A stretch of 33,333 bases of DNA, from assembly GCA_043801585.1 (NCBI GenBank), contig JAZDLX010000075.1, positions 1-33,333 of the forward strand. Reading direction: 5' to 3'. The DNA is from a bacterium (GTDB lineage Bacteria; Electryoneota; Electryoneia; Electryoneales; Electryoneaceae). Positions 1 through 33,333 of the stretch are shown here, one piece after another. Positions within the stretch are counted from its first letter, which is position 1, and every line of letters starts with the position of its first letter. The translations under genes were made by a program, and so were the position numbers. The notes beneath the pieces were generated by a model. The model worked only from the letters and a program-made list of their open reading frames with translations. It was not told the origin of the DNA and did no database searches.

Positions 1-1481
1 TCGCCCCTGGCGGCGTCCGCAACCATCCAGCCGAGAATTTCATCGAGGAACGCCTGGTAACCGATGATTTTGTAGCGGATGACTCCCTGCGGATCGATCA
101 CCACAAAGGTCGGAATGCCACGCACTTCGTAATCATCCGCAACGGTGTTCGGGGCGAGCAGGACGTTCCACACCATTCCCTCTGCTTTCGCGAATGCCCC
201 GACGTAATCGGGACGCTGCTCGTCGGGAATGCGTTCCCAGACATCCAGGCTGTACAGGCTCGCTTTCGCGCCGGATTTGTGGAACTCTTTCAGCCGGGGA
301 ATCGTTATCTTGCAGGGACCGCACCAGGTCGCGAAGAAATCGAGGACGATCACCTGACCGCGCAGGTCGGAGAGACCGACCTCTTTCCCGGCAAAGGTAC
401 GCCCTGTGAAATCCGGCGCAGGGGTGCTCATTCGTTCGCTTAACGCCTTTTCCCGCCGCTGATCCGCGGTCTCCTGGCGCTTGTCGATCATCGCCTGTTT
501 CAGAACGACCCAACGCGGGTTGGCAGTTAGTGCTTTCTTCGTCCCGTCATCCATCTGGACCTGAATCAGGTCGAGATCATAGAAATCGCTGGCGAGTGCT
601 TTTTCGAGGGCACCGACCGCCTCATCATACTGCCCAAGGCGACTGAAAAGATCGGCCACATCCAGCCACGCCCATCCTTCCTGGGGGTCCGCCTCGGCCG
701 CCGCCACCTTAAGGCTGACCATCTTGTCGAGGGTGCCCTTTCTTTCATAGCGCTGTTCCAGGTCGTAAAGCAGCAGGCTGTTCAAGGGCTGGACCTCGGC
801 GAAATCCTCCATCAACGTCAACCCCTCATCCCCCTTGCCGAGCAGCTCCAGGGCAACCGCTTTTCTGCGCACGGGATCGTAATTCCAAGGCGCCAGTTCA
901 ATCGCCTTATCAGCTTCAGCAATCGCCTCGTCGAGCTTGCTCTGCTCGAGCACGACTTCCGCCAATGCATTGTGCGACTCCGCGAGTTGCGGCGCCAACT
1001 CGACGGCTTTCTGGGCGAACGTGAAGGCTCGCTCGGGTTCAGCCGGGCGGCAGCGGAGCAATGCCAGCGCGGTGTAACTCAGGATGTAGGGATCGTCCGG
1101 CGCCAGTTCCACCGCCTTGCGGAGGCTGTCCGCCATGCGGTTGCGTCCGCCGACCGCCATCGCCTCAAGCAACATCGTGCGGGGATCTCCCGGTTTGGCA
1201 GCGAGTTCCGCCTGGTATTCGGTAACGGTTGAATCGTAGTCCACCTCGCTCTTCCGCTCGAGAACGTAGATCTGGAGCTGGAAGTCCCGGGGATGTCTGG
1301 CGAGAAGACCCTCAGCGTCCTTCAGGGCGGCTGTTGAGTTGTTCTTTGTGAAGGGCATCGGGTGCTGTTGCCACAAGGATTGAACCTGTTTGCTCGGGGT
1401 ATAACTCTCCGTTGCGCAACCTGCGAACAGAACACCGATCAGCAGGGCGGACAGGAGAAGGGCTGTTGTTGTCTTTTTCAC
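1..1481 (-). CDS. Lipoprotein with TPR repeats and C-terminal TlpA/ResA-type thioredoxin-fold (redoxin) domain; 3' end cut by window edge
   Basis: Not in the ORF track because no stop lies in the window. GTG at 1481 follows GGGAG. N-terminus MKKTTTALLLSALLIGVLFAG-C is a lipobox. TPR-like units (LRKAVELAPDD, AQKAVELAPQL, ADKAIELAPWN) precede APDFTG...GQVIVLDFFATWCGPCK...YEVRGIPTFVVIDPQG in the same frame. Confidence 0.9.
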   Translation of the reverse strand, partial: MKKTTTALLLSALLIGVLFAGCATESYTPSKQVQSLWQQHPMPFTKNNSTAALKDAEGLLARHPRDFQLQIYVLERKSEVDYDSTVTEYQAELAAKPGDPRTMLLEAMAVGGRNRMADSLRKAVELAPDDPYILSYTALALLRCRPAEPERAFTFAQKAVELAPQLAESHNALAEVVLEQSKLDEAIAEADKAIELAPWNYDPVRRKAVALELLGKGDEGLTLMEDFAEVQPLNSLLLYDLEQRYERKGTLDKMVSLKVAAAEADPQEGWAWLDVADLFSRLGQYDEAVGALEKALASDFYDLDLIQVQMDDGTKKALTANPRWVVLKQAMIDKRQETADQRREKALSERMSTPAPDFTGRTFAGKEVGLSDLRGQVIVLDFFATWCGPCKITIPRLKEFHKSGAKASLYSLDVWERIPDEQRPDYVGAFAKAEGMVWNVLLAPNTVADDYEVRGIPTFVVIDPQGVIRYKIIGYQAFLDEILGWMVADAARG

Positions 1482-1590
1482 TGTGCTGCTCTCCCGTTTT
1501 GGGACGGCTCCAATTCACGTATAGGGGTGAAAGGTAGGGTTTCACGGGACGGTGAACAAGGCGCGTTGAGACGTGTGATTTTCAGCGCTA

Positions 1591-1652
1591 TGTAGCCCGG
1601 GACCACCGTGTCCCGGGAGATGAATCCCGGCATGCGGTGATGCCGGGCTACA
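1591..1652. repeat. GTAG-tagged REP doublet (REPIN-like)
   Basis: TGTAG-CCCGGGAC..GTCCCGGG-spacer-CCCGGCAT..ATGCCGGG-CTACA: two hairpins bracketed by inverted TGTAG/CTACA tags. Confidence 0.75.
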
Positions 1653-1679
1653 AAACTTAATATCTCTGTATAAGCGATT

Positions 1680-2747
1680 TTATCTCCAAACATATATTCC
1701 ACCTTTTTCCGAATAAATATCTCCATTAGGACTTACATAAACAACATTAATACTGTAATTTGATGTTAAATCATGAAATACGGACCATTCAATAGGATCT
1801 ATACTACTTATATAGACTGCTCCTTTTTTAATATCATTTGCAGATATATATATTTTACCATCAAGTGCTAATGAAATTGAACTAACCGTCACTGTATCTG
1901 AAAGGCCTTTGTTTCCTTTTAGCCATGTCTGCCCATCATCGAGGCTATAGAAAAAACCATGACGCATAAGTCCTGCACAAAGAATCTTTGGATGTTGATT
2001 TGAGTAAGCCAGATCGTAAACAACCCCCAACTCGGGGAAATTCAACCGCTCCCACGTTTCACCATAGTCAATGCTTTTCATTATCGCACCGACCCACGAA
2101 GTACCGGCATAAATGATGTTCGGATAATTTTTATCGATCTCAATTGCTGTAACACCGTTCGTCAAATCATTATTCAGAACTCTCTTCCATGTTCTTGCTT
2201 CATCAGTGCTCTTGAACAGACCCCCACCCAAGACACCAGCCGTCCCTAGGTACATTGTATCGGGATGCATGGGATCGATCGCAAGCACAGACAATCCTTC
2301 CTCAGCATAGAGGGACATTCCCGTATCCGCCCACTCCCAAGACAAGCCGCCATCTTTGGTACGAAGGAGGCCTTGGGGAGTCAGATAGTTGATGCCGCAA
2401 GTAACGTAAATCGTCTGCGAGTCGTGTGGATGGAAGTCGATGTCACGGACCGTAACGCCGCGAACGAGCGTGTCCCACACCGCGCCGCCGTCTGCGGATT
2501 TGAAAATGCCGCCTACCGTCCCATCACTGAAATTGCTGCCGCTTCCAGCGTAAAGGATGTCATCGTCATCCGGGTCTACCGCGATGGCTGTGATACTCTC
2601 CTCGCCGAGGCCCAGGTAGTGCCATTCACGGACCACTTTCACGGGAGGTTCATCGTCATCCGGCTCCGTGCACGAGAACAGGGCCAGTCCGAGCGGAATC
2701 GCCAGCACGACCAGATACCATCCTGTCCGCATCCATCCATCTTTCAT
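1680..2747 (-). CDS. Lipoprotein with BNR/Asp-box (WD40/YVTN/VPS10-like) beta-propeller repeats
   Basis: Hydrophobic signal ending LALFS-C. Repeated Asp-boxes: KSADGGAVW, RTKDGGLSW, KSTDEARTW, KSIDYGETW, YSLDDGQTW. Confidence 0.85.
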   Translation of the reverse strand: MKDGWMRTGWYLVVLAIPLGLALFSCTEPDDDEPPVKVVREWHYLGLGEESITAIAVDPDDDDILYAGSGSNFSDGTVGGIFKSADGGAVWDTLVRGVTVRDIDFHPHDSQTIYVTCGINYLTPQGLLRTKDGGLSWEWADTGMSLYAEEGLSVLAIDPMHPDTMYLGTAGVLGGGLFKSTDEARTWKRVLNNDLTNGVTAIEIDKNYPNIIYAGTSWVGAIMKSIDYGETWERLNFPELGVVYDLAYSNQHPKILCAGLMRHGFFYSLDDGQTWLKGNKGLSDTVTVSSISLALDGKIYISANDIKKGAVYISSIDPIEWSVFHDLTSNYSINVVYVSPNGDIYSEKGGIYVWR

Positions 2748-2788
2748 TTTCCCCCCCCGCCGACGTACTTGACTCCTTGTGAATATGA

Positions 2789-2831
2789 ATAGGCCCGCCC
2801 CATTCGCCGTGAGCGAATAGACCGGGCCTAT
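2789..2831. repeat. Intergenic hairpin upstream of the propeller lipoprotein gene
   Basis: Outer arms ATAGGCCCG/CGGGCCTAT, inner arms ATTCGC/GCGAAT. Confidence 0.5.
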
Positions 2832-3071
2832 CGCGAACTTTCTTGATCGGGCGCATTACGAGCAGCTCGAATTTCCACCGGGATGTTTTTCATTACTTGC
2901 CTCGCCGAAGCAGAAGCGATTCCTCTGGAGTGCATCAGCGTCTGATTAAATCTACCATCTACAGACTGAACCAGTCAATATACTATCCAATAATTTCCGT
3001 TAAAATTAATGGACTAAATTGATCTTTATCAATTCGTTAAAAGACCACAGAGAAACTTTACAACCCAACTC

Positions 3072-3126
3072 GAGTTTCAAGACAGTAGAAAAACTCAGTG
3101 AGTTTCTACACTGTCAAAAGCTCACT
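3072..3126. repeat. AGACAGT/ACTGTC palindromic element, copy 1
   Basis: GAGTTTCAAGACAGT-23 nt-ACTGTCAAAAGCTCACT aligns with the element at 12970-13027. Confidence 0.7.
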
Positions 3127-3137
3127 TTCGCGTTCCT

Positions 3138-4052
3138 CTATCGTTTACTATTCGGGACGATGATCTGAAGAGCCTCTTCCCGCACTTCGATGGTGAATTC
3201 CTTCCCCTTTTCGAGCAATTCGCCGTCAAGCTGCACCGAGCCGGAACGTTCGCGGGTGACTATCATTTTCCTGAAACGCCGGGTGGTGACGCTCTCCATC
3301 TCCTCGATGGTCCCGTCAAACAGCCGGTGAGCCTCCCGGACGAAGAGCATCGGTTCCGGTTTCGCGGCGGCGATCAGTTCGAGCAGTCCGTCATCGGGAC
3401 GTGCATTGGGTGCGATACGGGCACCTCCGCCGTACTGGGTCAGGTTGGCGACGGTGAGCAGCATCGGTTTGTCGAGCAACAACTCCTCTCCATCGATGGT
3501 CAGCGTGAATTTCTGGGGATGGTAGGTGAACCAGTGGTAAATCCCCGCGAAGACATAGGGCAGAATGCCGCGAATCGGGAACTCCTCGAATCCCTTGACG
3601 AGGTCCGCGTCCCAGGCGAGGCTGCAGGTGACAAAGAAGGGCGCATCGTCGAGGAAACCGACGTCGATGGGCAGCCGGTGGCCGTCTTTCAGCGCAGCGG
3701 AGGCCCTGTCCATCGCCAGCGGGATGTCGAAATGGCGGGCGAAACCGTTTCCGGAGCCGGTGGGGATGACGGCGAGGGCTGTCTCAGTGCCGACCAGTAC
3801 GCTGCCGATGGAGTTGACCATGCCGTCCCCACCGAGGACGATGATCGTGTCGACACCATCCTCGACGGCGCGGCGGGCCTTGGCAATGCCGTCCTCCTTG
3901 CTCAGCGACACCTGGTAGGTGAGATCGACGCCGTCCACGTCCCAATGGCGCTGCAGAGCATAGCGGACATCCTCAATGGATGTGCCGACCCCCGATTTCG
4001 GATTGAAGAGTACACGCACCCGCTGTGCGTCCACCGTACCCCCCATGCTCAT
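3138..4052 (-). CDS. Diacylglycerol/lipid kinase family protein (YegS/BmrU-like)
   Basis: Motifs FNPKSG, GGDGMVN, IPTGSGNGFARH, YGGG, DDGLLE, QLDGE. ATGA overlap with the rsmI stop. Confidence 0.9.
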   Translation of the reverse strand: MSMGGTVDAQRVRVLFNPKSGVGTSIEDVRYALQRHWDVDGVDLTYQVSLSKEDGIAKARRAVEDGVDTIIVLGGDGMVNSIGSVLVGTETALAVIPTGSGNGFARHFDIPLAMDRASAALKDGHRLPIDVGFLDDAPFFVTCSLAWDADLVKGFEEFPIRGILPYVFAGIYHWFTYHPQKFTLTIDGEELLLDKPMLLTVANLTQYGGGARIAPNARPDDGLLELIAAAKPEPMLFVREAHRLFDGTIEEMESVTTRRFRKMIVTRERSGSVQLDGELLEKGKEFTIEVREEALQIIVPNSKR

Positions 4053-4909
4053 TTCCGCCTCCCCTGTTTCCCACGTGTCGTTATCGCGGGAAAGGCTAAC
4101 CCGCCACCGCCAGTTGCATGATGTGAACCATCTGGAGGTTCCCCGCCGGGCGAAATCTCCTCTCCCTGCCGTTTCCGCCGGGTGAGTCCCTCAACGACGA
4201 TCACAATTTCCCCTTTCGGCGGAGTTGTGGAGTATTTTTCCGCCAGTCCGCTCAGGGTGCCCCGCAAAATCTCCTCAAAGGTTTTCGTCAGTTCGCGGCA
4301 GACCGCCGCACGCCGCGCACCGCCAAGCGCACCGGCAAGGTCCGCCAGGGTCTTTCCCGTACGCAGCGGCGACTCATAGATCACGACCGTGCGCGATTCC
4401 TGCGCCAGTTCTCCGAGCCGCGTCTGCCGTCCCTTCTTCCGTGGCAGGAAGCCCTCGAAGGCGAACCGGTCCATGGGCAATCCCGCCGCGACCAGCGCCG
4501 CCAGCAGTGCGCTTGCCCCGGGGATCGGAACGATCGTCAACCCACGCTCCGCCGCTTCGGTGATCAACCGGTATCCGGGGTCCGAGACTCCCGGCGTTCC
4601 GGCATCGCTGACGAGAGCGATGGTTTTCCCCGACTCGAGGTCAGCGATCAACCGCGGCAGCATCCGTTGTGCGTTGTGTTCGTGATAGGGCACCATCGAA
4701 GTCTGGATGCCATGACGGGCGAGCAAGAGGGCCGTGTGGCGGGTGTCCTCGGCTGCGATACGATCGACATGGGCGAGCGCCCAGGCGCCGCGCGGAGTGA
4801 AATCCGCCATGTTCCCGATGGGCGTGGAGACGACATAGAGCGCTCCCTGCTGAAGGCTGTCCGGAACGCCTTCCCAGGGCAAACGTGATGAGGGTTTATC
4901 GGCAGTCAT
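4049..4909 (-). CDS. rsmI: 16S rRNA (cytidine1402-2'-O)-methyltransferase
   Basis: LYVVSTPIGNMAD, AAEDTRHT, ALVSDAGTPGVSDPG, FEGFLPRK, YESPLR, CRELTKTFEE, KGEIVIVV. Start moved to ATG 4909 because the track's longer start overlaps the upstream gene. Confidence 0.95.
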   Translation of the reverse strand: MTADKPSSRLPWEGVPDSLQQGALYVVSTPIGNMADFTPRGAWALAHVDRIAAEDTRHTALLLARHGIQTSMVPYHEHNAQRMLPRLIADLESGKTIALVSDAGTPGVSDPGYRLITEAAERGLTIVPIPGASALLAALVAAGLPMDRFAFEGFLPRKKGRQTRLGELAQESRTVVIYESPLRTGKTLADLAGALGGARRAAVCRELTKTFEEILRGTLSGLAEKYSTTPPKGEIVIVVEGLTRRKRQGEEISPGGEPPDGSHHATGGGGLAFPAITTRGKQGRRK

Positions 4910-4959
4910 GCTGCAAAGGTACGTTCGGCGAAGCCGTCTGGAAAGCGCGGCGCCCTCCC

Positions 4960-5595
4960 CTATTCGGGGCCGCCGGACGGCGTGTGAATCCGGTTCGCGC
5001 GTTCGATGGCCCGGGTGACAGCGCGGCAATCCCGCGCATTTCTCAGGATTTCCAGGCACGCCGGAGTGTCCGCGCAACGGCCGATTTCGGCGAGCATCTG
5101 CAACTGAATCCGTTCATCCTCTTCGGGAGTCAGGATCAGAAAGATCATGCGTGCCGGGAGTCCGTCGAAGCAGTCCCATTCGATTCCCACCGGGCTTCTC
5201 GCGAAAAGCACCAGCGAACGGTCAAGTTTCGGGTACCGTGCATGGGGAACCGCGATCCCATGCACCAGTCCCGTTGCCATCTGGCCTTCACGACGGAGCA
5301 CTCCTTTCAGAATCACCGGTTCGCTGGGCCAGCGCAACATACGGGCAGCGACCTCAACCAGTTCCCGAATTGCGCCTTCGCGCGTGCGAGATTTGAGCTT
5401 GTGAATTTCCGGCACACCCACCATCGCACGGGCAAGGATGGACCGTTTGGAGAAACGGCGCAGCGTCCGCGAGATCAGTTCGACCACCATCACTGCGACG
5501 AACGCGACGGCAATTCCAACTACCATCTGAAAGAGGGTCAGTTGCTCCCCAGCGGCGAGGATTACGCTTGCCGTCAGAATGGGCAGTGCGGTCAT
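4960..5595 (-). CDS. PTS EIIA (Fru/Mtl/Ntr-type) domain protein with N-terminal hydrophobic membrane segment(s)
   Basis: REGQMATGLVHGIAVPHAR (phospho-acceptor His kept) and GIEWDCFDGLPARMIFLILTP. Hydrophobic stretch FQMVVGIAVAFVAVMVVELI near the N-terminus. ATGA overlap with the antiporter stop. Confidence 0.85.
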   Translation of the reverse strand: MTALPILTASVILAAGEQLTLFQMVVGIAVAFVAVMVVELISRTLRRFSKRSILARAMVGVPEIHKLKSRTREGAIRELVEVAARMLRWPSEPVILKGVLRREGQMATGLVHGIAVPHARYPKLDRSLVLFARSPVGIEWDCFDGLPARMIFLILTPEEDERIQLQMLAEIGRCADTPACLEILRNARDCRAVTRAIERANRIHTPSGGPE

Positions 5596-6830
5596 GAACT
5601 ACCCTCCCCTTCAGGTCCCGCGAGGTCAACGCCTTCCAGCTCGTGAATCTCGGTTTCGGGGGGGATTTCACCGGCCAGGTCCAGACCAAGCCTGACGAGG
5701 AACGGTCCCACGGTTTCATTTACAACGACCGTCGCGAGCACGACCGTTGTCAGCAGGATCCCCGCCTCAGGAAACTCATGCTGCACCTCGTAGGCGATGC
5801 CGATGGCGACACCCGCCTGGCAGAGCAATGTCATCCCGAGGTAACGGGAAAGCATGGGAATCTGACTCCGGTACCGCCTCCCGGCGAGCCAGACCCCGCC
5901 CATCTTTCCCACGGTTCTACCAATCAGGTAGACAAGACCCGCAATGCCCATTTTCGGGAGAATGTCGAGGTGCAGAGTGCTGCCGGCGAGCACGAAAAAG
6001 GCGATGTACAGCGGTTGTTCGAGCTGTCGCTGTTCCACGTAGATCAGACGGTGGAGGTAGGAACTGTTCGCCACCGTCGCGCCAGCCGCCATCGCGACAA
6101 GCATCGGCGAAAGGTGCAGCATTTGCCCCAGCCCCGTTCCCAGCAGGATGATGCCGATGGTAACGAGCAGTAGTTCGGACAGTTCATCAAGCCGTGATTC
6201 CCATGCAGAGAGTACCTTTCCGAGCAGGTATCCGAGGGAGATCGAAACGACGAGTTCATAGACTGGCGTTAACAGGGCAATGGCCGGTTCGGTGCCCGCC
6301 TGCATGCTCATCAACCCTTTGATCATCCTGAACAATCCAAGCGCAATCAGGTTGTTCACAGCGACGAGGGCGAGCAAGCGATCCGTCAGAGGACCGCGAG
6401 TGTGGTATTCACGAACAACCAGCAACGTTGCCGCCGGCGCCGTGGCTACCGCCGCCGTTCCAGCGAGCATCGAGAAAACGAGATCGTGCCCAAGCAGCAG
6501 GAAACCGCCAGCCACGACAACGAACACGCAGACCGTTTCGTAGATCGCCAGGCGTAACAGGGCGCGGATGCCCACCCGTTTCAGGTGTGACCACTCAAAC
6601 TCGTTGCCAATCGCGAACAGGATCAACCCCAGTGCGACATCGTTGATGACGCTGAGATTCTCGACCATGCTGCCGGTGATCATGCCGGTACTGGAGGGTC
6701 CAAGGAGGAGCCCGACGAGGAGATAGCCCGTGACACGTGGGATTTTGACCCGGTGCGCGAATTTACCCGCGAGCAGACCGAGCAGGATCGCTGCGCCGAG
6801 ATCAAACAATTCGTTCAGGGCGATTGTCAT
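5592..6830 (-). CDS. Cation:proton antiporter (CPA2/Kef-like membrane domain, no KTN domain)
   Basis: Highly hydrophobic. KIPRVTGYLLVGLLLGPS, ILFAIGNEF, ATAPAAT, FFVLAG, GRTVGK, QAGVAIG. Confidence 0.9.
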   Translation of the reverse strand: MTIALNELFDLGAAILLGLLAGKFAHRVKIPRVTGYLLVGLLLGPSSTGMITGSMVENLSVINDVALGLILFAIGNEFEWSHLKRVGIRALLRLAIYETVCVFVVVAGGFLLLGHDLVFSMLAGTAAVATAPAATLLVVREYHTRGPLTDRLLALVAVNNLIALGLFRMIKGLMSMQAGTEPAIALLTPVYELVVSISLGYLLGKVLSAWESRLDELSELLLVTIGIILLGTGLGQMLHLSPMLVAMAAGATVANSSYLHRLIYVEQRQLEQPLYIAFFVLAGSTLHLDILPKMGIAGLVYLIGRTVGKMGGVWLAGRRYRSQIPMLSRYLGMTLLCQAGVAIGIAYEVQHEFPEAGILLTTVVLATVVVNETVGPFLVRLGLDLAGEIPPETEIHELEGVDLAGPEGEGSS

Positions 6831-7027
6831 GGGTCACGGTTCCGTATGTGGCATCTTCCAAAATGTAAACGCACGATCCCATGCGGAACAACCATCCTCA
6901 TTCGATAACAAACAGCCGCCCCGGAGTCCGGGGCGATTGAGCGGATTGGCTGAGAGTCCCGCTATTCCACTGCTCACAAATAGATTCACATGTTATCATA
7001 GTTATCGCAGATTTTCCCTGGAGACGG

Positions 7028-7319
7028 CATAGGATAAACCCGGCCATCGAGCGGGCCGGGCCACCTGACGAGACCGTTTAACAATTCGAACCGAGAAACG
7101 CCCTCTTAAATCATTTTGAATCCGTCAGCCGACGGATGAAGAACCTATGAGTTTTCATGTGTTTACACTGAACTCAAAGATCCTTCTCGTCCCGAACCGT
7201 CGGGACGTCAGGATGACGCTCTTTTTTAGTCTTGACCCATAGGATAAACCCGGCCATTCCGCCTTCTTCTGCTTGATGGCAGAATACGGCGGACAAGCAA
7301 GCTGGCCGGGCCACCTGAC
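7028..7319. repeat. REP-like palindrome cluster: two CATAGGATAAACCCGG..CCGGGCCACCTGAC units (empty and filled) flanking a TCAT..ATGAC-type doublet
   Basis: Direct repeat 7028-7069 vs 7238-7319, the second with a 40-bp insert. Between them lies TCATTTTGAA..GAAGAACCT / AGATCCTTC..TCAGGATGAC (7111-7217). Confidence 0.8.
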
Positions 7320-7367
7320 ATCCTGTCCGAGGTGGTTGAGTAGATTGACTGAGCTTCCTGACTCTCC

Positions 7368-8522
7368 TCAGATTTCCTGGATCATTGGATCCGCGGGTTC
7401 AAAATAGCGGACGAGGTTCTGCTGTGTCACATAGACACCGAATGCCGTTTGACGGATAATCCTGATGCTGCCGATCCCATCGCACAGGTACTGCCCGATA
7501 CGGTTCTGTCCGCGACGCCAAGCCGGATCGAAACTCGCTTGCATCAGTACAGATGCGGCTTTCTCTGCGAAATCCTTCGCTTTCAAAGCAGGCATCTTTG
7601 GCGAGGCCTCCCGGCGAACCAGGTGGTCGAACATCAGGTCTGCCCCCTCGGTTCCCTTGCGCGGCAGGGCGACCCTGACAGTGCCCAGCGCGATGGCTTC
7701 CTGAAGCACGGTATTGTCCGGCGAAAACAGCACGTCAACCTTCAACAGATCATCTATTGAATTGCTGCGATTGGCGGAAACGGAAACACTCATTCCACCC
7801 ACCTCACCCGCAGCTTTCAGCAGTTCATCATCCGGCGGACAGCTCGCGGAAGGCAGCAGCAGCAGGGTTGGTTTCCACCCCTCTGCTTCAACGGGTGCCT
7901 TCAACGTTACCAATGCCCCAGCGATCTTGCCTACCCATGCAAGATCAAGGTTTTCCGTGGCAATTGCATAGGTCGTGGCAAAGGTGCGATGGTCGCTGTT
8001 ACGGTAAATCGCTTTCATCGAAGCGAAACGGAGAGGAGCGTACGTCGCACCTCGAAGGAAATGGGTGTACCCGCTTTTGCTGGCGATCTCCACCTCCGCC
8101 GCATAGGGCTTTGGCAGAATGAACCAATCCGCCCAGGTGGGCACGGGATCATCGGCGATCATCACCAGTTCGGCGCCCGCCCGCCAGATCGTGTACTGAT
8201 AGTCAGGATCAAAATCGTTGCCGACCAGGTAAACCAGCGGCCTTTTGTGGTGAGCATCGACACGCTTCGGGACGAACTCTTTTAATTTACTGGAGATCGC
8301 TTCCGCTTCCTGCTGTGGGGTCAAGCCTCCAATCAACTCAACACTGGCGCCCTTCGGCAATTTGTCACCAATCAACCCAACTCCGTCGGAATCCAACAGG
8401 AGCGTGATGTCCGTGATACCCTCCCGGCTCGCTGCCTCCGCCAAAGCCTGCGCCCTGAGCAGATGCAAAGAACCATAACTCGAGTCCGTTTTCGCGCGAA
8501 TCCAGACTTTGATCGCCCCCAT
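7368..8522 (-). CDS. Divergent PseG/SpsG-like GT-B fold protein (nucleotide-sugar hydrolase/glycosyltransferase family)
   Basis: ATG 8522 follows AAAGGAGGT. WIRAKTDSSYGSLHLLRAQALA resembles IRADG..IGxGHxxRxxALA. RGATYAPLR, DVLFSPDNTVLQEAIALG and C-terminal DGIGSIRII follow the PseG/SpsG pattern. Confidence 0.6.
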   Translation of the reverse strand: MGAIKVWIRAKTDSSYGSLHLLRAQALAEAASREGITDITLLLDSDGVGLIGDKLPKGASVELIGGLTPQQEAEAISSKLKEFVPKRVDAHHKRPLVYLVGNDFDPDYQYTIWRAGAELVMIADDPVPTWADWFILPKPYAAEVEIASKSGYTHFLRGATYAPLRFASMKAIYRNSDHRTFATTYAIATENLDLAWVGKIAGALVTLKAPVEAEGWKPTLLLLPSASCPPDDELLKAAGEVGGMSVSVSANRSNSIDDLLKVDVLFSPDNTVLQEAIALGTVRVALPRKGTEGADLMFDHLVRREASPKMPALKAKDFAEKAASVLMQASFDPAWRRGQNRIGQYLCDGIGSIRIIRQTAFGVYVTQQNLVRYFEPADPMIQEI

Positions 8523-8640
8523 GTGGACCTCCTTTGCTACGTGCGACGAAATATACTCGCCGGGTTCCGAACGGACAAGGCAACGTTCCAGCATCAGACG
8601 GGAAAGATGATCGAAAGCCACAGATTTCGTTCAACATAAT

Positions 8641-8742
8641 AAAAAACACCCGTCCAGCGTGGAGGAGGTAACGCATGGACGGGGCATAATGCCTTCATCG
8701 GGGCCGACCGACGAAAGCGGATTCGTCGGTGAGATTAACCCC
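8641..8742 (-). ncRNA. Candidate structured RNA: 5' hairpin plus intrinsic terminator with an anti-SD (UACCUCCUCC) loop
   Basis: Minus strand: GGGGTT..ACCGACGAA/TTCGTCGGT..GGCCCC, linker, CCCGTCCA-T-GCGT[TACCTCCTCC]ACGC-TGGACGGG, then TG and T6. Confidence 0.45.
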
Positions 8743-8814
8743 TTCACGCTTACAACTTTGTGATTCAGCGCACACACCCTGCACGGGGCTCCATGCCGCT
8801 CCCCGATAATGCTC

Positions 8815-10542
8815 TCAGTTGGAAGTGCTGGCAGGGCTCAGAGCCGCTGCGTACAGAGTCCCCTCCTTCAGCACTTTCACCGCCTCCAAAACCTGTTGAT
8901 CGTGGGAAATCGCCGCCTGGGTTCGTCCGGCATTTCCCGAAAGGACTGACGCTAACTCAATGCCCAGGCGTACTTTAAGGTCAGCTTCTTCTTTTCCATA
9001 CTCCGCATCGTCAGACTTTTTCGCGGCGGCCTCAAGGTCATCCAGTTCTTTCATGAACGACACGTCCAACCCTTGAGTTTCCGCATCTTTGCGCAGATCC
9101 TGAAGGTTGCGAGTAACAATGCTTTCCCACTTGAAGTCACGGTTTTTCAAGTAGTCAAGGAAACCGTTGTACATCTCATCGGTGACAACCCACCCCGAAA
9201 GGTCGGAATGGCTGCCCGTGTACTTATTGGCAAAATCGAAAAAGGCATCTTCCTGCCAGAGGGCGATGGTAAGCCCCCCCACCTCGGGGAGATCGACGGA
9301 GATATCCGGTTCGATACCACCGTGCGCCTTCACCTCGCGACCCTGCGCCGTGGTGAACAGGCTGTCGTTGTCACCCGCTTTAGGTTCATGGATAATTGAT
9401 TGATTATCCGAGAAATAATCCACTTTCTGAATCAGACGTCCTGAAGGGGTGTAGTATTTGGCCGTTGTAATTCGCAACGCGGTACCGTCGCGGAAATTGA
9501 TCACCGACTGCACCAATCCCTTGCCGAAGGATGTCTTGCCGATGATCACGCCCCGGTCCAGGTCCTGAATGGCGCCCGAGACGATTTCACTGGCAGAGGC
9601 GCTGCCCTCGTTGACCATCACGACGAGTGGAATGTTTCCGGGAAGCGCGGGTGTGCCCTCGGACCGGTATTCGACAACGTCCTTGGGATCACGACCACGG
9701 GTGGTGACGATCAGATCGCCGTTATTGACGAAATTCTCTGCCACGGAAAGGGCTTCCGGAAGCAGTCCGCCAGGATTGCTGCGCAGGTCGAGAATCATGC
9801 CCTTCATTCCCTGCTGGAGAAGATCACCGATGGCGGAGCGAACCTCGTCTCCCGCACTGCGGCTGAACCGTGTCAGCCGGACATAGCCGACTCCTTCATC
9901 GATAATACCGGCGTAGCTGACGTCATTGACTTTGATCTCCTCACGGGTGATCGTGTACTCAAGAAGTTTTTCGACACCTTGCCGGCGGACCATGATTTTC
10001 ACCTGGGTGCCCGCCGGACCTCGAAGCTTGTCCGCCGCGTCCGAAGTGCTGAATCCAACCGTAGCCTGACCGTCGATCTCAAGGATCTGATCGCCGGCAC
10101 GCAGGCCGAGACGCCATGCGGGGGTTCCCTCGATCGGCGAAATCACGGTGAGAATACGGTCGGGTCCGCGTGTGCCGATCTGCATCCCGACGCCGCCGTA
10201 ATGACCCATCGACATGATCCGCAGATCGCTCGTATTCTCGGGTTCGATGTACTCGGTGTACGGATCGAGCGTCGCCAGCATTCCATCGATACCCGCCTTG
10301 AGGAATCCTTCCGGATTGATCGGATCCACATAGCGGGTGGAAATCTGGCGATAGATTTCGCCGAAAAGTCCGACATTCTCGCGGATGGATTTGATCATCT
10401 CCATCTGCTGTCGGATTTGTTCGTCCGATAGCTCCTGCTCGGTGCTGACCGATCCACCACCCCGGGAATCCGGAGTCTGAGCCTGAATCGGGGAGACGGA
10501 GAGCAGCAGAATCAGGACGAGAGGTGCGAGTAGCCGTCTCAT
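8815..10542 (-). CDS. ctpA: S41 family carboxyl-terminal processing protease (PDZ + peptidase S41)
   Basis: Signal peptide; LDPYTEY, YGGVGMQIG, ILDLRSNPGGLL, SASASEIVSGAIQDLDRG, SFGKGLVQ, TTAKYYTPSGR, GGIEPD. Confidence 0.95.
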   Translation of the reverse strand: MRRLLAPLVLILLLSVSPIQAQTPDSRGGGSVSTEQELSDEQIRQQMEMIKSIRENVGLFGEIYRQISTRYVDPINPEGFLKAGIDGMLATLDPYTEYIEPENTSDLRIMSMGHYGGVGMQIGTRGPDRILTVISPIEGTPAWRLGLRAGDQILEIDGQATVGFSTSDAADKLRGPAGTQVKIMVRRQGVEKLLEYTITREEIKVNDVSYAGIIDEGVGYVRLTRFSRSAGDEVRSAIGDLLQQGMKGMILDLRSNPGGLLPEALSVAENFVNNGDLIVTTRGRDPKDVVEYRSEGTPALPGNIPLVVMVNEGSASASEIVSGAIQDLDRGVIIGKTSFGKGLVQSVINFRDGTALRITTAKYYTPSGRLIQKVDYFSDNQSIIHEPKAGDNDSLFTTAQGREVKAHGGIEPDISVDLPEVGGLTIALWQEDAFFDFANKYTGSHSDLSGWVVTDEMYNGFLDYLKNRDFKWESIVTRNLQDLRKDAETQGLDVSFMKELDDLEAAAKKSDDAEYGKEEADLKVRLGIELASVLSGNAGRTQAAISHDQQVLEAVKVLKEGTLYAAALSPASTSN

Positions 10543-11378
10543 GAGTCACTTCCTTTCTGGTTTCCAGCCGCCGGCAAGAGGTATTTCCTCCGGGTCGCAA
10601 CGAAAAGCGCAACCCCGGCCAGAACCATCACAATCGAAACCGCCTGGCTGACGGTGATGAATCCACTGTTCCACCGAATCAACCGCAACCCGAATTCCTG
10701 GAAACGAAGCAGCTCGTTGGCGAACCGCAGGATGCCGTACCCGATCAAGAACAGCGACCAGGTGAATCCGGGAAACGTGCGGAAACGCTCCTCCGCCCAG
10801 AGCAGGCCGAAGAAGAGCGCCGTGTTGTACAATGTGGCGTAAAGCTGGGTCGGATGAATATGAATTCCCGGATAGACGTATCCTGCGAGAGACCCTTGCG
10901 GGAAAACAATTCCCCAGGGGAGATCCGTCGGAGTTCCGAAACAACATCCGTTTAAATAACAGCCGATCCTCCCGATGGCGATGCCGATGGCGAGCGAGGG
11001 GGCGAAAACGTCAAGGATGGTCAGCAAGCTCACCTTGCGGATACGGGCGAACAAGACCACAGTGATGAACGCCAATACCACCCCGCCCAACAGAACGAGT
11101 CCGGCGTAACCGATGGTTCCGTCCGACTGCACCGGACTGATGATGTCCCACATGTGGCCACGGTATTCCGCGAGGTGAGTCAGCACATACAGGGTGCGCC
11201 CGCCAACGAGACCGGAGATGATGATAGCCGTGGAAAAATCGATAATCGTGTTCTCACCGAGTCCACGTTTGACACCTCTGCGGTGAGCGATCCAGATGCC
11301 CACGACAAAGGCGATGAACATCATCAACCCGTAACTGCGAAGCTGAAAACGGCCAAGATCGATCAGAACCGGATGCAC
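10539..11378 (-). CDS. lgt: Prolipoprotein diacylglyceryl transferase
   Basis: Probable GTG start 11378 (MHPVL...) after AGGGGA. RSYGLM, GGRTLYV, LDVFAPSLAIGIAIGRIGCYLNGCCFG, HPTQLY, RFANELLR. Confidence 0.95.
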   Translation of the reverse strand: MHPVLIDLGRFQLRSYGLMMFIAFVVGIWIAHRRGVKRGLGENTIIDFSTAIIISGLVGGRTLYVLTHLAEYRGHMWDIISPVQSDGTIGYAGLVLLGGVVLAFITVVLFARIRKVSLLTILDVFAPSLAIGIAIGRIGCYLNGCCFGTPTDLPWGIVFPQGSLAGYVYPGIHIHPTQLYATLYNTALFFGLLWAEERFRTFPGFTWSLFLIGYGILRFANELLRFQEFGLRLIRWNSGFITVSQAVSIVMVLAGVALFVATRRKYLLPAAGNQKGSDS

Positions 11379-11498
11379 CGGAATTCCCCTTTGGCTGAAG
11401 AACATTAGAAGTTATATGCCTTACGCTCCAGAATTTCACTCACCGAATCTGTTCGGGTTGCCTCCCTCCCGGACATCAGGGAGACGTGCACCCCCTTC

Positions 11499-12254
11499 TC
11501 AGGCAACAATGGAGTAGCCGCCGTCGACAACCAACGTGCTGCCGTGGACCATTTTCGCATAGTCCGAGACGAGGAACAGCGTGGTGTCCGCGACATCCTC
11601 AGGCGTGACCAGGCGGCCCGCCGGAGTCCGCTCGAGGCTGTGGCCGATCAGGTCATCACGGTTCGGGAAGTGTCTCAACGCATCCGTATCGACGACGCCC
11701 GCCGAGAGGATGTTGACGTTAATGTTGCGCGGTGCGAGCTCCACCGCAAGATGCCGCACCAGCGATTCGAGAGCGGCTTTCGACGCACCGACCGCCGTGT
11801 AGTTGGGAATCGCACGCACCGACCCGAGGGAGGAGATGGCGACAACCTTGCCGCCTCGCTCTCCCATCAACGGCACGGAATGCTGCACCAGGTGAAGAAG
11901 GGTGGCCGCGTTGATGTCCATCGTCCACTGCCAATGGCGGCGTGTCAATTCCAATGCGGGTTTCAGTACGCCTGAGGCGGCGTTGGAGATCAATATGTCA
12001 ATCTTCTTGAAATCCGCGGCAAATCTCTCGAACATGTCGTGAAGTTGCTCTTCGTTGCCCACATTCGCCTTGTATGCTTTCGCCGTAACACCAAGTTTTT
12101 CAAGCTCAATGACAGTCTCATGGGCAGCCGTTCTGTTGCGCATATAGTTGATGGCGATGGAACAGCCGTTTTCCGCCAAACGGATGGCAATCGCCCGCCC
12201 GATGCCACGGCTGCCACCTGTCACCAGGGCTACCTTTCCCTTCAGATCCACCAT
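11499..12254 (-). CDS. fabL: Enoyl-ACP reductase FabL-type SDR
   Basis: TGGSRGIG, NAASGVLKPALEL, HWQWTMDINA, PNYTAVGASKAALESLVR: pattern of Bacillus FabL-type SDRs. Confidence 0.8.
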   Translation of the reverse strand: MVDLKGKVALVTGGSRGIGRAIAIRLAENGCSIAINYMRNRTAAHETVIELEKLGVTAKAYKANVGNEEQLHDMFERFAADFKKIDILISNAASGVLKPALELTRRHWQWTMDINAATLLHLVQHSVPLMGERGGKVVAISSLGSVRAIPNYTAVGASKAALESLVRHLAVELAPRNINVNILSAGVVDTDALRHFPNRDDLIGHSLERTPAGRLVTPEDVADTTLFLVSDYAKMVHGSTLVVDGGYSIVA

Positions 12255-12521
12255 GAATTGTTCCTCTACGACTGTGAACGGCCAATTGCGACAAGGGGTA
12301 CAGCTCCCCCTCCGCAGATGGCAAACGTAGCATCGGGGTCATCCCTCTGGCAAGCATAATCTTCGCCTGTCCTAACCCTGCGAGGTCAACCGGGTCCATT
12401 GAACAGGAACCATGTGAAGAGAAAAACGAAGAAAAACTTGATCTTACCTCTTGCCCGGGCAACCCCTTCATCTCAACCTTTGTGGTGTTACTGCAAACGA
12501 TGATTCAGGGAGGAAAGAGCC

Positions 12522-12956
12522 ATGCTGATCAAGGATATTCTTGAAAAAAAGGGAACCCAGGTTCGTACCGTACCGCTCGGCACGTCCGTTCGCCAGGCTG
12601 CTCGGGAGATGATTGAACATAAAGTCGGCGCCGTGGTCATCGCGGAAGGATCCAAGGTACTGGGAATATTCACGGAACGTGACAACCTCCGGCTGACCTC
12701 CACAGGTCCATACAGCCCGGACGAGACAACCATCGACGGATCCATGACGTCGGATGTGGTGGTGGGCCTCCCCAGCGACTCGATCGAGGCAGCGATGGCG
12801 GTGATGACCGAAAAACGTGTGCGCCATCTGCCGATCATCTCGGACGGCCTGCTTGTCGGCATCGTCTCCATCGGTGACGTTGTACGGGCGATCAGCGAGA
12901 AGCAGAAAGCCGAGATCCATTACATGCGTGACTACATCTCGGGGACAATGGGATAG
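12522..12956 (+). CDS. Stand-alone CBS-pair domain protein
   Basis: RBS GGGAGG; GIFTERD, MTEKRVRHLPI, LVGIVSIGDVV. Confidence 0.92.
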   Translation: MLIKDILEKKGTQVRTVPLGTSVRQAAREMIEHKVGAVVIAEGSKVLGIFTERDNLRLTSTGPYSPDETTIDGSMTSDVVVGLPSDSIEAAMAVMTEKRVRHLPIISDGLLVGIVSIGDVVRAISEKQKAEIHYMRDYISGTMG

Positions 12957-12969
12957 AATCAGGATTCGT

Positions 12970-13027
12970 GTGAGTTACCAGACAGTATAAAAATTCATGA
13001 GAGTTTTATACTGTCTGGAAACTCACT
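12970..13027. repeat. CCAGACAGT/ACTGTCTGG palindromic element, copy 2
   Basis: GTGAGTTACCAGACAGTATAAAA..TTTTATACTGTCTGGAAACTCAC, a near-perfect inverted repeat; homologous to 3072-3126. Confidence 0.75.
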
Positions 13028-13038
13028 CCATTTTAATA

Positions 13039-13065
13039 AAACCGGGCGAAGGATTCGCCCGGTTT
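13039..13065. terminator. Probable bidirectional intrinsic terminator between convergent genes
   Basis: AAACCGGGCGAA-GGA-TTCGCCCGGTTT, a perfect 12-bp stem. Confidence 0.7.
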
Positions 13066-13128
13066 CCTGCGCACTGTCCGAACCGCATGGTTCCAATCGA
13101 ACGGTCCGGATGATGTTGCTTGCATCTG

Positions 13129-13596
13129 CTACGATTCGACCTCGTCTTTCACCGCGAGACCCGTCAAGGTCGGATCAATGCCTGACGCCATGTCCATGCC
13201 ACCCGGCGGTGGTCCCGGCGGTGGCCCCTGAGCCTTCATCTCCTCGATCTTCTGTGCCATTTCCTTGATTGCACTCTCGAGGTCGATGCCCTGTTCATCG
13301 GCAAGCTGCTTGAGCGCATCGGGAGCGTTGTCCGCGAGCGCGGCGGCGTCAAAAGTACCGTCCCTGATGCTGTCGAAGATGCTCTTGAGATAATCCTGAA
13401 CGTTCTGCTGATCGCTCTCGTCGAGGTTCTGGACAGAGCTCAACAGGCTGCCCATCCCAGAAGTTTCAAACATGTCCTGCATCGGGGGAGGTCCCATGCC
13501 TTCAGGTGGTTTCTGCTTCCTGTCATCCGCCTGAAGGCTCTGAAGGTACTGGAGTCTCTGCAACTCTTCGTTGGATTGAATCTCATCGATACTCAT
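13129..13596 (-). CDS. Hypothetical acidic, Pro/Gly-rich helical protein
   Basis: ATG 13596 follows AAAGGAA; protein-like composition with GPPP motifs. Confidence 0.75.
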   Translation of the reverse strand: MSIDEIQSNEELQRLQYLQSLQADDRKQKPPEGMGPPPMQDMFETSGMGSLLSSVQNLDESDQQNVQDYLKSIFDSIRDGTFDAAALADNAPDALKQLADEQGIDLESAIKEMAQKIEEMKAQGPPPGPPPGGMDMASGIDPTLTGLAVKDEVES

Positions 13597-13773
13597 GTCG
13601 GGTTCCTTTCTTCGTTTCTTCTGGAAACGGTTGTCGAGACGGAACAGCCGTCCCGATTCCATCGATCGACCTCGTTTTCCTCCTTTCTCTCTGTTTGTTG
13701 TCTATTGTCAATAAGGAACCCTTGCCTGACTCATCACCGGCGATGGGTACAACCATCACCGGTTTTCCTGCTG

Positions 13774-14622
13774 TCAACCTTTTTTTCGCGCATCCGAAAG
13801 ACGGACCTGGATCCATTCGATCTTCGGTTGATCGTCCATCTCCCGGCCTTTGCCTGGAGGCCTGATGCCCGGCTTCACGTTCCCCGGTGGCGTGAATTCC
13901 TGCTCACCGCCAGCCCGGGCATTGTTTCTTGCGAAGTCCGGAAAATCACCCGGCGGTTTCGGGGGTCGAGGCACCACAATTGTCTCGATCCCAAGGCTGA
14001 ATACATCGCCGGGCAAGACGTGCAACTCGCACTGTTTCGTGGAATCCTGCAGCGGGATGGAGAATTCGAAGACCAAATCCTCCCCCTCCACCTTCATCGC
14101 CGCGTGAAGACCCGGCTCTTCCGGCATTGTGATCACCTCAGGATCGGCGCCCGGATGATCGTAGTACACAATCTGATCCCCGGCCTGCTGGAGTGGCTCC
14201 ATCACCGCTCCCCTCATTTCGGAAAACGATGCAGGTGCAGACCCGCTCGAGTCGTTCATCCCGCCCGGGCCATCCTCCACCATCCTGTAGGCGAAACCAA
14301 ACCTCTTCTCACGTTTGCCTGACGGATCGATCCACAACACCATCCGCCGCGCACCGGGAACGCCCAGGTTTACCGGCCGCTGTACCAGCAGGTAGAAATG
14401 ACTCCTGTCGTTCGCCGCGGAAACAGTCAAACGGTGGGATCGGATTTCAATTCTCGGCAGGGAGACCCAATCCCCGCTTTGTCCATCCACCTGGGGACAC
14501 TGATCCACCCACGTTGAGGTGAGACGGCTTGCCACGCTACTGCCCGGCATCATCATAACCGCTGCGATGCCTGCGATGGCGATCGACCGGCAGTAACGCC
14601 CTACGCTCTTCTTTTCCTGCAT
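13774..14622 (-). CDS. Hypothetical secreted protein
   Basis: Signal-like N-terminus (IAIAGIAAVMMM..SVA), beta-rich core (ANDRSHFYLLV, LWIDPSGK, FEFSIPL) and Pro/Gly-rich tail. Confidence 0.7.
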   Translation of the reverse strand: MQEKKSVGRYCRSIAIAGIAAVMMMPGSSVASRLTSTWVDQCPQVDGQSGDWVSLPRIEIRSHRLTVSAANDRSHFYLLVQRPVNLGVPGARRMVLWIDPSGKREKRFGFAYRMVEDGPGGMNDSSGSAPASFSEMRGAVMEPLQQAGDQIVYYDHPGADPEVITMPEEPGLHAAMKVEGEDLVFEFSIPLQDSTKQCELHVLPGDVFSLGIETIVVPRPPKPPGDFPDFARNNARAGGEQEFTPPGNVKPGIRPPGKGREMDDQPKIEWIQVRLSDARKKG

Positions 14623-14952
14623 CCTGGCCTGCGCTCTTTGGACGCCGAATACAACGACAAAGTTCGTGAAGAGCGTTGCAAAGGATATGCCTCCTCGAAG
14701 TTCCTTTGTATTTCGTGCCTTACAGCCGTTTTTCAGGGGTGAATTCGGAGCTTCTGACGAATCGTTCGTCCCGTTGGACGAACCAGAAGGCCGGATGCGG
14801 GCGATATGCCGAACCGTATTAAAACACCAGCGGCAATGAATTCCTGATCCTACCGAACAACGTACCGATTACTGCCCAGAGAAGCTGAGGGTATGCCTCC
14901 GACCTTATCTGGTCCCTCGAAATACTGGCAAAACGAGCTGACAAGATCCGAC

Positions 14953-14983
14953 AAAAAAGACCCGCGGTGGATCGCACGGGTCT
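14953..14983 (-). terminator. Intrinsic terminator after etfA
   Basis: Minus strand AGACCCGTGCGATCCACCGCGGGTC followed by T6, about 30 nt after the etfA stop. Confidence 0.75.
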
Positions 14984-15014
14984 CGGATAGTTGTCCTGGA
15001 TCGTATCAAGGCTC

Positions 15015-15965
15015 TTAACCCTTCAGCGCCTCGTTCAGTTTCGGAAGGATCTCGAGGGCGTCGCCGACAAGTCCGTAGTCGGCGATCTTGAAGATCGGCG
15101 CGTCGGCATCCTTGTTGATCGCGACGATCACCTTCGAGGTGCGCATGCCGGCGAGGTGCTGCACGGCGCCGGAGATGCCCACCGCGATGTAGAGGGTCGG
15201 GCCGACAGTCTTGCCGGTCTGGCCCACCTGCTCGGAGTGGGGACGCCATCCGGCATCCACCACGGCGCGTGTGGCACCGACAGCAGCGCCAAGGGTGCTC
15301 GCGAGATCCTCGATCAGCTTAAAGTTTTCCGGTTCCTTCAGTCCACGGCCACCGGAGACAATGCGGTCCGCTTCGGCCACGTCCAGCTTGTCGCCACCGG
15401 CGGCTTTGACTTCGACAACTTTCGCCTTTGCCTCGAAACTGACCTCGAGCGCCACCTTCTCGCCCGCCCCGGCCGTCTCAGCGAGGTCAAAGATATTCGG
15501 ACGGGTGGTTATTACGACCGGCAGGCTCTTGGTCTTCAGCGTCATGTACACCTTTCCGGCGTAGACAGGCCGCGTCACCTGTACCTGGCCGTCGACACTG
15601 GAAATCGCTGTGACATCCGGCATCAGCATCACACCCATCTTCGCGGCAGCACGAGGAGCAAGGTCGCGGCCCTGGCTTGTCGCAGCCGCGATAACCACTT
15701 TCGCATCCGCCTGTTTCGCCGCTTCGACAACCGCCGTGAGATAGCCCTCGGGAACGTAGGTGGAGAGTTGATCGTTTTCCGCGACGTACACCTTATCCGC
15801 ACCGTGAGCCTTGGCAGCCTCCACTGCGCCGTCAAGCCCTTTCCCTGCGATAACCGCGCTGACACCACCGAAAGCAGCACCGAGACGTTTGGCTTCACTC
15901 AGCGCTTCCAGCGAGGCTTTCTTTGCTACGCCATCGCGGACTTCGATATAGACAAGAACGCTCAT
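15015..15965 (-). CDS. etfA: Electron transfer flavoprotein alpha subunit
   Basis: [56 protein letters not shown]. Confidence 0.97.
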
Positions 15966-15982
15966 CGTTCGTTCCTCTCGCG

Positions 15983-16732
15983 TTATTCGATTACCCGGGC
16001 TTCTTCACGCAGCAACCGGACCAGCTCCGGCACCGCATCCACACCTTCGCCAACTATCTTTCCGGCGGGGCGTTCCGGCGGATAGGTGAAACCAACCGTC
16101 TCGACACGGGGCTCGGTCGCCTCCGCCTCTAAGATGTCGATGGGTTTCTTCTTCGCCATCATGATCCCCTTGAGGCTCGGGTAACGGGGTTCGTTCAAAC
16201 CTTTCTGAGCAGTGAGGACGCACGGCAATGGTGATTCCACGACTTCGGTCCCGCCTTCGATTTCACGCTCGACGGTAAGTTTCCCATCGCCGATCTCGAG
16301 CTTGGCGACCTCGGTGATGCAGGGCAGGCCGAGCAGGGTGGCAACCATCTGGCCGACCGCAGCACAATCATCGTCGGTGGCCTTGAATCCGGCAAAAACG
16401 AGATCGTAACCGCCAGCATGGACCTGCGCCGCAAGCGCTTGCGCGGTTCCGAGCAGATCGGTAAAGCCGTCTTTTTTAATGTGGATGGCTTTGTGCGCAC
16501 CCATGGCGAGAGTCTTGCGGAGTGCCTCGGCGGCATTCTCCCCGCCGTAGGTAATCGCCGTTACCTCGCCGCCCTTCTCTTCCGTGATTTTCAACGATTC
16601 TTCAACAGCGTATTCATCAAAGGGGTTGAGCACCCAATTCAAGTCGCGGGTTTCAATCCAGCTTCTGTCCGAAGTGAGCCGGATTTGCGCCGCTGTGTCG
16701 GGTACCAGTTTTACCAGCACCGCGATGTTCAT
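15983..16732 (-). CDS. etfB: Electron transfer flavoprotein beta subunit
   Basis: ATG 16732 follows AGGGAGG; VKLVPDT, LNPFDEYAVEE, ALRKTLAMGA, LNEPRYPSLKGIMMAKKKP. Confidence 0.97.
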   Translation of the reverse strand: MNIAVLVKLVPDTAAQIRLTSDRSWIETRDLNWVLNPFDEYAVEESLKITEEKGGEVTAITYGGENAAEALRKTLAMGAHKAIHIKKDGFTDLLGTAQALAAQVHAGGYDLVFAGFKATDDDCAAVGQMVATLLGLPCITEVAKLEIGDGKLTVEREIEGGTEVVESPLPCVLTAQKGLNEPRYPSLKGIMMAKKKPIDILEAEATEPRVETVGFTYPPERPAGKIVGEGVDAVPELVRLLREEARVIE

Positions 16733-16855
16733 CCTTGCCTCCCTGCGTTCATGCATGCAGATTGTCGTTGATGTTTAACAGTGTGTGAATATACGGGTTG
16801 AGTGGCGGCGAAAAAACGCCGGCGTGGAAAGCAACACGGGGCGCGGAGGGAGTGA

Positions 16856-18160
16856 ATGAGCCGTACGGTGGCGGTCATCGGTGGTGGTGTTGCCGGTCTT
16901 TCGGCAGCATTCGCGGCGAGCGAAAAGGGAGTCTCCGTGACACTGTTCGAAATGGCCCCTTTCCTCGGCGGGCGAGCGGCGGGGGAAACCGGTTTCGACA
17001 CCGGACGCCACCTGGTGACCACAGCCTACCGCGAATTTCTCTGGCTGTTGGACAGGATCGGTTCCCGCAGAGCGCTGGCACTCATGCCGCAATGCTACGG
17101 TGCTGTCGATGGAATGCGGATGCCCTTCTGGCGGATCAACGGACCGTTGGGTGCTGCAGCGGGGTTACTCGGATCCTCGCTCCTGCCGCTCAAAGACCGA
17201 ACGAAGGCGCTGATCGCATTGAAACAAACCCTCGATGCAGCGCCAGCGGAACCGACTGACAGCGAGCTGGCGGGGAATCCCGGCGACATCTTTCCCATCA
17301 CGCCCGGTCCTGCACTCTCCGAACGTCTCACTGAATTGAAATGGCCCGCTTCCCTGTACGACAGGATCGGCGAACCGCTTGCGATCGGAATGATGAACGG
17401 CCGTCCCGAAACCGTTTCCCACGCCCCATTCATGACGGCTTTGAAACGAATGCTGAACGATCCCGTGAAAAAAGCGGGTTGGGTTCGCGGTGATTGGGGG
17501 GCTTTGATTTCCGGCCCGGCTCAAAAGGCACTCGAACAACAGGGTATTCGAATCCTCACACAAACGCGTGTCTCTTCCGTCCGGCGAAGCAGGGGCGGAT
17601 GGACCGTGGCGGTGGATTCGTCGCGGGAACGGTTTGACACGGTCGTTGCGGCGCTGCCATTTCATTCGCTGCACCCGTTGTCGTCCTGCAAGGAAGCCAA
17701 AGAACTTGTATCACTTGGCGAGACCGTGTCCGGAAACACGATCATGACCATGCGAGGTCGTTTCACCGATGCGGAGGCGCTTCCCGGACCTCTCGCGGAA
17801 GAGGGACACGCGCGGGCGATCTGGTTCGTCGAACCCCATCCAAAGGGTGGCGTGCTGATCGAACGAGTGGTCAGCGGATTGTCGAAAGACCTATGGCCGG
17901 ACCCCAAGGAGGTGGAAGCCGACTTCCTGCGGCGAACGAAAACCCTCTTTTCGGCTGAGCAGGTGGTGGAATCGCATGTGCGCTGGTATCCGTTGGCGAC
18001 CCCGACGCTCACTCCAGGCACACAACGTCCTCATCTGCATATTGCGGAGGGGCTATACTACGCGAGCGATGGTTCCGCCACGGGACTCCCCGGAACTCTG
18101 GAATCCGCCGCGAGAGCCGGACGACTCGCTGGAACACTGGCGGCAACGTTGCCAATGTGA
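16856..18160 (+). CDS. FAD-dependent oxidoreductase, HpnE (hydroxysqualene dehydroxylase)/amine-oxidase-like
   Basis: VIGGGVAGLSAA and LGGRA. FDTGRHLVTTAY resembles DNGQHLLxGAY. ASDGSATGLPGTLESAARAG resembles AGDWTATGLPATxEGAxxSG. Confidence 0.75.
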   Translation: MSRTVAVIGGGVAGLSAAFAASEKGVSVTLFEMAPFLGGRAAGETGFDTGRHLVTTAYREFLWLLDRIGSRRALALMPQCYGAVDGMRMPFWRINGPLGAAAGLLGSSLLPLKDRTKALIALKQTLDAAPAEPTDSELAGNPGDIFPITPGPALSERLTELKWPASLYDRIGEPLAIGMMNGRPETVSHAPFMTALKRMLNDPVKKAGWVRGDWGALISGPAQKALEQQGIRILTQTRVSSVRRSRGGWTVAVDSSRERFDTVVAALPFHSLHPLSSCKEAKELVSLGETVSGNTIMTMRGRFTDAEALPGPLAEEGHARAIWFVEPHPKGGVLIERVVSGLSKDLWPDPKEVEADFLRRTKTLFSAEQVVESHVRWYPLATPTLTPGTQRPHLHIAEGLYYASDGSATGLPGTLESAARAGRLAGTLAATLPM

Positions 18161-18231
18161 TCTCTGTCATGAGTACGCTTTTGGACCGGGAGTACCTTCA
18201 TTCGAATCTGGTAAGAAACCGGTGAACGACC

Positions 18232-19386
18232 ATGTCTGAAGCGGCAGTCCACAACTGCGCAAAACGGGTGCTCTTCCTGACGCTGTTCGGAGATCTTCGC
18301 CGAGGAGGGCAGCACAGCCTGTTGCTCCTCGCCTCCCGAATGGACAGGAGCCGCTACGAGCCAACGGTCGCCGTTCCGGAAGAGGGCGCTCTCGCCGAAG
18401 CTCTTCGCGAACACGGCATTGAGACCCACGTTTTCGGATCGTGGCCGCATCCGTTGCGGCAGGCACCCTGGGTGACGCTGGAGGCGGCGTTTCGCCTGAG
18501 ACAGCTGATCCGTCAACTCCGTCCGGATGTGATCCACACCGATGCCCCCCGCCTCGCTCATCTCGCTGTGCTGGCGGGATGGGATATCCGGCGTGTGATG
18601 CATCTGCGCGTATCCACCTTCGACGGATTCTCCGACACCCTGCTCGCCCTGCATTCCCACGCCATGATCGCGATCAGCCAGGGTGTCGCGGATCGGTTTC
18701 TCCGTTACCCTGAAAGGATCCGGGACAAAATCCATATCGTCTACAACGGCGTCGACCTTGACCGTTTCCGCCCCCGTATACAAAAAGAGTGCGCATCGCT
18801 TCGCCTGGAACTTGGGCTCTCGAAAAAAGACCGAGTGGTGACGATGCTCGCGGCATTCGTTCCGTTTAAACGGCATCTCTTTATCGCTCAGGCGTGGGCG
18901 GAGGTGATGCGCCGGATTCCCGCCCGCCTGATTCTCGCCGGCAGCGGTGATGAAACGCTGCAACAACAGGTGGTTGAACGGTTGACCCAGCTTGGAATAC
19001 GCGAGTCGGTTCTGATTCTCCCACCAACATCCCGGCCGGAGGAACTACTCGGATGCGCGGATGTAAACATTCTTGCCTCCATTCGTGACGAAGGTCTCGG
19101 ACGAGTGATCCCCGAGGCGGCGGCCTGCGGAGTTCCTTCGATTGCCGCCGATGCGCCGGGAGTCCGGGAAACGATTCTCCCCGGTTTGACCGGAGTGCTT
19201 CTGCCTGCGGACTCCACGCCGGAACGATGGGGCGAGGAGATCGCAGCACTGCTTAAGGATAAAAAGCGTCGCGGACAACTGTCAGCGAGCGCACTCACCT
19301 TTGCCCGGGATCGTTTTTCCGCGGGACACTATTGCCGCGAAGTGATGAAAGTTTATGACCAGGTGTTGGAGCGGGAAAAGGGGTAG
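18232..19386 (+). CDS. Glycosyltransferase family 4
   Basis: RGGQHSL, IVYNGVDLDRF, EGLGRVIPEAAACGVP. Confidence 0.92.
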   Translation: MSEAAVHNCAKRVLFLTLFGDLRRGGQHSLLLLASRMDRSRYEPTVAVPEEGALAEALREHGIETHVFGSWPHPLRQAPWVTLEAAFRLRQLIRQLRPDVIHTDAPRLAHLAVLAGWDIRRVMHLRVSTFDGFSDTLLALHSHAMIAISQGVADRFLRYPERIRDKIHIVYNGVDLDRFRPRIQKECASLRLELGLSKKDRVVTMLAAFVPFKRHLFIAQAWAEVMRRIPARLILAGSGDETLQQQVVERLTQLGIRESVLILPPTSRPEELLGCADVNILASIRDEGLGRVIPEAAACGVPSIAADAPGVRETILPGLTGVLLPADSTPERWGEEIAALLKDKKRRGQLSASALTFARDRFSAGHYCREVMKVYDQVLEREKG

Positions 19387-19467
19387 CAGGGGACGATGAC
19401 GCCAGAGAATACCCCGAGCGATACATCGCAGGACTACATCCTCGTTTTTCACTCTTGAGACCCATTG

Positions 19468-19678
19468 GAGATCACCACGCCCTCCCGCCGTCGCGGGAGT
19501 GCTGGTGATGACACAGTGGGATGTGCCCTGAAGTCATCCTGATGCTATCCTGATTGTGTCATCCTGACCCCGGTCGGGGTCAGGATCTCTCGATGTGAAA
19601 CCTTCACAAATTTTCAGGTCACTCACTTCGAAAGATTCTTCACTTCGCCTGCCTGCCGCAGGTTGATTCAGAATGACT
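19468..19678. repeat. Cluster of GTCAT/ATGAC-ended REP-like palindromes between convergent GT4 genes
   Basis: GAGATCACCA..TGGTGATGAC (19468-19512); GTCATCCTGACCCCGGTCGGGGTCAGGATCT with ATCCTGA occurring three times; AGATTCTTCACTTCG..TTCAGAATGAC. Confidence 0.7.
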
Positions 19679-19711
19679 GCACGCGATTGATTGCATCGAG
19701 AGTATCCACCT

Positions 19712-20791
19712 TCAGATATGCTGATAAATCCATTCCAGCCGGTCGAGGTATCCCGTTTTTTCGTACTTCTTAAGAAATCGTTTTCGGGCGGCATTTCCCA
19801 TCCGGTCCCGCAGCGAATCATCATCGAGCAATTTCGCAAACGCCTCGGCCATCGCGCCCGGATCTCGAGGCGGTACGACGAATCCGGTCACACCCTGCTC
19901 GACAACTTCAGGCATTCCCCCGACATTCGTGCAGACACAGGGACGGCCCGCACGGTGAGCCTCGATCAACGCCAGGGATAGACCCTCGCGAGGCCAACTC
20001 GCCAAGGCGACGACATCCGCCGCGGCGAGCAACGTGGCGGTGTCCTGCACAAATCCAAGGAACTGAACGCGATCTGAGATCTTCAACTGTTCCGCCATCT
20101 CCTCAAGATCCGTTCTCAACGGACCTTCTCCAGCGACGAGCAGCATGCTTTCCGGCACCAGGGAAACGGCGTTGAGGAGAGTCGGGATTCCCTTGTGCTC
20201 GGTCAGCGATGCGAGGGTGACAACAACTCCGATCCCTTCGGGGATGTTCAGGCGGTGCTTCGATGCACCCTGATGCAATGGATCCTGATCCGAGATTCCA
20301 CCGGCAAGGACCTCGATCATTCCCCGGTCGATCCCGATGTTCACGACAAGATCTTCCATGACTGCCTTACTGACAGCGATGATCCTTCCACTCTTTTTCG
20401 CGAGACGGCGTTCGATCCACCTTTGAAATCCATTCAGACGGTGGGCGATCGAAAGATCCGTGTGGACATGGTATACCGTCCTGACATTCGTTCCGAACAG
20501 CGCCAACCGTCCAAAACGTCCTCCAACGAGGCCATGAAGGTGAACGACATCGGGCGGGGGCGCGAGCAGGGATTGCCTGACCTTGCGCAGCGCGGCCACA
20601 GCCAATCTGTTCACTCCGACGATGAAGACGTCCACACCTTTCAACTGCAAACGGTCCGCCGTTCTTCCACCGGAGGTGAGACAGACCACGCGGACTTCAG
20701 ACCCCCGCTCCAGCTGACCCAGAACGATATCCTCAATGAGATGTTCCAGGCCGCCGAATTTCAGATCCTGTACGACGTGAACGATTTTCAT
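19712..20791 (-). CDS. Glycosyltransferase family 4
   Basis: GGLE, HKGIPTLL, EGLSLALIEA, TNVGGMPEVV; ATGA overlap with the flippase stop. Confidence 0.92.
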   Translation of the reverse strand: MKIVHVVQDLKFGGLEHLIEDIVLGQLERGSEVRVVCLTSGGRTADRLQLKGVDVFIVGVNRLAVAALRKVRQSLLAPPPDVVHLHGLVGGRFGRLALFGTNVRTVYHVHTDLSIAHRLNGFQRWIERRLAKKSGRIIAVSKAVMEDLVVNIGIDRGMIEVLAGGISDQDPLHQGASKHRLNIPEGIGVVVTLASLTEHKGIPTLLNAVSLVPESMLLVAGEGPLRTDLEEMAEQLKISDRVQFLGFVQDTATLLAAADVVALASWPREGLSLALIEAHRAGRPCVCTNVGGMPEVVEQGVTGFVVPPRDPGAMAEAFAKLLDDDSLRDRMGNAARKRFLKKYEKTGYLDRLEWIYQHI

Positions 20792-22365
20792 GTGGTGGAC
20801 TTGCCACGCAAGGCGTTGAACAGCATTTTCACTTCCCTCACGGAAGTCGCTTTCAGAAACAGGGCGGAACCGGCATAGACAATCGCGAACAACACCGCAC
20901 TGGAGAGCCCGGGCAGCAAGGCGGATATGCGTCCACCCTCACTCGGCAAGGGAATGCCCCAGCGGAGCAGACTCCACGCCGCCAGTCCGGCAAGCACCGA
21001 TGCCATCATCGGTCTCAGCCAACTGGCTTTCAGGAAGGTGCCGATCTTCAATTTCAAGCCCGGCAATACCATCGTGATAAACCACCCCTGTCCGAGAAGC
21101 ATGGCGAAAAGCGTACCGAGGAGAACACCGCGGAATCCGAACTGGAAATAAAGGATGATGGAGAGTAACACGTTGGCAATCGCCTGCAACATGGCCGCCC
21201 GCGCCTCCCATCCGGGATGACCTATCCCCCGGCCGACTGAGCGCAGGGGTGATGTCAACGCCATTCCCACATAGGCGACCACGAGAACCGCCAACGCTTC
21301 CACCATCTGTGAATTGACCCTGCTCCCGATCCAGATTCGAAGGACGGCATTCCCCGCGACGATCAGGAACACCACCATCGGGAATCCGATAAGCGCAGCA
21401 TACTTCCCCGCGCGCTCGAGGAGAAGATGAAGCTTTGCCGTTTCCCCTCCCGCATGAAAACGAGCCGCTTCCGGCTCCACAACGGGCAGCATGACGAGAG
21501 GTCCCTGTTGAGCAACCCCCGCGGCTTTGGCACCGATGTCATACCAGGCGACGATGCTCAAACCCATCATTCGGCCGAGGATCAATCTGTCGAAGGAAGA
21601 GTAAATCACTTCCGCCATTCGGGCGACGATGACACGAAGCCCGAACCTCCAGAATTTCAAGATGGCTTCGCGTTGAACGGAGGAGACGGAGAGCTTGAAT
21701 CCCGGTGTCCCGGAAGCGCCCAGGCCGAAGATGAGCGCCAGTCTCAACACAGCAACTCCTGCGGACGCCATCGCGAGACCGATCAGACCGCCGCCCAATG
21801 CCAGGGCGATTGAAACGGCGATTCCGTACAAAACGGCGAGGGTGGTGCTCAACATGCCCAGGGTGGACACCCGGTGGGTGGACATGAAAAGCGCCCTGCC
21901 GTAACTCGTGATAAAACCGAGTGCAAGTACCGTCATCATCGAACGCCACGCCCAGTTTGCGGCAATTCCGAGATCTCGCGATCCGGTGAAAAAATCCAGG
22001 ACCCAATGCTCGACAATAAGTCCCAAGAGAAAAACACCGGTGGCAACAACGAAGAGATAGAGGAAAGCGCTGGAGAAGTATTCACGCTTCTGCTTTTCGT
22101 CTCCCGCGGTAAGCGCCGAAACGAAATGGAAATTCAGGGCGGCGGATACTCCGAAGTCGGTGAGATTAAGGTAATTCGCCACCGCGTAGATCAACGCCCA
22201 GTACCCATAGGCTGCTCCGCCGAGCTTGTGGAGCATGTACGGCACCAGCAGGAAACTGACAGTGACCTCAACGAGCCGTTGAAACGCGATCGATGCCGTG
22301 CCTCTTGTCATTCTCCTGCGGAGAGCGACGGTTTCATCCACCTTCATGCTGCTGGGCTCTTCCAT
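20788..22365 (-). CDS. Oligosaccharide flippase (Wzx/MOP superfamily)
   Basis: Many hydrophobic segments; LVPYMLHKLGGAAYGYW, DFGVSAAL, DRLILGRMMG. Confidence 0.88.
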   Translation of the reverse strand: MEEPSSMKVDETVALRRRMTRGTASIAFQRLVEVTVSFLLVPYMLHKLGGAAYGYWALIYAVANYLNLTDFGVSAALNFHFVSALTAGDEKQKREYFSSAFLYLFVVATGVFLLGLIVEHWVLDFFTGSRDLGIAANWAWRSMMTVLALGFITSYGRALFMSTHRVSTLGMLSTTLAVLYGIAVSIALALGGGLIGLAMASAGVAVLRLALIFGLGASGTPGFKLSVSSVQREAILKFWRFGLRVIVARMAEVIYSSFDRLILGRMMGLSIVAWYDIGAKAAGVAQQGPLVMLPVVEPEAARFHAGGETAKLHLLLERAGKYAALIGFPMVVFLIVAGNAVLRIWIGSRVNSQMVEALAVLVVAYVGMALTSPLRSVGRGIGHPGWEARAAMLQAIANVLLSIILYFQFGFRGVLLGTLFAMLLGQGWFITMVLPGLKLKIGTFLKASWLRPMMASVLAGLAAWSLLRWGIPLPSEGGRISALLPGLSSAVLFAIVYAGSALFLKATSVREVKMLFNALRGKSTT

Positions 22366-22531
22366 GTACCTTCCTGTTTCCGGTTTCGCCTAAGGTACAT
22401 ACGAGGTTGCGGACCAGCCACATGTGCAGTGCACTGATTTGACCCCGATCACGTGCCGGAACCGAACCTCCGCTCTGTACGCGAGCCCTGTCATTGTGTA
22501 TGTTAGGACCTGTACGACAAACCGGAAAACG

Positions 22532-23647
22532 ATGACGAGCCGATCCAGAATCCCCGTGCACTTTGGCGACGCACCGCCTCCAGCCCCGTTCCGATCACGG
22601 CAACCAAATGCCGTCAGGACCCTGCCGAAGGTGGCCTATGCACTGTATGGCACGTGGTTGAAAATCACCCACCCGTCGCCGCCTGCGCCGATGATTCCAG
22701 CGGCTGACCAGGTGAAACGGCTGGTGGCTGTGCAGCTTGAACGGCTAGGCGATCTGGTGCTGATCGAGCCTGCACTGCGAGCACTTCGCCTTCACTATCC
22801 AAAGGCTCAACGAGTACTGATCGCTCCGCCTGGGGCCGGGGACCTCTATGCCGGTACAGGCTGGGGTGAAATCCTGGCGCCGCAAGCCTTGGAAATCCTG
22901 CGTAAAACCGAGGAAGAGCCCTTCGATCTCGCCATTGACCTGACGGGACGCGTGGAATATCGTATCGCGAAAACCCTGGCATACAGCGGGATTTCACACC
23001 GTATCGGGTACAATCGAGCTGGACGCGGGATCTACCACACGATTCCTCTCCCGTGGCCGGAAATCTCTCTCCCGATGCGCAGAGTCTACCTTGCCCTCGC
23101 ACAGGCGCTGGGTTCGACGATGAGCGACAGCATCCCACGCCTGCCCCGGGGCGACGACCGGCTGCAACGTGGCAGGGACCTGTGGCGCGATCACCGCCTC
23201 AACGCTCCGGTGGTACTTCTCCCCGGTGCTCACCAATCGCAGCAACGGTGGGCACTGGGCAATTTCGCCGCAGTGGGAAGGGCGTTGCGAAAACAGGGTG
23301 TGGAAGTCGCTGTCGTCTGCGGACCAGATGAAGAGGGGTTTGCGGGAGCGCTCGCCCAGGAAATCGAGGTTCCCCTCGTTTCGGGTCCGACGATGAGCGA
23401 GTTGATGGATCTTCTGGCGACGAGCCAGGTCGCCGTTTGCAACAACACCGGACCGATGCACCTGGCGGCGGCTCTCGGCGTTCCAACGATTTCCACCATG
23501 GGGCCGACAATCCCGTGGAGATGGTGGCCCGTGTCCGATGCTCCGACCATTGTCTTCCGCTCAGGATCGCAGGGACCGATCGCCGACATGCGCCTGATCG
23601 ACCCCCTCGAAGTTGCCGCAGCGGTGCTGCATTTGCTGGATGAGTAA
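22532..23647 (+). CDS. Glycosyltransferase family 9 (heptosyltransferase-like)
   Basis: QLERLGDLVL, FDLAIDL, LLPGA..QRW, CNNTGPMHLAAALGVPT, GPT..WWP. ATG 22532 preferred as start. Confidence 0.9.
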   Translation: MTSRSRIPVHFGDAPPPAPFRSRQPNAVRTLPKVAYALYGTWLKITHPSPPAPMIPAADQVKRLVAVQLERLGDLVLIEPALRALRLHYPKAQRVLIAPPGAGDLYAGTGWGEILAPQALEILRKTEEEPFDLAIDLTGRVEYRIAKTLAYSGISHRIGYNRAGRGIYHTIPLPWPEISLPMRRVYLALAQALGSTMSDSIPRLPRGDDRLQRGRDLWRDHRLNAPVVLLPGAHQSQQRWALGNFAAVGRALRKQGVEVAVVCGPDEEGFAGALAQEIEVPLVSGPTMSELMDLLATSQVAVCNNTGPMHLAAALGVPTISTMGPTIPWRWWPVSDAPTIVFRSGSQGPIADMRLIDPLEVAAAVLHLLDE

Positions 23648-23938
23648 AGCCAATCCACGATCGCCGGGTTCGGAGAACCCGGCCTACACTCTCCCTGCCT
23701 CGCCGCACTTTTCACCCCCGCGCAGGCGGGGGTCCAGAGGAAGAATGACGACCCGGGAAATGGACCTTCGGTTCACATCCCGGGCCACCCGCTCGAAATT
23801 GCCGCAGCGGTGCTGCATTTGCTGGATGAGTAAAGCCAATCCACGATCGCCGGGTTCGGAGAACCCGGCCTACACATCTCCCTGCCTCGCCGCACTTGTC
23901 ACCCCCGCGCAGGCGGGGGGTCCAGAGGAAGAATGACG
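23606..23938 (+). repeat. Direct duplication (~145 bp) of the GT9 3' end plus two REP units
   Basis: 23606-23750 vs 23792-23938 differ by two substitutions and two 1-nt indels. A partial third copy lies near 23993-24056. Confidence 0.92.
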
Positions 23939-23947
23939 GTCATACTG

Positions 23948-23996
23948 CTGGATTCCCGCCTTCCCCGACGGATCGGGACAGGCGCAGGAATGACAC
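23948..23996. repeat. ATTCCC..GGAAT (dRS3-like) REP with 20-bp loop insert
   Basis: CTGGATTCCCGCCTT[CCCCGACGGATCGGGACAGG]CGCAGGAATGACAC compared with the empty copy at 30792-30820. Confidence 0.75.
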
Positions 23997-24068
23997 ATCT
24001 CTCCGCCTCCCCACACTTGTCACCCCCGCGCAGGCGAGGGTCCAGAGGAAGAACGAAGGGCAAGGGGC

Positions 24069-24140
24069 TGTAGCCCGGACATACCGGTCCGGGGCTCTTG
24101 TATTAAAAAACCGGTCCCGAACGGTCGGGACCGGTCTACG
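24069..24140. repeat. GTAG-tagged REP doublet (REPIN-like)
   Basis: TGTAG-CCCGGAC..GTCCGGG-spacer-CCGGTCCCGA..TCGGGACCGG-TCTAC, the same architecture as 1591-1652. Confidence 0.75.
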
Positions 24141-24190
24141 CTTGCTTTGGTTCACATCCCGGGGGCCACCCGTCCGACTTCCACAGTGGA

Positions 24191-25384
24191 TCAGATCAAC
24201 TCAATGTCAGGTTTGAAACGGATCACACGGCCGCCGCTGTCAAGGAACGGGTCGAGAAGTTCGAGTAGTTCTTCCTGCCTCCGTTCCGAACTGACCAGCA
24301 CAGCGTCAAAATCCTGTTTGCTTTCGATGGCAACCATCGCTTCAATCGTGAACGAACTTCCCGAAAGGACTGCGCCATACCGGGTTTTATCAGTCGTCAC
24401 CACTCTACGAACCTTGTCTCCGATCCCGGTATAGTAAAGCATGTCCACGCTCGGGGTACCGGCGCCGAGGATGATGATGCCGTTGGGACACTGCCTGGCA
24501 AGCAGCGCAGGCAACTCTTCCGCGAGTTTGTCCTTGCGTTCGAGGAATGCATCCACATCGTCGAATGCGACTTCCACCTCCTCATCGCTGGGTGGCACGG
24601 GGTCCAGGGCTTCCTCGCCCTTGTCCGGCACCTGCGCGAACATGGCGATGTACGATTCCTCGTACCCTCCCACAATGTCCATTCCCTGCAAAGTCAGCGC
24701 ATAGCGGAGAGTAGGGACTTTCCAGTACTGATGATGGTGAAAGGAAAATCCGCCAAATCCGGACCGGCGAAAGACTCTGCCGGCGTTTGGCACTTCCACC
24801 GCGAGCAACCCATTCGGTTTCAAAAGGTTGTTGATCGCCGAAAGGAAAAGGGTCGGTTCTGGAACATGTTCAAGAATCGAACGCATGACAATCATGTCAA
24901 AGCTTCCATCCTCGTACAGCCCCTCCTCGAAGCGCCCGGCCCTGACCTCGAACCCCCTCTTCTTTGCGATGGTTGCCGCTCGTGGATCCGCGTCGATTCC
25001 CTGGACGTCGAAGCCCCATTCCTTCAATTGCATCATCACTGTCCCGGTGCCACAGCCGATTTCGAGGACGCGGCCTTTCGCCGGTGCGTACCGGCGCAGA
25101 CTCTCGAGGAAGCGATCCGTCTCGGCTACTTCCATGCCGGTCTCCTCACTGGAGAGCGGACTGGGTTGTCGCAACAGCATTGCATCCAACTCTTCGATCG
25201 AAATCGGAGTGAGCTGGAAAACACTTCCGCAAACGCGACACATCCCGATGGAAAGTGTACCGGAAGGGATCTTCTTGGCCTCGGAGGCTTCAACCGCGCC
25301 ATTCCCAGCGAGAGGATAATCATCCAGGGCGATTATTTCCTCAATGTCGCTGGCGCTGCAGACGGGACACTGCTCCCGTATCAT
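24191..25384 (-). CDS. Class I SAM-dependent methyltransferase, sugar C-methyltransferase (NovU/TcaB9-like) architecture
   Basis: N-terminal CPVC..CRVC zinc site, VLEIGCGTG, ILEHVPEP, EVPN, and a C-terminal Rossmann-like IILGAG domain. Confidence 0.8.
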   Translation of the reverse strand: MIREQCPVCSASDIEEIIALDDYPLAGNGAVEASEAKKIPSGTLSIGMCRVCGSVFQLTPISIEELDAMLLRQPSPLSSEETGMEVAETDRFLESLRRYAPAKGRVLEIGCGTGTVMMQLKEWGFDVQGIDADPRAATIAKKRGFEVRAGRFEEGLYEDGSFDMIVMRSILEHVPEPTLFLSAINNLLKPNGLLAVEVPNAGRVFRRSGFGGFSFHHHQYWKVPTLRYALTLQGMDIVGGYEESYIAMFAQVPDKGEEALDPVPPSDEEVEVAFDDVDAFLERKDKLAEELPALLARQCPNGIIILGAGTPSVDMLYYTGIGDKVRRVVTTDKTRYGAVLSGSSFTIEAMVAIESKQDFDAVLVSSERRQEELLELLDPFLDSGGRVIRFKPDIELI

Positions 25385-25516
25385 AGCCTCCTCGTGTTGA
25401 TCAGGATGGTAAACGAATCATGTCTCGCCGACTGCCTTATTCAAAGTAGGATTGGGTTTTCTCAACTGTCAAGCCATCCCTGCACCCCGGAACGCATAAT
25501 CGGTACCTCCCCAGGC

Positions 25517-27454
25517 TCAGGAGGTCCGCCCGCCAAAATACATTTCGAGCCAGATTCCGATGTTTGCGAGCATCCAGTGTTTCATTCCCTCCTCCTTGCC
25601 CCGGGCGCTTCGCAGCATCTCCTCCAGCCGGGACAACTTGAAAATCTCGCCCATCTTCCGCGTGAGAATGCGTTGCGCAGCCCAGTCGTTTCGAGAGCCG
25701 AACATCCATGAATCGAGGGGAACCGGGAAGGCCGTCTTGGGTCTCATCAGGATGTCGTCCGGAATGGTTCCGGCAAACGCGAGGCGGAGGAGATATTTGC
25801 TGATGTCCAGCTTGCCCGCGACTTCAATCGATGTCAGACACTTCGCCTGTTTTTCCTGCTCCGGCCCCAACCAGCGAACCTTGTATTTCACGGGCTGAAC
25901 CGCGGACCACTCGACGAGGTCCCGGTCGGTGAACGGCACCCGTCCCTCGACACTCTCCGCCATCGTGGTTGCATCCAGTCGAAGCAGCAGCGCCGAAAGA
26001 TGGATCTCCTCGAGAATTGCCAGGACTTTTTCATAAGGATCGATTCCGGAATCGTCAAGATCCACCCACACCGATTCCCATTCATCACTGATCTCCCGTT
26101 CGATTTCGACGACAGGAAAGGACGGAGAGAACAGGCTCTCCCGCTCGGCTTTGGGAATCCACTGGTAAATGCCCAGGAACTGCTCGCCCTGGTTGCGGAA
26201 GGATGTCGTTCCATATAACCGCTGCAGGGAATGTTCGACCCTCGCTTTTTCTTCTCCGGTGAAGGCGCCTTCCGCAAGACTCCGTGCCAGAAGCCAGTCA
26301 TGAGGACTGCGAACCAGCGCTGGATAGCCACCGAGAAGTTCGTCCGCACCCTCTCCCGACAGAACGACCGTCATCACTTTCTTCAGGTGGCGGGAAAGAA
26401 ACCTCAGGGGTACTTCGTTGGGAACGGACAGCGGGGTATCCTTGACGTTCACCAGCGCTTCAAATTCCTTGAAATACCCTTCTTCTGTCAGAGTGACAAT
26501 GCTGTGGGTAACTCCGAGACTGCGCGAGACCTGTTTGGCGTAGTCAAATTCATTGAATCCCTCCTCCTCAAATCCGATCGAGAAGGTAGACAATCTTTTT
26601 TTCCCCATCGACCGCATCAGCGTTACGATGACAGCGCTGTCGATCCCACCCGAGAGATAGGCGCCGAGCGGTACATCCGACATCAGACGACGCCTCACGG
26701 CCACCGTCAGCAGCCTTCGGAATTCATCTGCGGTGCGTTCCTCCCCCAAGTCGGTCTTGTCAGCCTCCCGGACTCTTGGCAGTGACCAGTAACGGACGGA
26801 TTCATGCCTTTTCCCTTCCCACACGACATAGGTGCCGGCCTGCACCTCATGAATCCCGGTGAACAGGGTTCTTCCCTTGAAGGCAAGCCGGTAATGGGCG
26901 ATGTAGTTCACAAGGACCGCATGATCGATGTTGCGTGGATAGGAGGGGTCTGCGAGGATGGTCTTGATTTCGCTGCCGAAACGGAGCAGTCCGCCACGCA
27001 TCGCCCAGTAGAGGGGTTTGATTCCGAGGTGATCCCGCGCGAGGATCAACCGGCGGGACTTCGGCTCCCACCAGCCGAAGGCGTACATCCCACGAATCCG
27101 TTTCAGGGTCGTATCAATTCCCCAGTGCACGAGTGCCTTCGCCAGCACTTCGGTGTCGCATTTGCTTCTGAAACGAACGCCGTCGGATTCGAGCTCACGA
27201 CGGAGCTTGGCATGATTGTAGATCTCGCCGTTATATGTCAGCACCGAGCCGGTTTCATCATCCACCCACGGTTGTGCACCGCCCTCGATGTCGATGATCG
27301 CAAGTCGCCGGTGTCCTATCCCGGCTCCCTCGCCGATCCAGATCCCACGCCCGTCGGGACCACGGTGCGCAATGGAGTCAGTCATCCTCTCCAGCAGTGA
27401 ACGATCCAGTTCAATTCGTGAATCAAGGGCAACCAATCCCGTGATGCCGCACAC
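25517..27454 (-). CDS. asnB: Asparagine synthase (glutamine-hydrolysing) family amidotransferase
   Basis: MCGI N-terminus, HRGPDG, GHRRLAIID, YNGEIYN, ARDHLGIKPLY, LSGGIDS, VLSGEGADE, EGRVPF. Confidence 0.95.
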   Translation of the reverse strand: MCGITGLVALDSRIELDRSLLERMTDSIAHRGPDGRGIWIGEGAGIGHRRLAIIDIEGGAQPWVDDETGSVLTYNGEIYNHAKLRRELESDGVRFRSKCDTEVLAKALVHWGIDTTLKRIRGMYAFGWWEPKSRRLILARDHLGIKPLYWAMRGGLLRFGSEIKTILADPSYPRNIDHAVLVNYIAHYRLAFKGRTLFTGIHEVQAGTYVVWEGKRHESVRYWSLPRVREADKTDLGEERTADEFRRLLTVAVRRRLMSDVPLGAYLSGGIDSAVIVTLMRSMGKKRLSTFSIGFEEEGFNEFDYAKQVSRSLGVTHSIVTLTEEGYFKEFEALVNVKDTPLSVPNEVPLRFLSRHLKKVMTVVLSGEGADELLGGYPALVRSPHDWLLARSLAEGAFTGEEKARVEHSLQRLYGTTSFRNQGEQFLGIYQWIPKAERESLFSPSFPVVEIEREISDEWESVWVDLDDSGIDPYEKVLAILEEIHLSALLLRLDATTMAESVEGRVPFTDRDLVEWSAVQPVKYKVRWLGPEQEKQAKCLTSIEVAGKLDISKYLLRLAFAGTIPDDILMRPKTAFPVPLDSWMFGSRNDWAAQRILTRKMGEIFKLSRLEEMLRSARGKEEGMKHWMLANIGIWLEMYFGGRTS

Positions 27455-27646
27455 GGCGTTTCTCCCGTCAGCACTCTGTTTTTCTTGTTTTTCTACTGTT
27501 CAGTTTAACGTACGCGAAAATGTTATACTGGAGCAAGGAGACATACACAGGGGATCAACTGGCCGCCGGTTGAATGGCCCTCTCCTACTTGAGTACCTTG
27601 TTTTAAATAGTCCGTCTCCCCTTGAAATTTTCCCTTCAGTAACGGA

Positions 27647-28042
27647 ATGAAGAAGGCGATGAAAGTAAGTGACAAATATCGAATTGTATTGATTGTCGAT
27701 GACGATCCCGATATGAGGGAAATCCTCCAGACAGCGTTAGGCGGTCTTGGTTTTACAACGTACGTCGCCGATGATGGAGATGTCGCACTTGACCTGTTCC
27801 ACAAACATCGACCAGCGCTTGTAGTGTCGGATATTTTTATGCCCCGGTTCGACGGCGTGAGACTGTTGAAGGAAATCAAAAAGGTTTCCAGGGATACACC
27901 CGTTATTCTGATCACCGGCTATTCCCATCTGGACAAGCAGCAGGAAGAGGACTCGTGTGCATTCAAACCGGACGCGTTATTGCGTAAACCATTCAACCTT
28001 AGCGAACTCGTTGAGGCGATCCATACGATTATGAACGATTGA
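27647..28042 (+). CDS. Single-domain response regulator (CheY-like receiver)
   Basis: IVDDD, VVSDIFMP..DG, ILITG, LRKPF. Alternative start at 27659. Confidence 0.92.
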   Translation: MKKAMKVSDKYRIVLIVDDDPDMREILQTALGGLGFTTYVADDGDVALDLFHKHRPALVVSDIFMPRFDGVRLLKEIKKVSRDTPVILITGYSHLDKQQEEDSCAFKPDALLRKPFNLSELVEAIHTIMND

Positions 28043-28065
28043 CGCACTCCGTTTCCCGGAATGGA

Positions 28066-28087
28066 AAACCCGCCAGACGGCGGGTTT
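28066..28087. terminator. Probable bidirectional terminator between convergent genes
   Basis: AAACCCGCC-AGAC-GGCGGGTTT. Confidence 0.7.
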
Positions 28088-28109
28088 GTTGTAGCGGTGA
28101 GACACATTT

Positions 28110-28541
28110 TCACATGCTTCGAAGCAGACGGCCGAGGGAGAGAAGGTCATCCTCGAGTTTCACAAGAGCCGTTGTCGGATCGTTAAAGTAATCGTCACCG
28201 GTCATGACGTTGCTCGCCGGTTCACGCGATCCTGTCACATAATGGTAGTAGCTAAGGGGACGCAGGCGCGCACGGCTGACGACGGAATCGCGTGTAAATC
28301 CCTTCCCTTCCTTTTCACGGCCTGCATCGATAACCCGCTCGATCAGGGTTTCGGATGCAACGTCAAAACCCTCGACTCGAGCTTTCCAGGTTTCACGGTC
28401 CGTTCGATGAACAGGAAGCAATTCTTTTAAACGGGCGAGTAGATGATCCGCAGGAGCCTCGCTCTCAACAAAATGATGTACCGCATTGCGTATCTTTTCC
28501 GCCAGTGCTTCATCGATGAAGGTCAGGCCAGTTTTTGCCAT
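28110..28541 (-). CDS. Hypothetical protein with a possible degenerate XRE/Cro-C1 helix-turn-helix
   Basis: Strong RBS GGGAGGTG. TRDSVVSRARLRPLSYYHYVTGSREP matches XRE HTH spacing. Confidence 0.7.
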   Translation of the reverse strand: MAKTGLTFIDEALAEKIRNAVHHFVESEAPADHLLARLKELLPVHRTDRETWKARVEGFDVASETLIERVIDAGREKEGKGFTRDSVVSRARLRPLSYYHYVTGSREPASNVMTGDDYFNDPTTALVKLEDDLLSLGRLLRSM

Positions 28542-28621
28542 TCACACCTCCCATGAGACGTTTCCGCCTCTCCCCCTTCTTCACGTTGAAATATAGTCCG
28601 GTACAAGGATTCCTAACAACG

Positions 28622-30010
28622 TTAATTCCCAGCATTTACAACATCCGACACAAGAAGGCGGGTCAGCTCGCCGAGATCACGAACGTTTTCCAGGTTGTAA
28701 ACCGTCTGCTTCACTTCCTCGCGGCGCGCAGCACTCAATACGTTCTCCGCCAGGCTGTTGAATTTCGCGTCCAGAGCGTGCGCGGGGATCGGGTGACGGG
28801 GGTCGCCCATCGGATATTCCACATACTTCACATGAGTTTGGCCGTCCACCGTTACGATGGTCACTTCGTTGGGCTGCTTAGCCGGGAAAAGCTTTTCGTA
28901 GCCGGATTCCGCCGTCACTTTCAGCTTCCTGAGCTGAGCACGGATCGTGGGATCGAAGATCTTCTCCTCGCTGAAACTCGAGGGGGTGATCGCCCGATCC
29001 ACAACGGCCACCGCCATGCAGTAGGGCAGGCTGTGGTCGGCGGACTCGCGGGTCCGCGGATCGTACTTGCTCGGATCGCTGAGGATGTCCGCCGCCCGGG
29101 CGATGGTTTTCAGGCGGATCTCCTTGATGTCATTAGGCTTGATGTCGTATTCGGTAACCAACTCGATGGCGGCGGTCAACGGAGCATGAGTCAACGCTTC
29201 CGTAGGGAACGCCTTGAGGCTGCACTGAGGGATGCGCCAGCTCCTGCCGAGTCCCTCCACCAGGATCTCGCCCCTCCACTCGGGTCCGAAAGCCTGGAAT
29301 AACCCCTCCTTGCCCTCGATGACGTGCTCCGGGCCTTCGTAACCCCGCGCCGCCAGTTCCGCCGCGAAAACTCCCGACTGGGTGGCGAGAGGGTCCGCGG
29401 TGTTCTTCATCATCGTCAGATGCCCGGCGGTGATCGCGCCAAAAGTGGCGTGACGGCTTCCCGAGATGCCGATGGCGTGAGCGATTTGCTCGCCTGTCAG
29501 TCCCATCATCCGGCCCGCGGCGACCGGAGCGGCGAAGGCTGTCAGCGTGGCGTGGTGCCATTTCCGTTCACGGATACCCGGAAACCCCACTTCGCACAGG
29601 CGCATTTCGATCTCGTGGCCGATGGCGATGGCCAGCAGCAGGTCCTTGCCCGACTTGCCCATCCGCTCGCCCAGGGCCAGGGGTCCGGGGATGATGTCGC
29701 TGGGGTGGCTGGGGTCCTGCTTCCAGTAGATGTCGTTGTAGTCGAGGGCACGGACCATCAGGGCGTTCAGCAATGCGGCTTCCACGGCGGGGAGTTTCCT
29801 GCCCGACCCGATCACCGTCGCCTCCGCCGTCCCCCCCTTCTCCTCCAACCAGGTGCGCATGATGCCGACGTCATGGGTGCCGAACCCGCCCAAAGCGCAG
29901 CCGAGGGAGTCGTAGAGGATTGTTTTCGCCGCCTGTACAGCCTCTGATGACAAATCATCGTAGGACGTGTTCGCAGCCCACTGGGCAATCTGCTGCGACA
30001 GTGTCGCCAT
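28622..30010 (-). CDS. prpD: MmgE/PrpD family protein (2-methylcitrate dehydratase-like)
   Basis: ATG 30010 follows AGGAG; DSLGCALGG, VRALDYNDIY, SHPSD, WHHAT, RESADHSLPY, PMGDPRHP. Confidence 0.85.
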   Translation of the reverse strand: MATLSQQIAQWAANTSYDDLSSEAVQAAKTILYDSLGCALGGFGTHDVGIMRTWLEEKGGTAEATVIGSGRKLPAVEAALLNALMVRALDYNDIYWKQDPSHPSDIIPGPLALGERMGKSGKDLLLAIAIGHEIEMRLCEVGFPGIRERKWHHATLTAFAAPVAAGRMMGLTGEQIAHAIGISGSRHATFGAITAGHLTMMKNTADPLATQSGVFAAELAARGYEGPEHVIEGKEGLFQAFGPEWRGEILVEGLGRSWRIPQCSLKAFPTEALTHAPLTAAIELVTEYDIKPNDIKEIRLKTIARAADILSDPSKYDPRTRESADHSLPYCMAVAVVDRAITPSSFSEEKIFDPTIRAQLRKLKVTAESGYEKLFPAKQPNEVTIVTVDGQTHVKYVEYPMGDPRHPIPAHALDAKFNSLAENVLSAARREEVKQTVYNLENVRDLGELTRLLVSDVVNAGN

Positions 30011-30023
30011 GTTTTTCTCCTGC

Positions 30024-30158
30024 AGTTTCCAGACAGAATAATCCAAGAATAATCCAGACAGTTTAGGTATTCTTTGGAATAATCCAGACAGTTTAGATAT
30101 GCTTTATCTTTAAACTGTCTGGATTATTCAGTCTGGGGTTATTCAGTCTGGATTATTC
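30024..30158. repeat. Tandem-plus-inverted GAATAATCCAGACAG array (expanded member of the CCAGACAGT family)
   Basis: GAATAATCCAGACAGTTTAG at 30047-30066 and 30077-30096; inverted 19-mer at 30111-30129; partial units at 30024-30045, 30130-30144 and 30145-30158. Confidence 0.9.
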
Positions 30159-30332
30159 CATTGCAAATGTGTGCGGGAACGTAGTCAGGACAGGCGGAGC
30201 CGTCAAGCCGCTCGGAGACAGCGGAATCGCTGAGCCTGGGGTCCGGCGCCATGGGGAGGTGCTATGGCTTCTCTGTGGGGTAAGAAGAACTGTTGGCCCT
30301 GTTGGCTCGCCAAACAGGGTCTAATTGTTTTG

Positions 30333-30820
30333 TGAAACCCGGGACTGAAGTCCCGGGCCACCCGACGGCGAAGCCGCTTGAGCCACCCAGTTGCAACTAC
30401 TGTGGCTTTGTTATCCCCTGGCTTGACCGGGGGGGATCCAGTGTTATTCAATTCCCTCTGGATTGCCCGGTCAAGCCGGGCAATGACAATGAGAATGCCA
30501 TTAGTGTGTGACCCTGTCGGTTTAACTGACAGGGTTTACTTGTTCTTATTGACAGAAACCCGATCAGTCGGATGACTGATCGGGTCACTCGGTCGCACAT
30601 CTACATAAAAGTATGTCATTGCGGGGAATCCGTCAGCCGACGGATGACAAAGCAATCTCGATGTTTACACATGAAACCCGGGAATGATCAGCCTTCTCCC
30701 CACGCTTCGGGATTCGGCGGACAAGCGGCCCGGGCCACCCTTCGGGCTTCTCATTATAAAGACCCGACCCTGAAGAGTATGGCAACACTCCCTGGATTCC
30801 CGCTTTCGCGGGAATGACAC
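30333..30820. repeat. Mosaic of at least six REP-like palindromic units from several families
   Basis: 30333-30362 (CCCGGG..CCCGGGCCACC); 30410-30487 (GGCTTGACCGG/CCGGTCAAGCC doublet); 30508-30588 (GTGACCC..GGGTCAC doublet); 30615-30659 (GTCATTGCG..GCAATCTC); 30672-30739 (filled unit); 30792-30820 (dRS3-like). Confidence 0.8.
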
Positions 30821-30848
30821 AATGGGGTCATGTCGAAATTAGACTTCG

Positions 30849-31964
30849 CTACTTGCTTTGATTGGGTGGAAGAAGCCAGGACGAACCTTCGAGCAGAGTG
30901 CGGAATACGGTGTCCGGGATTGCCTCGCGCCGGAGGGCGACGCGAAGGCTGTCGATGGGTTCGACCTGACCGTCGTCGGCGAGGGGAAACGTTCCGAAAT
31001 GGATGCCGAGGGACCGTTGTGAATCGAGAATCTCGTGCGCCTTCACCGCTTCCGCCGGACTGAGGTGTACCGGCCCCATGAACCATTTCGGCAGGAAGGC
31101 GCCGATGGGCAGCATGCTCAGCCGCATCGGACCAAACACGTTGTGGATGTCCTCGAAAAGCGTTCCGAAGCCGGTGTCTCCGGCGAAATAGACCGGACCG
31201 CTTCCGGTTTCGATGACAAAGCCTCCCCACAATGCACGGTTGCGATCCCACATTCCCCTCGAAGAAAAATGCTGCGCCGGGATGAAATTGAAACGGGTGC
31301 CTTTGATCGTGACACGGTCCCACCAGTCCAGCTCCACCCCGCCGGTAATGCCCACCTTTTTCAGGATGTTATCCGTCCCGAGCCCCGCCAGAATCACCGG
31401 GGAATCGCGTTTGACAAGAAGTTTAAGTGTGGCTTCATCCAAATGGTCGAAGTGATTGTGGCTGATCAGGACAACGTCGATCTTTGGCAGGTCCTCGAAA
31501 CGGATGCCGGGATCACGGTACCGTTTCGGTCCCGTCCACTGCACCGGAGAGCAGCGCTGCGACCAGATCGGATCAGTAAGGATGTTGACCCCGTTTGTCT
31601 GGAGCAGGAACGTCGAGTGGTTGATAAAGGTCACGAGCAGGGTATCGCCTTCGACCCTCGGCGGTGGAGGTGGCCCCGGTTCGCTGGGAATCCAATACCA
31701 CGGTTCGCGATTTCCTCGCGAGGAGACCCAACGCAGAAAGGCAAAGAAATTACCGTGCGGTTCCGAACCGGGGTTGAAAAAGGCGCCACCTTTTTGGTGC
31801 GCGATATCCGGTGCGCCGGGAATGTGCTCGACGGTCTGTGCGAATGCGGGGACGACAATCAGCGTCAGCAAAGAGAGAATCAGGAAAGCGAGCCGAAACG
31901 CGGCGTTGCCGTATCGTCTCCGTGTGTCTATTTTTACCTTCATCAAGGATGGCCTTCCGGTCAT
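30849..31964 (-). CDS. Secreted MBL-fold metallo-hydrolase (RomA/NAPE-PLD-like)
   Basis: INHSTFL, LTDPIWS, ISHNHFDHLD, PAQHFSSRG, YFAGDTG, LPIGAFLP, IHFGTF; signal peptide ending AFA. Alternative start at 31943. Confidence 0.9.
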   Translation of the reverse strand: MTGRPSLMKVKIDTRRRYGNAAFRLAFLILSLLTLIVVPAFAQTVEHIPGAPDIAHQKGGAFFNPGSEPHGNFFAFLRWVSSRGNREPWYWIPSEPGPPPPPRVEGDTLLVTFINHSTFLLQTNGVNILTDPIWSQRCSPVQWTGPKRYRDPGIRFEDLPKIDVVLISHNHFDHLDEATLKLLVKRDSPVILAGLGTDNILKKVGITGGVELDWWDRVTIKGTRFNFIPAQHFSSRGMWDRNRALWGGFVIETGSGPVYFAGDTGFGTLFEDIHNVFGPMRLSMLPIGAFLPKWFMGPVHLSPAEAVKAHEILDSQRSLGIHFGTFPLADDGQVEPIDSLRVALRREAIPDTVFRTLLEGSSWLLPPNQSK

Positions 31965-32065
31965 TCAAACTTTCTGATGATACGAACCTACAGGCAAAAC
32001 GGTTTCCCCGTCCAGCGCCAAAGCCGCGCCGGAGGAGACTGAACGTGTGAACTGGGAGTGATTCG

Positions 32066-32512
32066 ATGAGCGCCTACATCTGCACACGAGACGGCTACAA
32101 AGTGAGCGATGAACGGAACCTCCTGGACATCGACGTCATTCATGGATTCATCACCTGCTCCTACTGGGCAACGGGGATTAAACGTGAACGGATGCAACGG
32201 GCGATGGACAACTCGTTCTGCTTCGGGCTCTACGAAGGTGAGACCCAGATCGGCTTTGCGCGGGTGCTCAGCGACCTCTCCGCCATCGCCTACCTGATGG
32301 ACGTGTTCGTGCTGGAGGAATACCGCGGCAACGGGCTCGGGAAGTGGCTGGTGCAGTGTGTGATGGAATATCCGGCCTTCGAACCGGTGCGCCGCTGGGT
32401 GTTGGCGACCCATGACGCCCATTCCCTTTATGAGAAATTCGGCTTCGGCCTTTATGCACCTGCAGACAACCTGATGATGAAATACGACCCGGACAAATAC
32501 ACGAAGGACTGA
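32066..32512 (+). CDS. GNAT family N-acetyltransferase
   Basis: SYWATG, QIGFARVLSD, YLMDVFVLEEYRGNGLGK, LATHDAHSLYEKFGF. Confidence 0.93.
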   Translation: MSAYICTRDGYKVSDERNLLDIDVIHGFITCSYWATGIKRERMQRAMDNSFCFGLYEGETQIGFARVLSDLSAIAYLMDVFVLEEYRGNGLGKWLVQCVMEYPAFEPVRRWVLATHDAHSLYEKFGFGLYAPADNLMMKYDPDKYTKD

Positions 32513-32514
32513 GG

Positions 32515-33261
32515 ATGAGTGTGGAGATCCCGGCGACCGTGCTCAAGGCCATGGGCATCACCCAGGAGATGGCTCCTTACCTCCCGACGCTGCTCCAGGA
32601 CCTGGAGACTCTCGGCCCTCCTCTCGCCGCGCTTTTGGACCTGCTCGAAGGGACGCACCTCGCGCGCGAATCGCGTCTCCTGGATCTCGCATGTGGCCGG
32701 GGCGACCACACTCTCGCTGCGGTTCAACGGTTTGGATGCTCTGCACTTGGTGTAGACGGTTTTCCTCCTTTCGTCGAGATCGCAAATCGCCGTGCCAGAG
32801 ACCTTGATCTCTCCAACCGCTGCCGTTTCCTCGTGGATGACCTTTTAAATCCGGATCATGATTGGGGGAAAGCTGATATCACCCTTTTCCTCTCGGTGGG
32901 TTTGATCTGGGGTGACTGGTTGTCGACCCTCCGCGCTCTTCGCACCACGCTGGCTCCTGGCGGATGCCTCGTGGTCGAGAAATGGACTTCTCCATCGGAC
33001 ACTATGCCGGGGGATTTGTACGCTGCGGCCAGCGATCTAGGGTTTATCGAGGAGGCCACCTGGTACATGGAGCCGGATGACTTTAAAGTGGACTGCTGGG
33101 AACAGGTCCGAAAGATCGAGAGACGCGTCCGGCAGCTCGCCAACCAGCAGCCCGACCTGGCCCATCTGTTTGAACGCTATTTGTCAGATATGCGTACGGA
33201 ATACGCCACTTACGTCAACTGGTCGCTCGGGATGTGGCGGCTACGCCTATCGGAAAAATAA
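32515..33261 (+). CDS. Class I SAM-dependent methyltransferase
   Basis: LLDLACGRG, LGVD, LAPGGCLVV; starts 2 nt after the GNAT stop. Confidence 0.88.
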   Translation: MSVEIPATVLKAMGITQEMAPYLPTLLQDLETLGPPLAALLDLLEGTHLARESRLLDLACGRGDHTLAAVQRFGCSALGVDGFPPFVEIANRRARDLDLSNRCRFLVDDLLNPDHDWGKADITLFLSVGLIWGDWLSTLRALRTTLAPGGCLVVEKWTSPSDTMPGDLYAAASDLGFIEEATWYMEPDDFKVDCWEQVRKIERRVRQLANQQPDLAHLFERYLSDMRTEYATYVNWSLGMWRLRLSEK

Positions 33262-33333
33262 CCCGTCATCCCTCTGCACCCACGCTCAGGCTGAGTGGTC
33301 ACATGACAAGTGCGCCGTTGGGACAGCACAAAT

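Follow-up and report, generated by a model that had tools for sequence, protein, structure and literature searches.

The 33,333-nucleotide stretch of DNA analysed here (the window) contains, between a Na+/H+ exchanger gene (5592-6830) and a gene without an assigned name (7368-8621), an intergenic cluster of repeats in which one REP is present twice, once empty and once filled. The empty copy (7028-7069, 42 bp, minus strand) is a GTGG-footed REP with the hairpin proper at 7035-7065 and its foot on the minus strand. The filled copy (7238-7319, 82 bp, minus strand) consists of a left portion (7238-7257), which ends at the insertion point AT^CAAG, and a right portion (7298-7319), separated by a 40-bp insert on the plus strand (7258-7297). 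The insert has outer arms TCCGCC (7258-7263) and GGCGGA (7288-7293), an inner stem (7267-7272 and 7279-7284) around a loop at 7273-7278, TTC before and TAC after the inner stem, and the tail CAAG (7294-7297), all on the plus strand. Between the two REPs lie two further repeats, a degenerate TCA-type (SRM-like) hairpin repeat (7110-7146, plus strand) with the core variant TCCGTC-N4-GACGGA at its tip (7121-7136), and a GTCATCCTGA-type (SRM-like) repeat (7178-7217, minus strand) with a core of a second family, TCCCGA-N4-TCGGGA, at its tip (7190-7205). Such tail-less cores replace the 5-base tip of other repeats. The unnamed gene, on the minus strand, encodes 417 residues, is conserved in the family and has no Pfam or NCBIfam match, which is also the case for the window genes at 13129-13662, 13774-14622, 28110-28541 and 31988-32422.

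An earlier note on this DNA had read the two copies as one unit and the insert as a two-tier hairpin, and both readings hold. Deletion of 7258-7297 restores the unit with 2 mismatches and is the single best among 20 tested 40-base deletions, while the insert folds as described (-11.2 kcal/mol as DNA, z -4.65, 0/200 shuffles equal). An unbiased junction test, in which removal of core plus 4-base tail gives a 20-mer with 4 exact and 11 one-mismatch matches elsewhere in the genome, also chose 7258-7297 and thus agrees with the best 40-base deletion. Both mismatches belong to the empty copy, and the filled copy minus its insert is the commonest allele of its host subfamily. The two copies also have common flanks (CATAGGA... 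and ...TGAC) that go beyond the family consensus and are not seen together elsewhere, and a local duplication followed by insertion into one of the copies is therefore likely. The insertion point lies 3 bases to the left of that of five other inserts in the same subfamily (ATCAA^G or ATCGA^G). Ten bases within the insert (7271-7280, minus strand) reproduce, exactly and in reverse complement, the ten host bases that lie evenly on either side of the insertion point; the family consensus accounts for 4 of the 10, the odds for the remainder are, post hoc, about 1 in 4096, and no other long copy examined has such an inverted copy.

In a genome of the same genus (G001) the matching flanking genes are only about 27 bp apart and the entire 432-bp repeat cluster is missing, which makes the cluster lineage-specific and leaves no orthologous empty site by which the event could be polarised there. 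The only read run found contained a fraction of 0.10 of the words, covering 6639-6825 alone, outside the insert site. The focal locus is neutral DNA within an intergenic repeat cluster, and its value is that of a clean example of a hairpin family.

The host belongs to a repeat family, GAAACCC...GGGCCACC, with several loop subfamilies and 231 pattern matches, some of them due to chance; a scan of the focal genome (G000) gives well over 100 copies. On the minus strand the host reads GGTGG-CCCGG...CCGGG, i.e. a GTGG foot 5' of a GC-rich hairpin, and this layout fits the REP design given in the available part of Quentin 2018 (PMC6006769). Host REP A is found at most 800 bases from 5 of the 13 Y1-transposase genes, and three of these five Y1 proteins were scanned, all three passing the RAYT model NF047646; the host is thus a REP of the REP/REPIN-RAYT kind, as far as the portions available of PMC3733652 and PMC6006769 describe it. 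Empty alleles are the commoner form beside the RAYT genes, and in the two main host subfamilies the empty copies (17 and 13 with strict patterns) outnumber the filled ones.

Other repeats of the same genome were recorded along the way. The loop of the same host subfamily also holds longer structured inserts of 33-38 bp with other sequences (C35:6547, C98:57668-57708, C219:308/656 and C62:15642). Five Y1 genes of about 227-241 codons, on contigs C122, C206, C165, C112 and C189, have long imperfect inverted repeats (TIR-type) that differ in sequence each time, and two long near-perfect palindromes with CCAGACAG arms in the window (12970-13026 and 30047-30129) are probably gene-less copies of Y1-type inverted-repeat arms. 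A tandem composite repeat with a period of 186-188 bp and several REP types is present at the end of a glycosyltransferase gene (23601-24085).

The insert is the long form of a family that consists of TCCGCC-loop-GGCGGA plus a 4-base tail (CAAG, CAGG or CATG). The core TCCGCC-N4-GGCGGA is the commonest 6-4-6 palindrome of the genome, with 59 loci as against 0 for the reversed-pattern control. Two 6-4-6 core loci have counterparts in the matching regions of G001, and hence not every core is an element. We surveyed junctions at 216 candidate loci, trying all deletion ends and counting the joined flanks elsewhere in the genome. Some junction was detected at 46 of them (including 22 of the 70 with exact arms), and at 16 loci core plus 4-base tail was the best or tied-best deletion that restored an empty site. 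With a fixed definition of the element (arms with at most one substitution, tail CA[AGT]G) we obtained 30 matches, compared with 3 in a reversed-genome control. By eye, 27 of the 30 were assigned to repeat hosts, while the remaining 3 look like chance. The hosts, which comprise subfamilies A1-A3, B, C, D and E as well as one SRM-like repeat and are entered at several loop positions, are A1 (8 copies), A2 (6, including the focal insert), A3 (1), a GTAG-footed REP (5), a GTCAYCCCCGCG repeat (3), a GTCAGGTC repeat (2), a CCCTRTTGG repeat (1) and a GTCATCCTGA SRM-like repeat (1), and at none of the 27 sites did we detect a target duplication. The positions within the A2 loop differ (five at ATC(A/G)A^G, the focal one at AT^CAAG), which argues for separate events. 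The occurrence of elements of 20, 30, 38 and 40 bases is attributed to a loop that takes up additional hairpins. In host A the base after CAGG and CATG copies is usually changed, while CAAG copies are mostly clean. A genome search with a TC[CA]GCCTTC-type pattern, as the earlier note had suggested, gave 4 matches, all in the focal host family.

The surroundings of the 30 matches were compared with random sites. Having repeated flanks does not discriminate at a 5-copy threshold (28/30 versus 1399/3000) but does so at a 10-copy threshold that was picked afterwards (21/30 versus 223/3000). Comparison of 15 of the 25 core loci in G001 with G000 revealed no same-site pair of empty and filled alleles. 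The interior of the focal insert, TTCTGC-N-GCAGAA, was considered as a repeat family of its own and rejected, as the genome has one other loose match and the viral contigs have none. At one locus in another genome (L114, G028:C9) a core tailed on both sides forms a perfect 24-base palindrome in a host loop.

The earlier note also pointed to a sister insert in a related REP (30688-30725, plus strand). The 38-bp insert is real, but it is degenerate, folds together with its host no better than shuffled sequences (z 0.59) and occupies a different host subfamily (host 30673-30739, GGGA(C/A)TGA^), at TGA^. An empty copy of this subfamily lies at 30334-30362 (plus strand), and near-identical intact copies of the sister in the same host type are present on contig C209 and in G001. 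The interior of the sister (30697-30712) is a core of the second family, giving a three-level nest. At 30629-30644 (plus strand) the tail-less variant TCCGTC-N4-GACGGA forms the tip of a GTCATTGCG-type repeat. The second family, TCCCGA-N4-TCGGGA, has 41 loci in G000, and its cores (e.g. those at 7190-7205 and 24115-24130 in the window) take up the very host positions used by the first family, in some cases followed by the CAGG tail as well.

Outside the focal genome the long form matches 24 viral-contig stretches and, in two other phyla, 12 and 2 genomes out of 301 each, and several of the element copies in other genomes and viral contigs sit in frame in genes. In the viral-contig gene L276 the element is a clean in-frame insertion of 30 bases relative to its empty relatives L278 and L279, and a third relative lacks 39 bases at the insertion site; for the gene at L262 no close empty relative was found. 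In a tryptophanyl-tRNA synthetase (TrpRS) a 9-residue gap relative to PDB 2el7 coincides exactly with the element-encoded peptide. An Obg GTPase with an element-coded peptide was dropped as a candidate insertion, since the peptide leaves no gap in the alignment with solved structures. The base to the left of the element is A in 18 of the 24 viral copies, and in the genome G051 most tailed elements lie in heptamer-like short tandem repeats, after AA (L376-L396). At L382 in G051, elements form a head-to-tail tandem beside a GIY gene that has a tRNA-end duplicate.

The varied targets and the in-gene pair of empty and filled alleles show that the element moves as a unit and that its concentration in REPs is a local feature. 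A discrete, very small mobile unit, as proposed in the earlier note, is borne out by its recurrence at different sites in unrelated hosts, which also disposes of the motif as a fixed part of one long repeat; no target duplication, as likewise proposed, is seen at the focal site or in L276 compared with L278 and L279. The proposed preference for hairpin loops is seen in G000, where 18 of the 30 matches fall within a hairpin in a fold test as against 408 of 2000 random sites, but not elsewhere (about 4/24 viral copies, 2/20 in two other phyla and 4/24 from three other genomes of the phylum, G051, G040 and G018). The element is not a specialist parasite of REP loops, as shown by the copies in heptamer repeats and in frame in genes. 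Taken together, the focal insert is a gene-less copy of a hairpin element of 20-40 bases, placed in the loop of a RAYT-type REP without target duplication.

The genes with which the hairpin is associated point to a possible enzyme. A GIY-YIG gene flanked by the motif, which the earlier note had suggested as something to look for, is present in G000. This genome has four PF01541 matches. One is a protein of UvrC size, two are genes with GTCAT-type hairpins on their flanks, and the fourth is a gene on contig C174 (22618-22854) that encodes a single-domain protein of 79 residues (P0001) scoring above the PF01541 cut-off. Within its locus (C174:22544-22910, L016) the C174 gene starts at the last base of a tRNA-Asn gene and is followed by 8 tRNA bases, a core and the last 28 tRNA bases, such that the core replaces 10 bases after the anticodon; the same layout recurs in relatives with variant cores. 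We selected the 80 best relatives of the C174 protein in named genomes by the protein alone (80 of 97 confirmed); they span Patescibacteria, Bacteroidota, Ignavibacteria and others, and their loci are those of kin, seeded with exact peptides. The strict core is present at 70 of these 80 loci, in 64 cases within 120 bases upstream of the gene and usually inside a broken copy of the adjoining tRNA (at least 64 loci have a tRNA predicted by ARAGORN). A looser core pattern matched 71 of the 80 real loci and 2 of 1600 shuffled ones, and it found nothing at 25 GIY-YIG loci from the phylum whose identity is ≤44%, so that the strict core is absent from these as well. At tRNA genes, related GIY genes of a sister clade, outside the core-bearing one, are accompanied by cores of the second family (L147 and L412). 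No GIY-YIG gene of the second-family clade was found in the G000 assembly despite its 41 second-family cores. At L426 and L435 a long-form element and a second hairpin lie between a tRNA-like 3' end and a small GIY-YIG gene.

Residues Y5, Y16, R26, H30 and E62 of P0001 are kept in 78-79 of 79 relatives; the correspondence with Y6, Y17 and E64 of SsnA was made by motif position and not by alignment to SsnA. The predicted model of P0001 (pLDDT 77.8) is nearest in fold to UPF0213 (1zg2) and Slx1, its atlas neighbours are all small GIY-YIG proteins, and P0001 has no NCBIfam match and no PDB sequence match. In a tree of 105 proteins (4 proteins were skipped for stops or length, and the C15 protein is absent) the SRM-flanked proteins form a clade of their own (16 proteins, support 1.0), separate from the core-bearing clade (81 proteins, support 0.83). 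As far as this tree shows, the core-bearing clade would thus stand apart from the SRM/NTS-flanked cd10448 clade, and our own SRM pattern gave an SRM-like label to 2 of its 81 members. The two small Ssn/SRM-like GIY-YIG genes of G000 with GTCAT-type hairpin flanks are at C15:23000-23931 and C212:12840-13188 (L014 and L015), the former within a tandem array of units of about 100 bp.

Several observations weigh against the link between hairpin and nuclease. The two core-richest of 79 genomes of the phylum both have a close relative, whereas the next six (16-43 cores) have no relative above about 40% identity, with the same outcome when five of the six were searched again with PF01541. Draft genomes are incomplete and tRNA duplicates break assemblies, so absence of the nuclease gene is weak evidence. 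The four closest relatives within the phylum (51-61% identity) have variant cores alone (0/4 strict). The long TTC...TAC form, to which the focal insert belongs, was found at none of the 80 nuclease loci, and conversely a GIY gene near the long form was found at 1 of 20 loci in two other phyla (about 100 bases away) and at none of the 24 viral loci. The focal insert is accordingly tied to the clade only through its arms, its tail and the common host A1 site. Moreover, most cores beside nuclease genes are tail-less; 4 of the 80 loci have a tailed core, with a CAGG that resembles tRNA sequence at two of them. Rather than being a substrate of the nuclease, the core might be a passenger that frequently ends up next to GIY-YIG genes. 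A hydrolytic nuclease by itself cannot join DNA.

The element has defined ends, occurs as empty and filled alleles in many unrelated targets and is associated with a gene family. On the strength of this analysis we give an even chance to the reading that the tRNA-linked GIY-YIG nuclease mobilises the hairpin in trans. In this reading the 79-residue nuclease would recognise and bind the core in single-stranded form and, by analogy with SsnA, make one cut at the 5' foot of the core and another roughly four bases outside the 3' foot. Host repair would then seal the freed or primed piece into a nick in exposed DNA. The 4-base tail would be flank carried along from the donor site. REP loops would be frequent homes in G000 because they are abundant, extrudable and neutral, and filled REPs may have multiplied further together with their host. 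The loop of the element would be exchangeable and could take up other hairpins, giving rise to the forms of 30, 38 and 40 bases.

Four other explanations were weighed. The one that survives best, although we consider it unlikely, is that the tailed element is moved by a different trans factor, be it a further nuclease clade or the reverse transcription of a small structured RNA, with the GIY-YIG genes carrying a domesticated core. This would fit the existence of core-rich genomes without the GIY clade, the rarity of tailed and long forms beside GIY-YIG genes and the often imprecise 3' junction of CAGG and CATG copies. It leaves unaccounted for both the fixed position of the core, 20-60 bases from the gene in several phyla, and the pairing of core families with GIY sub-clades, and as to the RNA route, Rfam has nothing near the gathering score for the element.

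It appears quite unlikely that the hairpin is cut and joined by an HUH enzyme, a possibility which the earlier note had brought up, be it a local RAYT or a Y2 transposase of IS91 type, reading a CTTG or CCTG foot 5' of the stem. HUH enzymes join DNA without leaving a duplication, the genome has 13 Y1 genes with host REP A within 800 bases of five, and in hosts A, B and C, read along the tagged strand, the tail does give CTTG or CCTG 5' of the stem, which with about seven insertion classes is a weak point in its favour. Against it, the strict core is absent from all 80 RAYT-relative loci (the loose core is found in 5, at higher GC), as opposed to 70 of 80 loci of the one GIY-YIG clade; the proteins of this control set share only 28-42% identity with the local RAYT. 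The strict core does lie beside 1 of the 13 local Y1 genes, as a passenger inside a host REP. No RAYT match was obtained at 20 long-form loci, and the targets include SRM-like repeats, tRNA fragments, heptamer repeats and coding DNA without a REP. Scanning metagenomes with a single RAYT query gave no match, and an alignment of five proteins was used in its place. We also dropped a loose host-REP pattern, since its matches, at 40 of 80 GC-rich RAYT loci, were mostly unconvincing. PF04986 (Y2_Tnp) has no match in the genome, nor in any of 14 control genomes. In the IS91 and IS200-IS605 families a hairpin lies beside a tetranucleotide and no target duplication is left; here, in contrast, the tetranucleotide travels with the element, varies and bounds no transposase gene. 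The IS91-type CAAG target mentioned in the earlier note does not apply either, as the focal empty site has CAAG to its right while most empty sites (TGA^AGTC, GT^TCGG, TT^TCGC) are without it.

Spread without a dedicated enzyme, through template switching or patch repair where forks stall or hairpins are nicked, with other copies as the source, is in our judgement distinctly unlikely. The inverted copy of the insertion-point bases within the focal insert suggests synthesis in place, and tail-less cores replace 3-13 host bases rather than adding cleanly. The 5' end is, however, always exactly TCCGCC, the targets have no common flanking homology, and the inverted copy occurs once only, with 4 of its 10 bases predicted by the family consensus. 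Finally, a long ancestral form that was shortened by deletion, or an assembly artefact, is very improbable: the private common flanks do mean that one copy derives from the other by local duplication, but empty alleles outnumber filled ones and are commoner beside RAYT genes, no direct repeat at the left end could guide slippage, the insert unit also occurs in unrelated hosts and in an independent genome, and the different positions in one loop together with the in-gene pair largely refute it.

Returning to mobilisation by the GIY-YIG nuclease, we compared the element with known systems. Its tail reads CTTG, CCTG or CATG on the opposite strand rather than the GT[AG]G or CGTC tag of a REP. It also differs from MITEs, having no target-site duplication and inverted arms that are offset by the tail. 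The element is therefore neither a REP, nor an IS91-type element, nor a MITE, and the nuclease is not a member of the SRM-flanked clade. Elhai et al. in 2008 (Genome Res 18:1484) reportedly treated the small dispersed repeats (SDR) of cyanobacteria. According to the parts available of PMC4390886 and PMC2884548, SDRs are repeats of about 20 bases, possibly mobile, and SDR5 is inserted precisely at a fixed point of a short palindrome. Compared by these descriptions only, SDRs resemble the element as tiny palindrome-linked units with precise insertion, but they belong to another lineage, have HIP1 as target, and no repeat-flanked nuclease gene is named for them in the parts available.

The closest parallel for the enzyme is Ssn (Chenal et al. 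2025, PMC11893778), which, in the part of that paper available, is a single-domain GIY-YIG gene of fewer than 100 residues flanked by its own genome-dispersed hairpin. SsnA is there shown to bind the hairpin on ssDNA only and to cut a few bases outside it, the NTS-ssnA-NTS arrangement is likened to an IS, and mobility of the repeat is put forward as a hypothesis only. The tRNA-linked clade is like Ssn/NTS in pairing a small GIY-YIG gene with a dispersed hairpin and differs in its 16-base core, which is not an SRM, its separate clade in the tree and its location at tRNA genes with partial tRNA duplicates. That repeats can be nested in palindromes is already in print: the accessible sections of Di Nocera 2013 (PMC3733652) describe loop variants of up to 27 bp, REPs within other palindromes, in-frame REPs in genes and CGTC REPs without a dedicated transposase. 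In the nesting described there the inserted unit is a GTAG- or CGTC-tagged REP, while the present unit is smaller, ends in a 4-base tail that varies and is not found flanking RAYT genes. The Rickettsia RPEs, as presented in the same sections (PMC3733652), are likewise palindromic repeats inserted in frame within functional genes; of these, RPE-1 is longer as an insertion and RPE-4 and RPE-6 are CGTC REPs, whereas the present element adds only 10 residues and has a candidate enzyme. The literature that we searched, with limited coverage of subscription journals and supplementary material, holds no account of the hairpin family or of the tRNA-linked clade.

On a wider view, and at somewhat less than even confidence, the tRNA-lodged GIY-YIG genes may be the autonomous members of an undescribed class of mobile DNA, in which each sub-clade would have its own 16-base hairpin, and gene-less copies of 20-40 bases would be excised and set as patches into exposed DNA in many phyla, without either a transposase or a target duplication. 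The route by which very small palindromic repeats (SDR, RPE and CGTC-type) reach new sites is an open question, and a minimal unit of 20 bases with defined ends, empty and filled alleles and a controlled association with a candidate protein of 79 residues makes it testable. If the enzyme is active, it would represent a second family of hairpin-specific ssDNA nucleases beside Ssn. If the wider view is true, these genes would encode the enzyme that has been missing for the smallest mobile repeats known from bacteria, and likewise for palindrome-coded protein insertions of 10 residues.

Follow-up and report, generated by a model that had tools for sequence, protein, structure and literature searches.

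A 38-base hairpin insert in a bacterial REP repeat likely moves as a unit of its own

Background

The SDR1-8 elements of Nostocaceae, described by Elhai et al. in 2008, are reportedly dispersed units of 21-27 nt that show compensatory changes, precise insertion and self-nesting. They are said to use HIP1 as a target, and their mobility is said to have been proposed without a known enzyme. Insertion sequences that target REP repeats, such as IS1397, are kilobase elements with their own transposase. SDRs are also treated in papers that cite this work (PMC4390886, PMC5861425, PMC2884548), and in one of these sources they are confined to Nostocaceae (PMC5861425). According to PMC3733652, PMC6006769, PMC8266576 and PMC3116915, REP and REPIN repeats with RAYT (TnpA-REP), of the GTAG and CGTC families, combine a short 5' tag with a hairpin and are strand-specific. 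PMC11893778 describes the Ssn nucleases, in which a small single-domain GIY-YIG gene has a cognate NTS/SRM hairpin that both adjoins the gene and is scattered in the genome; tRNA is mentioned nowhere in it.

Here we describe a hairpin module that lies inside the loops of other repeats. Like IS1397-type elements it inserts into palindromic repeats, but it is a non-coding unit of 20-40 nt. Its likeness to the SDRs covers a hairpin with compensatory changes, precise insertion, self-nesting, occasional residence in heptamer repeats and perhaps its size of about 20-40 nt. Nested copies (C132, L075) and a filled/empty site shared by two genomes correspond to the self-nesting and precise insertion reported for SDRs. 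Across the family the short form measures 19-20 nt and the nested form 29-51 nt, beside the 21-27 nt reported for SDRs. Differences from the SDRs include: i) occurrence in at least 11 phyla, beyond Nostocaceae; and ii), in a comparison by description rather than by sequence, the use of repeat loops rather than HIP1 as targets and a linked candidate enzyme. The module works like an SDR, yet by defining features it does not pass as an SDR, a REP, an SRM or a MITE.

Results and discussion

The insert at 30688-30725 and its host repeat

The window, i.e. the whole stretch of 33,333 nt that was analysed, lies on contig C108 of genome G000, a 3.28-Mb assembly of 225 contigs. The insert is located in a repeat-rich spacer flanked by an MmgE/PrpD-family gene and a gene with a metallo-beta-lactamase fold (Table 1). 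An earlier note on this DNA had paired 30672-30739, as the filled form, with 30333-30362, as the empty form. Its coordinates and sequences are correct: removal of 30688-30725 from 30672-30739 leaves a 30-mer that matches 30333-30362 at 27 of 30 positions, and the sole alternative with an equal score shifts the cut by 1 nt. Excision of 7258-7297 gives a match to 7030-7069 at 38 of 40 positions. The CAAG at the end of the insert is followed by CGGC, and the inner stems of the 7258 and 30688 inserts both pair in the manner proposed there. The allelic reading has to be given up, since 30333-30362 belongs to a set of 13 identical paralogous copies, each scoring 27/30 against the reconstructed empty site.

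The 30688 copy carries an A-G mismatch in the outer stem and one broken inner pair. As single-stranded DNA, the filled unit 30672-30739 folds no better than its shuffles (z +0.84 and +0.65); the stretch 7245-7315 folds much better (z -5.3). The insert is identical to a copy on contig C209 at 35 of 38 positions, and its host and site are common to the C209 copy and to a copy in the genome of a sister species (G001). The seven filled A1 hosts carry short, GC-closed or TCCCGA inner parts. The 30688 copy is decaying and has the same host, site and cassette as other filled copies, so it may have arrived as, or descend from, a pre-filled repeat. The proposal of independent insertion at two loci survives in that 7258 and 30688 are separate events, differing in host subfamily, loop register and inner stem, but it is weakened by the possible arrival of the 30688 copy in a filled repeat. 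Independence was judged by direct comparison of host, register and cassette, REP arms being too short for a tree.

The G001 spacer orthologous to the 30688 locus is rearranged and lacks both repeats, so it offers no allelic comparison there. One sequencing run (share 0.07) gave no cover over the insert, and Rfam gave no match to insert or module at the gathering score.

Table 1. Positions of the insert, related modules and cassettes, and their host repeats in the window
Feature	Position	Strand	Basis
Decayed 38-nt nested insert with CYTG tag, outer stem, GA-rich 3x3 internal loop and inner cassette	30688..30725	-	excision, folding
4-nt tag (CTTG on -, CAAG on +), which forms the module's 5' end on the strand that is likely active	30722..30725	-	
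Inner stem, a decayed copy of the 16-nt TCCCGA-N4-TCGGGA cassette	30697..30712	.	
Filled host, GTGG-tagged REP subfamily A1	30672..30739	-	~43 empty and 7 filled A1 copies by regex
Empty REP of subfamily A1 (13 exact paralogues in all), not an allele of 30672	30333..30362	-	
40-nt nested insert, stems intact, inner stem unique; other loop position in REP subfamily A2	7258..7297	-	
Empty A2 REP adjoining filled 7240-7319	7030..7069	-	
Third insert of the window: 20-nt sister module, CCTG tag and TCCCGA hairpin	23963..23982	-	excision gives 22/22 empty match
SRM/CGTC-type repeat hosting the 23963-23982 insert	about 23949-23995		
Untagged 16-nt TCCGTC hairpin cassette capping GTCATTGC-type repeat	30629..30644, also 7121-7136	.	
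Untagged TCCCGA cassette within GTCATCCTG-type repeat	7190..7205, another 24115-24130	.	

Architecture and separability of the module

On the tagged strand of its hosts (minus in this window) the module reads CYTG, TCCGCC, GWA, inner stem, GAA and GGCGGA; in the short form a 4-nt loop stands in place of GWA, inner stem and GAA. The short form has 22 matches in the genome versus a single match in each of three Markov-4 simulations, and the nested form has five matches versus none in any of the three. A sister short form with the stem TCCCGA/TCGGGA, in which three pairs are altered on both sides, is present in six perfect copies. With one deviation allowed, G000 holds 43 modules of 19-40 nt, 42 of them with full flanks. 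In 31 of these 42, excision restores a known empty repeat, defined as one present at least twice when up to 3 mismatches in 22 nt are allowed; of 60 random 20-nt excisions, none does so.

The hosts comprise several GTGG subfamilies, GTAG and CGTC-type repeats, the loop of the module itself and a unique 5' UTR, and modules also occupy heptamer repeats and tRNA-derived copies. In one host subfamily the module is found at two registers, three bases apart, which excludes a single ancestral insertion. Structured and strand-specific, the module is separable from its hosts and sits at unpaired positions within other elements, with no duplication of the target. We regard it as very probably a separate insertable unit, and the 38-base hairpin insert likely moves as a unit of its own.

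The earlier note assigned CAAG, which is CYTG on the opposite strand, to the element rather than to a target duplication, and this assignment is borne out on two counts. CYTG stands 5' of 52 of 120 matches to a tag-free search pattern, always on the GWA...GAA strand, and no direct repeat flanks 168 of 187 distinct sites (control 174.8), so that the target-site duplication typical of MITEs is absent. A short 5' tag, a hairpin and strand specificity are what the module has in common with REP/RAYT systems, and its host repeats are ordinary REPs that flank Y1 genes. The GTAG/GTGG tag 0-2 nt 5' of the hairpin is present in these hosts but not in the module, where GTGG occurs in 2 of the 120 matches. 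It further differs from REPs in that it inserts into the loops of other repeats, was not seen to form doublets as its unit and flanks no cognate Y1 gene among the 13 of G000. Nor does it begin with the CGTC-type SRM consensus, being a passenger inside SRM hosts.

Untagged 16-nt TC...GA hairpins with the stems TCCGCC, TCCCGA, TCCGTC, TCAGTC and TGCCGA cap several G000 repeat families. TCCGCC hairpins number 59 in G000, 22 in G001 and at most 12 in each of 14 other family members, and the 16-nt TCCCGA-N4-TCGGGA cassette has 41 perfect copies in G000.

Inner stem and pairing constraints

The inner stem had been described as replaced but still paired. Our comparison shows block-swapped cassettes, not aligned columns with compensatory point changes, and suggests that the inner stem must pair but would be free in sequence, so that whole cassettes could be exchanged. 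Pairing was judged by direct pair counts with permutations. At least two Watson-Crick closing pairs are found in 81 of 105 distinct inner sequences, and at the third inner position Watson-Crick pairing is seen in 85 of 101 types, where permutation gives 32.5. The combinations at outer pair 1 are T-A in 19, C-G in 19, T-G in three and another in eight (n = 49 with a paired inner part), a count drawn from 82 distinct viral-contig matches to a relaxed pattern, which may be few events copied often. Imperfect outer pairs on the CYTG strand are G-T in 15 cases, A-C in two and other in two (250 copies). On the same strand, sheared G-A pairs could arise within the GA-rich internal loop. The idea of structure-level selection is retained for the module family, where pair counts exceed chance expectation and structural constraint is visible, but not for the decayed 30688 copy, where no such constraint is seen.

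Inner types with a length that is a multiple of three make up 70 of 105, many of them point variants of one another, and an open-frame check of this bias gave 93/147, 12/16 and 10/22. A relaxed scan for the internal loop was noisy (116 matches; commonest properly paired classes GTA/GAA with eight and GAA/GAA with six) and is not counted as support. A short-form scan of viral contigs returned mostly chance matches and was discarded.

Junctions and targets

Within empty sites, pairing is lowest at the junction (unpaired 0.68 and 0.74, against about 0.4), and a stem of at least 5 bp encloses it in 49 of 187 sites versus 11.7 permuted (maximum 20). Two results speak against hairpins as the sole kind of target: just 49 of the 187 sites are in a clear stem, and the mean folding energy of empty 60-mers equals that of DNA nearby (-8.9 versus -8.75). 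Modules lie at period-7 (heptamer) repeats in 4 of 187 sites versus 1.4 in the control. The two ends of the module behave differently. The base at -1, just 5' of the tag, deviates from the empty consensus in 11 of 31 G000 sites, the base at +1, which follows the module on its 3' side, in 1 of 31, and the remaining positions together in 42 of 651. The -1 excess has p about 1e-5 (computed with 43 in place of 42); module copies are phylogenetically non-independent, so this and all other p values overstate the significance.

Distribution and orthologous sites

An exact pattern for the nested form matches at least 121 loci in species genomes, and the record titles of the 80 matches listed name at least 11 phyla. 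Five Bradyrhizobium genomes contain 6-31 copies each, with none in the reversed control. Nested modules within heptamer-like tandem repeats were noted at L069, L196, L215 and L051; by eye, the one at L069 appears to be in frame in a recombinase-like gene.

One orthologous site has an exact 20-nt short module in G001 that is absent in G000, within surrounding non-repeat DNA that can be aligned. In both genomes it lies upstream of the same gene, presumably fumarase-like from its N-terminal motif. It is the one clear G001-G000 pair (L029) among 17 element sites checked; a second candidate pair, L993, was rejected as a chance match in coding DNA. The site is flanked by a 6-nt repeat that permits slippage loss, and the pair is unpolarised, as the upstream DNA of 14 family members does not align there. 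An allelic comparison in Bradyrhizobium, covering one three-element region in 61 genomes with 29 loci inspected, gave no pair, the host repeats turning over wholesale.

A candidate partner: small tRNA-linked GIY-YIG nucleases

In five small element-bearing genomes, GIY-YIG genes of about 80 residues adjoin a tRNA gene and a tRNA-derived copy. In these copies the same hairpins fill the arms or stand in their place; the TCCCGA cassette is among them, as is a hairpin with a CAAG tail. In G000 the lone gene of nuclease clade A1 lies on contig C174 (22540-22915; L156, L768): tRNA-Asn is followed directly by a 79-residue GIY-YIG gene and then by a copy of the tRNA 3' half in which a TCCGCC hairpin takes the place of part of the anticodon arm. 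This hairpin lies 7 nt past the stop codon and has no CYTG tag. Similar layouts at tRNA-Asn were observed at L910-L912 and L914.

A tRNA lies within 300 nt of 31 of 46 genes of clade A1, many of which come from one genome (G107), versus none of 57 Ssn genes. A strict TCC...GGA hairpin is found within 250 nt of 13 of the 46, or 7 of 36 once the ten seeds are left out, versus 0 of 57 Ssn (cd10448-type) genes and 1 of 40 distal windows. A fresh set of the subclade A4 comprised 35 loci (40 returned; two training copies, two tandem duplicates and one unpublished genome dropped), 22 of them with a tRNA near. The nested architecture, searched with a pattern that demanded pairing, was present upstream (within 300 nt) at 11 of 35 loci and downstream at none of the 35; distal controls gave 0 of 34. 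Among the 11 positives only L948 carries the exact module, twice; the other ten have variant stems.

Module-type hairpins, like the Ssn hairpins, are associated with a small single-domain GIY-YIG gene, although of a different clade (7/36, 11/35), which is set apart from Ssn by a separate profile, its tRNA adjacency and a different hairpin. The nearest solved structures to the module-linked clade are UPF0213 and Slx1 proteins, and NCBIfam has no model for it. In the phylum profile the link is weak: clade genes are present in 2 of 7 element-rich and 4 of 71 other genomes (p 0.09), with G003, which has a high control count, placed in the group of 71. Modules but no detected clade gene were found in G001 (94% complete), in the closed Bradyrhizobium genome G041 and in G136, which gave no match at all. 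A viral search for the clade returned phage homing endonucleases only, and a plasmid tblastn gave no match. We see roughly even chances that this clade is the partner enzyme of the module.

Two genomes of about 1 Mb, G107 and G108 (the L058/L106/L110 genomes), have 19 and 13 GIY-YIG matches, many of them adjoining tRNA genes. In G355 (C26:22853-23814; L932, L945, L951) three near-identical small GIY-YIG genes form a 364-nt tandem array beside tRNA-Lys.

Possible mechanism and alternatives

The model that we favour could go either way on present data: the module would be a non-autonomous ssDNA element, with a small tRNA-linked GIY-YIG nuclease as its predicted partner. The nuclease would recognise the folded CYTG strand and cut at the foot of the hairpin, and the released oligonucleotide would be joined into unpaired DNA, in many cases behind a GA or GG that resembles the oligonucleotide's own 3' end. 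Joining would leave a clean 3' end and frequently a 1-nt change at the 5' end, and might be carried out in loops by host repair or a resident HUH enzyme; GIY-YIG nucleases act by hydrolysis, and no joining step is known for them. Once in a REP, the module would likely travel as a passenger whenever the REP's own transposase copies the repeat. We advance the cut-and-join details only tentatively.

Transposition by the HUH (RAYT/Y1) enzymes of the host repeats, with a cut in or near the REP loop and an attack of the hairpin 3'-OH on the phosphotyrosine, would also make the module a mobile ssDNA, and we consider it unlikely. G000 does have 13 Y1 genes, six flanked by GTGG/GTAG repeats of the host type and five longer ones with their own inverted repeats; Y1 genes occur in 4 of 5 other element-bearing genomes, and a clean 3' with an altered 5' junction fits one-sided strand transfer. 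The tag-plus-hairpin anatomy resembles that of REP (PMC6006769), and several sites are C^T steps, CT being a TnpA-REP cleavage site (PMC8266576). However, the module does not flank any Y1 gene (13 examined) or Ssn gene in G000 in the manner of a cognate repeat, and the one Y1 gene of 13 that lies near a tagged module has it as a passenger in a host REP; GTCATTGC repeats are those that flank an Ssn-type gene in this genome. The tag is CYTG, not GTRG, and the commonest junction step is GA|AG (44 of 187), not C^T. Modules in CGTC/SRM hosts, heptamer repeats, tRNA-derived copies and a unique UTR, together with a module-bearing genome that gives no Y1 match (G107), also speak against this route.

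We also judge it unlikely that no dedicated enzyme is involved and that apical cassettes are copied from repeat to repeat by polymerase template switching or by gene conversion while hairpins are transiently folded, the host repeats then amplifying the chimaeras. Such copying does not account for ends that agree across at least 11 phyla, for a constant orientation with respect to the host tags, for insertions of exact length into hosts that lack homology, or for the strand bias of the wobble. It draws support from the abundance of untagged cassettes (CYTG is carried by just 14 of 58 perfect TCCGCC-N4-GGCGGA hairpins in G000) and from the TCCCGA cassette found between GA and GAA in two repeat families (three copies and one). 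It would also suit the single host site shared by all nested copies in G000 except one, and the many Bradyrhizobium copies with a common host, site and inner stem.

An RNA intermediate with reverse transcription primed at a nick, reportedly proposed for cyanobacterial SDRs, is quite improbable. Wobbles of the G-U type tolerated on one strand agree with it but do not separate RNA from ssDNA. The variable junction is the 5' one, and modules lie beside tRNA genes at 5 of 7 loci in small genomes, as this route would allow; target duplication and an Rfam match are lacking, however, and the neighbouring candidate gene has a DNA nuclease fold. That the 30688 stretch is a mere long-loop REP variant without mobility of its own is hardly credible and already largely refuted by the presence of the same module at more than one register, within its own loop, outside repeats and in hosts that are not related to one another, even though this copy is decayed and long complementary REP loops are known, including GCGG/CCGC loops of up to 27 bp in Bradyrhizobium (PMC3733652). 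These long GCGG/CCGC loops reported by Di Nocera may in turn be the module read as a loop variant; the module motif had no match in four supplements of that paper.

Taken further, the nuclease-partner model leads to a proposal that we hold with less than even confidence: a pan-bacterial mobile ssDNA hairpin of 20-40 nt and a tRNA-linked GIY-YIG clade of about 80 residues would form a third enzyme-hairpin system beside RAYT/REP and Ssn/SRM, parasitising both via loop insertion, with the inner stem as a swappable cargo slot. If so, many small "repair-like" GIY-YIG genes would be selfish, and a structure-guided loop cutter or inserter with a free cargo stem would be of interest to tool builders. 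If mobile as its own unit, the module would rank among the smallest mobile DNAs. The spread of 20-40-nt bacterial repeats becomes testable with oligonucleotides, given a defined substrate, targets, a junction signature and a candidate enzyme of 79 residues. In the literature searched, figures and most subscription papers being outside its reach, we found no description of the module or of tRNA-linked bacterial GIY-YIG cassettes; new here are the controlled link to a nuclease clade, the asymmetries of strand and junction, and the recognition of the 30688 copy as a decayed passenger.

Other features of the window

Upstream of the MmgE/PrpD-family gene, a 64-nt non-coding stretch (30171-30233) is 94% identical in G001 versus 76-82% for neighbouring genes; it may be a leader or small RNA and has no Rfam match. 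Long inverted repeats at 30047-30145 and 12970-13026 share a CAGACAG core (77 motif matches in the genome) and resemble those flanking a 220-residue Y1 gene on C206, being probably of the TIRYT type. Three open frames on the minus strand (7368-8621, 27523-27915 and 28110-28541; 417, 130 and 143 codons) have no Pfam or NCBIfam match. At 23601-24120, a 186-nt mosaic in tandem combines at least four families of repeats and holds the third filled site and an untagged TCCCGA cassette.
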